Assembly: GCA_964607655.1 (NCBI GenBank)
Contig: CAZSKX010000002.1
Location: forward strand, 77,327-141,326
DNA length: 64,000 bases
DNA from: an uncultured Candidatus Saccharibacteria bacterium
Lineage (GTDB): Bacteria; Patescibacteriota; Minisyncoccia; Phycocordibacterales; Phycocordibacteraceae
Direction: 5' to 3'
Shown: one piece after another, positions 1 to 64,000 of the stretch
How the letters are laid out: every line of letters starts with the position of its first letter
How positions within the stretch are numbered: position 1 is the first letter of the stretch
Translations under genes and position numbers: made by a program
The notes under the pieces: generated by a model
Database searches by the model: none
What the model saw: the letters and a program-made list of their open reading frames with translations, nothing else
What the model was told of the DNA's origin: nothing

Positions 1-317
1 ACCTTCCAGAGCAGTATAAAAAGCAGCTTCCACCGTTTACTAGTATCTATCATGCAGCACCGACGGCTGAATGCCCCACGGGGACCCGTGGTCGCGAAGG
101 GGTGTTTGAGTTTCTGGTCATGAATAACGAGATCGAGCAGGTCTTGCTTAAGGAGCCGGTGGAGGAGAAGGTGTACGCTGCGGCGCGTGCCGGCGGCATG
201 CTTACGATGCGGGAACAGGCGATCGTTAAGGCATTACAAGGCCAGATTGCGTTTGAAGAGGTGAATACCCTGGGCGGGGGAGATCTTTTCCCCGAGGCTT
301 CTGAGGTCGTAGCATAG
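1..317 (+). CDS. pilB: Type IV pilus assembly ATPase PilB/GspE family, C-terminal fragment (5' end cut by the window edge)
   Basis: The frame starting at nt 3 reads ...HAAPTAECPTGTRGREGVFEFLVMNNEIEQ..., the C-terminal Cys/Gly-rich GspE/PilB motif. It is followed by the response regulator, pilT and pilC. Confidence 0.75.
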   Translation, partial: LPEQYKKQLPPFTSIYHAAPTAECPTGTRGREGVFEFLVMNNEIEQVLLKEPVEEKVYAAARAGGMLTMREQAIVKALQGQIAFEEVNTLGGGDLFPEASEVVA

Positions 318-339
318 GGGGTGTATACTTAGAGTACAT

Positions 340-735
340 ATGGCTTACCGAATTTATCTCGTCGATGACGACCGTTTCTTACTCGATTTATACATGGTTA
401 AGTTTAAAAACGCTGGTCACGAGGTGGTGGCCTTTAACAGTGGCCAGGACTTCCTCGCAACATTACGCAAACCAGACACCCAGGCTCCGGACGCCGTCTT
501 GCTCGACATCATCATGCCGGGAGTGAGTGGCTTCGACGTGCTCGAAGCCCTGCGTAAGGAAAAACTTGTGCCCACGTCGAAGGTCATCATTCTTTCGAAC
601 CAGGGATTAGACGCTGACATCGAGAAGGCCAAGCAGTACAACGTAGACGGATACATCGTTAAGGCGTCAGCGATCCCTTCGGAGGTGCTTGCTGAGACAG
701 TGCGAATCATCGGGGCAAACGCGACCCCTGCATAA
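340..735 (+). CDS. Single-domain response regulator (CheY/PilH-like REC domain)
   Basis: The product starts YLVDDDRFLL with a phospho-acceptor Asp context (LLDIIMPGVSG), is 131 aa, and lies between pilB and pilT. Confidence 0.8.
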   Translation: MAYRIYLVDDDRFLLDLYMVKFKNAGHEVVAFNSGQDFLATLRKPDTQAPDAVLLDIIMPGVSGFDVLEALRKEKLVPTSKVIILSNQGLDADIEKAKQYNVDGYIVKASAIPSEVLAETVRIIGANATPA

Positions 736-737
736 CC

Positions 738-1796
738 ATGGCAGAAGCTCTTTTTGAAGAACTCCTCGCCGCCGTCGTGAGCCAGGGAGGCTCCGACCTC
801 CACGTCTACTCGGGGGGAGTGCCAGTCATACGTGTCTCTGGCGCGCTGGTGCCACTTACGCGCTTCCAGCCGATAACCAATGAAGACACAGAGAAAATGT
901 TGAAGTCGATTGTGCCTGAAGACCGGTGGAACGTCTTCCAAGAGAAACAGTCGATCGACCTCTCATACGCCTACAAAGACGGAGCCCGTTTCCGTGTGAA
1001 CGGCTACCGGGTGCAGGGAACAACGGCGATTGCGCTCCGTCTTATTCCTCACGCGATCCGGACTTTTGAGGAGCTGAATCTTCCGCCCATTCTCGAGGTG
1101 TTTACTCAGCGACAGCAAGGGTTTTTCATCGCCGTGGGGCCGGTGGGGCATGGTAAGTCCACTACGCTCGCGACGATGATCAACCGCATCAACGAGACCC
1201 AGGCCAAACACATCATCACCATCGAGGATCCTGTCGAATACCTCTTTACACCCAACCGGTCAATCATTCACCAGCGTGAAGTCTATGTCGACACGCCTAG
1301 CTTCAGCTCAGCACTCCAAGGCACCTTCCGTGAAGACGTGGACGTGATCATGCTCGGAGAGATGCGTGACTACGAGACGATCTCGTCGGCAGTGACTGCT
1401 GCTGAGACGGGTCACTTGGTCCTCTCAACGCTCCATACCAACAACGCTGCCCAGACGATCGATCGTATCATCGACATGTTCCCGGCCGAGCAACAAGGTC
1501 AGGTGCGTGTGCAGCTCGCAGGCTCTCTCGCAGGCATCTTCTCTCAGCGCCTTATTCCTCGCGTGTCAGGCGGGCTTATCCCGGCCTATGAGCTCCTTAT
1601 CAACAACAACGCCGTGAGTACGCTGATCCGCGATGGCCAGACGCATGAGATCAGCTCAGTGATTCAGACCTCCTCACAGGAGGGCATGATCGATATGGAT
1701 CGCATGCTCTCTGACCTTGTTCGGCGCGGAGAGATCACGGTCGAGCACGCCTATGAGCATGCGATGGATCCGAAGACCTTCGAGCATTATCTCTAA
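738..1796 (+). CDS. pilT: Twitching-motility ATPase PilT
   Basis: Walker A GPVGHGKSTTLATMI. PilT/PilU family architecture with Asp box and His box (LSTLHTN). Confidence 0.9.
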   Translation: MAEALFEELLAAVVSQGGSDLHVYSGGVPVIRVSGALVPLTRFQPITNEDTEKMLKSIVPEDRWNVFQEKQSIDLSYAYKDGARFRVNGYRVQGTTAIALRLIPHAIRTFEELNLPPILEVFTQRQQGFFIAVGPVGHGKSTTLATMINRINETQAKHIITIEDPVEYLFTPNRSIIHQREVYVDTPSFSSALQGTFREDVDVIMLGEMRDYETISSAVTAAETGHLVLSTLHTNNAAQTIDRIIDMFPAEQQGQVRVQLAGSLAGIFSQRLIPRVSGGLIPAYELLINNNAVSTLIRDGQTHEISSVIQTSSQEGMIDMDRMLSDLVRRGEITVEHAYEHAMDPKTFEHYL

Positions 1797-1798
1797 TT

Positions 1799-3004
1799 AT
1801 GCTATTTCGCTACAAAGCAGTTGACCAAGATGGGCACGAACGCGAAGGAACCATTGAGGCTCCTGCGCAGGAGCTCGCGGTGACCGCCTTGCAGCGGCGC
1901 AATCTCGTCATTTCGCTCATCGAGCCTGCTGAGAAAGAGTCGTTCTTCCGACAAAAGGTTACGATTTTTGCCCATATTTCCAATAAGGAAATTGTTATCC
2001 TCTCGCGCCAGATCGCGACGTTGTTTGAGGCGCAGGTCTCGGCGTTGCGCGTCTTCCGTCTGCTCGCTGCTGAAGTCGACAATGAACGTCTTGCGAGCAT
2101 TTTGAATACCGTTGCCGACGATATCCAGGGAGGTACGCCCATGAGTCGGGCGCTCGCGCGACACCCCAAGGTCTTCAGCACCTACTACGTGAACATGGTG
2201 AAGGCGGGTGAGGAATCGGGAAAGCTCTCGATGACCTTTTTGTATCTTGCTGACTATCTCGACCGTACCTATGAAGTGATGAACAAAGCCCAGAACGCGC
2301 TCATCTACCCAGCGTTCGTGATCTGTGTCTTTTTCGCCGTGATGTCGCTCATGCTTACCTTAGTGATCCCGAATATTAGCTCGGTGCTCGCTGACGCGGG
2401 TGGAGAAATCCCGATGTACACCAAGATTGTCATCGGCATTTCTGAATTTCTGGTGCGGTGGGGCCTCATGATTCTTGTGGCGCTCATCTGTGGAGCAGTC
2501 TACCTCTGGCAGCTGTCGAAGACCGAGAAGGGCAAGCTCCTCCTCGACAGCTTCAAGATCTCTTTGCCATACATCGGCGACCTCTACCGGAAGCTCTATC
2601 TCGCGCGCATCGCCGACAGCTTCTCGACCATGATCCTCGCCGGCGTTTCAGTCGTTGAAGCGTTTGAAATCACAGCGTCAGTGGTGGGAAATGCAGCCTA
2701 CGCAACTGTTCTGCGAGAGGTGGAACAGGCGGTGAAGGGGGGCGCCGCGATGTCAGATGCGTTTTCTCGCTACCCGGAAATTCCGGGCATTATGATCGCC
2801 ATGACCAAAGTGGGCGAGGAAACCGGAGAATTAGGACAGATCCTCGCTACGCTGACAAAGTTCTATAACCGCGAAGTGGTGAACGCGGTGGACACCCTGG
2901 TGGGCCTCATCGAGCCGATCATGATCGTGGCACTTGGCGTCGGTGTCGGGGTACTTATGGCGGCCGTGCTCCTCCCGGTCTATAACCTCGCCGCGGCGCT
3001 ATAA
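1799..3004 (+). CDS. pilC: Type IV pilus inner-membrane platform protein PilC/GspF
   Basis: Two GspF-type repeats; length and TM pattern are typical of PilC. Confidence 0.85.
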   Translation: MLFRYKAVDQDGHEREGTIEAPAQELAVTALQRRNLVISLIEPAEKESFFRQKVTIFAHISNKEIVILSRQIATLFEAQVSALRVFRLLAAEVDNERLASILNTVADDIQGGTPMSRALARHPKVFSTYYVNMVKAGEESGKLSMTFLYLADYLDRTYEVMNKAQNALIYPAFVICVFFAVMSLMLTLVIPNISSVLADAGGEIPMYTKIVIGISEFLVRWGLMILVALICGAVYLWQLSKTEKGKLLLDSFKISLPYIGDLYRKLYLARIADSFSTMILAGVSVVEAFEITASVVGNAAYATVLREVEQAVKGGAAMSDAFSRYPEIPGIMIAMTKVGEETGELGQILATLTKFYNREVVNAVDTLVGLIEPIMIVALGVGVGVLMAAVLLPVYNLAAAL

Positions 3005-3106
3005 GCGGGTAGAGACGTAGGCCTCAAAGGGCAGGAGTTATACACACACGCCTCGCCTTCGAATCTGGGGCAGGGTACAATAAGGGTATTAATCACTATA
3101 AATACT

Positions 3107-3538
3107 ATGGAAAAGAATCGTTCTCAGGGTTTTACACTTATTGAGTTGCTCGTCGTGATCGCCATCATTGGCATCCTCTCGGCAGTCGTGCTCGCTTCGC
3201 TTGGCACAGCCCGTTCACGAGCTCAGGACGCTAAGATCCAGCAGCAGCTCTCAAGCATGCGTGCTGCGGCCGAGATTTACTACGGGGCAAACGGTAACGT
3301 GTACGGCGTTGCGACAGACTGTGGGGACGCTATGTTCATCGACACAGACTCAGGTATGGCAGGTCTGGTGTCGGGCACGGGGAATATCAAGTGCGGGTCA
3401 ACCGACTCAGCATGGGCAGCGGCCGCACCACTCGTCTCGGACGGAGACAATGCGTGGTGTGTTGACTCTACAGGAGCATCTAAACAAATCGCGGTCGCCG
3501 GCGCTGTCGATGGTATGACGGTTTGCCCAGCATCGTAA
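3107..3538 (+). CDS. Type IV (pseudo)pilin, major pilin paralog 1
   Basis: The N-terminal GFTLIELLVVIAIIGILSAVV is a class III signal/prepilin methylation motif. A C-terminal Cys pair forms the D-region (CVDSTG...VCPAS). Confidence 0.85.
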   Translation: MEKNRSQGFTLIELLVVIAIIGILSAVVLASLGTARSRAQDAKIQQQLSSMRAAAEIYYGANGNVYGVATDCGDAMFIDTDSGMAGLVSGTGNIKCGSTDSAWAAAAPLVSDGDNAWCVDSTGASKQIAVAGAVDGMTVCPAS

Positions 3539-3561
3539 TCTCGAGAATAAGGTAGAAAAAG

Positions 3562-3590
3562 AAAAGCCGCCGCAAGGCGGCTTTTCTTTT
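3562..3590 (+). terminator. Rho-independent terminator after pilin 1
   Basis: GC-rich hairpin gccgcc-gcaa-ggcggc followed by TTTTCTTTT. Confidence 0.7.
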
Positions 3591-3652
3591 ATGGCCTCTG
3601 GCAATCCCCAGTCGTGATTGGGTTACAGCGGTTTTCGGCCTATAATTAATCT

Positions 3653-4081
3653 GTGTCACAGCGCGGCTTTACTCTCGTAGAACTCATGGTGATCGTGGCC
3701 ATTATCGGCCTCTTCTCTACGGTCGCGCTCACCTCGCTCAGTGGCTCACGGCATAAGGGTAATGATGCTGCCATTAAGAAGCAATTGCGTGAGATCCAAA
3801 ACGCCGCAGAGCTCTACGCTCTATACAATGGAAACAAGTTTGGGGTTGCCAATGACTGCGAGACCGGGATGTTCGCGAGCACCAAGATCGAGCCACTTTT
3901 CACCGGATTAAATTCGGCGAATCTAGAGACGGGCGCCATATGTCGGAGCACAAACGTAGGCTATGCAGTACAATCACAACTTATTTCTGACTCCAATAAA
4001 TATTGGTGTGTTGACTCGACGGGCTATCAAGGAGGTTCGACGGTGGCGACGCTCTCTGGCCCGCGCTGTCCGGGGCATTAG
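3653..4081 (+). CDS. Type IV pilin paralog 2
   Basis: GFTLVELMVIVAIIG prepilin N-terminus; C-terminal CVDSTG...RCPGH. Confidence 0.85.
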   Translation: MSQRGFTLVELMVIVAIIGLFSTVALTSLSGSRHKGNDAAIKKQLREIQNAAELYALYNGNKFGVANDCETGMFASTKIEPLFTGLNSANLETGAICRSTNVGYAVQSQLISDSNKYWCVDSTGYQGGSTVATLSGPRCPGH

Positions 4082-4084
4082 AAT

Positions 4085-4627
4085 ATGTTTGAACAAAGCC
4101 GCAAAGGCTTTACACTGATCGAACTTCTTGTCGTGATCGCGATTGTTGGGATTCTCTCAGCAATCGTGCTTGCATCGTTGAGTGGTGCCCGGGATAAGAG
4201 CCGCGACGCTGCCATCGTGTCCAACCTTAAAACAGTTCAAACTCAGGCGGAGGTATATTTCTATACAGTCGGGAAAGGGCAGCAATATAATTCAGACGGC
4301 GGGGCGGGGCCTGTTGGTACGTCGGGTCTTTGTTATAGCGAGATGACGAATACGGTATTTAAGGACCCAAAGGTTTGGGCTGCCATACTTCAAGCGGCAG
4401 AGCTGACCGGAGGAAGCATGAGTTTTGGGAGCGTTTCAAACACTCGATGTGCGAATGCTTTTTGGGGTAAATCATATGCCGTGGCGGCGCTCTCTAGTAG
4501 CGATCCCACAACATGGTTCTGTGTAGACAGCAGCGGCAATGCAGTGAGAACCATAACCATGCCCTCAGCGACCGAGGCGCCGAATCTTGGTGGCGGAACT
4601 GAGGGCGCCGCGGCATGTCCATCATGA
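4085..4627 (+). CDS. Type IV pilin paralog 3
   Basis: GFTLIELLVVIAIVGILSAIV prepilin N-terminus; C-terminal CVDSSG...AACPS. Confidence 0.85.
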   Translation: MFEQSRKGFTLIELLVVIAIVGILSAIVLASLSGARDKSRDAAIVSNLKTVQTQAEVYFYTVGKGQQYNSDGGAGPVGTSGLCYSEMTNTVFKDPKVWAAILQAAELTGGSMSFGSVSNTRCANAFWGKSYAVAALSSSDPTTWFCVDSSGNAVRTITMPSATEAPNLGGGTEGAAACPS

Positions 4628-5391
4628 TCGACTTTTTTTTCTTTGCGCTTGGCGCCATTCTAGCGAGCTTTGTGGGAGTAGTCAGCGCTCGGCTCCACAC
4701 GGGCCACAGCATAGTTAACGGGCGGTCGCGCTGCGATGTCTGTAATGAAACCATTCCGGCGCTGGCACTAGTCCCCGTGATCTCGTATGTGGTCCTACGA
4801 GGGAAGTCGCAGTGCTGTGGAGCGACGCTCTCATTCTTTTCACCCCTTACAGAGATTCTGCTGGGAGTCCTCTTTGTGGTGGCATACCAGTCGCTGGGGC
4901 TTGGGTTACCTCTGGGGCTCTTCCTGCTCGCCCTCGCGCTCCTTCTTGCGCTTGTGCTCTATGACCTGCGGCACCAGATCCTGCCCCCATCCTTACTCTA
5001 CGGTCTTGTTGTCGTGGCGCTCTTCTTCCGCACGATCGTCTCGCCAGATGCGCCGTCTCTTCAGGCTGCACTTATGGCAGCGGGGGCAGTAGGGATCTTC
5101 TTCTTGGCGATGCACTACCTCTCGCGGGGGAGGGCGATGGGCTTTGCTGACGCACCGCTCTCCTTCGCGCTCGCGCTACTCGTCGGGCCGCAAGATGCTC
5201 TTATGGGGCTCGTTTTCTCCTTCTGGGTCGGGGCAGCTATTGGGATAATCATATTGTTACGGCGGCCAAAGGGTTCTAGAATGGGAGTTGAGGTACCGTT
5301 CGCGCCTTTTCTGGCTGCTGGCTTTCTCCTCGCACATTTTTTCATCTCATGGAACCCTTTCGCACTACTGCTCCTCAGTTCTACACTCTAA
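4615..5391 (+). CDS. pilD: Prepilin peptidase (A24 family) PilD
   Basis: CDVC...CCG zinc-binding tetracysteine in the N-terminal segment; polytopic membrane protein; 13-nt overlap with the upstream pilin gene. Confidence 0.85.
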   Translation: MSIMIDFFFFALGAILASFVGVVSARLHTGHSIVNGRSRCDVCNETIPALALVPVISYVVLRGKSQCCGATLSFFSPLTEILLGVLFVVAYQSLGLGLPLGLFLLALALLLALVLYDLRHQILPPSLLYGLVVVALFFRTIVSPDAPSLQAALMAAGAVGIFFLAMHYLSRGRAMGFADAPLSFALALLVGPQDALMGLVFSFWVGAAIGIIILLRRPKGSRMGVEVPFAPFLAAGFLLAHFFISWNPFALLLLSSTL

Positions 5392-6044
5392 AGCGCGGCG
5401 TGACGGTGGTCGAGCTTCTGATCGTGCTCGCGATCATCGGCGTCCTTACCGTGGTGATGACGACGAGCCATACGACTTTCAATCGCACGATTTTGCTCTC
5501 GTATACCGCATACGATGTTGCCCTTACTATTCGTTCAGCTGAGACGTACGGGCTCGGTACTCGGGTGACGAGTAGCGACATGCTCAGTAACACGGGATAC
5601 GGTATACACATCACACCAAATTCTGCATCGTTCACGTTCTTTGCAGATGAGAATACGCCTAGTAATAGCAATCAATGCCATCAATTACGGACTGGAGCAG
5701 ATGGCAGCGAACCCGACGCGATAGCGGGTAATTGCGCGTATGATGGCGATAGTGAAAAGGTGCAGTTGTATACGCTCGGGAATGGTATGAAAATAACTAA
5801 CGTATATGGATATAGGCCGGGTGCTGCAACGCCTCGCGATGAGGTGGGGGCAGGTCAGTCTCTCGACATGGTATTTGCTCGCCCCAATCCGAAAGCGTTT
5901 ATGAGCTACATGGGCGCTTATGTAGAAGGCGCTAGCGCCTGCCTTGAAATTGCCTCTCCCCAGGGTGGTACCAGTCACGTGTACGTGGGCTCCACGGGGC
6001 AGGTGACGGTTGGCTCTAAAGAATGTCCTGCATCAGTACTATGA
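5349..6044 (+). CDS. Minor pilin/pseudopilin 1 (prepilin-type N-terminal cleavage domain)
   Basis: KRGVTVVELLIVLAIIGVL N-terminus; overlaps the pilD 3' end. Confidence 0.7.
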   Translation: MEPFRTTAPQFYTLKRGVTVVELLIVLAIIGVLTVVMTTSHTTFNRTILLSYTAYDVALTIRSAETYGLGTRVTSSDMLSNTGYGIHITPNSASFTFFADENTPSNSNQCHQLRTGADGSEPDAIAGNCAYDGDSEKVQLYTLGNGMKITNVYGYRPGAATPRDEVGAGQSLDMVFARPNPKAFMSYMGAYVEGASACLEIASPQGGTSHVYVGSTGQVTVGSKECPASVL

Positions 6045-6544
6045 AAAAGTCTCGAGGATTCACCCTGGTGGAGCTGATGGTGTCAGTTGCACTTGTTGCG
6101 TCAGTCGTGTCGATGTCGACGAGCGCGTATTTGGTCATGATTGCGCTTAACCGCGAGGCGCAGGCGCAGGCGACCGGCATCAACAACCTGTCGTACGCCC
6201 TTGAGACGATGATCCGTACTATCCGGAGCGGCAACACGTACCAAGTCGTGCCATGTGGCGCTGGAGATGGCCTTATGGTGAACAACCCTGATGGCTCAGA
6301 GACCACGTATTGTCGTGAAGTGAACGGCACGCGAGGGCGCATCACTCAAAATGAGGCCTCCCTCACCGATCCAGCGATCGACATTACCAGCTTTGGGTTT
6401 GATCTTGATGGAGAGCTTAAGGCCAACGACCCTGTCCAGGCTAATGTGAAGATTGTGATCAAGGGCAAGGTAAACGTCGGTGCGGGGAAGGACCGAGAGT
6501 TTGCGGTCGAGACTTTAGCTGTCATGAGAACTATCGACCTATAA
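6041..6544 (+). CDS. Minor pilin/pseudopilin 2
   Basis: MKKSRGFTLVELMVSVALVA prepilin motif. The track ORF begins at 6023; the start is placed at the Met preceding the motif. Confidence 0.7.
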   Translation: MKKSRGFTLVELMVSVALVASVVSMSTSAYLVMIALNREAQAQATGINNLSYALETMIRTIRSGNTYQVVPCGAGDGLMVNNPDGSETTYCREVNGTRGRITQNEASLTDPAIDITSFGFDLDGELKANDPVQANVKIVIKGKVNVGAGKDREFAVETLAVMRTIDL

Positions 6545-6547
6545 TCT

Positions 6548-7083
6548 ATGAAAGGCTTTACCCTTGTCGAAGCGATGGTAGCGGTTGCGATCCTCGCGAT
6601 CTCTGTCGCGGCACCGACCTATGGCGCGGGGCGGGCGCTTGTTGCAGCACAAAACGCTAACAATCAGCTCACCGCCTCGTACCTCGCGCAGGAGGGCGTC
6701 GAATATGCTCGTGCATATCGAGACAGTAAGTATCTTGAACACTACTACTCGGCCAGCAGAGCCACCGCGTCTCAGGACGGATGGGATGAGTTTAAGGATG
6801 ATGTGATTGATGAATGTGGCGGGACAGGCTGCTATCTCGACCTGTATCAGGGAATCCCGCTCTCCTTCTGTCCGGGAAGCGTTTGTCCCACGCTTTATAT
6901 CAAAGAAGATAGTGGAGAATACACAATAAAGTCAGGAAGTGGTTTCAAGCCCACCATTTACACACGAACGATAAAGACGAGATTCGTAACTGCTGACCAA
7001 GACGAAGTGGAGGTGGTCTCCACCGTCTCTTGGCCATTCCACGGTACTACCTATAAGGTCGAGATCGTCGGCCACTTCACCCG

Positions 7084-7096
<13 letters not shown>
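6548..7096 (+). CDS. Minor pilin/pseudopilin 3 (PilV/GspI-like)
   Basis: MKGFTLVEAMVAVAILAI prepilin motif. Confidence 0.75.
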
Positions 7097-9617
<2,521 letters not shown>

Positions 9618-9629
9618 TAGAGTGGGCGT

Positions 9630-9923
9630 ATGGCAACAGTTGAAGACGTAAAAAAACTTTCGACCCTCGCGCGCATCAAGGTCGAGGAGGGAGAACTAGA
9701 GAAATTTACGAAAGAATTTGATGCGATTTTGGCGTATGTCGGACAACTTGAGTCGCTTAAGATTCCCGAGGGGATCGACCGTAAGAAGCCGGCGCTCTAC
9801 AACGTGATGCGCAAGGATGGCGAGCCACACGAGACGAGGAAGTATACGGAGAAGCTCGCTGAACAGTTCCCTGCACGCGAGGGCGACGCGCTCGTGGTCA
9901 AGCAGGTGATTACGCATGAATAA
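9630..9923 (+). CDS. gatC: Asp/Glu-tRNA amidotransferase subunit C
   Basis: 97 aa, immediately precedes and overlaps gatA; GatC-like sequence. Confidence 0.85.
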   Translation: MATVEDVKKLSTLARIKVEEGELEKFTKEFDAILAYVGQLESLKIPEGIDRKKPALYNVMRKDGEPHETRKYTEKLAEQFPAREGDALVVKQVITHE

Positions 9924-11343
9924 ATCGCTCAATGAACTCACAATAGTCGAGGCGGCGCGTGGTCTGCGTGCTAAAGAATTTACCGTGCGTGAGCTCTGGG
10001 ACGCCTGCCACGCCGCTGCGGTCAAAAAGAACCAAGAGATTTTTGCATTTCTTGAGATTTTTGATGCCGATGACGCGGCGATTGAAGCGGCGCAGAAGCG
10101 GATTGATGCGGGCGATGCGTCGCTGCTCTGTGGCATTCCGCTCGCGATCAAAGACAATATTTTGATAGAAGGGAGAATCGCAAGCGCAGCAAGCAAGATG
10201 CTCGCCAACTATCGCGCGACTTATGACGCGACGGTAGTTAAGAAGCTTAAAGAGGCAGGGGCGCTCTTTGTCGGCCGTACGAACATGGACGAGTTCGCCA
10301 TGGGCTCTTCGACAGAGCACTCAGCCTTTGGCGCTACGAAGAATCCGATAGATACTGCGCGCGTACCAGGTGGGTCTTCGGGCGGTTCGGCGGCAGCTGT
10401 CGCAGCGCATATGTGTATCGCGGCGCTTGGCACCGACACCGGAGGTTCGATCCGCCAGCCCGCCGCGCTCACGGGCCTCGTGGGGTTGAAACCTACCTAT
10501 GGCGCGGTCTCGCGATCAGGGCTTATCGCGATGGGCTCTTCGCTCGACCAGGCGGGACCACTGACGAAGTCAGTTGAGGACGCGCGTATTTTATTTGAAA
10601 CGATTCGCGGTATTGATCCGCTTGATGCGACCACCACCCCTGAAGGCCTGTATCCGCAACGAGAGGCAAAGGAAAAAATGAAGATCGGCGTCCCGAGAGC
10701 GTTTCTTAGCGCAGGGGTCGACGCAGATCTCGCGAGCATGTTCGAAGAAAATCTTAAAAAATTAGAAGCGGCGGGACACACGATCGTCGACATTGAGCTC
10801 CCCACGAGTCCGTATGCGCTCGCGGCGTATTACGTGGTGATGCCGGCCGAGGTCTCGACCAACCTCGCACGTCTCGATGGTATCCGTTATGGGCACGCCA
10901 CGCGTGGCGAGACACTGCTCGACGATTACCTACAGAGCCGCTCTGAAGGATTTGGCGAAGAGACGCGGCGGCGCATTCTCTTGGGGACCTTCGTGCTCTC
11001 GTCGGGCTATATCGACGCGTACTATCACAAGGCGCAGGCTGCGCGTGACGTGCTCCGCGCTGAGTACAATAAAGCATTTGAAACGGTAGACGTTGTTGTG
11101 TTCCCGACGACGCCATCTCCGGCTTTTAAATTTGGCGAGAAGGTGAATGACCCGCTCGCGCTCTATCTTGAAGATGTGTTCACCGTGACGGCAAACTTGA
11201 CCGGGATGCCTGCGCTCTCGGTACCGATGGGTACGGTAGAGAGAGAAGGGAAGGCGCTGCCGGTCGGCCTTCATCTTACGGCTCCGCACCAGGCTGAACA
11301 TCTTCTTTTTGCTCTGGCGAAAGCTGTCGAGAACGCGCCATAG
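9916..11343 (+). CDS. gatA: Asp/Glu-tRNA amidotransferase subunit A (amidase)
   Basis: Amidase signature GGSSGGSAAAVAA and a Ser-cisSer-Lys triad context; 475 aa. Confidence 0.95.
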   Translation: MNKSLNELTIVEAARGLRAKEFTVRELWDACHAAAVKKNQEIFAFLEIFDADDAAIEAAQKRIDAGDASLLCGIPLAIKDNILIEGRIASAASKMLANYRATYDATVVKKLKEAGALFVGRTNMDEFAMGSSTEHSAFGATKNPIDTARVPGGSSGGSAAAVAAHMCIAALGTDTGGSIRQPAALTGLVGLKPTYGAVSRSGLIAMGSSLDQAGPLTKSVEDARILFETIRGIDPLDATTTPEGLYPQREAKEKMKIGVPRAFLSAGVDADLASMFEENLKKLEAAGHTIVDIELPTSPYALAAYYVVMPAEVSTNLARLDGIRYGHATRGETLLDDYLQSRSEGFGEETRRRILLGTFVLSSGYIDAYYHKAQAARDVLRAEYNKAFETVDVVVFPTTPSPAFKFGEKVNDPLALYLEDVFTVTANLTGMPALSVPMGTVEREGKALPVGLHLTAPHQAEHLLFALAKAVENAP

Positions 11344-11373
11344 CAGATAGAATTCCGGCTATACTAAGAAGGC

Positions 11374-11952
11374 ATGCAGGAAGACCAGCTCAATATTGAG
11401 TATTTTTTCCGTCGGCTCTACGAACTTTTAAACGGCGTGCAAGGAACGTCAGGAGACTTCAACCCGCTCTGGGTCCTTGTCGCGCGGGTGTGGTCCTGGA
11501 TCGTTGTACTAGGGTACGCGTTCTCGGTACTCGGACTCTTTGTGCTTGTCTATGCCACCATGCGTTTATTAGAACTACGCAAGCGAGAGAAAGAATTCTA
11601 CAGTACGCTTCTTGTCACCCCCGAGCAGGCGCACGAGGTAAATCAGCGCTGGAAGCACATCTCATCCTTGATTGAGGGCGGCAGCGAGAGTCAATGGCGC
11701 GAGGCGATCACCGAGGCAGACATCATGCTCGACGATGTATTGAATAAGCGTGGCTATGTAGGAGACGGAGTCGCAGACAAATTGAAGAGTGTCGATGTCG
11801 CGGATCTCGCGAGTCTGCAGGACGCCTGGGAGGCGCACAAAGTGCGCAACCAGATCGCGCACGAGGGCTCAGCATTTCAGCTCTCTGAGACGCTCGCACA
11901 GCGCACTCTCGCGCGTTACGAGAATGTATTTCGCGAGTGGGGGGCAATCTAA
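11374..11952 (+). CDS. Hypothetical membrane-anchored protein
   Basis: 192-aa ORF with one predicted TM helix (WVLVARVWSWIVVLGYAFSVLGLFVLVYA); no recognisable domain. Confidence 0.5.
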   Translation: MQEDQLNIEYFFRRLYELLNGVQGTSGDFNPLWVLVARVWSWIVVLGYAFSVLGLFVLVYATMRLLELRKREKEFYSTLLVTPEQAHEVNQRWKHISSLIEGGSESQWREAITEADIMLDDVLNKRGYVGDGVADKLKSVDVADLASLQDAWEAHKVRNQIAHEGSAFQLSETLAQRTLARYENVFREWGAI

Positions 11953-12024
11953 GGCTCAGGTTGCAGGCTTAAAAGAAGCGCGTATACTGCTTGCATTGTG
12001 AGCGTCGGGCGACTAAGATAGCAT

Positions 12025-12095
12025 AGCGGGATGGACTAGAGGTTGGTCGCGGGGCTCATAACCCCGATACGTCGGTTCGATTCCGACTCCCGCAA
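12025..12095 (+). tRNA. tRNA-Met, initiator type (anticodon CAU)
   Basis: The cloverleaf is reconstructed by hand. The anticodon loop is CUCAUAA with three G-C pairs at the base of the anticodon stem (GGGG/CCCC). The D-stem has an A11:U24 pair and position 1:72 is unpaired (A/A). These are initiator hallmarks. The T-loop is TTCGATT and no CCA is encoded. Confidence 0.8.
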
Positions 12096-12110
12096 CAAGT
12101 AACTAAACGC

Positions 12111-12145
12111 AAAAGGCGCTCGAAAGAGCGCCTTTTGCGTTTTGG
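12111..12145. terminator. Bidirectional rho-independent terminator
   Basis: aaaaggcgctc-gaaa-gagcgcctttt hairpin flanked by A and T runs. Confidence 0.7.
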
Positions 12146-12207
12146 GTGGAACGGGTATATCGTAACGGCGGGTAACGCTCTTCAAAATTTCCAAAGGGAG
12201 GTCGCAC

Positions 12208-13317
12208 ATGCGACAGAAAGTAATTCCAAAGATTGCCATTACGGGCGGTCCATGCGCAGGTAAAACAACTGCGTTGGCCGGACTTGAACAGAAGCTTGGA
12301 GATCTGGGCTTCTATCCGATCGTGATTCCGGAGACGGCCACCAAGGTCAGTCTCGCGGGAATCAGGCCGGGTGTCGTGCCGGTCAACGTTTTTCAGCGAC
12401 ACCTGCTTCGGCAGGGAAGGATCGATGAAGACTACTTCCTCGAAAGCGCGATGCATATCGACTCGGACAAGGTGGTGTTCCTCTGTGATCGAGGGTTGCC
12501 TGACATCGGGGCGTACACCTTGCCGCAGGAGTTCGAGCTCTTGCTCGCTGGGGAAGGCCTCAGTCTCGTGCAAGCACGTGACGTGCGCTACGATGCGGCG
12601 ATCTTTCTGCGCTCGGTGGCGTATGACGCGCCACATCTCTACACGCGCGAGAACAATGCGGCGCGCCGTGAGACGGTGGACGAGGCGCGCAAGGCCGACG
12701 AGCGCACGCTGGCTGCGTGGGTGGGGCACCCCCATCTGCGAGTGATCGACAATCGTGGTGACCTCGTGTGGAAGAGGGCGCGGGTGCTGGAAGCTATCTG
12801 TCGAGTGCTCGGTATCCCTGCGCCGCTCGAGATCGAGCGTAAGTTCCACGTGACCGGCTTCGACGTAAGCAGGATCCCTGCGCCCGTCCAACCTGTCGGC
12901 ATCACCCAGTACTACCTGGTGAGCGAAGAAGAGGGCGTGGTCGAGCGGGTCCGAGCGCGAAGTCAGGGAGGTGGCCAGGCGTTCTATCACACGATGAAGC
13001 GGTTGCTTCGACAGGGCGTCCGCGAGGAGGTCGAGGAGAAGATCACCCAGAAGGAATACTTTGCGTTCTTGCGCAGAGTGGACCCGCACTTCGGGAAGGT
13101 CGAGAAGACCAGGTACTGCTTCGTGTGGAAGAATCAGTACTTCGAGCTCGACGTATTCCACCAGCCACACGGGCTCATGCTCCTCGAACACGAGCTCACG
13201 CGTGAAGACGAGGAGACCATCATGCCGGATTTCCTCGCGGGACACGTTCGTGACGTGAGTGACGATCCTGCGTTCACCAATGTGGAGATTGCTCGGCGCC
13301 TCGCTCGCGCCGCTTGA
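12208..13317 (+). CDS. P-loop nucleotide kinase (AAA_28/NadR-RNK-like) fused to a C-terminal CYTH (triphosphate tunnel) domain
   Basis: N-terminal Walker A ITGGPCAGKTT. The C-terminal half begins with the CYTH signature EIERKFHV (the ExExK motif). Its GC3 is higher than the neighbouring genes. Confidence 0.7.
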   Translation: MRQKVIPKIAITGGPCAGKTTALAGLEQKLGDLGFYPIVIPETATKVSLAGIRPGVVPVNVFQRHLLRQGRIDEDYFLESAMHIDSDKVVFLCDRGLPDIGAYTLPQEFELLLAGEGLSLVQARDVRYDAAIFLRSVAYDAPHLYTRENNAARRETVDEARKADERTLAAWVGHPHLRVIDNRGDLVWKRARVLEAICRVLGIPAPLEIERKFHVTGFDVSRIPAPVQPVGITQYYLVSEEEGVVERVRARSQGGGQAFYHTMKRLLRQGVREEVEEKITQKEYFAFLRRVDPHFGKVEKTRYCFVWKNQYFELDVFHQPHGLMLLEHELTREDEETIMPDFLAGHVRDVSDDPAFTNVEIARRLARAA

Positions 13318-13339
13318 GGAGGTTCTTTCGGAAAAAGAA

Positions 13340-13380
13340 AATGCCCGTGCGTGACTGCTGTCACGCACGGGCATTTAAAT
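13340..13380. terminator. Rho-independent terminator
   Basis: 15-bp perfect stem atgcccgtgcgtgac/gtcacgcacgggcat with loop tgct, followed by a T-rich stretch. Confidence 0.75.
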
Positions 13381-13479
13381 TTACCGACGATTCATCTGGC
13401 ACGCTACAGTTGTTGTTCTTGCTGAGAATGCGCAAAAGCTGAGCTTGCTTCATGTAACCTCCATCCCTATACTCTCTCA

Positions 13480-14070
13480 ATGTCAGTGAAAATTTCTCCG
13501 AAAAAAGTAGTCCTATCACGCATCGCGCAAGACACCCTTTTTGCTCCGACGATCACCCCAGCACGAACACTCCGCTACAACGGAGCGGTTACTCGAGCGC
13601 TCTCTGACAAGGTGCTTAGAGATATCGAACGGCTTATGCACAAGGCTCCGAGTGAGAACGTATTTCTTATGGTGACTTCGACGGGTGGGCCTACGGGTAT
13701 CGCCATGAACTTTTTTGATACGATTCGTCACATACTCCGTGCTCCGCTCGTGACGATCGGTTCAGGAGATGTCGACTCCTCAGGCGTTATTATCCTCCTC
13801 TCGGGAGAACGACGCTATGTGACTGCTCGTACGACCCTCCTCCTCCATTCGGCCGGCCGTTTCTTCGGCGCGCAGCGCTATACCACCACAGAAATGGCCT
13901 CTATGCTGCGCGAAGATCGACTTAAGGATGAACAGTACGCAGGCGTGATCGCCGAACGTTCGCAAGGAGCTTTGAGTGTTACCCGAGTGCTTGAGCTTAT
14001 GGAACGACAGGCGGTGCTCACGCCCCAAGAACTCGTCGACTATAATCTTGCGCACGGCATTCTCGCGTAA
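13480..14070 (+). CDS. ClpP-family (S14) serine peptidase, divergent
   Basis: It is collinear with ClpP. TSTGGPTGIAMNFFDTI corresponds to INSPGGxxxAGxAIYDTM. GDVDSSG corresponds to the GQAASMG Ser site. LLLHSAGRFFGAQ corresponds to IMIHQPSGGAQG. It is 196 aa. Confidence 0.7.
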   Translation: MSVKISPKKVVLSRIAQDTLFAPTITPARTLRYNGAVTRALSDKVLRDIERLMHKAPSENVFLMVTSTGGPTGIAMNFFDTIRHILRAPLVTIGSGDVDSSGVIILLSGERRYVTARTTLLLHSAGRFFGAQRYTTTEMASMLREDRLKDEQYAGVIAERSQGALSVTRVLELMERQAVLTPQELVDYNLAHGILA

Positions 14071-14182
14071 CGTCTAACGCGCGGACTCTTCGTTAACCAA
14101 AATTTAACACGCTCATTTGTATACTCGGGGCTGGTCGACAAAAAAAGAGTGTGAGGATTACCAGAGCGTAACTACCAAACGT

Positions 14183-14425
14183 ATGGCAGGAACCAGTAAT
14201 CGCGGATTTGCGTCGATGGATGAAGAGAAGCAGCGAGAGATCGCAAGCAAGGGCGGCAAAGCCGCACACGAGAAGGGCACTGCGCACGAGTTTACTTCAG
14301 AAGAGGCTCGTGAGGCAGGTCGTAAGGGTGGCAAGGCATCCCACGGAGGCCGTAGTAACGAGGACGATAGCAACTACGGCCGCGGCGACAGTGGAGGTAG
14401 CAGTCCAGGCAGCCAGGAGATCTAG
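14183..14425 (+). CDS. General stress protein, KGG-repeat family (YciG-like)
   Basis: Repeated ...SKGGKAAHEKG.../...RKGGKASHGG... KGG motifs. The start is placed at the internal Met (the track ORF starts at 14117). Confidence 0.75.
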   Translation: MAGTSNRGFASMDEEKQREIASKGGKAAHEKGTAHEFTSEEAREAGRKGGKASHGGRSNEDDSNYGRGDSGGSSPGSQEI

Positions 14426-14435
14426 CTGCATATAT

Positions 14436-14474
14436 AAAAATACGCGCCTCTTCTGGGGCGCGTATTTTTATTTG
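14436..14474. terminator. Bidirectional terminator shared by the KGG gene (+) and pyk (-)
   Basis: atacgcgcc-tcttctgg-ggcgcgtat hairpin with flanking A/T runs on both sides. Confidence 0.75.
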
Positions 14475-14484
14475 AAACCGGTAT

Positions 14485-15909
14485 TTAGACGGTTTGTACC
14501 ATCATCAGGTTGGTGTTACCGGCCTTGCCGAGCGGTACGCCCGCTACGAGGATAATCCGGTCGCCCTTCTTGGCGAGCTTCTCTGAGAGGATCGCCTTCT
14601 TGCCCTCGTCGATGACAGTGAGCACTGTTTCGAAGGAGGTAACGAGCATCGGGTGGCAGGCGAAGGAGAGGGCCAGCTTGCGCGCCGTGGTCTCGTGCGG
14701 GGTGAAGACGATGATCGGCTGCATCGGGCGATGGCGGGCGATCATGCGTCCTGTATAGCCGCTCTCTGAGAGAGCGACGATCGCACGCACGTCGAGGCGT
14801 ATCGCGGTCTCAGCAACGGCACGGCCGAGAGCGTCAACAAGATCGTACTCCTCGCGCTTCAAGAAATGTTTAAACAGGTTGCGATAGGTCGGCTGGTTCT
14901 CGGTCTCGCAGGCGATCTTTGCCATCATCGATACGGCCTCGAGCGGGAAGTCGCCGAGCGCTGACTCCTCAGAGAGCATCACGGCGTCGGTGCCGTCGAG
15001 GATCGCGTTTGCGACGTCGGCCACCTCGGCGCGGGTCGGGACCGGACTCTTCACCATGCTCTCGAGCATCTGGGTCGCGGTGATAACCGGCTTACCAGCG
15101 GCGACACAGGCACGGATGATCTGCTTCTGGATAAAGGGCACGTTTTCTGCCGAGACCTCTACGGCGAGATCGCCGCGAGCGACCATGATCCCATCGCTCG
15201 CAGCGATGATCGCGTCGATGTCCGCAACCGCCTCAGGCGTCTCGATCTTCGAGATAATCCCGGGGACGTGTTTTGGTGACTGCTTCAAGATGAGTGCGCG
15301 GAGCTTCTTCACATCGTCGGCCGAGCGTACAAAGGAGAGGGCAACGAAGTCGACCTTCTCCTTAAGGCCAAAGGCGAGGTCAACCTTGTCCTTCGCGGTG
15401 ATTGCGCTCACTTTACAGAATGCGCCGGGGGCGTTTACGCCACGGCGTCCCTTGATCGTGCCACCAACAAGCACCTTGGTGATCACGTCAGTCCCGCGGA
15501 CGCTCTGCACCTCGAGGGTGCGACGACCGTCGTCGAGGAGGATCATCGAGCCCTTCTTCACTTCCTTGTGGAGGTGGGGGTAGCCTACGAAGACCTTGTC
15601 CTTGGTGCCGACGCAGGGCGTGGTCGAGAGGGTAAAGGTCTGACCCTTCACGAGGGTGATGCTTCCGTCAGCGAAGTCGCCGATGCGGACCTTAGGGCCG
15701 CAGAGGTCCTGGAGGATCGCGATGGGGGCATTAAGCTCGGTTGCGACCGTGCGAATATTCGCCATCTTAGCCCCTTGCTCGGCGTGATCGCCGTGAGAGA
15801 AGTTGACGCGCGCGACGTTCATGCCCGCCTTGATAAGGGCAGCCAGGGTCTTAGGGTCTGACGAGGCAGGGCCGATAGTGGCTACAATTTTGGTTCGTTT
15901 TGATCGCAT
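14485..15909 (-). CDS. pyk: Pyruvate kinase
   Basis: 474 aa; MRSKRTKIVATIGPAS N-terminus; PK barrel and C-terminal domains. Confidence 0.95.
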   Translation of the reverse strand: MRSKRTKIVATIGPASSDPKTLAALIKAGMNVARVNFSHGDHAEQGAKMANIRTVATELNAPIAILQDLCGPKVRIGDFADGSITLVKGQTFTLSTTPCVGTKDKVFVGYPHLHKEVKKGSMILLDDGRRTLEVQSVRGTDVITKVLVGGTIKGRRGVNAPGAFCKVSAITAKDKVDLAFGLKEKVDFVALSFVRSADDVKKLRALILKQSPKHVPGIISKIETPEAVADIDAIIAASDGIMVARGDLAVEVSAENVPFIQKQIIRACVAAGKPVITATQMLESMVKSPVPTRAEVADVANAILDGTDAVMLSEESALGDFPLEAVSMMAKIACETENQPTYRNLFKHFLKREEYDLVDALGRAVAETAIRLDVRAIVALSESGYTGRMIARHRPMQPIIVFTPHETTARKLALSFACHPMLVTSFETVLTVIDEGKKAILSEKLAKKGDRIILVAGVPLGKAGNTNLMMVQTV

Positions 15910-16275
15910 ATATAAAAAATAAAAGCTCCGCGGGGCGAAGTGCGTTCACTATACTGTAACTTGGACAGTTTGGGAATACGTTCTTGCGAAGTGCGGGCGA
16001 CCTGTTACCATTGTTTCGTGGTCGACGCTTGTCAGCTAATCACATGGCTGGCTACATTTTTTGTAGCCTCCAACCACAAACATCATGGATGAAGTAAATG
16101 ACCAGGCAGTACCGGCTACCGACGCTCCGGAAGCAGCCCCTGAAACACAGGAGGAGGCTCCTGTTGAGGCTCCGGCGATGCCCGAGATGCCAGCAGAAGG
16201 CGAGGCAGCTGCATAAGCGTCTCTTTAATCAAAATAGCCACGGCAGGAGCTGTGGCTATTTGATTTTGATATACT

Positions 16276-16677
16276 GTGATGATGAAAGGATATATCGCTA
16301 ACATTGAAGACAAAGCGCTTACCAATAATTATTTCCGTGAGGTGCTTTATACCGATGAGCGTGTCCAGCTCGTGGTCATGAGCTTATTGCCCGGAGAGGA
16401 GATCGGCGAAGAGGTGCACGATCTTGACCAGTTCCTGCGCGTCGAGCAAGGAGAGGGGAAGGCTGTACTCGATGGAGTCGAAAACCTCATCAAGGACGGT
16501 TCAGCTATCGTGGTGCCGAAAGGGACGAAGCATAACCTCATCAACACGTCCTCGACCGAGTCGATGAAGCTCTATACGCTCTACGCTCCGCCTAACCACA
16601 AAGACGGTACTATCCATATAACAAAGGCCGAGGCAGAAGCAGCTGATGAGCATTTCGACGGCCAGACGACGGAATAA
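16276..16677 (+). CDS. Cupin-domain protein
   Basis: A small beta-barrel cupin (VVPKGTKHNLIN region); 133 aa. Confidence 0.65.
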   Translation: MMMKGYIANIEDKALTNNYFREVLYTDERVQLVVMSLLPGEEIGEEVHDLDQFLRVEQGEGKAVLDGVENLIKDGSAIVVPKGTKHNLINTSSTESMKLYTLYAPPNHKDGTIHITKAEAEAADEHFDGQTTE

Positions 16678-16682
16678 CGTTC

Positions 16683-18140
16683 GTGTGGTATAATGGTGCG
16701 TACATGAAGCTTATTCAAGGCGCGAAAAATGTCAGTCGATGGGTTCGGCAGCACTGGATCATATCCACGTGTGTTGCCCTCCTTGTTGTAGGAGGCGGTT
16801 ATTGGTACTACAGCGCAAATCGCCCGGAGGAGTACCAGTTTGTTGTGGTCACGCGGGGCCCTATCACGGAGACGGTGTCAGTAACCGGAAGCACAGAAGC
16901 CGTACAGAATGTATCCCTAGCATTCCAAAGCTCGGGGATGATTGCTCGTGTATACCGTGAGGTGGGCGATCGAGTATCTGCAGGCGAAGTCCTCGCAGTG
17001 CTTAACACCGCCTCGCTCCAGGCTGCGCTCCAGGAGGCGCAGGCTGCCTACGACAGCGCCGTTGCTTCTCGTTCGTCCATTCCAGTAGGGGAGACAGAAA
17101 CCGCGGCGCGTAACGCATACTTGTCTGCCTACACAGTGATCGATACAACTCTGTACGACAAGGTCGATACATTTTTTGGTGGCAGTACTGCCTATGGGCC
17201 AGAGCTTCTCATATCTGCGCCAGCGTACAATTTTGGCGAATTATCACGAGACCGTGCAAGGATTGCTGAAGATATGAGGGCCTACAAGTCCGCGCTAACA
17301 GAAGCTTCGTCAAAAGATCCGCTTACGCTCCTGACTCAGGCTAACGCGACCGCTACTAACGTCATGACTTTCTTGAACAAGATCGCGGTGGCGGCGAATG
17401 ACTCTAATTCAGGCGCGACCGCTACGCAGCTTGCTGCGCTCACCACTGCGCGCTCTACGGTAAGCACCTTGCTCGCGACGCTTTCGACGGCACGAGATTC
17501 GTACCGTAGCGGGAGCGTGAACTCAACCGCCGTCGCCGACGCAAGTGTTGAACAGGCGGCGGCCAGAATCGCGATAGCGCGGGCCAATATCGCAAATGCT
17601 CAGATAGTGGCACCGTTCTCAGGTACGGTGACCCAGTTTGATGCGAAGGTGGGACAGACCGCGACCGCAGGAGCTCCACTCATCTCCCTTATTTCAACGG
17701 GAGGTTTCCAAATAACGGCTGGAATCTCTGAGACGGATATCGGGAAGATTGCGGTTGGGAATAAGGTCTCGATGACGCTCGATGCCTTCCCCAACGAGAC
17801 GTTTATGGGTACGATTTTCTACATCGATCCCGCTGAGACGATCATCGACGGCGTTGTTGACTACAAGATCAAAGCCACCTTCGATAAGGCCGATCCTCGG
17901 ATGAAGAGTGGACTCACGGTAAACCTCGACATCATGACACGCAGCAAAGACGACGTGCTCCTCTTGCCGCAGTACGCGATCCTTGAGGATGATGCGGGCA
18001 GTTATGTTAAGACTGTTGCCACCACAACGCCGCTTCGGGTGCCTATAACCCGCGGTATCCAAGATGAGGAGGGCATGGTGGAGATCCTCTCGGGAGTAGC
18101 AGAGGGTGATCAGGTGTTGAACGTTGGCTTGAAGCAGTAG
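16683..18140 (+). CDS. Efflux periplasmic adaptor (HlyD/MacA family)
   Basis: An N-terminal TM anchor and a long coiled-coil middle region. The lipoyl/beta-barrel C-terminus resembles MacA (QIVAPFSGTVTQF). The start may be the internal Met at 16701. Confidence 0.8.
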   Translation: MWYNGAYMKLIQGAKNVSRWVRQHWIISTCVALLVVGGGYWYYSANRPEEYQFVVVTRGPITETVSVTGSTEAVQNVSLAFQSSGMIARVYREVGDRVSAGEVLAVLNTASLQAALQEAQAAYDSAVASRSSIPVGETETAARNAYLSAYTVIDTTLYDKVDTFFGGSTAYGPELLISAPAYNFGELSRDRARIAEDMRAYKSALTEASSKDPLTLLTQANATATNVMTFLNKIAVAANDSNSGATATQLAALTTARSTVSTLLATLSTARDSYRSGSVNSTAVADASVEQAAARIAIARANIANAQIVAPFSGTVTQFDAKVGQTATAGAPLISLISTGGFQITAGISETDIGKIAVGNKVSMTLDAFPNETFMGTIFYIDPAETIIDGVVDYKIKATFDKADPRMKSGLTVNLDIMTRSKDDVLLLPQYAILEDDAGSYVKTVATTTPLRVPITRGIQDEEGMVEILSGVAEGDQVLNVGLKQ

Positions 18141-18143
18141 CGC

Positions 18144-18854
18144 ATGATTGAGGTGCAGCATCTCAAAAAAGAATTTTCTGAAGAAGAGACGGTTACTCGT
18201 GCCCTCCGTGGGGTTACATTTTCGATCGAGGAGGGTGAGTTCGTGTCTATCATGGGTCCGTCTGGATCAGGGAAATCCACCCTGCTAAGTATTCTTTCAT
18301 TCCTCGATCGTCCTACGGGTGGGGCGTACACCTTCAACGGGAAAAGTATGGAAGATATGGACGACCGTGAGCTTGCGCGCGTGCGTAACGAAGACATGGG
18401 CTTCGTATTTCAGTCGTTCAACCTGCTCTCGCGGCTTACGGTCTACGACAACGTGGAGATCCCGCTCTTGTATTCAACCATCCCTTCACGCGAACGAAAG
18501 GCAAGGATCGAAGAGGCGGTTGAAGGGGTTGGTCTCGGTGAAAAACTCTACACCGAGACGGGTCGACTCTCAGGCGGGCAGAAGCAGCGTGTGGCGATCG
18601 CCCGAGCTCTCGTGACGAAACCAGGGGTCATTTTCGCCGACGAACCAACGGGCAATCTTGACTCAAAGTCGGGCGAACAGGTCATGGACATTCTTGCAGA
18701 CTTAAACGAGCAGGGGCACACCATCATTCTCGTGACGCACGAGACCAATACGGCTGAATACGCACGTCGGATCATCAGGATCGTAGACGGCGAGATCGAG
18801 AGCGACACGAAGGCGCACAAGCAGCGTTCACATAAGACAGGCGCGCTTAAGTAA
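18144..18854 (+). CDS. ABC transporter ATP-binding protein, MacB/LolD type
   Basis: Walker [10 protein letters not shown], signature [15 protein letters not shown], Walker [12 protein letters not shown]. Confidence 0.9.
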
Positions 18855-18855
18855 T

Positions 18856-20085
18856 ATGCTTCTCCGAGATGCTTTCGTCAGTGCGACGCGAAGCCTTGCT
18901 CACCGCAAGATGCGTTCGGCGCTGACAATGCTTGGGATTATCATTGGCATTGCCTCGGTGATTATCATCATGTCTCTTGGCTCTTCGGCGGAGCAATATA
19001 TCCTCGCGCAGGTACAGTCGTTTGGTTCAGACCTGATTGCCGTCAACCCCGGCGCACCTACCAATGGTCCACCAGCTGCTGCACAGGGCATCATCATTAA
19101 GACGCTCACGCAGCGCGATGTGGACTCGCTCGAACAAGAGCCCTCAATTGTCCGAGTCGCGGCGCGTGTGAGCGGACAGTCGCGGATCGCCTATGGCGAC
19201 ACCGACCGATCGGTCGTCTGGCATGCGTTTTCTCCGATCGGTTTTGACATGTTCAACATGGAGCTCTCGAGCGGGTACAACTTTACCGACGCAGACATGC
19301 GCTCCTACAACAAGGTCGTGATCTTGGGATCAAATGTGGCCGAAGATCTTTTTGGTGATGTCGAGCCAGTAGGGAAACAAGTGCGCCTCAAAGGGCTTTC
19401 ATTCCGTGTCGTGGGAGTCTTTGCGCCGAAGGGTGCGGGCATTTTCAGCTTCGACGACTATGCCGTGATGCCCCTTTCGGTAGGGCAGAAGCAAATGCTC
19501 AATATTGATTATTATCATGAACTCAGCACGCAGTTTGATCCTCGGTACGACACGAACTTTGTAAAAGAACGCATCACCTCCGTCTTGCGACAAAATCATC
19601 GCATCACCGATCCGTCCAAGGATGACTTCATGGTAACCGCGATGGAAGAAGCGCTCAGCATCGTGACGAGCATCACGTCAGCTTTGACCTTTTTCCTGTC
19701 CGCCATCGCGGCGATCTCTCTTATTGTGGGAGGAATCGGCATTATGAACATTATGCTCGTATCGGTCACCGAGCGTACTCGAGAGATTGGCCTGCGCAAG
19801 GCGGTCGGCGCGACTGAACGCGATATCTTGCAGCAGTTTCTTATCGAATCCATACTCCTTACCATGCTCGGCGGGCTCATGGGCATCCTCCTCGGGGCGT
19901 TTGTGGTTGGGGCGGCGTATTACGCGATCAACGCGTTTATGGGAATTGAGTGGATTTTTGCCTTTCCGCCTTTTGCCGTCTTCTTGGCGCTCTCCGTTTC
20001 AACCCTCTCGGGGCTAGCGTTTGGGATTTATCCAGCCCGCCAGGCCGCCCGCAAGAATCCTATCGACGCACTCAGGTACGAATAA
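18856..20085 (+). CDS. ABC transporter permease, MacB/FtsX-like (4 TM plus a periplasmic domain)
   Basis: 409 aa with a MacB_PCD-like periplasmic domain and a C-terminal FtsX-type TM bundle; translationally coupled to the ATPase. Confidence 0.85.
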
Positions 20086-20126
20086 GTGTGCTCCCCGAGG
20101 AGACTTTTGTGGTGTACTATAGAAAT

Positions 20127-21008
20127 ATGCGTACGTTAATCAGAACTCTTGGAGGCTTCGTCGCGCTCTCATTGCTCGTAGTGGCTTCTCCTGTGGCTGC
20201 AGCACCGCTCTCGACCGCTCAAATCGATGCAGTGGTCGCACTCTTGAAGTCATTTAATGCAGACCAGGATCTTATTACCCAGGTACAAAACGATCTCATC
20301 AGCCGTTCAAGCTCTCAGTATGGATGCTATACCTTCGCGGCAAATGTTCGTCCGGGCTCTGCTGGCCAGGAAGTGACCGCGCTCCAAAACGCGCTCCGTG
20401 CGGACGGGCATACAGTGACCGTTACGGGTATCTACGATGCGCAGACAACACTCGCGGTGACGGCATTTCAAGAAAAGCACGCGACAGAGATCTTGGCTCC
20501 GCTCGGGCTTGCTCGAGGGACCGGGTTTTTTGGTGCTGCCACGCGCACCACACTCAATAAGCTCTACGGGTGCGCGTCAGCGGGTAGTGCTGAGGGAAAA
20601 GTGGTCGCGAGTTCAACGCCGGTGCGCTTTGAGCTAAATGGACCCGTGTACGGTCAGCTCGACTATAACAATGATGCCCGGACTGATCAGGCTGACGTAC
20701 AGTTTCTACTCGATGTGGCTGTGGGTGCGCAGAAGTGTCCGGGCAGCAAGCTCTGCGACCTCGACAAGGACGGTCGGGCAGTCGCGAGCGACGCGCTCGT
20801 CCTCGCAAACTATATCGGCAGCGTCGCGAAGCCGGGACAACTCGACTACAACGACGACCTTAAACTTAATGCCACTGACACCTCAGAACTCGAGCGTATT
20901 CTCGCGAGTGGTGCAGCCTGTCCGGCAAAGAAGGTCTGTGACGTCACGGGCGATGCGGTCTTCAACAGAAGCGACGTCGAATTTGTTGGAAATTATATTG
21001 GGCTATAG
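20127..21008 (+). CDS. Secreted protein with a peptidoglycan-binding domain (PG_binding_1) and dockerin-type Ca-binding repeats
   Basis: Signal peptide MRTLIRTLGGFVALSLLVVASPVAAA. The PG-binding motif is GSAGQEVTALQNALRADGH...GIYDAQT. Four DxNxDxxxxxxD dockerin-like repeats are present (DYNNDARTDQADV, DLDKDGRAVASDAL, DYNDDLKLNATDTS, DVTGDAVFNRSDVE). The track ORF begins upstream at 19950. Confidence 0.65.
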   Translation: MRTLIRTLGGFVALSLLVVASPVAAAPLSTAQIDAVVALLKSFNADQDLITQVQNDLISRSSSQYGCYTFAANVRPGSAGQEVTALQNALRADGHTVTVTGIYDAQTTLAVTAFQEKHATEILAPLGLARGTGFFGAATRTTLNKLYGCASAGSAEGKVVASSTPVRFELNGPVYGQLDYNNDARTDQADVQFLLDVAVGAQKCPGSKLCDLDKDGRAVASDALVLANYIGSVAKPGQLDYNDDLKLNATDTSELERILASGAACPAKKVCDVTGDAVFNRSDVEFVGNYIGL

Positions 21009-21010
21009 AT

Positions 21011-21538
21011 CTAGCGAGAGAGTGAGCGGAAGATCGAGGCGCGATAGCGATCAAGGCCGATATATCCAGCGACGCGTCTCGCGAGTACGGTGAGCCAGGC
21101 GAGTACGAGGAGCTGAGGGTTAGTGCTTACGGTGCCGGCGAGGAGGAAGTTTAAGTTCATAAACCCACCAAAGAAGGCGGCCACGCCGGTGAAGAGGCCA
21201 AGGATGAGACCAAGACCGACGGCGAGTTCTCCGAGCGTTATCATGTTTGACCACAGGGTGACCTGGGGAAGGACCACGCTCTTCAAAAAGCTCGCATACC
21301 AGAAAGAGACGTCAGGGTGAGCTCCTGCTGTTTTCGTAAGTGACCGTTCGACAAATCCAGTCAGTGCGGCGCCTGCGTTTCCTCCAAACCAGGCAGGATT
21401 AGCAAACTTCTCCAAACCAGCTGTGAGCCAGGCGTATCCGAGGTAGAGGCGCACGAGGAGCCAGAGTACCGCGCTGTTCTTTTCGTAGAAGAGTATGCGG
21501 GCGATGGCAGAAGGGTGAGTTTGGTGGGTAGTCATATA
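21011..21538 (-). CDS. DoxX-family membrane protein
   Basis: Four TM helices with DoxX-like LYLGYAWLTAGLEKF. Confidence 0.65.
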   Translation of the reverse strand, partial: YMTTHQTHPSAIARILFYEKNSAVLWLLVRLYLGYAWLTAGLEKFANPAWFGGNAGAALTGFVERSLTKTAGAHPDVSFWYASFLKSVVLPQVTLWSNMITLGELAVGLGLILGLFTGVAAFFGGFMNLNFLLAGTVSTNPQLLVLAWLTVLARRVAGYIGLDRYRASIFRSLSR

Positions 21539-21612
21539 CATATAGTGTAAAACGAATGCCCCACGACATGAGATCGACACGGTGCATAAGTTTTGATAAT
21601 GTTTCCCATATC

Positions 21613-21686
21613 GCTGGCGTAGCTCAGGTAGTTAGAGCGTGGGATTCATAAACCCAAGGTCGCAGGTGCAAATCCTGCCGTCAGCA
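21613..21686 (+). tRNA. tRNA with anticodon CAU (elongator Met or Ile2), atypical
   Basis: Hand-folded. The acceptor is GCUGGCG/CGUCAGC and the D-arm is GCUC-AGGUAGUUA-GAGC. The anticodon loop is UUCAUAA. Position 31:39 is an A/A mismatch. The T-arm is GCAGG-UGCAAAU-CCUGC, which places G at the normally invariant U55. No CCA is encoded. Confidence 0.6.
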
Positions 21687-21912
21687 CAATAAGCGTTAGT
21701 GGTTGTGCTTGACGGAGAGGCGTGTCTACACACGCCTCGGCAGGATTTGCAGGCCGCAGCGGTGTTTGGTCAGCAGACCAAACCGCGAGGCAGGGTCGTG
21801 AGAATCGGCGAGTGACGACGAGGCGATTACTCCTGACCAAACTGCCGTCAGCACCCGCTACCGTAATTAAAAAACCGGGTCGAGAAGCTTTCGCTTCTCG
21901 ACCCGGGGTTCT

Positions 21913-22725
21913 TCAGCTGATCATCGCGGGTGTTCTCTCCACCCACTCGAGTAGCTGTTCGTTTGAATGCGCCGGACGCTCGATCTTCTCCCACTCGGTC
22001 TCCCAGATGGGTGTGTCTGTGGGGCGGATCATCCGCCGCCAGTTTGCATGATCGTCGATCCTCTCAGTCGACGGGTCTTTGCGAGTGTAGTGCAGGAGCT
22101 GACAGTTATGCAGCCGCTCCTCGGGCTTGGGTGAGAGATGGAGCTGCCTGAAACGTTCCTGGGTCATGCGCTCAAGCCGGACCATGAACGCGAGCATCAC
22201 CTCACCATGGCATACGACGATCACGCGTTTTCGTGCGCACTCGCGGTGGAGCGTGTGGAGCACTCGATCAACCCGCATACACAGCTGTACGAAGGACTCA
22301 CCATTCGGTGGTCGCCAGAAGAAGGGTTCCGTGACACGGCGCCGCAGTGCATCACCGAACTTCTCCGCGCGTTCATTCTCGGGACAGACGTCAAGGTCGC
22401 CCCAATCACGCTCGCTGAGATACGATTCTCGGAACCATCGTGCTTCGGGTAGCTCCAGAAGCGCGGCCGTCTCCAGCGCTCGATTGTACTCAGAGACGTA
22501 GCAACGATCGAAGCCGTAGCCGTTGCGATAGAACTCGCTCTTCAGATAGGTGCCTGCCGCGACCGCCTGGTCGCGGCCGAGTGCCGTGAGCCTGAAACTG
22601 CTGGTGTGACGATCGAGAAATTCGGGAGTGAAGGCGCTGTGGTCGCCCTTCTCTGAGCGGCGTTTTGCTTTATTTCCTTCAGACTGGCCGTGACGAACAA
22701 GAACAAGGTCGATGGGTAGCATCAA
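21913..22725 (-). CDS. Histidine phosphatase superfamily protein (phosphoglycerate mutase-like, branch 1)
   Basis: LVRHGQSEGN RHG catalytic motif. It ends at a hairpin plus T-run terminator (21876-21907). Confidence 0.75.
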   Translation of the reverse strand: MMLPIDLVLVRHGQSEGNKAKRRSEKGDHSAFTPEFLDRHTSSFRLTALGRDQAVAAGTYLKSEFYRNGYGFDRCYVSEYNRALETAALLELPEARWFRESYLSERDWGDLDVCPENERAEKFGDALRRRVTEPFFWRPPNGESFVQLCMRVDRVLHTLHRECARKRVIVVCHGEVMLAFMVRLERMTQERFRQLHLSPKPEERLHNCQLLHYTRKDPSTERIDDHANWRRMIRPTDTPIWETEWEKIERPAHSNEQLLEWVERTPAMIS

Positions 22726-22835
22726 TGATCTCCTATGGTTTCTACTTCTACCATGCTCCTTTTCTAGAAAGCTGTCAACACGCTAAACAGTCTGTGCGTA
22801 ACCACTACCTACATGCAAACCTGAAAATCAAAAAA

Positions 22836-22868
22836 GAGGCACGTTTCCGTGCCTCTTTTTGATCTAGC
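22836..22868. terminator. Bidirectional terminator downstream of the cold-shock gene
   Basis: aaaaagaggcacg-tttc-cgtgcctcttttt. Confidence 0.75.
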
Positions 22869-22877
22869 AAACGAAGG

Positions 22878-23078
22878 TTATACCTTGTTTACGTTGATTG
22901 CGTTCTGGCCTTTAGGGCTGTCGCCAACCTCAAAAGAGACCGTATCTCCTTCCTGGAGCGCATCGAACGAAATGTTCTTAAGCTCGTTGGAATGGAAGAA
23001 AAGATCCTTTTCCTGACCATCACGCTTGATGAAGCCGAAGCCCTTGTCGGTCTTCTTGGCTACTGTACCTTGATCCAT
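22878..23078 (-). CDS. cspA: Cold-shock protein (CspA family)
   Basis: 66 aa with RNP1 KGFGFI and RNP2 FFHSN motifs. A 5' UTR of about 120 nt precedes it. Confidence 0.9.
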   Translation of the reverse strand: MDQGTVAKKTDKGFGFIKRDGQEKDLFFHSNELKNISFDALQEGDTVSFEVGDSPKGQNAINVNKV

Positions 23079-23200
23079 GGTAGATAGTGTTTGTTTCTAA
23101 GATCAATTCAGTGTGCCGAAAGAGGAAGCTCGATCCCGACTCCTTTTGGATCCAGCGCTGGTTGATAGGCCAATGATAGCGAGTATTAAGATTTTGTCAA

Positions 23201-23440
23201 TTACTGCTCGAGCGATTTTAAGTACATCGGCAGCCAGTCCATAAACTTCTTTCGATGCACGTCGAGCGACCAGGCGTCAGTTCCCTTAAATTGTCCAGGG
23301 TGGGCCTGCTTATACTTCTCGAGTAGGGCTGCCGAGGCACGAGGGAAGCCAGCCGGAAGTCCGGCGTTATAGACCTTGAGAAACCTCTGGAGCGTGTGTT
23401 TCTCTTCGCTTTGTTCTCGGTCGAGGTCGCGTCCCTTCAT
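23201..23440 (-). CDS. Hypothetical protein
   Basis: 79-aa ORF transcribed divergently from the histidine kinase; no recognised motif. Confidence 0.4.
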   Translation of the reverse strand: MKGRDLDREQSEEKHTLQRFLKVYNAGLPAGFPRASAALLEKYKQAHPGQFKGTDAWSLDVHRKKFMDWLPMYLKSLEQ

Positions 23441-23545
23441 TAACCAATGATATCATCGATCCGCTTTCGGCGCTTGGAGCAGGCTGCCGGCTCGCCGGTA
23501 GGGCGTGGAGTAGCGCCGTTTCGGGCAAGAGGTTGGCAATTCTTC

Positions 23546-24601
23546 ATGCGACTTTCATTGGCCTGGGGTGTATGCTATGGGCAAGTGAACAATGTCGAGG
23601 GGTTTGACCCCGAACTCTTCCAGGCCATAATTGGCACCATCCGTCATCCATTGGTTGTACTCAATGGCGATCTGCGCATTATTATCGCTAGCAAGGCCTT
23701 TTATAAGAAATTCCATACCGATTACGAAAACGCTCATGACAAGCTGTTCTATGAGCTCGGTGAGGGACGATGGGATATTCCGGAATTACGCGAACTTCTA
23801 GAGAAAGTGCTTCCGGAAAGGAAGGTCGTTGAAGACTATGAGATCGAGCATGAATTTAAAGGTCTTGGGAGACGAGTCATTCGCTTCAATGCGCAAGAGA
23901 TCCACTACCCAAACGGTCAGCGGAAGATGCTGCTCTCCATCGAAGATGTTACCGAGCGGACGATGCTCATGCGCCAGAAGGACATCTTGCTCAAAGAGAT
24001 GCGTCACCGCATCGCCAACAGTCTTCAGCTCATTGCGAGTATTATTCTTCTAAAGGCAGGCAGCGTCCAGTCAGCCGAGAGTAAGCAGCATCTGGAAGAC
24101 GCGCACGATCGCATTCTGTCTATCGCGACGGTACAGCGTAACCTCGACCCGACCGGAGATGACTCAGAGGTTCCTGTGGTGGAATACCTAACGACACTTT
24201 GTAATAGTTTGGCGCGCTCTATGATCGGGGGCCGTAAGCCGATCGCTCTTACGGTGAGCGGGACGCCTGGTACGGTTACGCCCGATGAAGCGATCGGTAT
24301 GGGATTGATTACCACGGAGCTCGTCATTAACTGCCTGAAACACGCGTTCCCGGAGGGGGAGGGAGACATAACGGTCGTCTACACGGTGAACAAGAGAAAA
24401 AAGAGTTGGAATCTCACCATCAGCGATAACGGGGTTGGACTCAAGCAGCCCGAATTTATTACGGACGGACTCGGCACCAATATTATAGATACGCTCTGTA
24501 ACCAGTTACGCGCGAGCATAGAACGATCGAGCTCTTCGCGGGGCACCACCGTCTCGATCAGTTATCCGAGACCCGTGTCCGCCGCTAACCCTCTCTCGTA
24601 A
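23546..24601 (+). CDS. Sensor histidine kinase, HisKA_2/HWE-like with an N-terminal PAS-like domain (orphan)
   Basis: H-box HRIANSLQLIASIILL and an HATPase_c G-box MGLITTELVINCLKHAF...ISDNGVGL. No adjacent response regulator. The track ORF starts at 23447 and the start is chosen at the internal Met. Confidence 0.75.
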   Translation: MRLSLAWGVCYGQVNNVEGFDPELFQAIIGTIRHPLVVLNGDLRIIIASKAFYKKFHTDYENAHDKLFYELGEGRWDIPELRELLEKVLPERKVVEDYEIEHEFKGLGRRVIRFNAQEIHYPNGQRKMLLSIEDVTERTMLMRQKDILLKEMRHRIANSLQLIASIILLKAGSVQSAESKQHLEDAHDRILSIATVQRNLDPTGDDSEVPVVEYLTTLCNSLARSMIGGRKPIALTVSGTPGTVTPDEAIGMGLITTELVINCLKHAFPEGEGDITVVYTVNKRKKSWNLTISDNGVGLKQPEFITDGLGTNIIDTLCNQLRASIERSSSSRGTTVSISYPRPVSAANPLS

Positions 24602-24646
24602 AGAAGGGCTACTAGCGTTCTTGTGCGTACGTTTTATACTTAGTGT

Positions 24647-25684
24647 ATGAGTCTTACCGCCTCTCGAGATCGTTTCCTTGCCGCGCTTATTCTTATTTCT
24701 CTGGTCCTTTCATTTCTGATTCTTCGTCCTTTTCTCGTGATGTTGATACTTGCAGCAGTGTTTGCGGTGGTGCTGCAGCCCGTCCACCGTCGCATCCTGC
24801 GCCTCATGAGGGGTCTACCGAGTCTCGCGGCTCTCGCCACGATACTCGTCGCAGTTATCTGTATTCTTGTGCCGCTCACACTTATCGCTCAGCAGATCGT
24901 ACACGAAGCACAACAGCTCTACCTGTCGCTCTCAGTGGGGCAGGAGCAGCTGTCGCTGGGCGGCGTGTTTGGAGATGTAGAAACTACACTTGCAAAGTAC
25001 GCTCCGGGCCTCAGGATCTCAGAAGCAGAGCTCAAAGGCTCAATCGATGAGTACAGTAGAGAGGCGCTCGCCTGGCTGCTCGGCAGTCTCGGTGGCGCCT
25101 TCGGAGGAGCCTCTCGGTTACTGCTTAGTTTCTTTGTGTTCGTGATTGCCCTGTACTACCTGCTCCGTGATGGCGCGCGGCTCCGGAAGTGGGTGATCGA
25201 GGTGAGCCCCTTGAGCGAAGCAGACGACGAGGTGGTAAGTGTCCAGCTTGAGAGTGCTATCAACTCGGTGATACGGGGCAGTCTGACCATAGCCCTTCTC
25301 CAGGGGACGCTTAGTGCAATAGGATTTACGTTATTTGGGTTGCCAAACAGTGTCTTGTGGGGAGTCGTTGCCGCGTTGGCTTCGCTCATCCCTGGAGTCG
25401 GCACCTCGCTCGTGCTCGTGCCCGCGGTCGGGTATCTGTTTCTTGTCGGCACCATGGTGCAGGCAATTGGCCTCGCAGTATGGGCGGTCCTGGCGGTGGG
25501 CATGATTGATAATTTTCTTGGGCCGAGGTTGATGGGGAAGGGCATGCAGCTGCACCCACTCCTCGTGCTCCTCTCGGTGTTTGGCGGACTCGCGTTCTTT
25601 GGAGCGGCAGGGCTCTTCATCGGCCCCCTCTCCATCAGTCTCTTATTTGCACTCCTTTCAATAGCGCGTACTAAATCAGAGTAA
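24647..25684 (+). CDS. AI-2E family transporter (UPF0118/PerM-like)
   Basis: 345 aa, 8 TM, with the characteristic long loop and a C-terminal GPRLMGKGMQLHPLLVLLSVFGG. Confidence 0.8.
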   Translation: MSLTASRDRFLAALILISLVLSFLILRPFLVMLILAAVFAVVLQPVHRRILRLMRGLPSLAALATILVAVICILVPLTLIAQQIVHEAQQLYLSLSVGQEQLSLGGVFGDVETTLAKYAPGLRISEAELKGSIDEYSREALAWLLGSLGGAFGGASRLLLSFFVFVIALYYLLRDGARLRKWVIEVSPLSEADDEVVSVQLESAINSVIRGSLTIALLQGTLSAIGFTLFGLPNSVLWGVVAALASLIPGVGTSLVLVPAVGYLFLVGTMVQAIGLAVWAVLAVGMIDNFLGPRLMGKGMQLHPLLVLLSVFGGLAFFGAAGLFIGPLSISLLFALLSIARTKSE

Positions 25685-25831
25685 ACAGCTCGTCGATCTC
25701 ATCCAGCTTAAAGACTTCCATCAGGGAGGTGAGAGGTGGGGTTGGAGACAAAATAAGAAAGGCCTCACGAACGGTTAGGTCGGTGAGACCTTTCCGGCCG
25801 TGAGGCCTAAAGACGACGACGTCAAAGACGT

Positions 25832-26494
25832 CTAGTCGTCCGAGCTGGACATGATCCGCAGAAGATCGAGGAACAGGTTGATGATGTCGAGGTACAGGGA
25901 TACCGCAACATCGACCGCGTTGTCGAGTGTGGCCGGGATCTCGCTTGCCCTCCACATGTCATAGCCGATGTAGAGAGCGAAGATGACGGCGCTCGCGTAG
26001 TCGATGACACCGACTCCCTGGATCGCCGGGATGAACAGGCGAGCAAAGGAAACGACCACCAGGGCCGTCAGTGCGCCGAAGAGCGCGCCACCGATCGAGC
26101 GGTAGAAGTTGGGAAACAGCAGACCGCTGACTCCCATCGTCGCTGTGACGAGTCCCGTCATGGTCGCTGCCCGCTCGATGAGCCCCGGCTCCTTCATCTC
26201 GTACATCACGAGCACCGGGCCGAGGATGGCGCTGAGCCCTCCGACGACCAGGTTGAATCCCAGGAATGAAACGAGCGCGTTACCGCTCATGACAGACAGG
26301 AAGATCCCCACGATCGGGACGCCCAGGCCCACGAGCAGGATGCCGCCGATGCCGGGCTCCCACGTACCGGTCGCCTGGGCGACGATCGTTGTGAGCGCAA
26401 AGCCCCACGAAAGAATCATGCCCAGAACGAGGTAGAACGAGCCGCGGGTCATTTCGTCGGTGCCGCCCCGCTCCCAAACTTCACTTGAAATCAT
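25832..26494 (-). CDS. Bax-inhibitor-1/YccA family membrane protein
   Basis: 7 TM and a charged C-terminal tail (...LLRIMSSSDD), typical of the BI-1 family. Confidence 0.75.
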   Translation of the reverse strand: MISSEVWERGGTDEMTRGSFYLVLGMILSWGFALTTIVAQATGTWEPGIGGILLVGLGVPIVGIFLSVMSGNALVSFLGFNLVVGGLSAILGPVLVMYEMKEPGLIERAATMTGLVTATMGVSGLLFPNFYRSIGGALFGALTALVVVSFARLFIPAIQGVGVIDYASAVIFALYIGYDMWRASEIPATLDNAVDVAVSLYLDIINLFLDLLRIMSSSDD

Positions 26495-26744
26495 ATTCCG
26501 AGTTCTCCCTTTTGCGACGGAATGGGTATCAAAGGATTTCGAGTTGTCGCCTGACTCAAATCCAAACTAGAGCCATAATTTATATAGCATATAAAAGACC
26601 AAAAGTCAATCACCTCTGCACGATCTAGCGTATGAAGTGAGAATGGGATTGGTATAAAAAAGAATCGTTCGACAATCTCATGCAAAAGCCCCCTCGTCTC
26701 AAGACGAGGGGGCGAAGATTCTGTCCGACTGGCGGACGAGGGGC

Positions 26745-27059
26745 TCATGAACCGACGTGGATGCGCGGCTGCGAACCCGTCATCACGGGTTTGATCTCTG
26801 CGTCCAGATCTACCTCGATCCTCTGGAACTTGTCGGCTAGGAAGCGGTAGTCCCAGCTTCCTTCTCCGAGATCGAGAACATACGACCATCGGCCGTCTCT
26901 TTCGAGATGTACCTCTTGGACGGTGTGTGGTCCGCGGTCGCGGAGAAAGGGATTTTTACCGCCGACGAGAGTGAGGCTCATCGCCGCAATGACGTCACTC
27001 TTCATCAGTACGGTATCGCCTTGGGTTGCTGGCGCTGGCACGTCGCTATACATGAGCAC
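26745..27059 (-). CDS. Small E-set/CBM48-like (glycogen-binding-domain-like) protein
   Basis: ...VHLERDGRWSYVLDLGEGSWDYRFLADK... matches the AMPK-beta/isoamylase N-domain pattern. It ends at a terminator at 26687-26720. Confidence 0.4.
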   Translation of the reverse strand: MLMYSDVPAPATQGDTVLMKSDVIAAMSLTLVGGKNPFLRDRGPHTVQEVHLERDGRWSYVLDLGEGSWDYRFLADKFQRIEVDLDAEIKPVMTGSQPRIHVGS

Positions 27060-27212
27060 GATCCTCCGGGTTGAAGTCAGAACAGAAAAGGAACAAGATC
27101 AGGCCAAGCCACAGTATGTGCTACCTGGCTTGAAGTCGGGATGAAGCTGGCTAACGGCACCGATGCGTGACCTGGTGGACGACGTGAGAACCGGAATCCT
27201 AATTGTAGGACC

Positions 27213-28559
27213 CTAGTTTCGTTGGGATATAAAATAGACAAGCAAGTCTTGGTTTTTGGTACGGCTCTTAATCCAAGAAGATAGGGTTTCTTGCTCTCTC
27301 GTGGAAAGGGGCTGTGCAAGCTCAGATACGTACATAATAGCGACAGCCACCACTCCCGTATCAGATGGGCCAGATCCGCTAGTGGTGTCTGCTCCAGATG
27401 AAGATAAGTTTCCTAGCGCTAAACGGACGATCTTATTGCTAATGGCCTGAGCCTCGCTTAGGACTTGAGCCGCCGCCTCTACGCCAACAAGCCCACGAGA
27501 AAATTTCTCCTCCAAGGCTTTTACCTTCTCACTTTCATCTCTGATACTAGAAATGGCAGCATTCCACTCTTCCTCGCTCAGCGAGGCGCTATCCTGCTTT
27601 ATTACCAGCTCAGTGTTGTGCAATCCGTAATCGGCAAGTCGGCTCTTGAATGTGGAGATTTCTGATGAATCGAAATGTTTTGACAAGAAAGCCAACTCAA
27701 TTTTATTTGGGTTGCTGCCGTACTGGATGCTTTTATAAATAATGACGTGTCCCTTGTTTGTAAACGTCTCCTTGATGAATCTCTCTGTATTTTGATTGAA
27801 ATTATTTTCCCTGATAAAAACTGCCGCCAGATACGTAGCAGGGATAACCATAAGAACAACGACAATGGTCATTATTTTTTTGTTTTTTCTCTTCTGCTCA
27901 AGATCAACCTCAACATTCGGCAATCTGAGGTATTCCACTCCAAGGAATGTTGCTAGGCAGATGAATATGCAATTTATTGCGTACAAATAAAGGGCGCCAA
28001 AAAAGAAAGCGGGCTGCGCTGTCGCAATGCCATAACCGGCCGTACACAGCGGCGGCATTAATGCCGTAGAGATTGCGACTCCAGGAATAACGTTCCCTCT
28101 TTCTGCTCTAGTGCTACCCACGATACCTGCAAGCCCGCCAAAAAAAGCAATGAGGACGTCATAAATGGTTGGGCTCGTTCTTGCCAGCAATTCGGATTGA
28201 ATGTTACTGATCGGACTTAGATAAAAATAAAGGGTCGATATGGCGACCCCGATGATCGTGGCGATCGAGAGACTTCTAAGCGCTTTCTTAAGTAAGACTG
28301 AATCATTGATCCCCAATGAGAGACCAAGGCCAACTATTGGTCCCATGAGCGGTGAGATAAGCATCGCACCAACGATAACCGCAACCGAATTAATATTGAG
28401 GCCAATGGAGGCAATGAATACTGCGAAAATTAGCGTCCAAAGATTCGCCCCGCGAAACTCGACGCCCTTCTTTATATTCTCGACGATCCTTTCTTCCTGT
28501 TCCTTGCCATCCCTAATATCAAAAATGCCCGAGAAGTATTCAAAAATAATACTTTTCAT
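27213..28559 (-). CDS. DUF389 (TIGR00341-type) hydrophobic-domain membrane protein
   Basis: N-terminal EFRGANLWTLIFAVFIASIGLNINSVAVIVGAMLISPLMGPIVGLGLS is typical of DUF389. This gene and its flanks are markedly lower in GC than the surrounding sequence. Confidence 0.7.
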   Translation of the reverse strand: MKSIIFEYFSGIFDIRDGKEQEERIVENIKKGVEFRGANLWTLIFAVFIASIGLNINSVAVIVGAMLISPLMGPIVGLGLSLGINDSVLLKKALRSLSIATIIGVAISTLYFYLSPISNIQSELLARTSPTIYDVLIAFFGGLAGIVGSTRAERGNVIPGVAISTALMPPLCTAGYGIATAQPAFFFGALYLYAINCIFICLATFLGVEYLRLPNVEVDLEQKRKNKKIMTIVVVLMVIPATYLAAVFIRENNFNQNTERFIKETFTNKGHVIIYKSIQYGSNPNKIELAFLSKHFDSSEISTFKSRLADYGLHNTELVIKQDSASLSEEEWNAAISSIRDESEKVKALEEKFSRGLVGVEAAAQVLSEAQAISNKIVRLALGNLSSSGADTTSGSGPSDTGVVAVAIMYVSELAQPLSTREQETLSSWIKSRTKNQDLLVYFISQRN

Positions 28560-28798
28560 AAGTTGGCGTTAGTATACCTCACCTCTCTATAAACCTTAAA
28601 AACCGATGCGCGAGAGACGGGACTTGGTCAGGACTAATCTGATCGCTACCCCGGGGACTTGATCCTTACAGGATCTGTACACCTTGTGGAGATTCTGCTC
28701 CACGTATTCGCAAAATCCCTCACAAGGTCTTCAAGTCCCGTCCAATGCAAAAAGTACAGAAAAAGCCGGGGACCAACCCGGCATTTTTCTGACTTTGC

Positions 28799-28872
28799 GC
28801 GAGAGACGGGACTTGAACCCGCAACCTCCGCCGTGACAGGGCGGCGCTCTAACCAGTTGAGCTACTCCCGCA
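28799..28872 (-). tRNA. tRNA-Asp (anticodon GUC)
   Basis: Minus-strand GCGGGAG-UA-GCUC-AACUGGUUA-GAGC-G-CCGCC-CUGUCAC-GGCGG-AGGUU-GCGGG-UUCAAGU-CCCGU-CUCUCGC-G. No CCA is encoded. Confidence 0.9.
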
Positions 28873-29008
28873 AGTGAGAGAGCAGACGAAAGACTTTTAC
28901 TTTTGTCTGCGATCGAACGCAGCGGGAGCAAGCCTCGAAGAGGCTTACACCCGCAAGCGTTATGGCTATCCTACCAAAGACTTTTCCATTTGTCCTCTTG
29001 AGGAGGTG

Positions 29009-30814
29009 CTATTCAACTGTGACCGACTTGGCCAGATTGCGCGGTTTGTCGATCGGGAGGTCGCGACCTCTGGCGGCGTGGTAGGCGAGGAGCTGGAGGG
29101 GCACGACGGTGAGAATAGGGAGGAGGGCTTCATGGGTGTCGGGGACTACAATAGTCTCTCGGTCAGGGGTAGTAGTGCCACTCGTGACCGTAATGACCTT
29201 CCCGCCGCGGGAGCGGATCTCGGTGACATTCGAATGTGTCTTCTCATACATCGAGTCGTGAGGCATGAGCGCGATCGTGGGGAAGTGTTCGTCGATAAGC
29301 GCGAGTGGGCCGTGCTTCATCTCTCCGGCGCCGTACGCTTCGGCGTGGATGTAGGAGACTTCCTTGAGCTTCAGTGCGCCCTCGTATGCGATCGGGTACT
29401 GGAACTTGCGTCCGACAAACAGCGCGCTCGTTACGCCGTCGAGTTGCGCCGCGACCTGCTGTATATGTTTCTCGTCGGCGAGTACGCGTCGCGTATACTC
29501 AGGCAGGCGCGTGAGCTCGTGAAGGAGCTGGGTCGAGAGGCTTTCTCCACGGAGCTGCTTAAGATAGAGGGCGAACATCGCGAAGACGACAAGCTGAGAG
29601 ACAAATGCCTTGGTCGAGGCCACGCCGATCTCAGGGCCGGCGTGGTTATAGACGCCTGCGTCGGTTTCGCGTGCGATCGAAGAGCCTACCGCATTCACAA
29701 TACCGAGCGTGAGGACGCCCTGCCGCTTCGCCTCTTTCACCATCTCGAGGGTATCGGCCGTCTCGCCTGACTGTGAGACGGCGAGCACGATCGTCGATGC
29801 TGCGTCTGCGGTCCACGACCGGTAGCGCATCTCAGAAGCGATCTCGACTTCGACGGGGATACCCGCGAGTTCCTCGACGAGGAGTTCGCCCACAAGCGCG
29901 GCATAATACGCGCTTCCGCAACCAGTGACGATGATTCGTTTAACTCCTTTGAGCGCAGATTCAACATCCTTTAGGCCGCCAAGATGGATCTGGTTAGTGG
30001 CCACGTCAACGCGCCCGCGCATCGTGTTCTCGATCACTTCGGGAATCTCCATTATTTCTTTCAGCATGAAATGGTCGTAGCCACGTTTCTGCGCCCCTTC
30101 GAGGTCCCACTCAAGCGTGTCGACTGTTTTTGTGCAGGGTTCGCGCGTGAGCGTCGTGATCGTGTATCCCTCCGGAGTGATGACCGCGATTTCTCGATCG
30201 TCGAGGTAGATCACTTGGCGAGTGTGGGGGAGGAGAGGCGTAGCGTCTGAGGCGATGTAATAGCCATCAGCGTCGATCCCGATAAGGAGTGGGCTTCCGA
30301 GACGTGCGGCTACGAGTTTGCCGGGTTCGCGCGGTGAGGCGACGACAACGCCATAAGCTCCCCGCACTTCGGTGAGGGCGCGAACGACAGCGTCTTCAAG
30401 CGGCACTCCGTCTGTGTAGTAGTGGCCGATGAGTTGAGCGAGACTCTCGGTGTCTGTCTCAGAGCGAAAGACAGCACCTTCTTGAGTGAGTCGTTCGCGT
30501 AGCTCAGCGTGGTTCTCGATGATCCCGTTGTGCACGAGCCAGACCTGCTCGCGCGTGTCGGTGTGGGGGTGGGCATTCACCTCGGTCGGCGCGCCATGAG
30601 TCGCCCAGCGGGTATGGGCGATCCCGGCCGTGCCGGTAAAGTCAGCCGGCACGCTCTCGGCCAGTACGCGCACGTTCCCCGCACGTTTCATCGCACCTCT
30701 TCCGGAGACATAGAGCCCTGCTGAGTCATAGCCGCGGTACTCAAGCGCCGCGAGTCCCTCGAGAAGGAAGGAGGTCGCGTTCTTCTTGCCGATGTAGCCA
30801 ACAATGCCGCACAT
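29009..30814 (-). CDS. glmS: Glutamine--fructose-6-phosphate aminotransferase
   Basis: N-terminal MCGIVGY (Ntn Cys), two SIS domains, 601 aa. Confidence 0.95.
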   Translation of the reverse strand: MCGIVGYIGKKNATSFLLEGLAALEYRGYDSAGLYVSGRGAMKRAGNVRVLAESVPADFTGTAGIAHTRWATHGAPTEVNAHPHTDTREQVWLVHNGIIENHAELRERLTQEGAVFRSETDTESLAQLIGHYYTDGVPLEDAVVRALTEVRGAYGVVVASPREPGKLVAARLGSPLLIGIDADGYYIASDATPLLPHTRQVIYLDDREIAVITPEGYTITTLTREPCTKTVDTLEWDLEGAQKRGYDHFMLKEIMEIPEVIENTMRGRVDVATNQIHLGGLKDVESALKGVKRIIVTGCGSAYYAALVGELLVEELAGIPVEVEIASEMRYRSWTADAASTIVLAVSQSGETADTLEMVKEAKRQGVLTLGIVNAVGSSIARETDAGVYNHAGPEIGVASTKAFVSQLVVFAMFALYLKQLRGESLSTQLLHELTRLPEYTRRVLADEKHIQQVAAQLDGVTSALFVGRKFQYPIAYEGALKLKEVSYIHAEAYGAGEMKHGPLALIDEHFPTIALMPHDSMYEKTHSNVTEIRSRGGKVITVTSGTTTPDRETIVVPDTHEALLPILTVVPLQLLAYHAARGRDLPIDKPRNLAKSVTVE

Positions 30815-31090
30815 ATTAATTGTTTCCTATGAAGGTTACGCCTGTCCTAACGTACGCACGTCGTACGATCGCGATCTTGGATTGTTTCTTCATATTTTTT
30901 ACAACCACAAGATACCTCGAATAGTTACGGGCGCTGTGCTGTTGTGAGTAACGTGCGGTCGGGACACATGAAGCGTCGTATACTAAAGCAAATGCACGGC
31001 TTTCATCACCTGCGCCGCCGCGCTCGCGTGAGCAAGGGGCTCGAACCATTTCCCGCACGCGTCCCCTGGAAGCGAGCGCTCGACTATGTG

Positions 31091-31324
31091 ATGTATGGTG
31101 TGGGCGTGTTTGCGCCGCTCGCGCTCTTGCCCCAGATCGAACGGGTGTATAAGGACCAAAGTGCGGGGGGACTTTCGCTCACCACCTGGGTACTCCTCTG
31201 TATCTTCAACAGCATGTGGGCACTGTATGGTCTCGTGCATCGCGATATGCAGATATTTCTAGCAAACATCCTGATGCTTCTCTTCAACGGGGCAATCTTG
31301 ATCGGCATTTTACTGTATTCATAG
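31091..31324 (+). CDS. PQ-loop/SemiSWEET-like small membrane protein
   Basis: Three TM helices with LPQIERVYK (PQ motif). The start is ambiguous: the track ORF begins at 30944 with an Arg-rich extension. Confidence 0.45.
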   Translation: MYGVGVFAPLALLPQIERVYKDQSAGGLSLTTWVLLCIFNSMWALYGLVHRDMQIFLANILMLLFNGAILIGILLYS

Positions 31325-31384
31325 AGTTGTGATCTCTACAGGCAGTGCTTTACTAAATACTGCACAGAGCGGTATGCTGGGAAA

Positions 31385-31525
31385 ATGGACAAGGATTTGC
31401 TCAGTGACCTGTACCTACAGCAGAAGAAATCGGTCTTTGAAATTGCAAAGTCGCAAAACTGTTCGCAAGGGAAGATTAATTATTGGCTTGATAAACACTC
31501 GCTCGGGGAAAATTGGAACCTATAG
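31385..31525 (+). CDS. Small HTH-motif ORF (possibly the N-terminal part of a frameshifted gene)
   Basis: MDKDLLSDLYLQQKKSVFEIAKSQNCSQGKINYWLDKH has a resolvase/sigma-region-4-like helix-turn-helix. An overlapping frame carries a protein-like C-terminus (31530-31643). The region is AT-rich. Confidence 0.3.
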   Translation: MDKDLLSDLYLQQKKSVFEIAKSQNCSQGKINYWLDKHSLGENWNL

Positions 31526-31643
31526 ACAGAAGTCAGCTCATGGAGTGGTGACGGTGTACTTTCATAACAAGAAGCTGCGGGATATATTGCTCGCCGAAAT
31601 TGAAAAAATCAAAGAACTCGGCTACTATGCGAAGGTGCGATAA

Positions 31644-31901
31644 GCCGATGTAGCTCAGTTGGTAGAGCACCACCATGGTGGGACGCGGTCCCTGCCCACT
31701 CGTCTGGTAACGGTCGAGTGAATCCTGAATAACGGTTAATATCCAGAAATGGACAAGACCGTGGCGATAAACAATCGCCCGAACGACTGACAAGGGTATC
31801 CATTTTTTTGGATAAAGATACAGTCTAGCCCTCTCGTATATATAAAGGAGAGGTGTAAGCGAAGGTGGGGGTCGTCGGTTCAATCCCGACCATCGGCTCC
31901 A
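31644..31901 (+). tRNA. tRNA-Thr (anticodon GGU) interrupted by a 182-nt intervening sequence (31680-31861), a candidate group I intron
   Basis: The 5' half is GCCGAUG-UA-GCUC-AGUUGGUA-GAGC-A-CCACC-AUGGU. The 3' half is AA-GGUGG-GGGUC-GUCGG-UUCAAUC-CCGAC-CAUCGGC-U-CCA. Joined, they give a perfect cloverleaf with a 7-nt anticodon loop AUGGUAA. The last 5'-exon nucleotide is U and the last intron nucleotide is G. Confidence 0.7.
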
Positions 31902-31924
31902 GGCCGTTCGAGGCCGATCATAGT

Positions 31925-31997
31925 GCCGCCTTAGCTCAGTTGGTAGAGCAACGGTATCGTAAACCGTAGGTCCCCAGTTCAAATCTGGGAGGCGGCT
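31925..31997 (+). tRNA. tRNA-Thr (anticodon CGU)
   Basis: GCCGCCU-UA-GCUC-AGUUGGUA-GAGC-A-ACGGU-AUCGUAA-ACCGU-AGGUC-CCCAG-UUCAAAU-CUGGG-AGGCGGC-U. Confidence 0.9.
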
Positions 31998-32051
31998 CAG
32001 AAAAAAGAAAGCGGGCCGCGAGGAGAATTTCTCCCCGCGACCCGCGGCCGG

Positions 32052-32579
32052 TTACAACCCCTCGTCCTCGAGGTACGCCAGCGCCGTTGCGAGCATGTCT
32101 CGGTGGTTGGCGTTGAAAGGTGCGATACTCGGGATCTCATCTCGGCGGAAGACCCTCACTTCGAGTGGATCGCCGTTCTCGTCGCCCTCAGGAGGCGTCG
32201 AGAGGATGAACTCGTCGGAGAGGAAGAAAAGCACGAGATCCTCGACGTTTCTCCAGTTTTTGCGCGCTTCTTCCCAGACGCAGAGCGCGTGACGCTTCCC
32301 GAGACGGAGGCAGACCTCCTCTGCGGTCTCGCGATACGCGGTCTGAAGGGCGTCCTTCTCACCGGGCTCTCTTCGTCCTCCCGGTAGACTCCAGAACGCG
32401 CCCGGACCGAACTTCAGCTTCTTGATGAAGATGATGTACGACGGTGATGCGATGACCACTCGCGAGGATCGCTGAGGTTCTCTGGCCGGCGTAGGGCGCC
32501 GGGAAGGGCGTTCGTTGGTAGGGGGTCGCTCGTAAGGAGCGATGCCGGATGGAAACTGACGAGAACTGCCTTTGCCCAT
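32052..32579 (-). CDS. NUDIX hydrolase
   Basis: Nudix box GGRREPGEKDALQTAYRETAEEVCL. The N-terminal low-complexity extension makes the start uncertain (the track ORF extends to 32621). Confidence 0.8.
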   Translation of the reverse strand: MGKGSSRQFPSGIAPYERPPTNERPSRRPTPAREPQRSSRVVIASPSYIIFIKKLKFGPGAFWSLPGGRREPGEKDALQTAYRETAEEVCLRLGKRHALCVWEEARKNWRNVEDLVLFFLSDEFILSTPPEGDENGDPLEVRVFRRDEIPSIAPFNANHRDMLATALAYLEDEGL

Positions 32580-32697
32580 GATGGCCTCCTGTTGCCCGAT
32601 AGGGCGGGTATTTAGACGCACAAGCGTCCTCTGGGCCTATTATATAGATAAACATCACGTTTGTCAAGATTGGCCTAAAATCTGCTAAAATATACCA

Positions 32698-33573
32698 ATG
32701 GACGAGACTGAGGTACGGCTTAAAGAAATCGAGGCGCTTATGGCCTCGAGCGACTTTTGGGCTGATAAAGATCAGGCGCAGCGAATCGTGGCAGAGTACC
32801 AGGCGCTGAAGGAAGGAGGCGGGGGCGATCCTCACGACCGGGGCGGCGCGACGCTTGCCGTTCTCGCGGGCGCAGGGGGCGATGACGCAGAAGACTTCGC
32901 CGCCATGCTCCGACGGATGTACGAAGGATACGCCGCTCTAAAGGGTTGGCGTACGGTAGAGATCCATTCCAATGAGAATGACCATGGGGGGTACCGGAAC
33001 CTGATGCTCGAAATTGACGGGGCAGGAGCCTACGGTCGTCTGAAGCATGAAATAGGCGTGCATCGGCTGGTGCGCATCTCACCATTTAATGCACAGAGTA
33101 AGCGCCAGACCTCCTTCGCGCTGGTTGAGGTGCTTCCTGTGCTCACCGCACAGGATAAGGTTGAGCTTAAACCTGACGATCTCGAGATCACCTTCGCCAA
33201 GAGCGGCGGAGCAGGCGGGCAAAACGTGAATAAGCGCGAGACCGCGGTGCGGATCCTCCATATCCCCACCAATATCTCAGTCCACGCCTCGAGCGAGCGC
33301 AGCCAACAGGCTAACCGCGAGAAGGCGCTCGCGCTTATAAAGGCCAAGATCTATGCTCAAGAGGAGGCGAAGCGTCAGGCTGAGGCGAAAGGCCGCTCGG
33401 TAGCGGCCACGACCGCTAACGAGTGGGGGAGTCAGATCCGCTCCTATGTCCTGCATCCATATAAGATGGTGAAAGATCACCGGACAGGGCACGAATCGGG
33501 CAATCCCGATAAGGTCTTAAGTGGAGAACTGGATGACTTTATTGATGCAGTGGGGCAGAGTGAGGTACAATAG
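32698..33573 (+). CDS. prfB: Peptide chain release factor 2 (short form, no programmed frameshift)
   Basis: RF2-specific SPF motif (RISPFNAQ), GGQ motif ([11 protein letters not shown]) and C-terminal [11 protein letters not shown]. It is only 291 aa. No upstream short ORF with a CUU-UGA-C shift site was found. Confidence 0.85.
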
Positions 33574-33582
33574 TAGTCGAGC

Positions 33583-34260
33583 ATGATTTATTTCGACCGA
33601 GTCACGAAACGCTACGGGAACGCGAAGGCACTCGAAGACGTGACGCTCTCAGTCGCCCCCAAAGAATTTGTGTCTATCGTTGGACACTCAGGCGCAGGTA
33701 AGACGACCCTCCTTAAGCTGCTCCTTGCTGAGGAGCGTCCTAGCGAAGGGTCCATCTTTTTTGAATCAGTTGATGTGAATGACTTGCCGGCAAAAGCACT
33801 CCACCACTATCGACGCAAGATCGGTACGGTCTTTCAGGACTTCCGTCTCATACCGAATAAGACCGCTTATGAAAACATCGCCTTTGCGATGGAGGCGACG
33901 GGACGCTCTGATTCAGAGATCGCGAGCGATGTGCCGTACATTCTCGAACTCGTGAACCTCGCCGATAAAGCCCGACATTTCCCCGACCAGCTCTCTGGCG
34001 GAGAGAAACAGCGTATTGCGATCGGTCGCGCGATCATCAACCAGCCTGACGTGATCGTGGCTGACGAGCCGACGGGGAACCTCGACCCCGTCAATACGTA
34101 TGAGATCGTAGAGATCTTAAAGAAGATTAATGAGCTTGGCACGACGATCATCATCACCACCCACAACAAGGGGGTGATCGAAGCGATCGGCAAGCGCGTG
34201 ATCACTATGGATGGGGGAAAAGTCGTGCGTGACGATGCGGCGGGCAATTATGTCCTATAA
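33583..34260 (+). CDS. ftsE: Cell-division ABC ATPase FtsE
   Basis: Walker [10 protein letters not shown], signature [15 protein letters not shown]; followed by ftsX. Confidence 0.9.
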
Positions 34261-34269
34261 CATAGAACT

Positions 34270-35196
34270 ATGAACTGGATGGTAATCAAACGAGTGATGG
34301 TTGCGGGGACGAAAAATTTCATGCGCGGTGGTGCCGTCTCTGCCGCGACGGTGCTCGTGATGACCACCACGCTCGGGATCATCAGCTCGCTTATCTTCCT
34401 CTCGGGTCTTCTGGGCTTCACGCTCGACCTGGTTAAGGAGAAGGTAGATATTTCAGTCTACTTCGTGCGCACGGCGAGCGAGGAGCAGATCTTCCAGGTG
34501 AAAGAGCAGCTCGAGAAGCTTCCCGAGGTCTCAAGCGTCAGCTACACCTCAGCTGAGGAGGCGTTGACCGCCTTCCGCAGCAGACACGCAAACGATCAAC
34601 TCACGCTCCAGGCGCTCGACGAGCTCGGCAGTAATCCGCTCGATGCCTCGCTTTCTGTGCGCGCGAAGGATCCGTCACAGTACGAGAGCATCATCAACTT
34701 CCTCGAGGCTTCTCCGACGCTCTCGGGAGGCAGCTCTTCAATTGTCGATCGGATTAATTATGAGCAGAACAAGCCGACCCTTGACCGACTCTCGCTCGCG
34801 ATTAGTGCGACCCGCCAGGTCGGGCTCGCCATTATCTTCATCTTCGCCATCGCGTCGATCTTGATCGCCTTCGCGACGATCCGCCTCGCGATCTATACCT
34901 CTAAAGAAGAGATTGCCGTGATGAAGCTCGTGGGTGCAAGTAACGCCTATGTCCAAGCGCCCTTCGTGTTTGAAGGCGTGATCACGGGGACGATCTCGGC
35001 TTTTATTGTGCTCGTCGCGTTGTGGCCGATCACCTGGTATGCGGGAAGCAAGACGGCCAGTTGGTTCGGCGGCTTCCACCTCGGTAGCTACTACGCCGGA
35101 CATTTCCCCCTTATTTTCATAATCGTTCTTGGATCGGGTGTGCTTCTGGGCTCCGTGGCCTCGATATTCGCGATTCGTAAATACCTCAAGGCGTAA
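34270..35196 (+). CDS. ftsX: Cell-division permease-like protein FtsX
   Basis: 308 aa with an N-terminal TM, a periplasmic domain and three C-terminal TM helices (FtsX fold). Confidence 0.85.
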   Translation: MNWMVIKRVMVAGTKNFMRGGAVSAATVLVMTTTLGIISSLIFLSGLLGFTLDLVKEKVDISVYFVRTASEEQIFQVKEQLEKLPEVSSVSYTSAEEALTAFRSRHANDQLTLQALDELGSNPLDASLSVRAKDPSQYESIINFLEASPTLSGGSSSIVDRINYEQNKPTLDRLSLAISATRQVGLAIIFIFAIASILIAFATIRLAIYTSKEEIAVMKLVGASNAYVQAPFVFEGVITGTISAFIVLVALWPITWYAGSKTASWFGGFHLGSYYAGHFPLIFIIVLGSGVLLGSVASIFAIRKYLKA

Positions 35197-35200
35197 AGGT

Positions 35201-36856
35201 ATGGCTAAAGAAGGTCACAAATATATATTCGTCCTTGGCGGGGTGATGAGCGGCGTCGGTAAGGGAGTGGTGACGAGCTCGATCGGGCTCCTCCTCCAGC
35301 AGAAGGGGTATCCGGTTAACCTGGTTAAGGTAGATCCATACTTGAACGTCGATGCGGGGACGATGAATCCCACCGAGCACGGCGAAGTCTTCGTCTTGAG
35401 GAGTGGTCTCGAGACCGATCAGGACATGGGTAATTATGAGCGCTTTCTCGGTCGTGATCTGACCAACGACGACTACATGACGAGCGGGATGGTCTATCAG
35501 ACGGTGATCGAGCGCGAGCGCGCACTTGGCTACGGAGGGAAGTGTATCGAGGCGATTCCTCACGTGCGCGACGAGATCACACGGCGCATCGAGGCCGCGG
35601 CCTCCTACAACGGTAGTCGTGTGTCAGTGGTCGAGATCGGCGGCACGATCGGAGACTTCCAGAACGCGCTCTACATCGACGCGGCGCGCGTGCTCAAGAT
35701 GCGCTACCCTGACGACGTGCTCTTCGTGATGGTCTCGTACCTGCCTACACCCGGCACGATCGGTGAGATGAAGACCAAGCCGACCCAGACCGCAGTGCGC
35801 GACCTCAACTCCTACGGCGTGCAGCCTGACTTCATAATCGCCCGCTCGAAGGAGCCGCTCGATGAGAAGCGTAAAGAGAAGATCGCGATCTCCTGCTCGG
35901 TACGGAAGGATCGCGTGATCAGTGCTCCTGACATTAGCTCGATCTATGAAGCGCCGCTTAACTTCGAGAAGGACGCCTTCAGCGACTCGCTACTCGAGGC
36001 GTTGAAGCTCCCCGAGAAGCGTAAGGCCTCGCTTGCTGCCTGGAAGAAATTCGCAACAGCAGCAGCCAACAAGAAAGCCCCAGAGGTGAAGATCGCGATC
36101 GTTGGGAAATATTTTGATACGGGTGACTTTGTGCTATCAGACGCATATCTCTCAGTGATCGAAGCGCTGAAGTTCTCGGCCGCGAAGCTAGGTAAGCGCG
36201 CGAACATCACCTGGGTCAACGCAAAAGATTTTGAGAAAGGGAAGTCGGTCAATACACTCGCGAGCTATGACGGGATCCTCGTGCCGGGCGGTTTCGGCGA
36301 GTCAGGGATCGAGGGGAAGATCAAGGCGATTCAGTATGCACGCGAACACAAGATTCCGTACTTCGGGCTTTGCTACGGCATGCAGCTCCTCGTGATCGAG
36401 TATGCACGACATGTGCTCGGGCTGAAGGACGCTCACACGGTTGAAATAAATAAAAAGACTGCGCACCCGATCGTCGACGTGATGCTCGACCAGAAGAAAC
36501 ACCTCGCGGAAGGCAAGTACGGCGGCACGATGCGCCTCGGTTCTTACCCCGCATATCTGAAGAAGGGCACGATCGCCCGCGCGGCGTATAAGAAGGAGCT
36601 CGTCGACGAGCGTCACCGCCATCGCTACGAGATCAACAACGGCTACGTCGAGCAGCTCGAGAAGGCAGGACTTGTCTTTAGTGGCACATCACCCGACGGA
36701 CTTCTGATGGAGATCGCCGAGCTGCCCAAGAAGGAGCATCCTTTCATGCTCGGCACACAGTTTCACCCCGAGTTCCAGGCACGACCGCTCTCGCCGCACC
36801 CACTCTTTACCGAATTTCTTAAGGTAGCCGTTGATAATCGCAAGAAAGGGAAATAG
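35201..36856 (+). CDS. pyrG: CTP synthase
   Basis: N-terminal KYIFVLGGVMSGVGKG synthetase domain. The C-terminal GATase has GLCYGMQ (catalytic Cys) and a His-Glu pair. The start is at the internal Met (the track ORF begins at 35129) and an aaagg RBS is present. Confidence 0.95.
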   Translation: MAKEGHKYIFVLGGVMSGVGKGVVTSSIGLLLQQKGYPVNLVKVDPYLNVDAGTMNPTEHGEVFVLRSGLETDQDMGNYERFLGRDLTNDDYMTSGMVYQTVIERERALGYGGKCIEAIPHVRDEITRRIEAAASYNGSRVSVVEIGGTIGDFQNALYIDAARVLKMRYPDDVLFVMVSYLPTPGTIGEMKTKPTQTAVRDLNSYGVQPDFIIARSKEPLDEKRKEKIAISCSVRKDRVISAPDISSIYEAPLNFEKDAFSDSLLEALKLPEKRKASLAAWKKFATAAANKKAPEVKIAIVGKYFDTGDFVLSDAYLSVIEALKFSAAKLGKRANITWVNAKDFEKGKSVNTLASYDGILVPGGFGESGIEGKIKAIQYAREHKIPYFGLCYGMQLLVIEYARHVLGLKDAHTVEINKKTAHPIVDVMLDQKKHLAEGKYGGTMRLGSYPAYLKKGTIARAAYKKELVDERHRHRYEINNGYVEQLEKAGLVFSGTSPDGLLMEIAELPKKEHPFMLGTQFHPEFQARPLSPHPLFTEFLKVAVDNRKKGK

Positions 36857-36936
36857 CTTTTGATGAAGATTTAGTTGGCTATTTAGGCGGAAATTGCCGA
36901 AAGGGGATTGCCAAATCTGTTCTAATATGTTAGGAT

Positions 36937-38094
36937 ATGGGAGTGAAAGTGCTTACCAATATACGGTTTTATACCGTGGCGGGAATCGCGCAGTATCTCT
37001 CAAATTTCATCCGCCACAACGAACAGGATCAACGATCCGCTCTTTTTTTGTACGGTGTCGATATCATGCTGCCCGGTGAGCAGCAGAACATTCCCCACGA
37101 GTTGGTACGCAATGCCAAACAGTTTACATTGCACACAGAGACGGTGGCGTACCCGTCGGTTGGCGACGTCGTAAAGACGGTGGCTCACCTCGACGGAGTA
37201 CGAACAGCGTATGAGCCCGTGATCGCAGCCTATCTCGCAGAAATTCATAAAGTACGGCCAGACGTGATTCTCGTAAACGGCACCTTCTTTCTCCCGTGGT
37301 GTCTCCTTCAGGCGGCACGGCGCTACGGCAAAGCGCGTATCATCGTCCACTACCACGGTGTGCTTTCTAAAGAGGTTGAGCACTGGAAGGAGCAGCAGGC
37401 GAAGGACCTTTTTCTCGCGATGGAGCGTGAGTTTGATGACGATAACGTATCGTATGTCTTCCCCTCACAGCACGCGCGAACCATCGTCGAACAAGACGTC
37501 TTCGGGCACCCGATTCGCCAGGCGGTCATTCTCCCGAACCCGACACCAGAGGCCTTCTTTGAGGAACCACAGACCGTGTCGCAGCGCGTTATCGGGATGG
37601 TGAGTCGCTGGACACGCGTGAAGAACCCAGCGTTTCTGGTCTCACTCGCGCGCCATAACCGTAAGGTTGATGCGGGGTACGCAGTCAAAGCAATTTCTGA
37701 TATTAAGTCTGACTCGCCACAGTACAAAAAAGCTTCGGGGATCATCTCCTTTTCTCCACCGGTAGATAACGCGCGGCTCCCAAGCTTCTATAGGCGGCTG
37801 GGGGCGCTTATCATGCCCTCACACTTCGAGACGTACGGCAATGTGGCGCAAGAGGCGCTCGCCACTGGAGTGCCGGTCTTGGTGAGCCAGCACACCGGCT
37901 TCGCTGAGACGTTACGTAATGTGAATCTCGACCATTGGGTCGCGGATTTTACTTCGCCCGCTGAAGTGCTCTCTCGTTTGGAGGCGATCATAGAGGCGGG
38001 AGTACCGCGCGCCTCATGGGAGCAGTTGCGTAGTGAGTACACTAATACGCCGGTGTTTAATAAGTACTCGAGCGTGTTGCGCGGTACTCTGTAA
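36937..38094 (+). CDS. Glycosyltransferase family 4 (GT-B, GT1/GT4 retaining type)
   Basis: C-terminal EX7E region: PSHFETYGNVAQEALATGVPVL. Confidence 0.8.
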   Translation: MGVKVLTNIRFYTVAGIAQYLSNFIRHNEQDQRSALFLYGVDIMLPGEQQNIPHELVRNAKQFTLHTETVAYPSVGDVVKTVAHLDGVRTAYEPVIAAYLAEIHKVRPDVILVNGTFFLPWCLLQAARRYGKARIIVHYHGVLSKEVEHWKEQQAKDLFLAMEREFDDDNVSYVFPSQHARTIVEQDVFGHPIRQAVILPNPTPEAFFEEPQTVSQRVIGMVSRWTRVKNPAFLVSLARHNRKVDAGYAVKAISDIKSDSPQYKKASGIISFSPPVDNARLPSFYRRLGALIMPSHFETYGNVAQEALATGVPVLVSQHTGFAETLRNVNLDHWVADFTSPAEVLSRLEAIIEAGVPRASWEQLRSEYTNTPVFNKYSSVLRGTL

Positions 38095-38143
38095 GAGTAC
38101 TGGGCTGGAAGAAAGTCCCTAAAGAGTGTATTGTCTAAGCAAT

Positions 38144-38214
38144 TGCCGGTTCGTCTAATGGTAGGACAGCGGCCTCTGAAGCCGTTAATTGGGGTTCGAG
38201 TCCCTGACCGGCAG
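38144..38214 (+). tRNA. tRNA-Gln (anticodon CUG)
   Basis: UGCCGGU-UC-GUCU-AAUGGUA-GGAC-A-GCGGC-CUCUGAA-GCCGU-UAAU-UGGGG-UUCGAGU-CCCUG-ACCGGCA-G. It has the U1:A72 pair typical of bacterial tRNA-Gln. Confidence 0.85.
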
Positions 38215-38241
38215 CTAATCAGGTCTTGGTATACTGCCTTT

Positions 38242-38361
38242 ATGACAAAAGAAGGTCCGCTAAAACCACAGACTCCTGAACAAGAACAGTATCCTCAAAT
38301 GTCTCCCGAGGACATTGTAGAAATGCAGAACCAGATACCCGCTCTAAAGGAGATGTTGTAG
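38242..38361 (+). CDS. Small coiled-coil ORF terminated by an in-frame TAG; protein-like sequence continues to 38493
   Basis: MTKEGPLKPQTPEQEQYPQMSPEDIVEMQNQIPALKEML-TAG-ERRDELAQLEVTLNADRDRIAALREEIAELEFEIEGREDVEVL-TAG, all in one frame. Confidence 0.35.
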   Translation: MTKEGPLKPQTPEQEQYPQMSPEDIVEMQNQIPALKEML

Positions 38362-38542
38362 GAGCGCCGAGACGAACTGGCTCAGCTCGAAGTCACCCTT
38401 AATGCTGACCGAGATCGTATAGCAGCCTTACGAGAAGAAATCGCTGAATTGGAGTTTGAGATTGAAGGCCGGGAAGACGTCGAAGTTCTGTAGAAGAGTT
38501 CCAACATCGCCCCAAAACGGTCAGCTCGTCTAGTTTGATACA

Positions 38543-39148
38543 ATGGCGTCAATGAGACCGATTGAGAGGTTGCGGCAAGAAGTTCATGAGCTGTATTCAG
38601 AAAAACGCCCTGGGCGTGCTGATTGGGCCGATTGGATCTACGACAAGCACGTGATTCTTGTTGGTGATGAGGCTCGCAAGATTGCTCAAGAATACGGAGG
38701 CAACCCGGACCTGGCCGAAGCAGGTGGCCTTCTTCACGATATTGCTGACGCAGTGATGAAAAGAGAAGATCCCGAGCACGAACAAGAGAGTTTGCACATC
38801 GCCCGAGAATTGCTACAGAAGACCGGATTTACTGATGACGAGATGTCTATCATCGTCGACGACGCAATTACAAATCACGGGTGTCACGGTGATATCCGAC
38901 CCGCCACTCCAGAAGGCAAGGCTATGGCTGCCGGGGATGGGGTGATCCATCTCGTAAGTGATTTCTATCAAATCGCAGAAGCGGGACGACTGGGACACGA
39001 ATCGCCGCAAGAGGTCGCCGAATGGGCCTTACCCAAATTGGAGAGAGACTTTACAAACAAAATTGCCTACGACCCTCTGAGAAAGAAAGTCAGACCAGAC
39101 TACGAGCGACTCGTGGCGCATTTTAGAGATTTGGCATCTAGCACGTAG
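38543..39148 (+). CDS. HD-domain metal-dependent phosphohydrolase
   Basis: H...HD motif GGLLHDIADAV; 201 aa. It is bracketed by a 17-nt direct repeat. Confidence 0.8.
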   Translation: MASMRPIERLRQEVHELYSEKRPGRADWADWIYDKHVILVGDEARKIAQEYGGNPDLAEAGGLLHDIADAVMKREDPEHEQESLHIARELLQKTGFTDDEMSIIVDDAITNHGCHGDIRPATPEGKAMAAGDGVIHLVSDFYQIAEAGRLGHESPQEVAEWALPKLERDFTNKIAYDPLRKKVRPDYERLVAHFRDLASST

Positions 39149-39242
39149 GTTCCAACATCGCCCCAGTGTAGACAGTCGGTACCGTCGAGGTACACTGTGG
39201 GATATAAAAAAGCCGAGAGCAATCATTTATGACAACGATGGA

Positions 39243-39821
39243 ATGATCACCTATGGTGGCCGTTTCAGCGAGCAGTATACGCAAGAGTATGGGGTAGATT
39301 TCACCACTATGGCGCCCTTCTTCGAAGGTTCTTTTAAGGACTGTTTGGTAGGGAAAGCAGATCTTAAAGAAGAGCTCGCGAAAGTGCTCGAGGCGTGGAA
39401 GTGGAGCGGCTCTGTCGATGACCTGCTCGCGTATTGGTTTTCAATCGGCGACTCAGTCTACAACAACGTGTATGACTCTATTTCGAGACTAAAGGCACAA
39501 GGAGCCGTTGTTTGTCTGGCGACTAATCAAGAGAAATATCGAAAGCAGTACCTCGTTACCAAGCTGGCATACGACAAAGTATTTGATGAAATAATCTGTT
39601 CAGCTGACCTCGGCGTGTACAAACATAGTCCTGAGGGGCTGGAAAAAATCTTCCAGATTTTGAAAGAAAAGCATGGAGTGCTGGATAAGGGAGAGATCCT
39701 GTACTGGGATGATCGAGAGGATCATGTTGAAAGTCTAAATAAAGCCGGATTCAACGGGCAGCTGTATCGCGACTATCCCACTTTCAAATTAACGTTGTTG
39801 GAGCACGGGTATCAGCTATAG
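39243..39821 (+). CDS. HAD-superfamily hydrolase (coordinates from the first ATG; the true N-terminus probably lies about 18-21 nt upstream)
   Basis: Motif II LATN, motif III Lys and motif IV WDDRED are present. Motif I (AIIYDNDGMI) is encoded in frame just upstream of the first ATG. Confidence 0.7.
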   Translation: MITYGGRFSEQYTQEYGVDFTTMAPFFEGSFKDCLVGKADLKEELAKVLEAWKWSGSVDDLLAYWFSIGDSVYNNVYDSISRLKAQGAVVCLATNQEKYRKQYLVTKLAYDKVFDEIICSADLGVYKHSPEGLEKIFQILKEKHGVLDKGEILYWDDREDHVESLNKAGFNGQLYRDYPTFKLTLLEHGYQL

Positions 39822-39882
39822 GGCGTGCTGTCGATGTAAAGCGTCTTTGACAGCCTGTTTGTAGGCGCGGTAGACTCAAACG

Positions 39883-40098
39883 ATGGCCGAGCAAACGGTA
39901 CAGAATAATGTGTACTCGCTTCGCGCGAAGCGAGCGATGACGCAGGAAGAGCTCGCTGAGCGTGTGGGCGTGACGCGCCAGACGATTATCTCGATCGAGA
40001 AGGGGAATTACACTCCCTCGGTCCTGCTCGCGCTTAAGCTCGCTCGGGCGTTTAAGGTCCCTGTTGAAGAACTTTTTACTATTTCTTATGCAAAATAA
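39883..40098 (+). CDS. XRE-family HTH transcriptional regulator
   Basis: [39 protein letters not shown] is a Cro/C1-type HTH; 71 aa. Confidence 0.85.
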
Positions 40099-40450
40099 TT
40101 ACGCACCCCTTACGACAGGCTTTGCGCTTGTTGTTCTCCTCGTACTTCTCACCGACCCCTTTATGCTCTGGATGCCAGCGCCGGCACAGATGGCGGTGCT
40201 GCTTGGCGCGGTGGTCCTCGCGATTATATGGGCGGGGTTTGTCATGCGCGAGCGGGCACACGACGAGCGCGACGCGCTCCACGCTCGTCACGCCGGGAGA
40301 GTCGCGTATCTATCGGGTCTCGGTGTGCTCACGCTTGGCCTCATATACCAAGGGCTCGCGCATGCGATCGATCCGTGGATCGTCGTCGCGCTTGGTGTGA
40401 TGGTCATCGCCAAGCTGGCGACACGATTCTACCTCGACCACTACTGCTAG
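40064..40450 (+). CDS. Small membrane protein co-transcribed with the XRE regulator
   Basis: Three or four TM helices; overlaps the regulator's 3' end. The start may be the internal Met near 40088. Confidence 0.5.
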
Positions 40451-40524
40451 CTGTGTAAAACCGCCTTTACATTTCTCCCGAGCCCGCTAGACTAGGGGCA
40501 TAGCAATAACTAGCGATATATCGT

Positions 40525-41070
40525 ATGGATGGGACTAAAGTTGTAATAGGAGCGGCATTGATTACCATCCTCGTCGGCCTCGGCTGGTGGACGCTCGGTT
40601 CACAAGCGCCCGCTGACGACGCGATGATGGAGAAGACGGATGAGGTCATGATGGAAAAAGATTCGGAAACGATGACGCAGAATGAGACTTCTGCGCCAGA
40701 TGTCATGATGGATAAGAGTGACGAGGGCGCGATGATGCAGAAAGAGAGTGAACAAATGGGAGTAGGTGCTTACGAATCGTATGCCCCCGGGAAACTTGGG
40801 CTCGCCAAGGAGGGGAAGGTCGTCCTCTTCTTCCGCGCTTCGTGGTGCCCGACCTGCCGTGCTCTTGACGCTGACATTCGCGCGAACAGCGGATCGATCC
40901 CCGCAGACGTGACGATCCTCGACGTTAATTATGATGCGGAAACGGCGCTCAAGCAGAAGTACGGCGTCACGTATCAACACACGATGGTCCAGGTAGACGC
41001 GAATGGGAATCAAATCGCGAAGTGGACCGGCAGCCCTTCGCTCGCGGCGCTCGTCGGAGAGATTAAGTAG
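40525..41070 (+). CDS. Membrane-anchored thioredoxin-like protein with a Met-rich repeat linker
   Basis: An N-terminal TM helix. Four MM[EDQ]K repeats follow (AMMEKTDE, VMMEKDSE, VMMDKSDE, AMMQKESE). The thioredoxin fold carries WCPTC. Confidence 0.75.
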   Translation: MDGTKVVIGAALITILVGLGWWTLGSQAPADDAMMEKTDEVMMEKDSETMTQNETSAPDVMMDKSDEGAMMQKESEQMGVGAYESYAPGKLGLAKEGKVVLFFRASWCPTCRALDADIRANSGSIPADVTILDVNYDAETALKQKYGVTYQHTMVQVDANGNQIAKWTGSPSLAALVGEIK

Positions 41071-41072
41071 CG

Positions 41073-41798
41073 ATGGCATTCCTCGCGCTCTCGTTTATCG
41101 CTGGGGTGTTGACCGTACTCGCGCCATGCATTCTACCGCTGTTGCCGGTTGTTATCGGCGCCTCTGCGTCAGGCCGGAGTCGTGCGACGCCGTATATCAT
41201 CGTTGGGTCGCTCTCGCTCTCGATTATCGTCTTCACCTATCTCCTGAAGGCATCGACCGCCTTCATTATGATCCCGCCAGAAGTCTGGACCTATCTCTCG
41301 GGCTGTATCTTGGTCGCCTTCGGTCTTACGCTCGTGTTCCCGGCGCTCTGGGAGCGGCTCCCGGGACTCGCCAAGCTTTCCAGCGGATCGAACAAGGTCC
41401 TCGGCGCAGGGCATCTGAAGGGTAGTTTCTGGGGTGACGTTACCGTCGGTGCTGCGCTTGGGCCGATATTTTCGACCTGCTCCCCGACCTATTTCGTCAT
41501 CCTCGCTTCAGTCCTGCCGGCGAGCTTTGCCCTCGGCACACTCTATCTTATCGCGTATGTGCTCGGGCTCGCGCTCGTCCTGCTTCTCATCGCGCTTCTC
41601 GGCGAACGCTTCTCAGCGAAGCTCGGCGGTCTTGCCGATTCGCGGGGCGCGTTTAAACGCGGGATCGGGCTCCTCTTCGTCCTGCTCGGCATACTCATCA
41701 TGACGGGATACGAGAAGAAGCTCGAAGCGCGGCTGCTCGACAGTGGCTACTTCGACATTACTCAGATCGAGCATCGCCTGCTCGAGATTATCGAATAG
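41073..41798 (+). CDS. Cytochrome c biogenesis/thiol-disulfide transporter CcdA (DsbD transmembrane domain family)
   Basis: LAPCILPLLPVVIG and a second Cys-containing TM (STCSPTYF); 6 TM. Confidence 0.8.
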   Translation: MAFLALSFIAGVLTVLAPCILPLLPVVIGASASGRSRATPYIIVGSLSLSIIVFTYLLKASTAFIMIPPEVWTYLSGCILVAFGLTLVFPALWERLPGLAKLSSGSNKVLGAGHLKGSFWGDVTVGAALGPIFSTCSPTYFVILASVLPASFALGTLYLIAYVLGLALVLLLIALLGERFSAKLGGLADSRGAFKRGIGLLFVLLGILIMTGYEKKLEARLLDSGYFDITQIEHRLLEIIE

Positions 41799-41799
41799 T

Positions 41800-42837
41800 A
41801 TGCAGCGCGAACACATTGTCGGCGCCGTCTTGCTCGCTCTTGTCATCGGTGGCCTCTTCGTGATCGGAGCTTCGTCACAAGAGTCGGGATCTTCGCAGAC
41901 ATTGAGCCGCCCCTCTCTCGCGAAACCGTATATCGAGCTGGTAAACCCTTCAGGATTCGTGAATACAGGTGACAAGCCGATCAGGCTCGCCGACTATGTG
42001 GGTGAGAAGGTAATCCTCCTCGACATCATGACCTACTCCTGTATCAACTGTCAGCGCACCTTCCCGTACGTGACGGCCTGGTATGAGAAATATAAGGACG
42101 ATGGTCTTATCGTGATCGGCCTCCACACGCCCGAGTTCGCCTTCGAGAAGGATAAGAAGAATGTCGAGGCAGCAATGCGCGAGTTCGGGATCACCTTCCC
42201 GGTCGTGCTCGATAACGACTACGCGACCTGGAACGCGCTCGGTAACCGTTACTGGCCGCGCAAGTATCTGATCGACATCCACGGTAACATCGTTTATGAC
42301 CACATCGGTGAGGGCGCCTATGAGGAGACGGAGCGAAAGATTCAGCAGCTCCTCGCCGAGCGGGCGCAGGTGCTGGGCGAAGCTGTGCCAGATGATGACG
42401 CTCTCGCGACGGTGTCTATCGACGCGAAGACGACCACCGCACAGAGTCCGGAGACCTACTTCGGCGCACTGCGCAACGAGTATCTCGCGAACGGCAGTCC
42501 TAGGAGAGCGGGCGAACAGACCTACGTATTGTCGAGCACCATACTGCTTAATAAGCTCTATTTGGGTGGCCGCTGGCGTATCACCGACGAGTACACCGAA
42601 TCTACTGCCGGTGCGTCAGTCGCTTATCGCTATCGAGCGAAGGAGGTGTACCTCGTGATGAGTGCCGACATACCGACGCCGGTCGAAGTCTGGCAAGATG
42701 GTAAGAAAATAAAGACGATAACGGTGCAGGAAAGTAAGCTCTACACACTCATTTCGAATGAGAGTCCTGGCGAACACCAGCTCGAACTTCGCTTTGCACA
42801 GCCTGGGGTACGTCTCTACGCCTTCACCTTCGGCTAG
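41800..42837 (+). CDS. TlpA/DipZ-like thiol:disulfide oxidoreductase with a C-terminal beta-sandwich domain
   Basis: N-terminal TM anchor, redoxin domain with CINC, and a C-terminal ~130-aa domain resembling the DipZ C-terminal CBM-like domain. The start is the internal Met at 41800. Confidence 0.75.
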   Translation: MQREHIVGAVLLALVIGGLFVIGASSQESGSSQTLSRPSLAKPYIELVNPSGFVNTGDKPIRLADYVGEKVILLDIMTYSCINCQRTFPYVTAWYEKYKDDGLIVIGLHTPEFAFEKDKKNVEAAMREFGITFPVVLDNDYATWNALGNRYWPRKYLIDIHGNIVYDHIGEGAYEETERKIQQLLAERAQVLGEAVPDDDALATVSIDAKTTTAQSPETYFGALRNEYLANGSPRRAGEQTYVLSSTILLNKLYLGGRWRITDEYTESTAGASVAYRYRAKEVYLVMSADIPTPVEVWQDGKKIKTITVQESKLYTLISNESPGEHQLELRFAQPGVRLYAFTFG

Positions 42838-42845
42838 TCTAGATA

Positions 42846-42890
42846 GAGAAAGAGCCCGACGAAGACCTGGTGTCTTCGTCGGGCTCCGTA
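42846..42890. terminator. Bidirectional terminator
   Basis: gagcccgacgaaga-cctggt-gtcttcgtcgggctc, a 14-bp stem. Confidence 0.7.
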
Positions 42891-42892
42891 GC

Positions 42893-43270
42893 CTACCTCG
42901 AGAGCTCGATCTCGACGCACTCCTCGAGCTCGCGAGTCTCCACGATGGTGAGAAAATCACTCGTGCCATCGAATGAGGCTCGATTGACGTAGCGCTCGCA
43001 GATCGCGACCGCCTCCTCATGACTCTCCACCCAGGTGTAGGGCGGCCGAGGATCAGTGAGTCGACTGAAGCGTTGACGGCAGTCGAGCATCATCGTAGTC
43101 GCGAGCGGATCGATCTTCGGGATGCCCATGCGATAGCGCACATTGTCACAGATCCGTCGGTCGACCTCTGCTGCGAGCAGACTCTGGCCGAATTCGTGAA
43201 CGGGAAGTGTCGCCGCTCGAGCGGGTGATACGTAGAGAAAAAGAACCAGAAATGGCAGGAATATAGGCAT
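42893..43270 (-). CDS. Hypothetical secreted protein
   Basis: Signal peptide MPIFLPFLVLFLYVSPARA; 125 aa; no known domain. Confidence 0.5.
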   Translation of the reverse strand: MPIFLPFLVLFLYVSPARAATLPVHEFGQSLLAAEVDRRICDNVRYRMGIPKIDPLATTMMLDCRQRFSRLTDPRPPYTWVESHEEAVAICERYVNRASFDGTSDFLTIVETRELEECVEIELSR

Positions 43271-43410
43271 GATGTACCCCTTTGTTTGTGGCCGTCTGTA
43301 GACGTTGTACCGCCTAGAGCGCTAACCCGCAAGAGCTCAGATAGGGCCGGCAAGGGTTCTTCCCAGCCGTGGTAAAATCGCTGAGGACTGAAGATTAAGG
43401 AGTACACACC

Positions 43411-43737
43411 ATGGCCATCATTTTGCCCGAGAGAGTGCCCGAGCCGGGCCTCTACTACCACTACAAGCACGACCCGAAGGGGCCCGTGAACAACTACGCC
43501 TACGAAGTCCTTGGCGTCAGCTCTCACACCGAAGAAGACGGTGTCTGGTTCGTCATCTACCGGCCCCTCTACGCTGAAGCGGGCGTCTACCAGGCTTCGC
43601 GCAAGCTCGGTGTGCCGTGTTTCGACTCGCGACCAGTCGAGATGTGGCTCGAAGAAGTCGAGAAGGATGGGGTGAAGATTCCGCGTTTTCGCAAGATCAC
43701 CGATCCCGAGACGATCGCGAAGCTCGACTGGGCCTAA
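43411..43737 (+). CDS. DUF1653-family protein
   Basis: YYHYKHDPKG...YEVLGVSSHTEEDGVWFVIYRPLY matches the DUF1653 consensus. A terminator hairpin follows at 43745-43785. Confidence 0.7.
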   Translation: MAIILPERVPEPGLYYHYKHDPKGPVNNYAYEVLGVSSHTEEDGVWFVIYRPLYAEAGVYQASRKLGVPCFDSRPVEMWLEEVEKDGVKIPRFRKITDPETIAKLDWA

Positions 43738-43841
43738 GGCCCTCACCGCCCGACCGAAGCCGCCTGGCTTTGGTCGGGCGGTTTCTGTATAGGGGCGTGC
43801 TACGCTATAAGTATTCCCAACCAGAATAATCATCTCATTCC

Positions 43842-44288
43842 ATGACCATCGTTTTACTCACGCTTGCAGGTGCATTTTTTTCAATCGTTATCGGTAGTCT
43901 CTGGTACGCCCCTAACACCCCGATGGGGAAGATCCACATGCGGACCATGGGCTTCGACAAGCTCTCGCCCGAAGAACAAAAGGCCAAGATAGAAGCGGCG
44001 AAGCCGCATATGTGGAAGAGTTATGTCGCCCAAGCAGCGCTCTCGCTGCTCACCTCGTTTGCTGTCGTGATCATCGTCACCTTCAGTATGGCCAACGGAC
44101 TCCCGTTCTCTATGGCAGCAGGGTTTGTCGCTTTCGATTGGCTCTGCTTTATGGTGCCGGTCGTCGGCACGAATAGTATCTGGGGTGCGACCGGAGGCAA
44201 GCTCGCGTGGCAGAAATTCTTTTCAGATGCTGCCTACTACTTTCTCACCGTTCTTCTGATCGCTGTCTTCGCGAGCTACTTCGTCTAG
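43842..44288 (+). CDS. DUF1761-like membrane protein
   Basis: GSLWYAPNTPMGKIHM in the N-terminal TM/loop; 4 TM. Confidence 0.5.
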   Translation: MTIVLLTLAGAFFSIVIGSLWYAPNTPMGKIHMRTMGFDKLSPEEQKAKIEAAKPHMWKSYVAQAALSLLTSFAVVIIVTFSMANGLPFSMAAGFVAFDWLCFMVPVVGTNSIWGATGGKLAWQKFFSDAAYYFLTVLLIAVFASYFV

Positions 44289-44294
44289 TGTGCA

Positions 44295-44981
44295 GTGGTC
44301 ATGAGAATTACTAAACTCGAGCATTCCTGCTTACTGATTGAAGAACAGGGCGTGAAGTTGCTCACTGACCTCGGGTCGTGGAATGAGACGCCAGATATCA
44401 CAGGGCTTGCGGGCGTGCTTATCACTCACGAACACGCCGACCATTTCGACCTGCCGAAGCTCCAAGCACTCCTTGCAAAAAACCCTGGCGCGAAGGTGGT
44501 GACGCATGCCGCTGTCGGTGCCAAGCTCGAAGAAGCGGGTATTTCGTACGCTGCGATCGTGCCGGGTGAGCGAGTTGAGGTAAGCGGGATCTCTATCGAG
44601 AGCCACGGTACCGATCACGCGATTATTTATGGCGACACATCGCCTTGCGTGAACACAGGCTACTTAATCGCAGAGAAGCTTTTTATGCCAGGCGATGCAC
44701 TCCACGACGTCCCGCCGAAAGCCGTCGAAGTGCTCGCGCTGCCCACTGGTGGCCCATGGATGAAGATCGCGGAGGCGATTGATTATGCGAAGGCGGTGAA
44801 GCCGAAAAAAGCATTTCCGATTCATGATGCGATGTATAACGAAACCTATCGTCGTACAGGTATTCCGCGCTGGATCGGAGGCAATCTCGAGCCCGTAGGG
44901 ATCAGTTTTATAAATCTCCTACCCGGGGATTCACATGATTTTAATAAGGATGGTGGCACCACCCAAGAACCGACGGCATGA
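44295..44981 (+). CDS. MBL-fold metallo-hydrolase
   Basis: ITHEHADHF (HxHxDH) motif. Confidence 0.85.
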   Translation: MVMRITKLEHSCLLIEEQGVKLLTDLGSWNETPDITGLAGVLITHEHADHFDLPKLQALLAKNPGAKVVTHAAVGAKLEEAGISYAAIVPGERVEVSGISIESHGTDHAIIYGDTSPCVNTGYLIAEKLFMPGDALHDVPPKAVEVLALPTGGPWMKIAEAIDYAKAVKPKKAFPIHDAMYNETYRRTGIPRWIGGNLEPVGISFINLLPGDSHDFNKDGGTTQEPTA

Positions 44982-45628
44982 TCGATCAACTCATCGTCTA
45001 TATTCAGTCCATCATCGCGGGGTACGGGGCGTGGGGTGTTTTTGTTGCGACGCTTATCGAGGAGGTAATATCGCCGATTCCTTCGCCGCTTATCTCGCTT
45101 GCGGCAGGATTCTTCCTCCTGTCGGCAGACCTGTCGCTCGGCGAGGCGATGCTGCGCTCGGTGCTTGTTATCGCATTTCCGGTATCGATTGGTATCAGTA
45201 TTGGCTCGGCAGTGGTGTACGCGATCGGCTACTACGGCGGGAAGCCAGTTATCGATATGACCAAGCGTTGGACAGGGATCAAATGGGAGGACATCGAGAA
45301 GGTGGAAGTACGACTTACGCGCGGCGCGGGAGATGAGGTCGCGCTCTTTGTGCTGCGCCTGATACCGATCGTTCCTGGCGTAGCGGTCTCTGGCCTCGCG
45401 GGGATTATTCGATACCCCTTTCGCGCCTTCGCGCTCATTACGTTTGTCGGCTCCTTCCTGCGGGCGTTCCTGCTGGGACTTTTGGGCTGGCAGGTGGGCG
45501 AGCTCTACGTACACTACGCTGATGCGTTGTCGCAGTTTGAAGACTACGCATTGTTGGGCGTGCTCGTGGTCGTTGTTGCGGTCGGGGCATGGTACTACCT
45601 CGCGAAGCGTCGGTCGCGCGTGGGCTGA
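44978..45628 (+). CDS. DedA/SNARE-associated (TVP38/TMEM64) family membrane protein
   Basis: GAWGVFVATLIEEVISPIPSPLISLAAGFF DedA signature region. Confidence 0.8.
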   Translation: MIDQLIVYIQSIIAGYGAWGVFVATLIEEVISPIPSPLISLAAGFFLLSADLSLGEAMLRSVLVIAFPVSIGISIGSAVVYAIGYYGGKPVIDMTKRWTGIKWEDIEKVEVRLTRGAGDEVALFVLRLIPIVPGVAVSGLAGIIRYPFRAFALITFVGSFLRAFLLGLLGWQVGELYVHYADALSQFEDYALLGVLVVVVAVGAWYYLAKRRSRVG

Positions 45629-45658
45629 TCTCGGTCGAGGTACGCTATACTTGAGGAC

Positions 45659-47371
45659 ATGAATCTCGACGTCTTTGCCGAAATAGGGCTACTGCTCGGC
45701 GTGGCTGCCCTGGTCTCGCTCCTTATGCGGTTTCTGCGTCAACCGCTCATTATCGGCCATATCATTACTGGCTTCCTGGTCGGGCAGTTCGCGCTCGGCA
45801 TCTTCCAAAATACTGAGACACTCGAGCTGTTCAGTAAGCTCGGCATATCCTTCTTGCTCTTTTCGGTGGGGCTCACGATGAACCCCAAGGCGCTTCGGGA
45901 CTACGGTCTCGTCTCTATCTTAAGCGGCTTCGGACAAGTGCTACTCGCCGGCGGGGTGGGCGCTGTGATCGCGCTTGCGCTCGGCTTCGACCTCGTGACA
46001 GCGCTTTATGTCGGTGTTGCGCTCTCCTTCAGTAGCACGGTGATCGTAATGAAGCTGCTCTCAGATAAGGGCGACCTCGACAAATTGTATGTAAAGCTCT
46101 CGATCGGATCGCTTTTGCTTCAGGATCTTGTGGCGATCGTGTTGCTCTTCCTCATTCCCTTTATCTCGGGGACACAAGGGACGGGACAGGAGATTTTTGA
46201 GACGCTTGGTCTCGGTGTTGCCTCTGCGGTCGGTGTCTTCCTTTTTTCTCACTACCTGATTCGACACCTGCACCGGTACATGACGCGCTCTCAGGAGCTG
46301 CTCTTCCTCTTCGCGACAGCCTGGGGTATGTGTGTCTCTGCGCTTTTTGCTGCGATCGGTTTCTCGCTCGAGGGTGGCGCGCTTATCGCAGGTATCGCGC
46401 TCTCGACCTTGCCGAGTCGACACGAGATCGGTGCGCGCCTCGCGCCGCTTAAGGATTTCTTCATTGTCGCATTCTTCGTCTTGCTGGGTACGCATATTAG
46501 CGTGGGTGATGTGCAGACGATCTTCTGGCCAGCACTCATCTTCTCCGTGTATGTGCTCATCGGGAATCCGCTCCTCCAGCTTGTGGTGCTTGGGGTGCTC
46601 GGTTATCGCAAGAAGACTGGTTTCCAGACGGGCATGATGGCAGCGCAGATCAGTGAGTTCTCGTTGATCCTTGTCGCGCTCGGCGTCTCCTTGGGACAGG
46701 TACCGCCAGCGGTTCTTTCTATCGTGACTCTCGTGGGTATCGTCACGATCTTTATCTCGAGTTATCTCATTCTCTATTCTGACCAACTCTATACGTATGC
46801 GGCCCCGTACCTGGGGATCTTCGAACGGCGTGTTGTGCGTGAGCGCGCGGTGCGTATGCCGAAATATCCAGCACTCCTTATTGGCGGTGGTCGGATCGGA
46901 TATGACTTTGTGAAGCTGTTTCAGGATGAGGGGATTGCGTTTCGTGTGCTCGACCATGATCCTGAGATCATCGGACAATTGGCGCATACGGAGGTGCCGC
47001 ACGTGTATGGCGACGCGGGCGATCCAGATCTGCTCGACGATCTTCGGATCAAGGACTGTGAGCTCGTGGTGTCTACCGTTCCTGACCTCGAGACCAATCT
47101 CATAATTCTTTCTGCAGCGAAGCGGGGCAGTAAGGGGCCGGTCGTGATCGTCGCGGCACATCGGATCCACAATGCGCTCGAGCTCTATGAGGCCGGCGCA
47201 GACTACGTCATCCTCCCGCACTTCCTCGGGGGCTCATACGCTGCGTCGTTGGTGAAGCGCTTCACTCGAGACGCGATCGAGCTTCAGGATATTCGCGACA
47301 AGCACATCTCACAGCTCCGAACGCGCGCGTCGCATGGGCATGAGCATCCGCAGTTTGAACGTCTTCGCTAG
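45659..47371 (+). CDS. Monovalent cation:proton antiporter (CPA2, KefB-like) with a C-terminal TrkA-N/RCK domain
   Basis: 12-13 TM Na_H_Exchanger domain plus a Rossmann GGGRIGYDF motif; 570 aa. Confidence 0.9.
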   Translation: MNLDVFAEIGLLLGVAALVSLLMRFLRQPLIIGHIITGFLVGQFALGIFQNTETLELFSKLGISFLLFSVGLTMNPKALRDYGLVSILSGFGQVLLAGGVGAVIALALGFDLVTALYVGVALSFSSTVIVMKLLSDKGDLDKLYVKLSIGSLLLQDLVAIVLLFLIPFISGTQGTGQEIFETLGLGVASAVGVFLFSHYLIRHLHRYMTRSQELLFLFATAWGMCVSALFAAIGFSLEGGALIAGIALSTLPSRHEIGARLAPLKDFFIVAFFVLLGTHISVGDVQTIFWPALIFSVYVLIGNPLLQLVVLGVLGYRKKTGFQTGMMAAQISEFSLILVALGVSLGQVPPAVLSIVTLVGIVTIFISSYLILYSDQLYTYAAPYLGIFERRVVRERAVRMPKYPALLIGGGRIGYDFVKLFQDEGIAFRVLDHDPEIIGQLAHTEVPHVYGDAGDPDLLDDLRIKDCELVVSTVPDLETNLIILSAAKRGSKGPVVIVAAHRIHNALELYEAGADYVILPHFLGGSYAASLVKRFTRDAIELQDIRDKHISQLRTRASHGHEHPQFERLR

Positions 47372-47440
47372 CGGGCCTTGCTACCGTCCCGCGCTGGAGT
47401 ACAGGGTATACTAGGATGAATCAGTAATCGTTTATTTAAA

Positions 47441-47971
47441 ATGAATCAAAATATAGCTATCGGGGTGGTGGTCGCAGTCGTGGTGGTAGGGGGCGGGTAT
47501 TACGTACTGAATCAGCCGGCAGCAGCACCAGTGACTCTCGGCCAAGGGCAGGAAGCGACAACTACGACCGAGACATCTGCTCAGTCGGGCAAGTTTACGG
47601 GATCAATCGCTGAGCTTGTCGGACGTGGAGGGAGCTGGAAGTGTTCTGTTGACTCGACCACCGCAGAGGCAGTCTCTTCGGGCGTCACCTACGTCTCAGG
47701 CGGGAAGGTGCGTGCAGACTTCACCACAAGCGTGCCAAGTTATGGCTCGGTCGAGACCCACCTGATCTCTGACGGGGTTGATGTATATACCTGGTCGTCG
47801 ATGATGCCGCAGGGCATTAAGACGAAGATGACTGCGCAGGGTAGTGGTTCTGGGTCCACCAGTGGCCAGGGCATGAGTACGGATACGCAATACTCGTACG
47901 ACTGTCAGCCGTGGACAGCCGACGCTTCGCTCTTTGTCGTGCCAGCAAACATCACGTTCCGCGCGATGTGA
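47441..47971 (+). CDS. Hypothetical membrane-anchored Ser/Thr/Gly-rich protein
   Basis: An N-terminal TM helix followed by a low-complexity extracytoplasmic region. Confidence 0.45.
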   Translation: MNQNIAIGVVVAVVVVGGGYYVLNQPAAAPVTLGQGQEATTTTETSAQSGKFTGSIAELVGRGGSWKCSVDSTTAEAVSSGVTYVSGGKVRADFTTSVPSYGSVETHLISDGVDVYTWSSMMPQGIKTKMTAQGSGSGSTSGQGMSTDTQYSYDCQPWTADASLFVVPANITFRAM

Positions 47972-47972
47972 T

Positions 47973-48509
47973 ATGAGTCTGAATCAAACCCTCACACTTA
48001 GCTTAAATAGTTTCGTCGGCACCTCGCCTTTTGGCGATCTGGTCATCGCCTTCTTCGCTACCTACCTCGCCTTCGTGCTGGTGGCTGTCGCGGCCATCGC
48101 GCTCTACCGCGTCGCTTGGCCGCGCGATAAGAAGATTAAGGCGCTTATTGTGGCGGCGATCTCAACCGTAGTCGCTCGTTATGGTGTGGTCGAGGCGATT
48201 CGTGCGGTGTATCCGAATCCTCGCCCCTTTGCTGCGCTCTCAGAGATCCGCCCACTTTTCACCGACACCTCCTTTTCGTTTCCCTCGGGACACGCGAGCT
48301 TCTTCTTCGCACTCGCGGCTGTCATCTACTGCTATGATAAAAAACTCGGTCTTTGGTTTGCGCTCGCCGCACTCCTGATGGGGATCGGGCGCATCACGGC
48401 GGGTGTTCACTATCCGGCAGACATTCTTGCGGGAGCGATTGTTGGCTATGTCGTCGCGACGGTCACGTATCGTTTAGCTGAACGCTACGGGCGAACCCTC
48501 GCGGTCTAA
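47973..48509 (+). CDS. PAP2-family phosphatase (undecaprenyl-diphosphatase-like)
   Basis: The KX6RP-like, PSGH (SFPSGHAS) and SRX5HX3D (GVHYPADILAG) motifs are present. Confidence 0.8.
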   Translation: MSLNQTLTLSLNSFVGTSPFGDLVIAFFATYLAFVLVAVAAIALYRVAWPRDKKIKALIVAAISTVVARYGVVEAIRAVYPNPRPFAALSEIRPLFTDTSFSFPSGHASFFFALAAVIYCYDKKLGLWFALAALLMGIGRITAGVHYPADILAGAIVGYVVATVTYRLAERYGRTLAV

Positions 48510-48520
48510 AGGAGCGTAAT

Positions 48521-49039
48521 GTGGGAGGCATGAACAAGAAGGTCGTGATCGTGAATGACCGTATGCAAAAGGGGTATCGGTACACCCTTACTGAGCCGAT
48601 GGGGAAGAACTTTGCCAAGGATTTTAAACCTGATCTGACGCCTTTTGAGATGCTGAAGCTCGGTGTCTTTGGCGGGAAGTATATGACCGACTGCAGTAAG
48701 GAGTTTCCGAAGGCGTGGTTTAAGGGTGTCAAATTCTCTCCTGAGAAGCATGATCCGAAACTTAATTATTTTGGCGTGAATGCCTCGCAGCCGCTCTCAG
48801 TCTGGCAGAAGAAGGGGTGGATTTATAAAGATGATCCGCGTGGTTGGTTTCAGTGGTACTGTCGCTATTACATGGGCCGACGAATCCCCGGGGAAGACGA
48901 GAGACAGGTCAAACGATGGAAGGCAATCGGTCGCCATATTATGCAGATCAAGCGCAATTGCAGAGCAGGGGACACGGCGTGTCGGCCTCGTCAGCGCCAG
49001 GCGGTACTCCACTGGGCCTATGACAGCCGGGCGATGTAG
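48521..49039 (+). CDS. Conserved hypothetical protein (Trp/Lys-rich, family not recognised)
   Basis: 172-aa ORF with no compositional bias typical of shadow ORFs (FGGKYMTDC...PRGWFQWYCRYYMGRR). Confidence 0.5.
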   Translation: MGGMNKKVVIVNDRMQKGYRYTLTEPMGKNFAKDFKPDLTPFEMLKLGVFGGKYMTDCSKEFPKAWFKGVKFSPEKHDPKLNYFGVNASQPLSVWQKKGWIYKDDPRGWFQWYCRYYMGRRIPGEDERQVKRWKAIGRHIMQIKRNCRAGDTACRPRQRQAVLHWAYDSRAM

Positions 49040-49057
49040 GGGTTACAATAGGCAAAT

Positions 49058-49462
49058 ATGAAAACGTTTTTTATTGCTGCGCTCGCCACCTTGGTCGCCA
49101 TGTTACCCATCGACCTGCTCTGGATCGTGGGTATCGCTAAGTCGTTTTATGGTCGACAGATCGGGCACTTAATGGGTGAGTCGGCGCAACTTCTGCCGGC
49201 GGTGCTCTTCTACCTCATCTACGCGGGCGCGGTCGCGCTCCTGGTGGTGATGCCAGCCGTTGTTGGCGAATGGAGCCTCGGCAAGGTCTATCTGTTTGGT
49301 ATGGTGCTCGGGCTTGCCGCTTACGGCGCGTATGACCTTACTAACCAGGCCACGCTGCGTGACTGGCCGGTCGTGATGACGGTTGTGGATATGGCCTGGG
49401 GCGCATTCGTTACGGGGCTTGTCGCGACGATCGCGACAGCACTCACGCGCTATTTTAGCTAG
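49058..49462 (+). CDS. DUF2177-like membrane protein
   Basis: 4 TM with PIDLLWIVGIAKSFYGRQIG. A bidirectional terminator follows at 49472-49512. Confidence 0.55.
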   Translation: MKTFFIAALATLVAMLPIDLLWIVGIAKSFYGRQIGHLMGESAQLLPAVLFYLIYAGAVALLVVMPAVVGEWSLGKVYLFGMVLGLAAYGAYDLTNQATLRDWPVVMTVVDMAWGAFVTGLVATIATALTRYFS

Positions 49463-49523
49463 ATATAAAGAAGAACCCCCGCGGCTCGCAACGAGCCGCG
49501 GGGGTTCTGTGTCTAAGATAGTC

Positions 49524-50231
49524 TTACTTTGAGAACCACTTTACCGCCCAGCCGAGGAGGCTGAAGGTGTCTTCGCGGGCCTCGATAAATGCCGTTATTT
49601 CTGCCTTCGACTCTTCGAGCGCCTTTATCTGCGCCTCGAGCTCGGCCTTGTTGCCTGTGTACCAAGCTTGATCAGCGAGTTTCTCGAGCTTGTCGATGTT
49701 ATTTTGCGTAGTCACGAGCTCGTTACGGAGATCTCCCAAGCTCTTGTAATCGGTACCGAAGAAGAAGGTGCTCAACTTGCCCTTGCTTTCAACCTTGGCA
49801 ATGGCCGTAGCGGTGGTGCTTGCTGAATCCTGTTGCGACTGCGCTACTTCGCGCACCTCTTTGCCGATGCCGCCTTCGCGGTCGGCGACTGCAAGTAGAG
49901 ATTTTACGAAGGCTGCTACCGTACTACGGTGGGCCTCTGCATTAACCTGGCCCTTTGCGTTAGCGGCAGTGCTTGTTGCGTTGCCGCGGTCCTGTTCTCG
50001 ATCTTTCTCGCCCTTTTCTTGACGCGCCGAGCTCGTCGCTGAGCCGCGGTCGTCGCTTTTCTTAATTGAACTCGTCGCGTTCACTGAGGTTGTCGCTGCG
50101 CTATTGCCGCGTACTTTAACTTCCGCGTTTAGCTTGGCGTCGGCTTCTATCGCCCGTGCCGAAGCGAGCGGAGCGAGGCTAAGGGCGAGGGTAAGCCCAC
50201 CCAAAAGGGCTGTTTCAATGGTTGATTTCAT
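49524..50231 (-). CDS. Secreted coiled-coil protein (DUF5667-like)
   Basis: Signal peptide MKSTIETALLGGLTLALSLAPLASA. An Ala/Lys/Glu-rich helical region is followed by a C-terminal LGWAVKWFSK. Confidence 0.55.
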   Translation of the reverse strand: MKSTIETALLGGLTLALSLAPLASARAIEADAKLNAEVKVRGNSAATTSVNATSSIKKSDDRGSATSSARQEKGEKDREQDRGNATSTAANAKGQVNAEAHRSTVAAFVKSLLAVADREGGIGKEVREVAQSQQDSASTTATAIAKVESKGKLSTFFFGTDYKSLGDLRNELVTTQNNIDKLEKLADQAWYTGNKAELEAQIKALEESKAEITAFIEAREDTFSLLGWAVKWFSK

Positions 50232-50328
50232 GCTGTTGATTACAGTTAATAGGTTCTCGATTCATTCTACACCACTATAGACGAGCTGACGGGTCGAATC
50301 TTTCATCGGGTATCGTATACTGTTCCTT

Positions 50329-50754
50329 ATGAGTCCCGCCGTTATCTATGCCTTGCTCTCAGCTTTTTTTGCCTCGTTAGTGGCTATTTTTGCCAAGATC
50401 GGGATCAAGGATGTCGACAGTAATCTGGCCGTTGCTATCCGTACAGTGGTTATCGTGTTCTTTGCGTGGGCCATCGTGCTGATCCAAGGGAACGCGGGAG
50501 ATCTATTCAAACTTTCTAAACACACCTATCTCTTCCTGATTCTTTCGGCGATCGCGACTGGTCTCTCGTGGCTTTTCTATTATCACGCACTTCAGCTCGG
50601 CGAGGCGTCGCGTGTGGCACCGATCGACAAGCTCTCCATCGCGCTTACGATCCTGCTCGCGTTTATTTTTCTCGGTGAGGCGCCGACCTTAGGTAACGTG
50701 ACCGGCGGCGTGCTCGTGACGCTCGGCGTTCTCGCCACAGTCTTCCTGAAATAA
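50329..50754 (+). CDS. EamA-like small DMT-family transporter (4 TM)
   Basis: 141 aa, EamA-type TM pattern (ASRVAPIDKLSIALTILLAFIFLGE). Confidence 0.65.
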   Translation: MSPAVIYALLSAFFASLVAIFAKIGIKDVDSNLAVAIRTVVIVFFAWAIVLIQGNAGDLFKLSKHTYLFLILSAIATGLSWLFYYHALQLGEASRVAPIDKLSIALTILLAFIFLGEAPTLGNVTGGVLVTLGVLATVFLK

Positions 50755-50830
50755 GCTCTTGTGCTCGGGCGCTAAAGGCGTACCATTAGTACAGTTTGAT
50801 CTTCATCAATAGGTAAGGAGGTAGGGGCCA

Positions 50831-51445
50831 ATGAGACGAAAGAAAGTTCTGGTCGCCGACGCTTTCAGTAACGGCGACGACGTCACTCCGGTTCTGCTCA
50901 GAGGGCAGGGCTGGGATCCGAAGGACTTCGAGATCGTGTACTGCAACGGGAACCCGAATGTGGTCGGCATGTTCCGAGCAGATCGGCGCTCGCTCGGTGT
51001 CTTCCCGATCTACAACTCGCGTCTCGGGCGTGAGATCCCTGAGGTCACTCAGCGGCTGGAGGAGATGAGGCGCGAAGGCTGCTCCTTTCGGCAGCTGGCA
51101 ATGGTCGATCATCCGGTGAGTCACTGTCTCATGGTGCCGAGGTTCATCAACAAGCTGGTCGATGTGACCAGAGTGATGTCGCACCATGAAGCGCTGGCGC
51201 AGTGCGAAGGGTTTCTCGATCACTTCGGCATCGGCAAGAAGGATCGCTTCCCGTGCCCGTCGACGGGGCACGCGGCACAAGAGCTTGCTCGATACCACGG
51301 TAGCGAAGAGGGGTACGACGGCCTCGCGGCCATCGCCCCCATGTCGGCAGCACGGCACCTCGATCTGAGGGTTCTCGTCGAGATCGTCGACAACGATCCG
51401 AGGGTCTTCACAAGGTTCTTGCTCCTCGGGCACGACGAAATCTGA
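50831..51445 (+). CDS. Prephenate-dehydratase (PDT) domain protein lacking an ACT domain
   Basis: SHHEALAQCEGFL and C-terminal TRFLLLG match the PDT signature regions. A strong SD AAGGAGG sits 10 nt upstream. The opposite-strand ORF 50786-51463 is rejected. Confidence 0.6.
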   Translation: MRRKKVLVADAFSNGDDVTPVLLRGQGWDPKDFEIVYCNGNPNVVGMFRADRRSLGVFPIYNSRLGREIPEVTQRLEEMRREGCSFRQLAMVDHPVSHCLMVPRFINKLVDVTRVMSHHEALAQCEGFLDHFGIGKKDRFPCPSTGHAAQELARYHGSEEGYDGLAAIAPMSAARHLDLRVLVEIVDNDPRVFTRFLLLGHDEI

Positions 51446-51488
51446 AGAAGGCCGGCGCACCACGGTGCGCCGGCCTCTCCCCTTTTCG
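51446..51488 (+). terminator. Rho-independent terminator
   Basis: ggccggcgcacc-acg-gtgcgccggcc followed by tctcccctttt. Confidence 0.7.
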
Positions 51489-51513
51489 GAAGAGTATTTT
51501 ATACTGGCGATAT

Positions 51514-52278
51514 ATGAAAAATATTTATGCTGGAGTTATTGCGGTATTGGTAGTGGTTGCGGCAGTGTTGTCGCTTATGTATGGGCCTAAGGCGCAGGCA
51601 CCAGGCGCAGAAGGCCTCGCCACGTACTCAAACCCGGAGATCGGTCTTGAGTTTGCGTACCGGACCGGACCGAAGGGATATGTGATCAACGAGGCGATCC
51701 CGATGGCCGTTGACCCGATACTCTTCCGCTTTATTCACGTAGTGCCCGCTGAAGTGGCAAACCAGACGCCACCCGAGGGAGGGGAGGGTCCGGCACAGAT
51801 CTCTATCAGCGTATACAAGAATGTGAACAATGAGTGGTCAGGCCAGTGGGCCGAGAGTCACCCGCAGTACAGCAACATCCAGCTGAAGATGGGCGAGGTG
51901 AAGGAGGTGGTTGTCGGTGGGGCGAACGCAGTTGAATATGCTCGTGACGGTCTCTACCCAGCCACCGTCGTCGTCGTAGCGCACGGGGGATTTGTCTATG
52001 TGTTTGACGGCGCGTACCTCGACAAGGACTCAGACCTATACAAAGACTTTCTGCCGCTTGTCGCCACAGTGAAATTTATCCCGCTTGAAGAAGATAATAC
52101 TGCCACGACGGGGAAGTTGAACATCGACGAGGTGTGTCAGGGAGCGCTTGCGTATATGAGCTTCCCGAGTGCTGCCGAGGCAGATGCGTTTGTCGCGGAG
52201 TGTAAGGAAGGGAAGCGCCCCGAAGTGATCGAGAAATATAAAGCCGACAATAACCTGGGCGATGGTCGAGCGATCTAG
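51514..52278 (+). CDS. Hypothetical membrane-anchored or secreted protein
   Basis: N-terminal TM or signal anchor; 254 aa. Confidence 0.5.
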   Translation: MKNIYAGVIAVLVVVAAVLSLMYGPKAQAPGAEGLATYSNPEIGLEFAYRTGPKGYVINEAIPMAVDPILFRFIHVVPAEVANQTPPEGGEGPAQISISVYKNVNNEWSGQWAESHPQYSNIQLKMGEVKEVVVGGANAVEYARDGLYPATVVVVAHGGFVYVFDGAYLDKDSDLYKDFLPLVATVKFIPLEEDNTATTGKLNIDEVCQGALAYMSFPSAAEADAFVAECKEGKRPEVIEKYKADNNLGDGRAI

Positions 52279-52301
52279 GTTGGTGGAATAGAAAAAACGA
52301 T

Positions 52302-52928
52302 ATGAATGATAAAAACGCGATAATCGGGTGGGTTGTTCTCGGGCTTCTCGTGGCAGGCTTGCTTCTGTGGTCGTCAAAGCTTAAGACCGCAACGCCTGAA
52401 GTGATGCCGATTACAGTAGCCGATCCGACCGGCTTGCCGGGGCTCCAAACAGGTGTAGCGCCATGGGATCGGAGCATTGAGGGCGTCAAGGAGCGCATGG
52501 CAGCGAGCAACCTAGAGCTCCTCAAGGCTGAGGGGCAAGTACTGCATATCCACCAGCACCTCGATATCTTTATAAACGGGCAAGTGGTTAAGGTACCCGG
52601 CAATATCGGTGTCGGCGCGGGTTGGATCTCGCCGATCCACAGTCACGATGACTCAGGCATTATTCATATCGAGTCGCCCTACGTAGCAACCTTTACTCTC
52701 GGGCATTTCTTTGATGTATGGGGAGTCAAGCTCACGAGAGATGCGATTGGAGGCCACGTGGCCGATACCACCAATAAGTTGCGCGTCTACGTAAATGGTG
52801 ACCTCTACGAGGGTGACCCGCGCACGCTCGAGCTCGGTGAGCGACAACAGATCACGATCGTGTACGGGACCGATGCCGAAACGCCGGAACAGATTCCGTC
52901 TTCGTACCAGTTTCCCGAAGGGTATTAG
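52302..52928 (+). CDS. Hypothetical membrane-anchored His-rich protein
   Basis: An N-terminal TM helix and His clusters (LHIHQHLD, SPIHSHDDSGIIHIE). A terminator follows at 52942-52978. Confidence 0.5.
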   Translation: MNDKNAIIGWVVLGLLVAGLLLWSSKLKTATPEVMPITVADPTGLPGLQTGVAPWDRSIEGVKERMAASNLELLKAEGQVLHIHQHLDIFINGQVVKVPGNIGVGAGWISPIHSHDDSGIIHIESPYVATFTLGHFFDVWGVKLTRDAIGGHVADTTNKLRVYVNGDLYEGDPRTLELGERQQITIVYGTDAETPEQIPSSYQFPEGY

Positions 52929-52983
52929 AGAAGCGTAATAAAAAACGCCGCGCCCTAGGGCGCGACGTTTTTCGTAGGGGTGA

Positions 52984-53877
52984 TTACAGGCTCGTTATGA
53001 ATGAGCCAACGAATGAGGTCGAGACGTTTCCAACAGCGTCTTTCGATTCAACCAGGTAACGATAGGTCGTTGACGCGGTGAGACCAGAGAGTTTGAAGTT
53101 GTGGCTCGTCGAGAGACTGGTGGTTGCCACCGTGCTGGCAGTGTTCGCGTTGAACGTAGTTGCCGAACTGTAGTAGACCTTGCCGGTCGCGCTCTCATTA
53201 GTCGTCCACGAGATCTTGGCAGTGGTCGAGGCGATATTCGAGACCGCAATACTTACGAGCGATGGGGCCGTTGTGTCGGAGAGAGCCTTCGTGGTGAAGG
53301 TGTAGTCGGCCGAGACGGTGAGGTTGCCTGCGGCGTCCTTCGAGCGTACGCGGTAGTGGTGCGTCGCGTTTGGCGTGAGACCTGAGAGGCGCGTCGGGTG
53401 ATTGAAGGTCAGGCTTGTATTGAGCGGAGTCGTCTGACCATAAGCAGTCGTCGTGCCGTACTCTACCTGACCAGTGGTGCGCTCGTTTGTATTCCAACCG
53501 ATGCGGGCAGTAGAGGTGCCGATGTTGCTCACGTGGATAAAGAAGAGCTTGGGAGCCGTCGTGTCTGGGCTGGTAGTTGGAGGATTATTGTCTCCGCCAC
53601 CAGGACGTGAGTCGAGTCCGAGCTTCATGCTGATCCCGAAGGGGAGTGAGCAGGTTGCGTCGACTGACACGGCGCCATTCTTCTTAATCCAACCTGGAGC
53701 GACCAAGTGCCCGAATGCCTTGAGACAGCCGGAAGGTTTCTTTGCTTCTATCTGGGCACGGACAGCGCCCTCGGCTTCGATGTGGGGATTGCCCTTCGCG
53801 AGGCTGGCCGCTGGGGCAAGCGCGATCGAAAGCACTACTGCAGAACTGGCGATCTTAGTAAGAGCAGAATACATCAT
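52984..53877 (-). CDS. Secreted protein with two fibronectin-type-III-like repeats
   Basis: Signal peptide. Two repeats (IGWNTNERTTGQVEYG...HHYRVRSKDAAGN and ISWTTNESATGKVYYSS...YRYLVESKDAVGN) resemble purple-acid-phosphatase N-terminal Fn3 domains. Confidence 0.65.
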   Translation of the reverse strand: MMYSALTKIASSAVVLSIALAPAASLAKGNPHIEAEGAVRAQIEAKKPSGCLKAFGHLVAPGWIKKNGAVSVDATCSLPFGISMKLGLDSRPGGGDNNPPTTSPDTTAPKLFFIHVSNIGTSTARIGWNTNERTTGQVEYGTTTAYGQTTPLNTSLTFNHPTRLSGLTPNATHHYRVRSKDAAGNLTVSADYTFTTKALSDTTAPSLVSIAVSNIASTTAKISWTTNESATGKVYYSSATTFNANTASTVATTSLSTSHNFKLSGLTASTTYRYLVESKDAVGNVSTSFVGSFITSL

Positions 53878-54128
53878 ATATTTTAACTTTTTGATTATTA
53901 TGGGCTACAGAAAGGAAGACGGCTCGGGCGGAGTATACTTACCGCGAATGGTTCAATGAGTTTTTCACACGTCAAGATTTCGTACTGATGAGCTTTGTGG
54001 TACAAAGCTAGATACGTCACTTCACTCCTTTGGAGTGGGGTGAACTCGTTTGAACCTGCAAACGAGAACTTGGGGCGACCATAGGGGGCGCACTGAGTGG
54101 GGAACCAGGATGTAAGGAGTTCTTTCCC

Positions 54129-54950
54129 ATGCACAAGCACCTGTTCACGAAACTCACCGCGCTCGCCGCGGTGGTTCTCCTCGCAACGGCCTTCGTCCCG
54201 CGTGCGGCCGAGGCGTCGATCGCCTTGCCGCCCCAGGACCACATCGTGGCGGCGGTGATCGCCGTCGATCTCGAGTGCACCAACTCGCCGGGCCCGAGCG
54301 TCACCGTCTCCGGCTTCACGACCATCGGGACCTTCCCGGTGACCGTGGGGTACTGGCAGAACAAGAACAAGAACGGCGAGCTCACGCTCGTCGAGGCGGT
54401 CGACGTCGAGGTCGGGTTTCAGGACCCGGTCGTCTGGGCGAAGCAGCGCTTCACCGGCAACCCCGAGGTCCTCGGCCAGCTCCTCGACGAGAACGGCAAC
54501 GTCATCGTCGACTGGGTCAGCTTCGGCAAGTGCGTCGGCGGCAAGAAGTCGCGCTTCTACCTGACGACTCCCATCGAGCTGGTCAAGCACCTCCTCGTCG
54601 CGAGCATCGAATGCCGGAACAGTCCGGGGCCGCAGATCACGATCGGCGGCGCGATCAAGCTCAAGGAGGGCGTGACGCTCAAGCTGAAGGGCAGGAACAA
54701 CGCGAAGGAAACGCACGTGCGCTACGCGACCGTCGACGCGCTCGTCCTCGACTCGTCGTACCCGCTCGAGAATCAGGTCGTCATCCCCAAGCAGATCTCC
54801 GGCGGCAACCCGGTGATCTCGGTGGACGGCAACCGGCTCGGCCGATGCAACCAGCTCAGCTCCTCGCTCCTCACGATGCTCACGCCGATGTCCTTCGGCG
54901 AGTACGTCGCGATGACCGATCCGCTCGGCGCCGAGCGCTCGCACACGTAA
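54129..54950 (+). CDS. Secreted repeat protein with extreme GC3 (compositionally foreign)
   Basis: Signal peptide MHKHLFTKLTALAAVVLLATAFVPRAAEA. Two internal repeats are built around [LI]EC[TR]NSPGP. Almost every codon ends in G or C. AAGGAG SD and a terminator at 55001-55040. Confidence 0.7.
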   Translation: MHKHLFTKLTALAAVVLLATAFVPRAAEASIALPPQDHIVAAVIAVDLECTNSPGPSVTVSGFTTIGTFPVTVGYWQNKNKNGELTLVEAVDVEVGFQDPVVWAKQRFTGNPEVLGQLLDENGNVIVDWVSFGKCVGGKKSRFYLTTPIELVKHLLVASIECRNSPGPQITIGGAIKLKEGVTLKLKGRNNAKETHVRYATVDALVLDSSYPLENQVVIPKQISGGNPVISVDGNRLGRCNQLSSSLLTMLTPMSFGEYVAMTDPLGAERSHT

Positions 54951-55078
54951 GCGCTGGTCCGCCAGCGCCGAATAACCACGCGAGAGAGGAGCTTGCGTGA
55001 ACAGAAAGAGGGCCCGGAGGTGTGTCGCGACACACCCCGGGTCTTTTTCTATACCTGCAAGTGCTATCATTTTCAGTA

Positions 55079-56374
55079 ATGCCACCAGAGCCAATAGCGC
55101 CGCCGCCGAGTCTCCGCGACGAGATCAAGGAGTATTGGGCCGAGCTTGGGCCGGGGCTCACGACCGGCGCGGCGGACGACGACCCGTCGGGTATCGCGAC
55201 CTACTCGCAGGCCGGAGCGAAGTATGGTCTCCAGCTTATCTGGGTCGCGCTCTTTACGTATCCGTTTCTCGCCGTGGTGCAGGAGATGTGCGCACGGATC
55301 GGACTCGTCACCGGCCGCGGCCTTGCCGCGAATATCCGCAAGCACTACTCGGCTCGTTCTCTCTATCTGGTGACGACGTTACTCTTCTTCGCTAATGTGC
55401 TGAACATTGCTGCCGATCTTGGTGCGATGGCGGCAGCGACACAGCTTCTCGTGCCGGGACTCTCTGCGCCGCTCCTCGTAATTGGGTTTGGGTTTTTTAG
55501 CCTCGCGCTCCAGATCCTCACTCCCTACGGACGGTACGCGCAGTATCTGAAATATCTCACCTTCGCGCTGCTTTCGTATGTGGCGGTTGCGTTCGTGGTC
55601 GGCCTTGATTGGGGAGAGGTGATCATGCGCACCCTCACCCCAACGATCGTATTCTCTCGCGAGCAGATCATCCTACTCTGCGCGATCTTTGGCACGACGA
55701 TCTCGCCATACCTCTTCTTCTGGCAGACCTCGCAGGAGGTGGAGGAAGAGATCTTGCACGGGCAGACTTCGATCAAGGCGCGGCGGAGTCTCGCGAACCC
55801 TGGCGCACTGCGCGTGATGCGGAGGGATGTCTGGAGCGGAATGGCTTTTTCTAACGTCGTTACCTTCTTTATCTTTGCCGCATGTGCGGGGACTCTCTAT
55901 GTGAGCGGCGTACGCGATATTACGACCGCCACTCAGGCAGCAGCAGCGCTCGCTCCCTTTGGCCCCTTCGCGACGACGCTCTTCGCGATCGGCATTATCG
56001 GTACGGGGTTGCTCGCCGTGCCCATCCTCGCGGGATCGACCGCCTACGCGATCGCCGAGAGCTTCGGCTGGCGCTCCGGACTCTTCAGAAAGTTTAAGCA
56101 GGCACTCGCGTTCTATGGCGTCATTATCGTTTCCATGGGGCTCGGGATGGTGATCAATCTGCTCAAGATCGACCCGATCCATATGTTGATCTACGCCGCA
56201 GCGACCAACGGCATCATCGCACCCTTTATTCTCTACTTCGTGGTGCGCCTCTCGGGCAATCGACACGTGATGGGGGAGTATAAAAATGGTCGGTTCGCAA
56301 GCACTATCGGCTGGATGACGATTGTTGGAATGATGGTCGCTGGTATTGCCGCGCTTTTGGCGATGTTCAGCTAA
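55079..56374 (+). CDS. NRAMP-family divalent metal transporter (MntH-like)
   Basis: DPSGIATYSQAGAKYG NRAMP motif; 11-12 TM. The start is the internal Met (the track ORF begins at 55022). Confidence 0.85.
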   Translation: MPPEPIAPPPSLRDEIKEYWAELGPGLTTGAADDDPSGIATYSQAGAKYGLQLIWVALFTYPFLAVVQEMCARIGLVTGRGLAANIRKHYSARSLYLVTTLLFFANVLNIAADLGAMAAATQLLVPGLSAPLLVIGFGFFSLALQILTPYGRYAQYLKYLTFALLSYVAVAFVVGLDWGEVIMRTLTPTIVFSREQIILLCAIFGTTISPYLFFWQTSQEVEEEILHGQTSIKARRSLANPGALRVMRRDVWSGMAFSNVVTFFIFAACAGTLYVSGVRDITTATQAAAALAPFGPFATTLFAIGIIGTGLLAVPILAGSTAYAIAESFGWRSGLFRKFKQALAFYGVIIVSMGLGMVINLLKIDPIHMLIYAAATNGIIAPFILYFVVRLSGNRHVMGEYKNGRFASTIGWMTIVGMMVAGIAALLAMFS

Positions 56375-56408
56375 GTCTGAAAAGTGCACTGTGGTAGAAT
56401 CGAAGACT

Positions 56409-57182
56409 ATGAAAGAGTCTTCTGCTCATCCGGCACTTGCGATCGACAAGCTTGTAAAGACCTATGCCTCAGGCACGCAAGCCCTGAAAGGAGTATCGAT
56501 GACGGTGCCCCATGGTGACTTCTTCGCGCTCCTCGGGCCAAACGGGGCGGGGAAGACGACCCTGATCGGGATTATCTCTGGGCTTGTGAACAAGACAAGC
56601 GGGACGGTCGAAGTGTTTGGTATCGATGCAGCACTTGAGCCTGAGCGCTCGCGCACGATGATCGGGCTTGTGCCACAGGAGATGAATATGGATTTCTTTG
56701 GGAAGCCCGTCGACATCCTGGTGAACCAGGCAGGATACTATGGCATTCCACGTTCTGTCGCGATTCCGCGTGCGGAGCAGATTTTGAAGGACTTGGGCCT
56801 CTATGAAAAGCGTAATGGCCGCTCGATGGATCTCTCGGGCGGGATGAAGCGCCGCTTGATGATCGCACGCGGGATTATTCACGAACCGAAACTGCTCATC
56901 CTCGACGAGCCGACCGCTGGGGTCGATGTCGAGCTGCGCCGCAGCATGTGGGATTACCTTAAGCAGCTCACCGCCAAGGGCGTAACGATTCTCCTTACCA
57001 CTCACTATCTCGAAGAGGCCGAACAGCTCGCTAAGCACGTGGCGATTATTAACCGTGGGAACATCGTAGCGGGGGGCACGCTCGACGAGGTGCTCGCGCT
57101 CCACGACGAATCGGCGCACGAGGGAGGTTACCGCGGAGGTAAGCTCGAAGAGGTGTTTCTCCAGCTCACCAAAGAAAAATAA
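56409..57182 (+). CDS. ABC transporter ATP-binding protein (ABC-2 type)
   Basis: Walker A GPNGAGKTT, signature LSGGMKRRLMIARGI, Walker B LLILDEPT. Confidence 0.9.
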   Translation: MKESSAHPALAIDKLVKTYASGTQALKGVSMTVPHGDFFALLGPNGAGKTTLIGIISGLVNKTSGTVEVFGIDAALEPERSRTMIGLVPQEMNMDFFGKPVDILVNQAGYYGIPRSVAIPRAEQILKDLGLYEKRNGRSMDLSGGMKRRLMIARGIIHEPKLLILDEPTAGVDVELRRSMWDYLKQLTAKGVTILLTTHYLEEAEQLAKHVAIINRGNIVAGGTLDEVLALHDESAHEGGYRGGKLEEVFLQLTKEK

Positions 57183-57183
57183 T

Positions 57184-57960
57184 ATGCCCGCCTATCAAAA
57201 ATGGATTGCGTTCTACACCATCATCCGTAAAGATACGGCCCGCATGCTGCGTATCTGGCCGCAAACCTTTCTACCCTCGGTGGTGACTTCATCGCTCTAC
57301 TTCCTCATCTTCGGCGCGTTTCTCGGTAGCCGTATCGGGGAGGTTCAAGAAGTGCCTTATATTTTGTTTGTCGTGCCCGGACTCGTGATGCTCGCGGTGG
57401 TGACCCAGTCCTACGCCAATACCTCCTTCGTCATGTTTTCGTCGAAATTCTTTGGACGTAACATCGATGAGATTCTCGTTTCTCCAACACCGCCCTGGCT
57501 TCTCGTTGCCGGCTATGTCGCCGGTGGTGTTATCCGCGGCATCATTGTGGGGGTCTTGGTGCTCGCGGTGTCGCTATTCTTCACCAAGCTCGTTGTTGCA
57601 AACGCCTTCGTCATCGCGCTCTTTCTCGTGCTTACTAGCATAGTATTCTCGCTCGCGGGGCTGGTGAACGGCGTCTACGCCAAGGGGATGGACGGTATCA
57701 GTATTGTGCCGACCTTTGTGCTCACGCCGCTCGTCTATCTCGGCGGGGTGTTCTACTCGGTGGAGTCGCTCCCAGGCTTCTGGCAGGGGGTGACGCAGGT
57801 GAACCCGATCTTTTATCTGATTAACGGCTTCCGCTATGGATTCCTCGGATTCTCTGACGTGCCGATTCTTCACTCGGTCGGGCTGCTGCTCGTACTTATG
57901 GTTGTCTTGGTCGCAGTTGCGATCTATCTGATCCGCAATGGCCTGGGGCTTAAGCAGTAA
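57184..57960 (+). CDS. ABC-2-type transporter permease
   Basis: 6 TM ABC-2 membrane domain; coupled to the upstream ATPase. Confidence 0.85.
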   Translation: MPAYQKWIAFYTIIRKDTARMLRIWPQTFLPSVVTSSLYFLIFGAFLGSRIGEVQEVPYILFVVPGLVMLAVVTQSYANTSFVMFSSKFFGRNIDEILVSPTPPWLLVAGYVAGGVIRGIIVGVLVLAVSLFFTKLVVANAFVIALFLVLTSIVFSLAGLVNGVYAKGMDGISIVPTFVLTPLVYLGGVFYSVESLPGFWQGVTQVNPIFYLINGFRYGFLGFSDVPILHSVGLLLVLMVVLVAVAIYLIRNGLGLKQ

Positions 57961-57982
57961 CTGTGTATAGCTCAACCGTGGG

Positions 57983-58789
57983 ATGTGGGGGATAGTACAC
58001 TACCCATATATGCCTGAAGAAACCATCATCCCCGTGCAACCAACGCCTGTTATGAGTCCGGTAGCGTCCGCTTCGTTGCGATCTCCGGTGACTCTGCTTA
58101 AGGACGCCTGGGGTCTCTATACCTCACAGATCGGTACGTACTTGGCCATAGCCGCCATTCCTGTGGTGGTCTCCTCAGCGATTATGGCAATCGGGGCGCT
58201 TGGTGTTCTTGGAACGTTCCAGACCTTTGCGCAGACAGGTGATTTTAATCAATCAGTTATTAATGCCATTGGCGCCGTGATTCTTGGCGTGGTGCTTATG
58301 ATCATTGCGGCAGTGTGGGGTGGCGCAGCCATGCTTGCTGCGGTGACCGACTCAGATGGGCGTACTAGTGTGGGTGAGGCGTATGGGAAGGGTTGGCGCA
58401 TGTTGGGAGCCTATATATGGGTGAGCATACTCATGGGCGTGTGTGTTTTGGTCGGGTTTATACTGCTCATTATCCCAGGGATCGTTGTTGGCGTATGGCT
58501 GAGTCTCTCGATGTACGTACTCGCCGTTGAGGGGGTGCGGGGTACGGGTGCACTACGTAAAAGTAAGGCCTATGTACAGGGGCATGGGTGGGCCGTCTTC
58601 GGGAGGCTTTGTGTGCTGTATCTGCTATATGCAGTTGTTGCAATAGCGGTAGGAGCTGTGGAAAGCGCGATAAGTGTGCCTAATGAAATCGGCAGCCGCG
58701 TAGTCAGTATAATAATGGCTCCGTTTGTTGCGACCTATCTCTTTTTGATCTACAAGGATCTTAAAAATCTCTCCTCAGAAGCTCAGTAG
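57983..58789 (+). CDS. Hypothetical polytopic membrane protein
   Basis: 6 TM; no recognisable motif. Confidence 0.5.
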   Translation: MWGIVHYPYMPEETIIPVQPTPVMSPVASASLRSPVTLLKDAWGLYTSQIGTYLAIAAIPVVVSSAIMAIGALGVLGTFQTFAQTGDFNQSVINAIGAVILGVVLMIIAAVWGGAAMLAAVTDSDGRTSVGEAYGKGWRMLGAYIWVSILMGVCVLVGFILLIIPGIVVGVWLSLSMYVLAVEGVRGTGALRKSKAYVQGHGWAVFGRLCVLYLLYAVVAIAVGAVESAISVPNEIGSRVVSIIMAPFVATYLFLIYKDLKNLSSEAQ

Positions 58790-58885
58790 TGCCACAGGTC
58801 GGGTAGCAGCAGGTGCCAACAAAGTTGTGCCATCTCTAGAAGTGTTATATATTGTCGGCATTGGCCGGGAGGCCTTTTCTATTTC

Positions 58886-60703
58886 ATGGAAATTCGCAAC
58901 ATCGCTATCATCGCACACGTCGACCACGGGAAGACGGCGTTGACCGACGCCATCCTTAAGCAGACCGGGGCGGTGGTCGAGGGGACCAGCATGGACTCGA
59001 ACACCCTCGAGAAGGAGCGTGGGATCACTATCTACGCCAAGAACGCAGCAGTCGAATATAAGGGCACCAAGATCAACATCGTGGACACCCCGGGCCACGC
59101 AGACTTCGGCTCGGAGGTGGAGCGCGTGCTCCGCTCGATCGACTCGGTCTTACTCGTGGTCGATGCCCAGGAGGGGCCGATGCCGCAGACACGTTTCGTA
59201 CTTAAGAAGTCGCTCGAGCTCGGTCTTAAGCCGATAGTCATTTTAAATAAAATAGACAAGCCGGCAGCTGATCCGGCGCGTGCAGAAGAGCAGGTGCTCG
59301 AGCTTTTTCTCGAGCTCGGTGCCTCTGACGAGCAGTCAAATTTCCCTGTTATCTACGCAGTCGGACGTGATGGGGTCGCGGCACGCAAGGTAGACGATCT
59401 CCCAAGCCGTGGTGGCGCGGTCAAAGATTTGTCAGAGCTGCTCGATTTGATACTTGAGAAAGTACCTGCGGCTTCAGCGGGGCATTCGGCTGAAGGTACG
59501 CTTATGGCTCAGCCATTTAACCTCGCGTATGACAACTTCATGGGCCGGCTCGCGATCTGCCGTGTCTACGAAGGTACCATTGCACCCAACCAAACAGTGT
59601 TTGTAAAAAAACCTTCGGGCGACGTACGCTCGGGCCGCACGACCAAGATCTTTACCTTTAAAGGCTTACAGCGAGTAGAGGCAGAGAGCGCAGCAGCGGG
59701 TGATATCGTGATCGTCGCGGGCCTCCCCGACATCTACATCGGCGAGACTATTACGACCGATAAGGACGTGGCGCCTCTTCCGGCTATCGCGGTAGACGAG
59801 CCGACGATTGCGCTCAACTTCCTCGTTAACAACTCACCCTTTGCGGGGCGTGAGGGTAAGTATGTAACCAGTCGCCAGATCCGTGAGCGACTCGAGAAGG
59901 AGCTTGAAGTGAACGTGGGACTGAAGGTGGACTTTGCCTCCACGGGCCAAGCGACGACAGAATCGTTTGCGGTGTCTGGACGCGGTGAGCTCCACATCGC
60001 GATCCTTCTTGAGAATATGCGTCGCGAGGGGTACGAGCTGCAGGTCTCACAGCCGCACGTGATTATGCACGAAGAGAACGGTGTGAAGCTCGAACCATTT
60101 GAAGAAGTGGTGATCGACACTCCGAGCGAGGCGCAGGGTGCGATCATCGAGAAACTCGGCCAGCGCGCCTTCCAGCTCCAAGACCTTAAGATGGAGGGCT
60201 CGGGCGTCCGCCTCACGCTCGTCGGCCCGACGCGTGGCCTCCTCGGCTATAAGGGCATTTTCGTAATTGATACCAAGGGCGAGGGTATTCTTTCCTCACG
60301 TTTTATCGGCTTCAAGCCGTACGCCGGTGAGATCAAGAAACGCCAGGTTGGCTCGATGATCTCGATGGCCAATGGTAAAGCGCTCGGCTACTCACTCTGG
60401 AGCCTCCAAGACCGTGGTCAGCTCTATATCAAGCCAGCGATGGAAGTCTATGAAGGCATGGTGATCGGTAACACCTCAAAGGGTGAAGAGATGCTCGCGA
60501 ATCCTACAAAAGGGAAGAACCAATCGAACGTGCGCTCCTCAGGCATGGACGAGGCGCTGACCCTTGTGCCGATCTTCGATCTGACGATCGAGCGCGGGAT
60601 GGAGATTATGGGTGACGACGAATATCTTGAGATCACGCCCACTTCGGTGCGTCTGCGCAAGCAATATTTGAGCGAGAACGAGCGTTCAAAAGCACGTCGG
60701 TAG
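58886..60703 (+). CDS. typA: Translational GTPase BipA/TypA
   Basis: G1 AHVDHGKT, G3 DTPGHADF, G4 NKID. EF-G-like domains plus a BipA C-terminal domain; 605 aa. Confidence 0.95.
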
Positions 60704-60724
60704 TAATACACAGGGGGTCATTGA

Positions 60725-61240
60725 CGCCTTTCGGGGGCGGGTGTAGAGTTCGAAACGTCCAGCTCGCACGAGAAGGACGTCGAGGGCAAGACCGGCCCAT
60801 GTACATTCAACAGAACCAGCGGCCTGTGCAGGAGGAGGACACGACCACGCCACCCCAGTAGAAGACCAATGATTCAAAAGCCGTGGACCTTGGTCCACAG
60901 AAAACGGTGAGTACGGGCGCCAGCTCGAGCCTTGTGCCGAACGGCCCATAAACCTCTGAAGAGGATTCACCACCCGGTCGGTACAGGGAGTGTTTTACTT
61001 CCCCGTAGCACTCCCTGTGCCGACAGTGAATCTTTCTGTTCGTTTCTGCGTCGACCCACCGGGTCGGCGTTTTTCGTTATCGAAACCCACAGATAATCGG
61101 TTGACGACTTTTTTCGCGGGTGTAGCCTATATCCGGAGGTGCTGCAATGAACAAACCGACCGTCAACCACAGCATCCTTCGTTGGGTTCACCCCACGGAG
61201 CTGGCGACGTGCGCCGCAGGCGTTTCGTTCGAATAAAGGA
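60725..61240 (+). ncRNA. rnpB: Candidate RNase P RNA (bacterial type A-like), about 500 nt with an internal long hairpin
   Basis: The region has no credible ORF. GAAACGUCCAGCUCG (60752-66) resembles CR-I GGAAAGUCCGGGCUC. CAACAGAACCAGCGGCC (60828-44) resembles P10/11 GCAACAGAGAGCAAACCGCC. CACAGAAAACGGUGAGUACGGGCGCCAG (60916-43) resembles CR-III GGUGAAAnGGUGCGGUAAGAGCGCACC. A long-range 11-bp P4-like complementarity links ACGUCCAGCUC (60755-65) and GAGCUGG-CG-ACGU (61198-210). The 3' boundary is uncertain. Confidence 0.45.
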
Positions 61241-61371
61241 GGTGATCCGCTAGTCACGGCCGAGCTTCTTGTGCGGGGCTCGCAGAGCCCTTCTACACTC
61301 GCTCGGGCCGCGTCCGTGGGGAGCTCCACAGAGCTCCGAGGGAGGAAGTTCTTGATGATGTGAGCCGATGT

Positions 61372-61402
61372 AAACGCGGCGACCATGGGGTCGCCGCGTT
61401 TC
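61372..61402 (+). terminator. Rho-independent terminator closing the structured non-coding region
   Basis: aaacgcggcgacc-atgg-ggtcgccgcgttt followed by cctgtt. Confidence 0.6.
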
Positions 61403-61497
61403 CTGTTGCTTCCAGAATGTCATCGTGCTGTGGACGGACGCTTTTTGTCGCTAGGGGAGCGTTAGAATGTATAGACATTAGACACTAATGCACACAT

Positions 61498-61866
61498 ATG
61501 AGTAACGCAAAAAAGATTGAGTGGATCCTGCGGGTCGGTGTAGCGGGCGAGTTTTTAGGACACGGAATGTTCGCGATCCAGGGTAAGCAGAGCTGGTTTA
61601 AATATTTTGAGGCGTTTGGTATTTCTGATCCGAGCACGATCACGACAATGCTGCTCGTCGTCGGGATTATGGATATAGTGCTTGCTATTATTGTGCTGGT
61701 GCGCCCTGTGCGTCCGCTGCTTCTTTGGATGGCGGCGTGGGGGCTCTGGACTGCGCTCATCCGCTGGCCCTTCGGCGGCGACCCAGTCTGGGACTTTGTT
61801 GAACGCTGGACCAACTGGGCTGCTCCACTCGCGCTCTACTACCTCCTTGGCTCGGGGAAGAAATAA
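61498..61866 (+). CDS. Hypothetical small membrane protein (DoxX-like fold?)
   Basis: Four TM helices; a terminator follows at 61890-61919. Confidence 0.5.
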   Translation: MSNAKKIEWILRVGVAGEFLGHGMFAIQGKQSWFKYFEAFGISDPSTITTMLLVVGIMDIVLAIIVLVRPVRPLLLWMAAWGLWTALIRWPFGGDPVWDFVERWTNWAAPLALYYLLGSGKK

Positions 61867-62021
61867 CAACGGCAGGAAGCTAGCAAAACAACAGCCCGCG
61901 AGAGCGGGCTGTTGTATTTACTTTGCGTTCTTTGCTATTACTGGCGGGTATCTAAATTGAAACAGCCCCGTCCGCGAGAGCAGACGGAGCTGCTTCGTGG
62001 ACGGGGCCGTAGATTTTAGGA

Positions 62022-62318
62022 TCAGGGCAGGAAGGTGGCCGTGACGACCACCTCGATCCAGAACATCGCGGCGCACCCGTAGGCGAAGCCGGTCAAGCCG
62101 GGTTGCTGGGAAGCGTAGCGTTGCCAATTCCTTCCCAGATTGAACCAGCGATCGTGGAGTGAGGATGTGGTCACCCACCCACACGCTACTGCCAGAACGA
62201 AAAATGAGATCCCCGTCCCGACGACGTCGAAGAGGGCGCCGAGGCCCACCACGAGAGAGAAAACACAGCCCCAAAGGATCCCTCGATCGAAACGGTTGCT
62301 ATTTTTTGGCACGAACAC
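62022..62318 (-). CDS. Hypothetical small membrane protein
   Basis: 98 aa with three TM helices. A long terminator hairpin lies at 61963-62012. Confidence 0.45.
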   Translation of the reverse strand: MFVPKNSNRFDRGILWGCVFSLVVGLGALFDVVGTGISFFVLAVACGWVTTSSLHDRWFNLGRNWQRYASQQPGLTGFAYGCAAMFWIEVVVTATFLP

Positions 62319-62556
62319 ACCTCTCAGTTGAATTTCTACGACTCAAGTGGCCGCAGAGAGAACGTCGAACGCAGAGCCAATTATAGAACGAAGCTGTGTA
62401 CGTGTCAATATTTGTGGATATCGTGCACGAAAGTTGGAACTCCCTACGTTCTTAGGTATTTGAGGGTTCAAGGGCGATTGTAAGTATGAAAAATGGAAAC
62501 CCCGCTCGCGCGAACGGGGAATCCGTTTGCGGGCGGGGTCTTGAGAGTGCGTCTAG

Positions 62557-62829
62557 TCATCGGTTCTTCGCGAGCTCGCGGTCATGGATGCAGGGCACAC
62601 CTTCTTCGGCGTGGTGAACGCACCCACAGTCTGCTTGGCCGACGGCTGTCGCATCGATGTTCGGTACCGGATCGTCCTCGTTCAACGCAAGAACTTCGCG
62701 GACAACCCTTTCGACGTCGACACCCATATGGAACTTGAACGGCGGCTCGGGCTCTCTGCCGAGCATGGCGAACTTGGTGCTGAGAGCGTCCACGATTCTA
62801 CGAACTTTTTCATCACTGGGTTTGGGCAT
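62557..62829 (-). CDS. Hypothetical protein with a C-terminal Cys/His cluster
   Basis: Start at the internal Met with SD caggagg. C-terminal ...GQADCGCVHHAEEGVPCIHD. A terminator hairpin with a T-run lies downstream at 62495-62525. Confidence 0.45.
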   Translation of the reverse strand: MPKPSDEKVRRIVDALSTKFAMLGREPEPPFKFHMGVDVERVVREVLALNEDDPVPNIDATAVGQADCGCVHHAEEGVPCIHDRELAKNR

Positions 62830-63091
62830 GGAAAGACCTCCTGAAACGTTGACTTGGAACATAAACAAAATACACCATAGGGTGTATTTTGTCAATAGTG
62901 TGGAGGTGTCGAGACCGCGATTACGCTATCGGTCACAAGTAAAAGCTGCTCCGTCGAGCAGCTTTTCTCGCGACCCCGCCTCGCGGTTGCGCGTGCTCGC
63001 GCAACATCGCTGCGGCTTTCGATTCCCGCACAGACGCTCCGCGTCTTCACCTCCACAACGCAAAAGCCGCCCGAAGGCGGTTTGCATTTTG

Positions 63092-63496
63092 TGGAGGTGG
63101 CGGGAATCGAACCCGCGTCCGAATCCGTCAGAGAAAGAGAGTCTACGACGCGTAGTCAGCGTTAAGTATTAAGGTAGGATGCGAAGAACGCAGACGAAAC
63201 CATTCCTACCCGATCCCTGATTTAAGTATGTCCCACGGGAGAGGGCACACCGATTCTACAGAACATTCCGCCCCTATCTCCGTCTGTAGACACCCGAGAG
63301 ATAGAGACGTCGCTTAGGCGAAAGCGCGAAGCTTTTACGCGAAGGCGAACGCAAAGTCCTTTGCACCGAAGTACGGAGACTTTACGCTTGCAAGAGTTTT
63401 GTCTGCAAGTATGTTTGCCTGTCCTTTTACGTGAATACAGGCGAGCACGGCGTCGCACGTCTTTCAAAGAGCAGACCGTCAAAGCCGGTCACCCCC
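63092..63496 (-). ncRNA. ssrA: tmRNA (SsrA)
   Basis: The minus-strand 5' end GGGGGUGACCGGCUUUGACGG pairs with the 3' tRNA-like end GGACGCGGGUUCGAUUCCCGCCACCUCCA, with a G3:U70 wobble. The resume region GUAAAAGGACAG-GCA AAC AUA... encodes the tag ANILADKTLASVKSPYFGAKDFAFAFA-UAA. A terminator hairpin CCGCC-UUCG-GGCGG plus U-run follows, and smpB lies upstream. Confidence 0.8.
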
Positions 63497-63535
63497 AGAA
63501 AACCAATGATAGCATCACGAGCTTTCTGCGACTGA

Positions 63536-63979
63536 TCAGCGATTCTTCAATATTCTCCCGGCCTCACGCTCGGCGTCTTTCTTCTTCAGATCTTCTCGTC
63601 GATCCTCTTTGCCCTTACCTTTGACGATCGAGATGCGCGCCTTGAGGAGACCTCGAGTATTATATACTGAAAAAGGCACTATTGTCAAGCCTTTACGCGC
63701 TTCTGCGGCCGCGAGTTCAGCCACTTCTTGTTTGCTAAGGAGGAGCTTACGTGGCCGCTCAGGATCGTAGTCCTTACTGGTGTTGGCGGCCTGATACGGC
63801 GGGATCGTCATCCCGACGATAAACGCCTCGCCGCCACGTATAACAACGCGCGCGCCCTCGAGACTGCCGAGCTTGTTTCGCAGCGATTTCACTTCGTTTC
63901 CAACAAGCTCAATACCCGCTGAAAATGATTCAACAGGGGTGAATTTCAGGTGAGCCTTCTTGTTATTAATGAGATCCAT
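63536..63979 (-). CDS. smpB: SsrA-binding protein SmpB
   Basis: 147 aa; GIELVGNEVKSLR and a C-terminal basic tail are typical of SmpB. Confidence 0.9.
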   Translation of the reverse strand: MDLINNKKAHLKFTPVESFSAGIELVGNEVKSLRNKLGSLEGARVVIRGGEAFIVGMTIPPYQAANTSKDYDPERPRKLLLSKQEVAELAAAEARKGLTIVPFSVYNTRGLLKARISIVKGKGKEDRREDLKKKDAEREAGRILKNR

Positions 63980-64000
63980 AGGATTATGTAGTATAGTACC

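What the first reader, a model, noticed from the sequence alone, without database searches (positions are those of the whole stretch)
12025..14070. P-loop kinase-CYTH fusion and a divergent ClpP placed directly downstream of tRNA-fMet
The gene at 12208-13317 fuses an N-terminal Walker-A kinase-like domain (ITGGPCAGKTT, resembling the NadR ribosylnicotinamide-kinase/AAA_28 fold) to a C-terminal CYTH domain. The CYTH half opens with the diagnostic ExExK motif (EIERKFHV). Triphosphate-tunnel enzymes act on nucleotide or thiamine triphosphates or polyphosphate, so a kinase-CYTH fusion suggests a coupled phosphotransfer and triphosphate-cleavage cycle of unknown substrate. It starts 113 nt after the initiator tRNA. 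A tRNA 3' flank is a classic hotspot for acquired DNA, and the gene's codon usage is somewhat more G/C3-rich than the neighbouring gatA and ligA. Immediately downstream is a ClpP homolog (13480-14070) whose active-site regions are recognisable but divergent (TSTGG for NSPGG, DSSG for ASMG). No clpX is adjacent. A KGG-repeat stress protein follows. I cannot tell from sequence whether these genes form a functional module, such as a stress or nucleotide-signalling cassette, or are just neighbours.
Basis: partly seen in the sequence, partly recalled or inferred. Interest (0 to 1): 0.55.

Follow-up and report, generated by a model that had tools for sequence, protein, structure and literature searches.

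The report
Kinase-CYTH gene beside ClpP-KGG pair
The genes are real and the domain calls are right, but the kinase-CYTH fusion is an ordinary, widespread stand-alone gene that only happens to sit beside the protease, whereas the odd ClpP-like protease is almost always paired with the small KGG stress-protein gene next to it.

Summary
Observation confirmed. An initiator-type tRNA-Met (12025-12096) is followed by a 369-aa AAA_28 P-loop + CYTH fusion (12208-13317), a divergent ClpP (13480-14070) and a KGG-repeat protein (14184-14425).

The C-terminal half of the fusion is a complete NeuTTM-type triphosphate tunnel: profile vs PDB NE1496 gives 3.6e-18, and all catalytic residues are invariant.

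The proposed fusion-ClpP module and the tRNA-island idea are not supported.
- The fusion family is large (>2,600 protein clusters; Patescibacteria, Clostridia, Bacilli, Bacteroidales).
- 0 of 80 fusion loci carry a ClpP-like gene, a KGG gene or a tRNA-Met nearby. 0 of 57 ClpP-like loci carry the fusion.
- A 90%-identical relative has tRNA region-fusion-pyk with the 1.1-kb ClpP-like/KGG segment (13377-14484) missing.
- GC3 is unremarkable and no att-like repeat exists.

The real linkage is ClpP-like + KGG. In 33 of 34 loci with enough flank, a KGG gene lies on the same strand within 36-314 bp. It lies on either side, in varied contexts.

This ClpP keeps Ser100 and His123 but has Gln177 (His/Asn in relatives) instead of Asp, and lacks the N-terminal ClpX-docking region. 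In this it resembles Pseudomonas PpClpP1.

Overall the finding is modest. The fusion is a known architecture with no enzymology found. The ClpP-KGG pairing was absent from the searched literature.

The parts
12025..12096 (+). Initiator-type tRNA-Met (CAT)
   Evidence: ARAGORN; Rfam tRNA 56 bits. The cloverleaf has an unpaired A1xA72, GGG:CCC at the base of the anticodon stem, and A11:U24.
12105..12142 (.). Perfect 17-bp hairpin (terminator-like) separating the tRNA from the fusion gene
   Evidence: Inverted repeat I3, 100% complementary; terminator-like scan hit.
12208..13317 (+). 369-aa AAA_28 P-loop / CYTH fusion gene, monocistronic
   Evidence: ORF; Pfam; more than 2,600 homologous clusters of about the same length; AF2 pLDDT 91.9.
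12229..12765 (+). AAA_28 (NadR/TTD14-type) P-loop kinase-like domain, residues 8-186. Walker A is GGPCAGKT (13-20). Walker B / DRx motif is FLCDRG (91-96). AY is at 102-103. The LID-like NNxARxE is at 149-155.
   Evidence: Pfam 8.6e-19; invariant columns; Foldseek and hmmsearch resemblance to thymidylate kinases.
12826..13293 (+). NeuTTM-type CYTH triphosphate-tunnel domain, residues 207-362. Invariant residues: ExExK (E208, E210, K212), R247/R249, Y236/K264, E274/E276, K300/R302, E313/D315, E327/E329.
   Evidence: Profile vs PDB NE1496 3.6e-18; Foldseek 2e-11; invariant columns.
13328..13387 (.). Hairpin terminator after the fusion gene (core 17-bp stem at 13339-13376)
   Evidence: It is conserved in relative L081.
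13377..14484 (.). 1,108-bp segment (ClpP-like + KGG) that is present here and replaced by about 10 bp in the 90%-identical relative L081
   Evidence: blastn of L081 vs the window aligns 11009-13376 and 14485-16951 only; junction sequences.
13480..14070 (+). 196-aa divergent ClpP-family protease. Ser100 (13777-13779) and His123 (13846-13848) are retained. Gln177 (14008-14010) replaces the triad Asp. The N-terminal 19-25 residues are disordered, and the canonical alpha-A helix and axial loops are absent.
   Evidence: Pfam 5.5e-16; alignments; AF2 pLDDT 89; Foldseek ClpP TM 0.75-0.85; best PDB sequence hit is PpClpP1 9UXT.
14184..14425 (+). 80-aa KGG-repeat (YciG/GsiB-type) hydrophilic protein, the conserved partner of the ClpP-like gene
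   Evidence: Pfam KGG 3.4e-18; start set by homologue alignment; adjacency in 33 of 34 testable loci; no hairpin between it and the ClpP-like gene.
14434..14471 (.). Hairpin terminator shared by the KGG gene and the convergent pyruvate kinase gene
   Evidence: Inverted repeat I5, 15-bp perfect arms.

Best explanation
The interval holds three independent transcription units, each closed by its own hairpin terminator. It is not one cassette.

1. An initiator tRNA-Met.

2. A monocistronic, vertically inherited gene for a two-domain enzyme of a widespread family.
- The N-terminal domain is an AAA_28 (NadR/TTD14-type) P-loop domain. It has a kinase-like active site: Walker A GGPCxGKT, a hhhhDRG Walker B, a thymidylate-kinase-like DRx...AY substrate motif, and a LID arginine.
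- It is fused to a NeuTTM-type CYTH tunnel that keeps every metal-binding, phosphate-binding and catalytic residue.
- Inferred mechanism: the P-loop half binds an NTP and transfers or hydrolyses its gamma-phosphate on a small nucleoside/nucleotide- or vitamin-like ligand. The tunnel half hydrolyses a triphosphate (inorganic PPPi or a triphosphorylated metabolite) by the two-metal TTM mechanism. This would be a nucleotide/phosphate-salvage function suited to auxotrophic Patescibacteria and gut anaerobes. The substrate is unknown.

3. A two-gene unit, ClpP-like + KGG, that comes and goes between close relatives and is the true conserved module.
- The ClpP-like protein has the full ClpP fold and an invariant Ser-His pair. 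It lacks the triad Asp and the N-terminal gate and ClpX-docking elements.
- Inferred mechanism: it forms an open-pored barrel that does not depend on an unfoldase. It trims unstructured polypeptides during stress or recovery, and the intrinsically disordered KGG hydrophilin is its most likely substrate or regulatory partner.

Shown: gene identities, domain memberships, residue conservation, the absence of fusion-ClpP linkage, the indel, and the ClpP-KGG linkage. Inferred: substrates, oligomeric state, and direct ClpP-KGG interaction.
For: Units and terminators.

Fusion domains: Pfam; profile vs NE1496 3.6e-18; AF2 pLDDT 91.9 / pTM 0.90; Foldseek hits to NE1496, the AtTTM1 kinase-TTM tandem 7z67, and thymidylate kinases. 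The invariant catalytic columns include Y236/K264, which align with the NeuTTM Tyr/Lys pair.

Family breadth: 2,697 clusters among the scored candidates, and at least 550 species genomes across Patescibacteria, Clostridia, Bacilli, Bacteroidales and Coriobacteriales.

No linkage:
- 0 of 80 fusion loci have ClpP-like, KGG or any other window neighbour.
- No tRNA-Met lies within 1.5 kb of the fusion in any of them.
- No conserved neighbour family was found beyond 8 of 80 loci.
- 0 of 57 ClpP-like loci carry the fusion.

Indel: L081 (fusion protein 97% identical, DNA 90%) goes directly from the fusion terminator to pyk.

ClpP-KGG:
- 49 of 57 loci have a KGG gene adjacent and co-directional; of the 34 loci with enough flank, 33 do.
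- KGG is downstream in 22 of those 33 and upstream in 11, and the outer neighbours differ.
- There is no terminator between the two genes here.

ClpP-like features. Precedent: PpClpP1 has a Ser-His-Pro triad and a truncated N-terminus, does not bind ClpX, and is still a tetradecameric peptidase (PMC12900304).

Composition and att test.
Against: - No biochemistry exists for either protein family. The only experimentally studied protein found with the same architecture (Drosophila TTD14) was shown to bind GTP and lipids, not to be an enzyme. I could not align it directly.
- The Pfam CYTH score is below the gathering threshold.
- Most of the 80 fusion loci are from Firmicutes and Bacteroidota. 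Only about 16-19 are Patescibacteria, so the absence of linkage among near relatives rests on fewer loci (L001, L081-L083, L142-L143 and about 15 others).
- In the contig of the 92%-identical ClpP-like protein, the gene two positions upstream is unidentified because no DNA was available. It could be the fusion.
- ClpP-KGG adjacency proves selection for linkage, not physical interaction.
- One full-flank locus (L109) lacks KGG.
- A canonical ClpP or ClpX elsewhere in the genome cannot be excluded from a 64-kb window. A relative in the wider short-ClpP clade sits in tandem with a second ClpP, so hetero-oligomers are possible.
Confidence: 0.78

Rival explanations
1. The fusion, the ClpP homologue and the KGG protein form one acquired stress or nucleotide-signalling cassette, inserted at the 3' flank of the initiator tRNA.
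For: The genes are physically adjacent and co-directional. The fusion's GC3 is above that of gatA. The ClpP-like/KGG segment is variable between close relatives.
Against: 0 of 80 and 0 of 57 loci show co-localisation. Terminators lie between the units. The tRNA-fusion arrangement is retained in L081 without ClpP-like/KGG. No att repeat was found, and no integrase appeared among the ORFs inspected. GC3 is within 1.4 sd of the window's genes. PADLOC finds nothing.
Confidence: 0.03
2. The ClpP-like protein does not act alone. It would be a low-activity or regulatory subunit that forms mixed tetradecamers with a canonical ClpP encoded elsewhere. It would then work with ClpX or ClpC, as in PpClpP1P2 or Listeria ClpP1P2. 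On this view KGG adjacency reflects shared stress regulation only.
For: The closest solved relative, PpClpP1, behaves this way. The triad Asp is missing. A member of the wider short-ClpP clade is in tandem with a second CLP_protease gene.
Against: No second ClpP or Clp ATPase was found in the 64-kb window or among the conserved neighbours in the 57 ClpP-like loci. The KGG-linked subclade is always paired with KGG rather than with another ClpP. Linkage to KGG survives gene-order inversion.
Confidence: 0.3
3. The CYTH half is a class IV (CyaB-like) adenylyl cyclase or a thiamine triphosphatase. The fusion would then be a cyclic-nucleotide signalling enzyme or a thiamine-metabolism enzyme.
For: It belongs to the CYTH superfamily. 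Some Foldseek hits are annotated as adenylyl cyclases. An ECF-type vitamin-transporter S component overlaps the start of the gene in 7 Clostridia loci.
Against: The best sequence and structure match is the PPPi-specific NeuTTM group. The HF motif that extends ExExK in AC-IV enzymes (HFxxxxExExK; PMC8233210) is GI here. The W/YxRxR aromatic of ThTPases is absent: the sequence reads RVRAR.
Confidence: 0.07
4. The ClpP-like/KGG adjacency is inherited synteny with no functional meaning.
For: All carriers are Patescibacteria, mostly one class. The two genes may have separate promoters, since the spacer here is 113 bp.
Against: ClpP-like identity falls to about 42%, yet adjacency holds in 33 of 34 testable loci. 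The order is inverted in a third of them and the outer neighbours are unrelated. No KGG gene occurs in 1.16 Mb of control loci.
Confidence: 0.1

Closest known systems
Drosophila melanogaster TTD14 (CG30118) and its invertebrate homologues
   Same: Same two-domain order. The P-loop NTPase has Walker A GxPxxGKT and Walker B hhhhDxG, followed about 200 residues later by a CYTH-like domain of about 160 residues. The motif spacing matches the window protein: Walker A to Walker B is 77 residues here vs 79 in TTD14, and Walker A to the CYTH start is 194 vs 206 (PMC4624897). The Pro mutated in ttd14 P75L corresponds to the invariant P15. From memory, not tested here: InterPro names the AAA_28 domain 'NadR/Ttd14 AAA domain'.
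   Different: TTD14 is eukaryotic, about 100 residues longer, and is described as a GTP- and PtdIns(3)P/PA-binding trafficking regulator with no enzymology. I could not obtain its sequence, so homology was not tested by alignment.
NeuTTM (Nitrosomonas europaea NE1496, PDB 2FBL/3TYP) and CthTTM: CYTH 'cluster 2' inorganic triphosphatases
   Same: The C-terminal half aligns end to end (E 3.6e-18, about 30% identity). It shares ExExK, RxR, ExE, the Tyr/Lys pair and the C-terminal helix.
   Different: Those enzymes are stand-alone proteins of about 150 aa. Here the tunnel is fused behind a P-loop domain.
Arabidopsis TTM1/TTM2 kinase-TTM tandem (PDB 7Z67)
   Same: N-terminal P-loop kinase followed by a C-terminal TTM. 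Foldseek matches both domains (E 6.5e-8).
   Different: The plant kinase is uridine/cytidine-kinase-like (PF00485), not AAA_28. The plant TTM has lost ExExK/ExE and is catalytically incompetent. The plant proteins are tail-anchored to mitochondria and described as plant-unique (PMC9582702, PMC8233210). Identity is 11% and rmsd 20 A, so the domain packing differs. This looks like an independent fusion.
NadR ribosylnicotinamide kinase domain, and thymidylate kinases
   Same: AAA_28 Pfam membership. The P-loop, DRx and AY motifs align with thymidylate kinases.
   Different: No NMN adenylyltransferase or HTH domain is present. No PDB sequence hit to NadR was found. The acceptor substrate is unknown.
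Pseudomonas plecoglossicida ClpP1 (PDB 9UXT)
   Same: It is the best PDB sequence match (1.5e-9). It has a truncated N-terminus lacking ClpX-docking elements, a Ser-His pair with a non-acidic third residue at the same column (Pro there, Gln177 here), and a ClpP barrel fold.
   Different: PpClpP1 has a canonical ClpP2 partner. The window protein's conserved neighbour is a KGG protein, and its family uses His/Asn/Gln at the third position.
KGG-repeat general stress proteins (E. coli YciG/YmdF, B. subtilis GsiB; Pfam PF10685)
   Same: Two KGG repeats in a small, hydrophilic protein. The core is highly conserved.
   Different: I found no report of these being paired with a protease gene: the literature search gave nothing linking KGG and ClpP.

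Membership tests
CYTH / triphosphate tunnel metalloenzyme (PF01928) | N-terminal ExExK motif on strand beta-1 | tested here: met
   E208-I-E210-R-K212; E208 and E210 are invariant and K212 nearly invariant in 21 family members.
CYTH / triphosphate tunnel metalloenzyme (PF01928) | Basic (Arg/Lys) and acidic (ExE) residues lining an eight-stranded beta-barrel tunnel | tested here: met
   R247, R249, K264, E274, E276, K300, R302, E313, D315, E327 and E329 are invariant. The AF2 model is an all-beta barrel for residues 207-349. Foldseek matches NE1496, AtTTM3 and SaTTM.
CYTH / triphosphate tunnel metalloenzyme (PF01928) | Score above Pfam's gathering threshold | tested here: not met
   19.8 bits vs a cut-off of 23.2. 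This is offset by the family profile vs NE1496 at 3.6e-18 over the whole domain. About a third of homologues carry a precomputed PF01928 hit.
CYTH / triphosphate tunnel metalloenzyme (PF01928) | Metal-dependent hydrolysis of a triphosphate | not testable with these tools
   Needs an enzyme assay.
Class IV adenylyl cyclase (CyaB) | HFxxxxExExK extension of the signature motif (PMC8233210) | tested here: not met
   The sequence is G-I-P-A-P-L-E-I-E-R-K, so no His-Phe.
AAA_28 (NadR/TTD14-type P-loop domain, PF13521) | Pfam gathering score; Walker A and Walker B motifs | tested here: met
   68.8 bits vs a cut-off of 27, covering 161 of 164 model positions. G13, G14, P15, C16, G18 and K19 are invariant, T20 nearly so, and D94 is invariant.
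TTD14 family (P-loop + CYTH-like) | Same domain order, with collinear Walker A (GxPxxGKT), Walker B (hhhhDxG) and CYTH | tested here: inconclusive
   Motif forms and spacings from PMC4624897 match the window protein. No TTD14 sequence was available for an alignment, and the AFDB fold library was unavailable.
Plant TTM1/TTM2 (UCK-like kinase + TTM) | Phosphoribulokinase/uridine kinase domain (PF00485), with loss of ExExK | tested here: not met
   No PF00485 hit; the domain is AAA_28. ExExK is retained.
Canonical ClpP (MEROPS S14; TIGR00493) | ClpP fold with handle helix | tested here: met
   AF2 pLDDT 89. Foldseek to E. coli, T. thermophilus and S. aureus ClpP: TM 0.75-0.85, rmsd 2.2-2.4 A over about 171 alignment columns.
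Canonical ClpP (MEROPS S14; TIGR00493) | Ser-His-Asp catalytic triad | tested here: not met
   Ser100 and His123 are invariant. The Asp column is Gln177 here and His/Asn/Gln/Glu in the subfamily. In the wider short-ClpP clade it is mostly Glu.
Canonical ClpP (MEROPS S14; TIGR00493) | N-terminal axial loops and alpha-A helix that gate the pore and dock ClpX/ClpA | tested here: not met
   Residues 1-19 have pLDDT below 50 and are unconserved. Conservation begins at A26-R27-T28, which aligns after the E. coli alpha-A helix.
Canonical ClpP (MEROPS S14; TIGR00493) | NCBIfam equivalog score | tested here: not met
   Best hit is 49 bits vs a cut-off of 228. TIGR00493 scores 24.7 vs 308.6.
ClpP-related phage head-maturation protease | Match to the phage protease models | tested here: not met
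   NF045542 scores 19 bits vs a cut-off of 120. The PHROGs head protease hit is 22.7 bits. No phage genes were seen nearby.
KGG stress-protein repeat (PF10685) | Pfam gathering score | tested here: met
   65.9 bits vs a cut-off of 20.4, with two repeats.
tRNA-flank genomic island | Integrase, a direct repeat of the tRNA 3' end, deviant composition, and absence from relatives | tested here: not met
   No integrase was seen among the ORFs inspected. No second copy of the tRNA 3' end exists, allowing up to 3 mismatches. GC3 is within 1.4 sd. The fusion is retained at the same place in L081.
Bacterial initiator tRNA | 1x72 mismatch, three G:C pairs at 29-31:39-41, and A11:U24 | tested here: met
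   Read from the sequence and the predicted cloverleaf. The mismatch is AxA rather than the usual CxA.

The most novel reading that the evidence does not exclude
The ClpP-like/KGG pair may be a self-contained protease system specific to Patescibacteria that needs no unfoldase. A gate-less ClpP barrel with a Ser-His-(His/Asn/Gln) active site would have as its dedicated client or regulator an intrinsically disordered KGG hydrophilin, for example by clearing the protectant when cells leave a stressed or dormant state. That would be a new kind of Clp partner: a disordered stress protein in place of an AAA+ ATPase. Separately, the AAA_28-CYTH family, apparently shared by bacteria and invertebrates (TTD14), could be an uncharacterised bifunctional enzyme of triphosphate metabolism.
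Probability: 0.2. Interest if true: 0.6.

Novelty: new variant of a known kind. Interest (0 to 1): 0.38.

Why it matters
As originally framed, the finding does not hold. The fusion is a routine member of a large family whose architecture is already annotated, and it has no tie to the tRNA or the protease.

Two things remain useful.

1. The AAA_28-CYTH family is very widespread in host-associated anaerobes and Patescibacteria and keeps both active sites intact. I found no enzymology for it. The only studied protein with this architecture is a fly trafficking factor, so a bacterial enzyme assay could explain both.

2. The tight, rearrangement-proof pairing of a truncated, Asp-less ClpP with a KGG stress protein is a clean, testable lead. 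It bears on how ultra-small bacteria with reduced proteostasis machinery handle stress proteins, and on what non-canonical ClpP paralogues do.

Tried and rejected
- Exact-sequence look-up of the fusion protein found no record.
- NCBIfam has no model for the fusion. PADLOC has no defence-system match for any of the three proteins.
- Sigma-70 promoter scan of 11900-14600 gave 0 hits. A TTGCTT-17-TATACT site just upstream of the ClpP-like ATG, seen by eye, fails the scan's criteria, so I do not rely on it.
- Rfam found nothing credible besides the tRNA.
- A search for an att-like repeat of the tRNA 3' end found none.
- I tested whether the 100-bp spacer before the ClpP-like gene is a remnant of the hemerythrin gene that precedes it in relatives. 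tblastn of the L084 hemerythrin against the window found nothing.
- ORF clustering looked for a conserved third gene. For the fusion, nothing exceeded 8 of 80 loci (a generic ABC ATPase); an ECF S-component occurs in 7 Clostridia loci only. For the ClpP-like gene, nothing apart from KGG was conserved; response regulators appear in 8 loci.
- I tried to obtain the TTD14 sequence from the paper's supplements. It is not there.
- Literature searches for AAA_28+CYTH and for KGG+ClpP returned nothing relevant.


Full report
**What is there**

The window is moderately GC-rich (55%). By its closest homologues it comes from a Patescibacteria (Paceibacteria-type) genome.

ARAGORN and Rfam place a tRNA-Met(CAT) at 12025-12096. 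Its sequence and predicted cloverleaf show the initiator hallmarks:
- position 1 is unpaired against 72 (A x A);
- the anticodon stem ends in three G:C pairs;
- 11:24 is A:U.

The other tRNA-Met of the window (21613-21687) has G1:C72.

A perfect 17-bp hairpin follows the tRNA (12105-12142). Then comes a strong Shine-Dalgarno sequence and the 369-codon ORF at 12208-13317. A second long hairpin (13328-13387) closes that gene. The 196-codon ClpP homologue (13480-14070) and the KGG gene follow with no hairpin between them. A third hairpin (14434-14471) is shared with the convergent pyruvate kinase gene. The KGG gene's true start is the ATG at 14184, by comparison with 40 homologues.

**The fusion protein**

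Pfam gives AAA_28 at 8.6e-19 for residues 8-186. CYTH scores only 19.8 bits, below its 23.2-bit threshold, for residues 207-319. The CYTH assignment is nevertheless solid:
- A profile of 21 family members hits the solved inorganic triphosphatase NE1496 (NeuTTM, 2FBL/3TYP) at 3.6e-18, end to end.
- The AlphaFold model is confident (pLDDT 91.9, pTM 0.90). By Foldseek it matches NE1496 (2e-11), other TTMs, and the Arabidopsis TTM1 kinase-TTM tandem 7Z67 (6.5e-8, both domains, different packing). The N-domain matches thymidylate and deoxynucleoside kinases.
- Every residue class that defines an active tunnel is invariant: E208/E210/K212 (ExExK), R247/R249, K264, E274/E276, K300/R302, E313/D315, E327/E329. 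Y236 and K264 align with the Tyr and Lys of NeuTTM.
- The class IV cyclase signature HFxxxxExExK and the ThTPase aromatic W/YxRxR (PMC8233210) are absent.

The N-domain keeps Walker A GGPCxGKT, a hhhhDRG Walker B, a thymidylate-kinase-like DRx...AY motif, and a conserved NNxARxE loop that is probably a LID. Both halves therefore look catalytically competent. In the plant TTM1/2 proteins, by contrast, the tunnel is dead (PMC9582702).

**How common it is and what is known**

The family has at least 2,697 90%-identity clusters among the scored candidates, nearly all 360-380 aa. At least 550 GTDB species genomes carry it, spanning Patescibacteria, Clostridia, Bacilli, Bacteroidales and Coriobacteriales. 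JGI already labels these proteins 'CYTH domain-containing protein/predicted ATPase' and NCBI labels them 'AAA family ATPase'. NCBIfam has no model for them.

Literature searching found no work on the bacterial proteins. It did turn up Drosophila TTD14. That protein has a P-loop (GxPxxGKT, hhhhDxG) followed by a CYTH-like domain, binds GTP and PtdIns(3)P/PA, and is needed for TRPL channel trafficking (PMC4624897). Its motif forms and spacings match the window protein. I could not obtain its sequence, so the homology is a strong lead rather than a tested result.

**Is the fusion linked to the tRNA or to ClpP? No.**

- In 80 loci from 80 species (+/-10 kb, 1.16 Mb), tblastn finds no ClpP-like gene, no KGG gene and no other window neighbour.
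- No tRNA-Met lies within 1.5 kb of the fusion in any of them; nearby tRNAs, of other kinds, occur in only 6 loci.
- ORF clustering finds no conserved neighbour. The only hint is an ECF-transporter S component (PF07155) overlapping the gene start in seven related Clostridia.
- A metagenomic relative, L081, encodes a 97%-identical fusion protein and is 90% identical in DNA. It aligns with window 11009-13376 and 14485-16951, going straight from the fusion's terminator to pyk.
- The fusion's GC3 (0.730) is like that of ligA (0.715) and lies within the spread of the window's genes (0.636 +/- 0.069). The ClpP-like gene (0.543) is also within range.
- There is no second copy of the tRNA 3' end.

**The ClpP-like protein and its real partner**

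The protein has the ClpP fold (AF2 pLDDT 89; Foldseek TM 0.75-0.85 to E. coli, Thermus and S. aureus ClpP). It scores far below every NCBIfam ClpP cut-off.

MAFFT and hhalign alignments against E. coli ClpP give the following.
- Ser100 and His123 are invariant.
- The Asp column is Gln177 here and His, Asn, Gln or Glu in the subfamily.
- The first 19-25 residues are disordered and unconserved, and the alpha-A helix and axial loops are missing.

The best PDB sequence hit is PpClpP1 (9UXT). It is a truncated, Ser-His-Pro ClpP that still forms tetradecamers and has weak peptidase activity. It does not bind ClpX and can mix with a canonical ClpP2 (PMC12900304).

An exhaustive profile search shows a small core family (45 representatives at E<=1e-30). 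This sits inside a wider clade of proteins that are mostly about 175 aa long (659 representatives at E<=1e-10), where the third residue is usually Glu. One such protein lies in tandem with a second ClpP gene.

In 57 loci carrying the ClpP-like gene, 49 have a KGG gene immediately adjacent on the same strand. Among the 34 loci with at least 450 bp on both sides, 33 do, at gaps of 36-314 bp. In 22 of those the KGG gene is downstream and in 11 it is upstream. Outer neighbours differ between loci: hemerythrin, pyk, response regulators and others. None of the 57 loci carries the fusion.

The KGG proteins are more conserved than the protease itself, with the core RGFASMDxEKQREIASKGGKAAHEKGTAHEF...EAGRKGG. 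Linkage that survives inversion of gene order and turnover of context argues for a functional tie. I found no paper describing it.

ClpP-KGG-pyk adjacency recurs in a more distant relative (L084). The junctions in L081 fall at the T-tracts of two terminators. The 1.1-kb difference is therefore more likely a deletion in the L081 lineage than an insertion here. This is inferred, not shown.

**Most likely mechanism**

Shown:
- three terminator-bounded units;
- an intact P-loop plus an intact NeuTTM-type tunnel in one polypeptide;
- a ClpP fold with Ser-His but no Asp and no gate;
- obligate genomic pairing with a KGG protein.

Inferred:
- The fusion is a salvage or phosphate-metabolism enzyme. 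Its P-loop half binds an NTP (GTP in TTD14) and acts on a small nucleoside-, nucleotide- or vitamin-like ligand. Its tunnel half hydrolyses PPPi or a triphosphorylated metabolite.
- The ClpP-like protein forms an open barrel that degrades unstructured polypeptides without an unfoldase. The disordered KGG protein would be its client or modulator.
- The main rival for the protease is a mixed complex with a canonical ClpP encoded elsewhere. A 64-kb window cannot exclude this.

**Verdict**

The fusion is a new member of a known but enzymatically uncharacterised architecture. The ClpP-like/KGG pairing is an apparently undescribed variant within the non-canonical ClpP paralogues. Interest is modest.

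Noticed in passing
window 13361-13453 (-): A 30-codon ORF (MKQAQLLRILSKNNNCSVPDESSVNLNARA) is preceded by a strong GGAGGT Shine-Dalgarno sequence. It is divergent from the ClpP-like gene, lies mostly inside the 1.1-kb variable segment, and overlaps the fusion gene's terminator. It has no Pfam hit.
   Followed up: partly
window 12103-13374 (-): A 423-codon antisense ORF is longer than the real fusion gene it overlaps. The same kind of shadow ORF appears opposite the fusion gene in five other loci. It is an artefact of GC-rich coding sequence that would mislead longest-ORF gene callers.
   Followed up: partly
L008, L019, L023, L036, L037, L057, L075 (immediately upstream of the fusion gene): In seven related Clostridia (Mogibacterium, Anaerovoracaceae, Lachnospiraceae), a 170-190-aa ECF-transporter S component ends at or overlaps the start of the fusion gene. 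It matches PF07155, the riboflavin-type family, at 1e-11. This is a possible clue that the P-loop half acts on an imported vitamin-like substrate.
   Followed up: partly
L144 234-1515: A 178-aa member of the wider short-ClpP clade lies in tandem with a second, 191-aa CLP_protease gene and has no KGG gene nearby. This suggests that other branches of the clade work as ClpP1/ClpP2-type pairs.
   Followed up: no
L141 6711-10852: A hybrid histidine kinase and a receiver-only response regulator sit directly upstream of, and co-directional with, the ClpP-like/KGG pair. Response-regulator genes occur near the pair in 8 of 57 loci.
   Followed up: no
window 26491-28871: The clearest compositional outliers of the window are a 448-aa DUF389 membrane protein (27213-28559, minus strand, GC 0.45, GC3 0.48) and a 132-aa ORF (26491-26889, GC3 0.41). 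They lie next to tRNA-Asp (28797-28871, minus strand). They are better candidates for acquired DNA at a tRNA flank than the fusion gene.
   Followed up: partly
window 63091-63496 (-): A tmRNA gene with an unusual predicted tag peptide, ADKTLASVKSPYFGAKDFAFAFA, ending in FAFA rather than the common LAA.
   Followed up: no
fusion residues 207-366 vs phrog_6660: The CYTH half matches a PHROGs family of unknown function at 1.2e-13 over the whole 157-position profile. Stand-alone NeuTTM-like CYTH proteins are therefore encoded by some phages.
   Followed up: no
L046 10001-11104: A contig labelled 'Candidatus Nanoarchaeia archaeon' carries a 40%-identical copy of the bacterial fusion gene. This could be mis-binning of a Patescibacteria contig or a transfer.
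   Followed up: no

What the first reader, a model, noticed from the sequence alone, without database searches (positions are those of the whole stretch)
31644..31901. tRNA-Thr(GGU) gene split by a 182-nt intervening sequence in the anticodon loop: candidate minimal group I intron
Nucleotides 31644-31679 and 31862-31898 (plus encoded CCA) each look like half of a tRNA. Joined, they give a flawless cloverleaf: acceptor GCCGAUG/CAUCGGC, a canonical D-arm, anticodon stem CCACC/GGUGG, loop AUGGUAA and T-arm GUCGG-UUCAAUC-CCGAC. The 182 nt between them (31680-31861) sit between anticodon positions 36 and 37. This is the insertion site of the known bacterial tRNA-Ile(CAU) and tRNA-Arg(CCU) group I introns. 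The last exon base before the insert is U, as needed for the U.G pair in P1. The last insert base is G (omega-G). The insert contains AAGAUACAGUCU (31815-26), close to the group I S element AAGAUAUAGUCY. It also contains GAACGACUGACAAGG (31781-95), an R-like element able to form P7 (GACUG/CAGUC). A GCC at 31693-95 could act as the internal guide sequence against exon GGU. At 182 nt it would be smaller than the smallest characterised natural group I intron (about 205 nt). If it is not a ribozyme, the tRNA is a disrupted pseudogene. In that case the only tRNA-Thr seen here is the CGU isoacceptor 25 nt downstream.
Basis: partly seen in the sequence, partly recalled or inferred. Interest (0 to 1): 0.85.

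Follow-up and report, generated by a model that had tools for sequence, protein, structure and literature searches.

The report
Small group I intron in tRNA-Thr

Summary
Bases 31644-31679 and 31862-31898 join into a perfect tRNA-Thr(GGU), split after anticodon base U36 by 182 nt.

The insert is a genuine group I intron. A scan of species-representative genomes found at least 89 more tRNA-Thr(GGU) genes split at the same site by 176-266 nt, nearly all in Patescibacteria. Across these, P2, P3, P5, P6, P8, P9 and the 2-bp P9.0 next to the terminal G keep pairing through compensatory changes. P4, P7 and the splice-site U.G pair never vary. The L2 tetraloop type switches together with the P8 receptor type. 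The window copy carries the conserved core intact.

Rfam's Intron_gpI model misses it, and ARAGORN miscalls it tRNA-Arg(GCG) with the intron at 34/35. Nakagawa et al. 2026 (mSystems) report exactly this behaviour for the "divergent group I introns" at 36/37 of Patescibacteria tRNA-Thr(GGU). These were first mapped with tFind (Williams 2020).

So this is a new member of a known family. Still open: nobody has tested this family for self-splicing, and at 176-182 nt its members are shorter than the ~205-nt Azoarcus intron.

The parts
31644..31679 (+). 5' exon: tRNA-Thr(GGU) positions 1-36 (acceptor 5' strand, D-arm, anticodon stem 5' strand CCACC, loop A-U-G-G-U)
   Evidence: ARAGORN on the joined and on the unedited sequence. 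The anticodon stem stays 100% paired, with compensatory changes at all 5 pairs across 88 distinct sequences.
31680..31861 (+). 182-nt group I intron. The last base, G31861, is omega-G.
   Evidence: Leave-one-out family HMM gives E = 6.8e-46. Structure counts, RNAalifold and MFE z = -5.3.
31677..31696 (+). P1 hairpin. Exon G-G-U (31677-79) pairs with the guide G-C-C (31694-96), giving the splice-site wobble U31679.G31694. The helix continues into the intron (31680-82 with 31691-93).
   Evidence: G-C, G-C and U.G are invariant in 88/88 sequences. The next pair covaries (GU 60, UA 16, GC 12).
31697..31720 (+). P2 hairpin (CACUCG.UCUG / CGG.UCGAGUG) capped by the GNRA tetraloop GUAA (31707-31710)
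   Evidence: All 9 pairs show compensatory changes. The loop is G..A in at least 90% of sequences. The loop type covaries with the P8 type.
31724..31726 (+). P3 5' strand (CCU). It pairs with 31794-31796 and forms the core pseudoknot together with P7.
   Evidence: 3 pairs, 99.2% paired, each with compensatory changes such as C-G to U-A.
31732..31762 (+). P4-P5 domain: P4 ACGGUU/GACCGU, J4/5 AAUA, P5 UCCA/UGGA with a GAAA loop, J5/4 CAA
   Evidence: P4 is 100% paired and nearly invariant. All 4 P5 pairs covary.
31763..31779 (+). P6 hairpin GGCGAU/AUCGCC
   Evidence: 5 of 6 pairs have compensatory changes, 91.5% paired.
31780..31793 (+). J6/7 (CGAAC), P7 5' strand GACUG (31785-89) and J7/3 ACAA.
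   Evidence: Invariant or nearly invariant in 89 sequences. P7 is 99.8% paired.
31794..31796 (+). P3 3' strand (GGG)
   Evidence: helix 4.
31797..31814 (+). P8 hairpin UAUCCA/UGGAUA: a plain helix, the type that goes with a GYRA loop in L2
   Evidence: All 6 pairs covary. Plain helix in 49/49 sequences with L2 = GYRA; receptor-like internal loop in 35/35 with L2 = GAAA.
31815..31825 (+). J8/7 AAGAUA plus P7 3' strand CAGUC.
   Evidence: Nearly invariant across the family. The only exact copy in the window.
31828..31860 (+). P9.0 (GC at 31828-29 with GC at 31859-60, directly before omega-G), enclosing the P9 hairpin CCUCUC/GAGAGG (31830-35 with 31848-53)
   Evidence: P9.0 shows GC 60 / AU 24 and CG 55 / UA 26, 97.7% paired. 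P9 is 95.5% paired and all its pairs covary.
31862..31901 (+). 3' exon: tRNA positions 37-73 (A37, anticodon stem 3' strand GGUGG, T-arm, acceptor 3' strand, discriminator U) plus encoded CCA
31925..31998 (+). Neighbouring uninterrupted tRNA-Thr(CGU), probably co-transcribed
   Evidence: ARAGORN; Rfam tRNA model at 68.6 bits.

Best explanation
This is an intact, functional tRNA-Thr(GGU) gene carrying a small group I intron between anticodon base U36 and A37. It belongs to the family of 'divergent' tRNA-Thr(GGU) 36/37 introns already catalogued in Patescibacteria.

Inferred mechanism, following the canonical group I pathway. The precursor folds so that exon G34-G35-U36 pairs with the intron guide G-C-C, giving P1 with the U36.G31694 wobble. 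The P3-P7 pseudoknot, P4-P6 and P8-P9 build the core, braced by the L2 GUAA tetraloop docking on P8. A free guanosine bound in P7 attacks after U36. P9.0 then places the terminal G31861 in the same site, and the freed U36 3'-OH attacks after G31861. This joins the exons to give the loop A-U-G-G-U-A-A. The tRNA anticodon stem, rather than a P10 helix, holds the two exons together.

Shown here: the split gene, homology to a large family, a covariation-supported P1-P9.0 architecture, the tetraloop-receptor switch, and the absence of decay. Inferred: catalysis itself, and that no protein is needed.

The confidence given is for 'a group I intron of this family in a functional tRNA gene'. Protein-free self-splicing on its own I would put at about 0.65.
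For: Split tRNA.

Ninety split genes in total (the window's and 89 from those loci) carry a 176-266-nt insert at 36/37, nearly all of the 89 in Patescibacteria MAGs.

Structure: on 88 distinct sequences, 91.5% of cells are paired, against 35-45% when partners are slid by 1-3 columns. 44 of 60 pairs show double changes, and 0 of 500 shuffles reach any observed measure. RNAalifold, given no structure, recovers the anticodon stem, P1, P2, P4, P5, P6, P7, P8 and P9. P3 and P9.0 covary.

Tertiary contact: L2 GAAA goes with a receptor-like P8 in 35/35 sequences; L2 GYRA goes with a plain P8 in 49/49.

Boundary: GGU is invariant, whereas the last intron bases vary (..GCG..AUG..GUG..ACG..GAG) in step with their P9.0 partners.

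No decay: the window copy departs from columns conserved at 90% or more at only 2 of 84. One is a C-to-U change in P3 that keeps a G.U pair; the other is in the exon variable loop.

Membership: the leave-one-out HMM gives E = 6.8e-46.

Literature: the same host tRNA, the same site, the same RF00028 miss and the same ARAGORN miscall (Arg GCG, 34/35) are reported in Table 1 of PMC13011429, as seen here.
Against: No hit to Rfam Intron_gpI, even at E up to 10 on a 351-nt stretch.

No member of this tRNA-Thr family has been shown to splice. Nakagawa et al. tested only the tRNA-Asn and tRNA-Asp 35/36 introns.

I could not identify a canonical bulged nucleotide or flanking pair for the guanosine-binding site in P7, and there is no convincing P10.

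The family lacks the P7.1/P7.2 helices expected of subgroup IA, where it has been placed.

Only 64 kb of the genome is visible, so a second, uninterrupted tRNA-Thr(GGU) cannot be excluded.
Confidence: 0.93

Rival explanations
1. It is a group I-derived intron that no longer splices on its own. The small, stripped-down RNA would need a host protein or chaperone to fold or act, or it would splice too poorly to matter in this genome.
For: The family is among the shortest group I introns seen (176-182 nt) and has only single hairpins at P2, P5, P6, P8 and P9. Self-splicing of this family has not been tested. RF00028 does not recognise it.
Against: The core is under strong purifying selection, with 50 invariant columns. 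Two classes of L2-P8 tertiary contact are maintained, which argues for an RNA that folds by its own contacts. Related Patescibacteria tRNA introns self-splice in vitro (PMC13011429). The 205-nt Azoarcus intron self-splices efficiently (own knowledge).
Confidence: 0.2
2. It is a disrupted tRNA pseudogene: the 182 nt are a non-splicing insertion (a decayed mobile element), and the cell relies on other tRNA-Thr genes.
For: No Rfam intron hit. An intact tRNA-Thr(CGU) sits 23 nt downstream. The rest of the genome is not visible.
Against: The same insert at the same site is kept in at least 89 other species-level genomes. Compensatory changes occur in every variable helix of the insert and in the tRNA anticodon stem (100% paired). 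The window copy shows no decay.
Confidence: 0.02
3. The intron lies between positions 34 and 35 of a tRNA-Arg(GCG), as ARAGORN calls it.
For: ARAGORN's intron mode gives tRNA-Arg(gcg) i(35,182). The repeated bases GU../..CG allow either boundary.
Against: That boundary puts G, not U, at -1. Across homologues it would turn one conserved tRNA body into Arg (GCG), His (GUG) or Leu (GAG), because the last intron bases vary with P9.0, whereas GGU is invariant. The U.G wobble with the guide G is invariant. The acceptor stem starts G1-C72, C2-G71 like the neighbouring tRNA-Thr. The same ARAGORN miscall is documented in PMC13011429.
Confidence: 0.01
4. It is a protein-spliced intron of the archaeal/eukaryotic type, cut at a bulge-helix-bulge motif by a splicing endonuclease.
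For: Only its position in the anticodon loop.
Against: The window is bacterial: it holds a tmRNA at 117 bits. The insert sits at 36/37, not the canonical 37/38. The conserved and covarying helices are those of a group I core, not a bulge-helix-bulge motif.
Confidence: 0.01

Closest known systems
'Divergent' group I introns at 36/37 of tRNA-Thr(GGU) in Patescibacteria (tFind class, Williams 2020 bioRxiv 10.1101/2020.01.27.920355; Nakagawa et al. 2026, PMC13011429)
   Same: Same host tRNA and anticodon, same insertion site, U at -1 and G at omega. Invisible to Rfam RF00028, and miscalled by ARAGORN as Arg(GCG) 34/35. Short and without an ORF. One of my homologues (L039, CP011209.1, a complete Wolfebacteria genome) is probably one of their three genomes; this is an inference, not checked.
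   Different: Nothing of substance. This copy is 182 nt, 2 nt below the 184-nt minimum of their 333-intron survey. It is at most 80.5% identical to any homologue I fetched. The source organism of the window is not identified.
[quoted passage not shown]
   Same: Same phylum, tRNA anticodon-loop hosts, mostly no ORF. The published tree places the Thr introns next to them in the IA clade.
   Different: They are inserted at 35/36, are detected by RF00028 and are shown to self-splice in vitro. The Thr family is none of these.
Azoarcus sp. BH72 tRNA-Ile(CAU) intron (subgroup IC3, about 205 nt; Reinhold-Hurek and Shub 1992; own knowledge)
   Same: Same insertion site (36/37), no ORF, very small, with a compact P1-P9 architecture and a GNRA L2 docking on P8. 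It is the standard 'minimal' self-splicing group I intron.
   Different: Different core sequences. The Azoarcus J8/7-P7 region differs, whereas the present family has the classical AACGACU / AAGAUAxAGUC elements. It is detected by RF00028 and biochemically and structurally characterised. It is 23-29 nt longer.
Phage T4 td and Twort introns (subgroup IA2; own knowledge)
   Same: Near-identical classical R and S core elements (..AACGACUA.. and ..AGAUAUAGUCU..).
   Different: These sit in protein-coding genes, are much larger, have P7.1/P7.2 and often an endonuclease ORF. The present intron has a single hairpin between P3' and J8/7. No sequence match to any phage record.

Membership tests
Group I intron | U at the last exon position, forming a U.G wobble with an internal guide sequence in P1 | tested here: met
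   U31679.G31694, with G-C and G-C below it. All three pairs are invariant in 88/88 sequences, and the next pair covaries.
Group I intron | Terminal guanosine (omega-G) as the last intron base, positioned by P9.0 | tested here: met
   G31861 is invariant. The 2-bp P9.0 directly before it is 97.7% paired, with GC/AU and CG/UA exchanges.
Group I intron | Core fold in the canonical order: P3-P7 pseudoknot enclosing P4-P5-P6, then P8, then P9 | tested here: met
   All helices are present in order. P2, P3, P5, P6, P8 and P9 covary; P4 and P7 are invariant. 91.5% paired against 35-45% for slid controls. RNAalifold agrees without being given a structure.
Group I intron | Conserved single-stranded joiners (J4/5, J6/7, J8/7) resembling the classical P/Q/R/S consensus | tested here: met
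   AAUAACGGUUAA, CAAGACCGU, CGAACGACUGACAAGG and AAGAUACAGUC are invariant or nearly so in the family. The likeness to the classical R (GUUCAACGACUAGA) and S (AAGAUAUAGUCC) consensus is recalled from memory, not computed.
Group I intron | Match to the curated covariance model Rfam RF00028 (Intron_gpI) | tested here: not met
   No hit at gathering score, nor at E up to 10. None among 18 homologues either, while the model scored 60.1 bits on a tRNA-fMet intron in locus L036. This false negative is documented for the family (PMC13011429). RF00028 is a detection tool, not a defining property.
Group I intron | Guanosine-binding site in P7 (a G-C pair with an adjacent bulged nucleotide) | tested here: inconclusive
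   P7 GACUG/CAGUC is invariant and holds G-C pairs. I could not assign the usual bulge or flanking pair from sequence alone.
Group I intron | Guanosine-dependent self-splicing by two transesterifications | not testable with these tools
   Needs an in vitro splicing assay or RNA-seq. Not reported for any tRNA-Thr member.
Patescibacteria tRNA-Thr(GGU) 36/37 intron family | Host gene tRNA-Thr(GGU), insertion between positions 36 and 37 | tested here: met
Patescibacteria tRNA-Thr(GGU) 36/37 intron family | Sequence homology to other members over the full length | tested here: met
   An HMM of 88 other members, with the window left out, gives E = 6.8e-46 over 31681-31861. 49-80% identity to individual members.
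Patescibacteria tRNA-Thr(GGU) 36/37 intron family | Published signature: missed by RF00028; ARAGORN shifts the boundary to Arg(GCG) 34/35 | tested here: met
   compared with Table 1 of PMC13011429.
Patescibacteria tRNA-Thr(GGU) 36/37 intron family | Host belongs to Patescibacteria | tested here: inconclusive
   The window's organism was not identified. Its GlmS is not on record. The nearest intron is in a Paceibacterota MAG (L088, 80.5%). The family also occurs in Niastella populi, a Bacteroidota (L042).
Group I subgroup IA | Extra helices P7.1/P7.2 between P3' and P8 (Michel and Westhof 1990; own knowledge) | tested here: not met
   Only one hairpin (31797-31814) lies between P3' and J8/7, in the window and in the shortest members. 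The published IA placement rests on covariance-model and tree classification, so I do not file the intron as a structurally typical IA intron.

The most novel reading that the evidence does not exclude
The tRNA-Thr(GGU) 36/37 family, at 176-182 nt in its shortest members including this one, may be the smallest natural RNA that carries out complete, protein-free group I self-splicing. That is 10-15% shorter than the Azoarcus intron. With its two interchangeable L2-P8 docking solutions it would be a new minimal model ribozyme. It is also much more widespread than the three published cases: at least 89 species-level genomes in a truncated scan, including a cultured Niastella.
Probability: 0.5. 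Interest if true: 0.45.

Novelty: new member of a known kind. Interest (0 to 1): 0.28.

Why it matters
For annotation: standard tools (tRNAscan-type models, Rfam RF00028, default ARAGORN) miss this gene or mislabel it as tRNA-Arg. The genome would then look as if it lacked tRNA-Thr(GGU), which also distorts tRNA-based completeness estimates for Patescibacteria.

For RNA biology: the family offers natural group I introns shorter than the Azoarcus model, with a very conserved core and a clean tetraloop-receptor switch. None has been tested for activity.

It does not change what is known about how such introns work, and the class has been in the literature since 2020 and 2026.

Tried and rejected
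- Rfam cmscan of the whole window at gathering score, and of 31600-31950 at E up to 10, gave no intron family. I rejected this as evidence against an intron after finding the documented false negative and a positive control.
- An exact-protein look-up of the window's GlmS, meant to identify the source genome, found nothing on record.
- blastn of the intron against 50,697 phage records gave no match.
- Pfam scans of the two overlapping ORFs that end at the tRNA start (31329-31643 and 31385-31525), which I suspected to be a decayed homing endonuclease, gave nothing significant. I dropped that idea.
- I looked for a P10 pairing between the 3' exon (AAGG) and the bases 5' of the guide (CCCU) and found no consistent pairing. 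I therefore assume that the anticodon stem aligns the exons, as reported for the Anabaena tRNA-Leu intron (Zaug et al. 1993, cited in PMC13011429).
- My first P1 register, with a bulged U31693, was only 78.7% paired. RNAalifold's continuous register fits the family better.
- Literature searches for a citable statement that Azoarcus is the smallest group I intron found none in the held library. That figure rests on my own knowledge.
- The supplementary tables of PMC13011429 are truncated in the library, so I could not read the lengths or accessions of the three published Thr introns.

Full report
**The observation**

Default ARAGORN and Rfam find five tRNAs and a tmRNA in the window. They find nothing at 31644-31901, only tRNA-Thr(CGU) at 31925-31998.

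Joining 31644-31679 to 31862-31898 gives a 73-nt sequence that ARAGORN calls tRNA-Thr(GGU). All stems are fully paired and CCA is encoded. ARAGORN in intron mode finds the same 182-nt insert in the unedited DNA. It shifts the boundary by two bases, because GU../..CG is ambiguous, and reports tRNA-Arg(GCG) with the intron at 34/35.

The precursor and the insert alone fold far better than shuffled controls, with z = -5.1 and -5.3. The minimum-energy fold already shows the tRNA arms plus a series of hairpins in the order expected for a group I intron.

One coordinate correction: the guide GCC is at 31694-31696, not 31693-31695.

**The negative covariance-model result**

Rfam's Intron_gpI (RF00028) does not hit the region. 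This holds at its gathering score and at E up to 10 on a 351-nt stretch.

**Relatives**

I scanned one genome per species (GTDB representatives) for a tRNA-Thr(GGU)-like 5' half followed by a base other than A at position 37. The pattern was TAGCTCANNNGGTAGAGCNNNNNNNTGGTB.

- Counting the window, 90 split tRNA-Thr(GGU) genes were found, that is 89 in those loci. Each has a matching 3' half 176-266 nt downstream, preceded by G and beginning with A37.
- The hosts are overwhelmingly Patescibacteria MAGs: Paceibacteria, Saccharibacteria, Kaiser-, Wolfe-, Nomura-, Moran-, Uhr-, Peregrini-, Doudnabacteria and others.
- A few records carry other labels. One is a 300-kb contig of the cultured Bacteroidota Niastella populi.

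An HMM built from 88 of these inserts, with the window left out, hits 31681-31861 at E = 6.8e-46. It hits nothing else in the window. The nearest single relative (L088, a Paceibacterota MAG) is 80.5% identical.

**Structure from comparison**

A plain MAFFT alignment of 89 inserts with short exon flanks has 50 invariant columns. These are concentrated in AAUAACGGUUAA, CAAGACCGU, CGAACGACUGACAAGGG and AAGAUACAGUCUAG.

I wrote the group I helices onto this alignment and counted pairs:

| Measure | Result |
|---|---|
| Cells forming a standard pair | 91.5% |
| Same, with 3' partners slid by 1-3 columns | 35-45% |
| Pairs with changes on both sides | 44 of 60 |
| Shuffles reaching any observed measure | 0 of 500 |

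- P2, P3, P5, P6, P8, P9 and the tRNA anticodon stem all show compensatory changes.
- P4, P7 and the three pairs of P1 that include the splice-site U.G wobble never vary.
- The two bases directly before the terminal G pair with the two bases after the A that follows the P7 3' strand. They switch together (GC 60 / AU 24; CG 55 / UA 26). This is the P9.0 helix that positions omega-G in group I introns.
- RNAalifold, given no structure, recovers the anticodon stem, P1, P2, P4, P5, P6, P7, P8 and P9. It also gives a better, continuous register for P1, in which the first intron base pairs with the base 5' of the guide G (GU 60, UA 16, GC 12).

**A tertiary contact**

The L2 loop is a GNRA tetraloop in nearly all sequences.

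- All 35 distinct sequences with L2 = GAAA have a P8 with an asymmetric internal loop of the 11-nt-receptor type (GCUAAx...UAUGC and variants).
- All 49 with L2 = GYRA, including the window (GUAA), have an uninterrupted P8 helix.

I wrote the motif definition after seeing the data, and the sequences are related by descent. The count is therefore descriptive rather than a probability. Even so, the switch is what an L2-P8 docking contact predicts, as in other compact group I introns.

**The splice site**

[quoted passage not shown] The last intron bases vary (GCG, AUG, GUG, ACG, GAG) in step with P9.0. With ARAGORN's 34/35 boundary, one conserved tRNA body would read as Arg, His or Leu in different species, and the base at -1 would be G. 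The 36/37 boundary gives U at -1, G at omega and Thr(GGU) everywhere.

**State of the window copy**

The window departs from columns conserved at 90% or more at only 2 of 84 positions. One is a C-to-U change in P3 that keeps a G.U pair. The other lies in the exon's variable loop. This is typical of the set. There are no signs of decay.

A weak promoter-like site (TTGAAA-17-TACTAT, 31600-31628) lies just upstream. No ORF fits in the intron. The ORF fragments that end at the tRNA start have no significant Pfam match, so there is no evidence for a homing endonuclease.

**What is already known**

Nakagawa et al. 2026 (mSystems, PMC13011429) list tRNA-Thr(GGU) genes with an intron at 36/37 in 3 of 95 complete Patescibacteria genomes.

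- They state that these "divergent group I introns" resemble canonical ones in length and predicted structure but are too divergent for RF00028.
- ARAGORN reports two of the three as Arg(GCG) 34/35.
- tFind, with Williams's bacterial tRNA-intron model, finds them.
- They place the three in the IA clade, on long branches.
- They give 184-894 nt as the length range of 333 bacterial tRNA introns.
- They tested self-splicing only for the tRNA-Asn and tRNA-Asp 35/36 introns.

My reproduce their description exactly. None of 18 homologous loci reaches the RF00028 threshold at the Thr intron. The same run scores 60.1 bits on a different, IC3-like intron in a tRNA-fMet gene of locus L036, which serves as a positive control for the tool.

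**How it most likely works**

The pathway below is the canonical group I mechanism applied to the anatomy above; catalysis is inferred, not shown.

1. The precursor, probably a tRNA-Thr(GGU)-tRNA-Thr(CGU) transcript, folds with the tRNA arms formed.
2. P1 presents U36.G31694.
3. A free guanosine bound in P7 cleaves after U36.
4. P9.0 brings G31861 into the same site.
5. U36 attacks after G31861, and the exons are ligated.
6. The anticodon stem, not a P10 helix, aligns the exons. I found no consistent P10.

I could not assign the usual bulge next to the guanosine-binding pair of P7. The family also has only one hairpin where subgroup IA introns have P7.1, P7.2 and P8. I therefore do not call it a structurally typical IA intron, although its R and S elements resemble those of phage IA introns (recalled from memory).

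**Verdict**

- The pseudogene alternative is excluded by conservation in at least 89 other genomes.
- The intron is a new member of a published family, so novelty is low.
- Three points go modestly beyond the literature I could read. The family is far more widespread than three genomes. Its shortest members (176 nt; the window's is 182 nt) are below the published 184-nt minimum and below the ~205-nt Azoarcus intron (own knowledge). It occurs in a cultured bacterium in which splicing could be tested.
- Self-splicing of this family remains untested.

Noticed in passing
L042:5196-5450 (minus strand), Niastella populi CCTCC AB 208238, contig NZ_LWBP01000002.1: A 181-nt member of the same intron family sits in tRNA-Thr(GGU) of a cultured Bacteroidota, on a 300-kb contig with 40% GC. 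Recombinase- and transposase-like ORFs lie nearby, so the tRNA may be part of a mobile island. This is a possible experimental host and a hint of transfer outside Patescibacteria.
   Followed up: partly
L036:1885-2190 (Rfam hit at 1907-2126): The genome that carries a Thr intron at L036:4633-4827 also has a 234-nt IC3-like group I intron (Rfam Intron_gpI, 60.1 bits) in what looks like tRNA-fMet(CAU) at 33/34. ARAGORN calls it tRNA-Leu(CAA) with the intron at 35/36. So there are two unrelated tRNA introns within 3 kb.
   Followed up: partly
alignment A1; window 31707-31710 and 31797-31814: The L2 tetraloop type and the P8 type switch together across the family. GAAA goes with an 11-nt-receptor-like internal loop (35/35) and GYRA with a plain helix (49/49).
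   Followed up: yes
window 31329-31643 (+): Two overlapping ORF fragments in different frames (46 aa and 104 aa) end exactly one base before the tRNA. The first has a helix-turn-helix-like stretch (LSDLYLQQKKSVFEIAKSQNCSQGKINYWLDKH). There are no significant Pfam hits. This may be a frameshifted small gene.
   Followed up: partly
window 63089-63496 (-): A tmRNA (Rfam 117 bits) with an unusually long predicted tag peptide, ADKTLASVKSPYFGAKDFAFAFA.
   Followed up: no
window 32698-33573 (+): The release-factor-2-like ORF is only 291 aa and matches only the C-terminal half of the Pfam PCRF domain (profile positions 95-194). Either the protein is N-terminally shortened, or an upstream part lies in another frame (programmed frameshift).
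   Followed up: no
window 32011-32045: A strong 16-bp GC-rich hairpin followed by a T-run on the minus strand. This is a terminator-like site for the convergent NUDIX gene (32052-32621, minus strand), lying 13 nt beyond the end of tRNA-Thr(CGU).
   Followed up: no
L092 (JBIIYK010000008.1), intron of 266 nt: This is the longest family member found. It carries about 70 extra nt near P8/J8/7 and lacks the otherwise nearly invariant AAGAUACAGUC in the last 60 nt printed. It was left out of the alignment.
   Followed up: no
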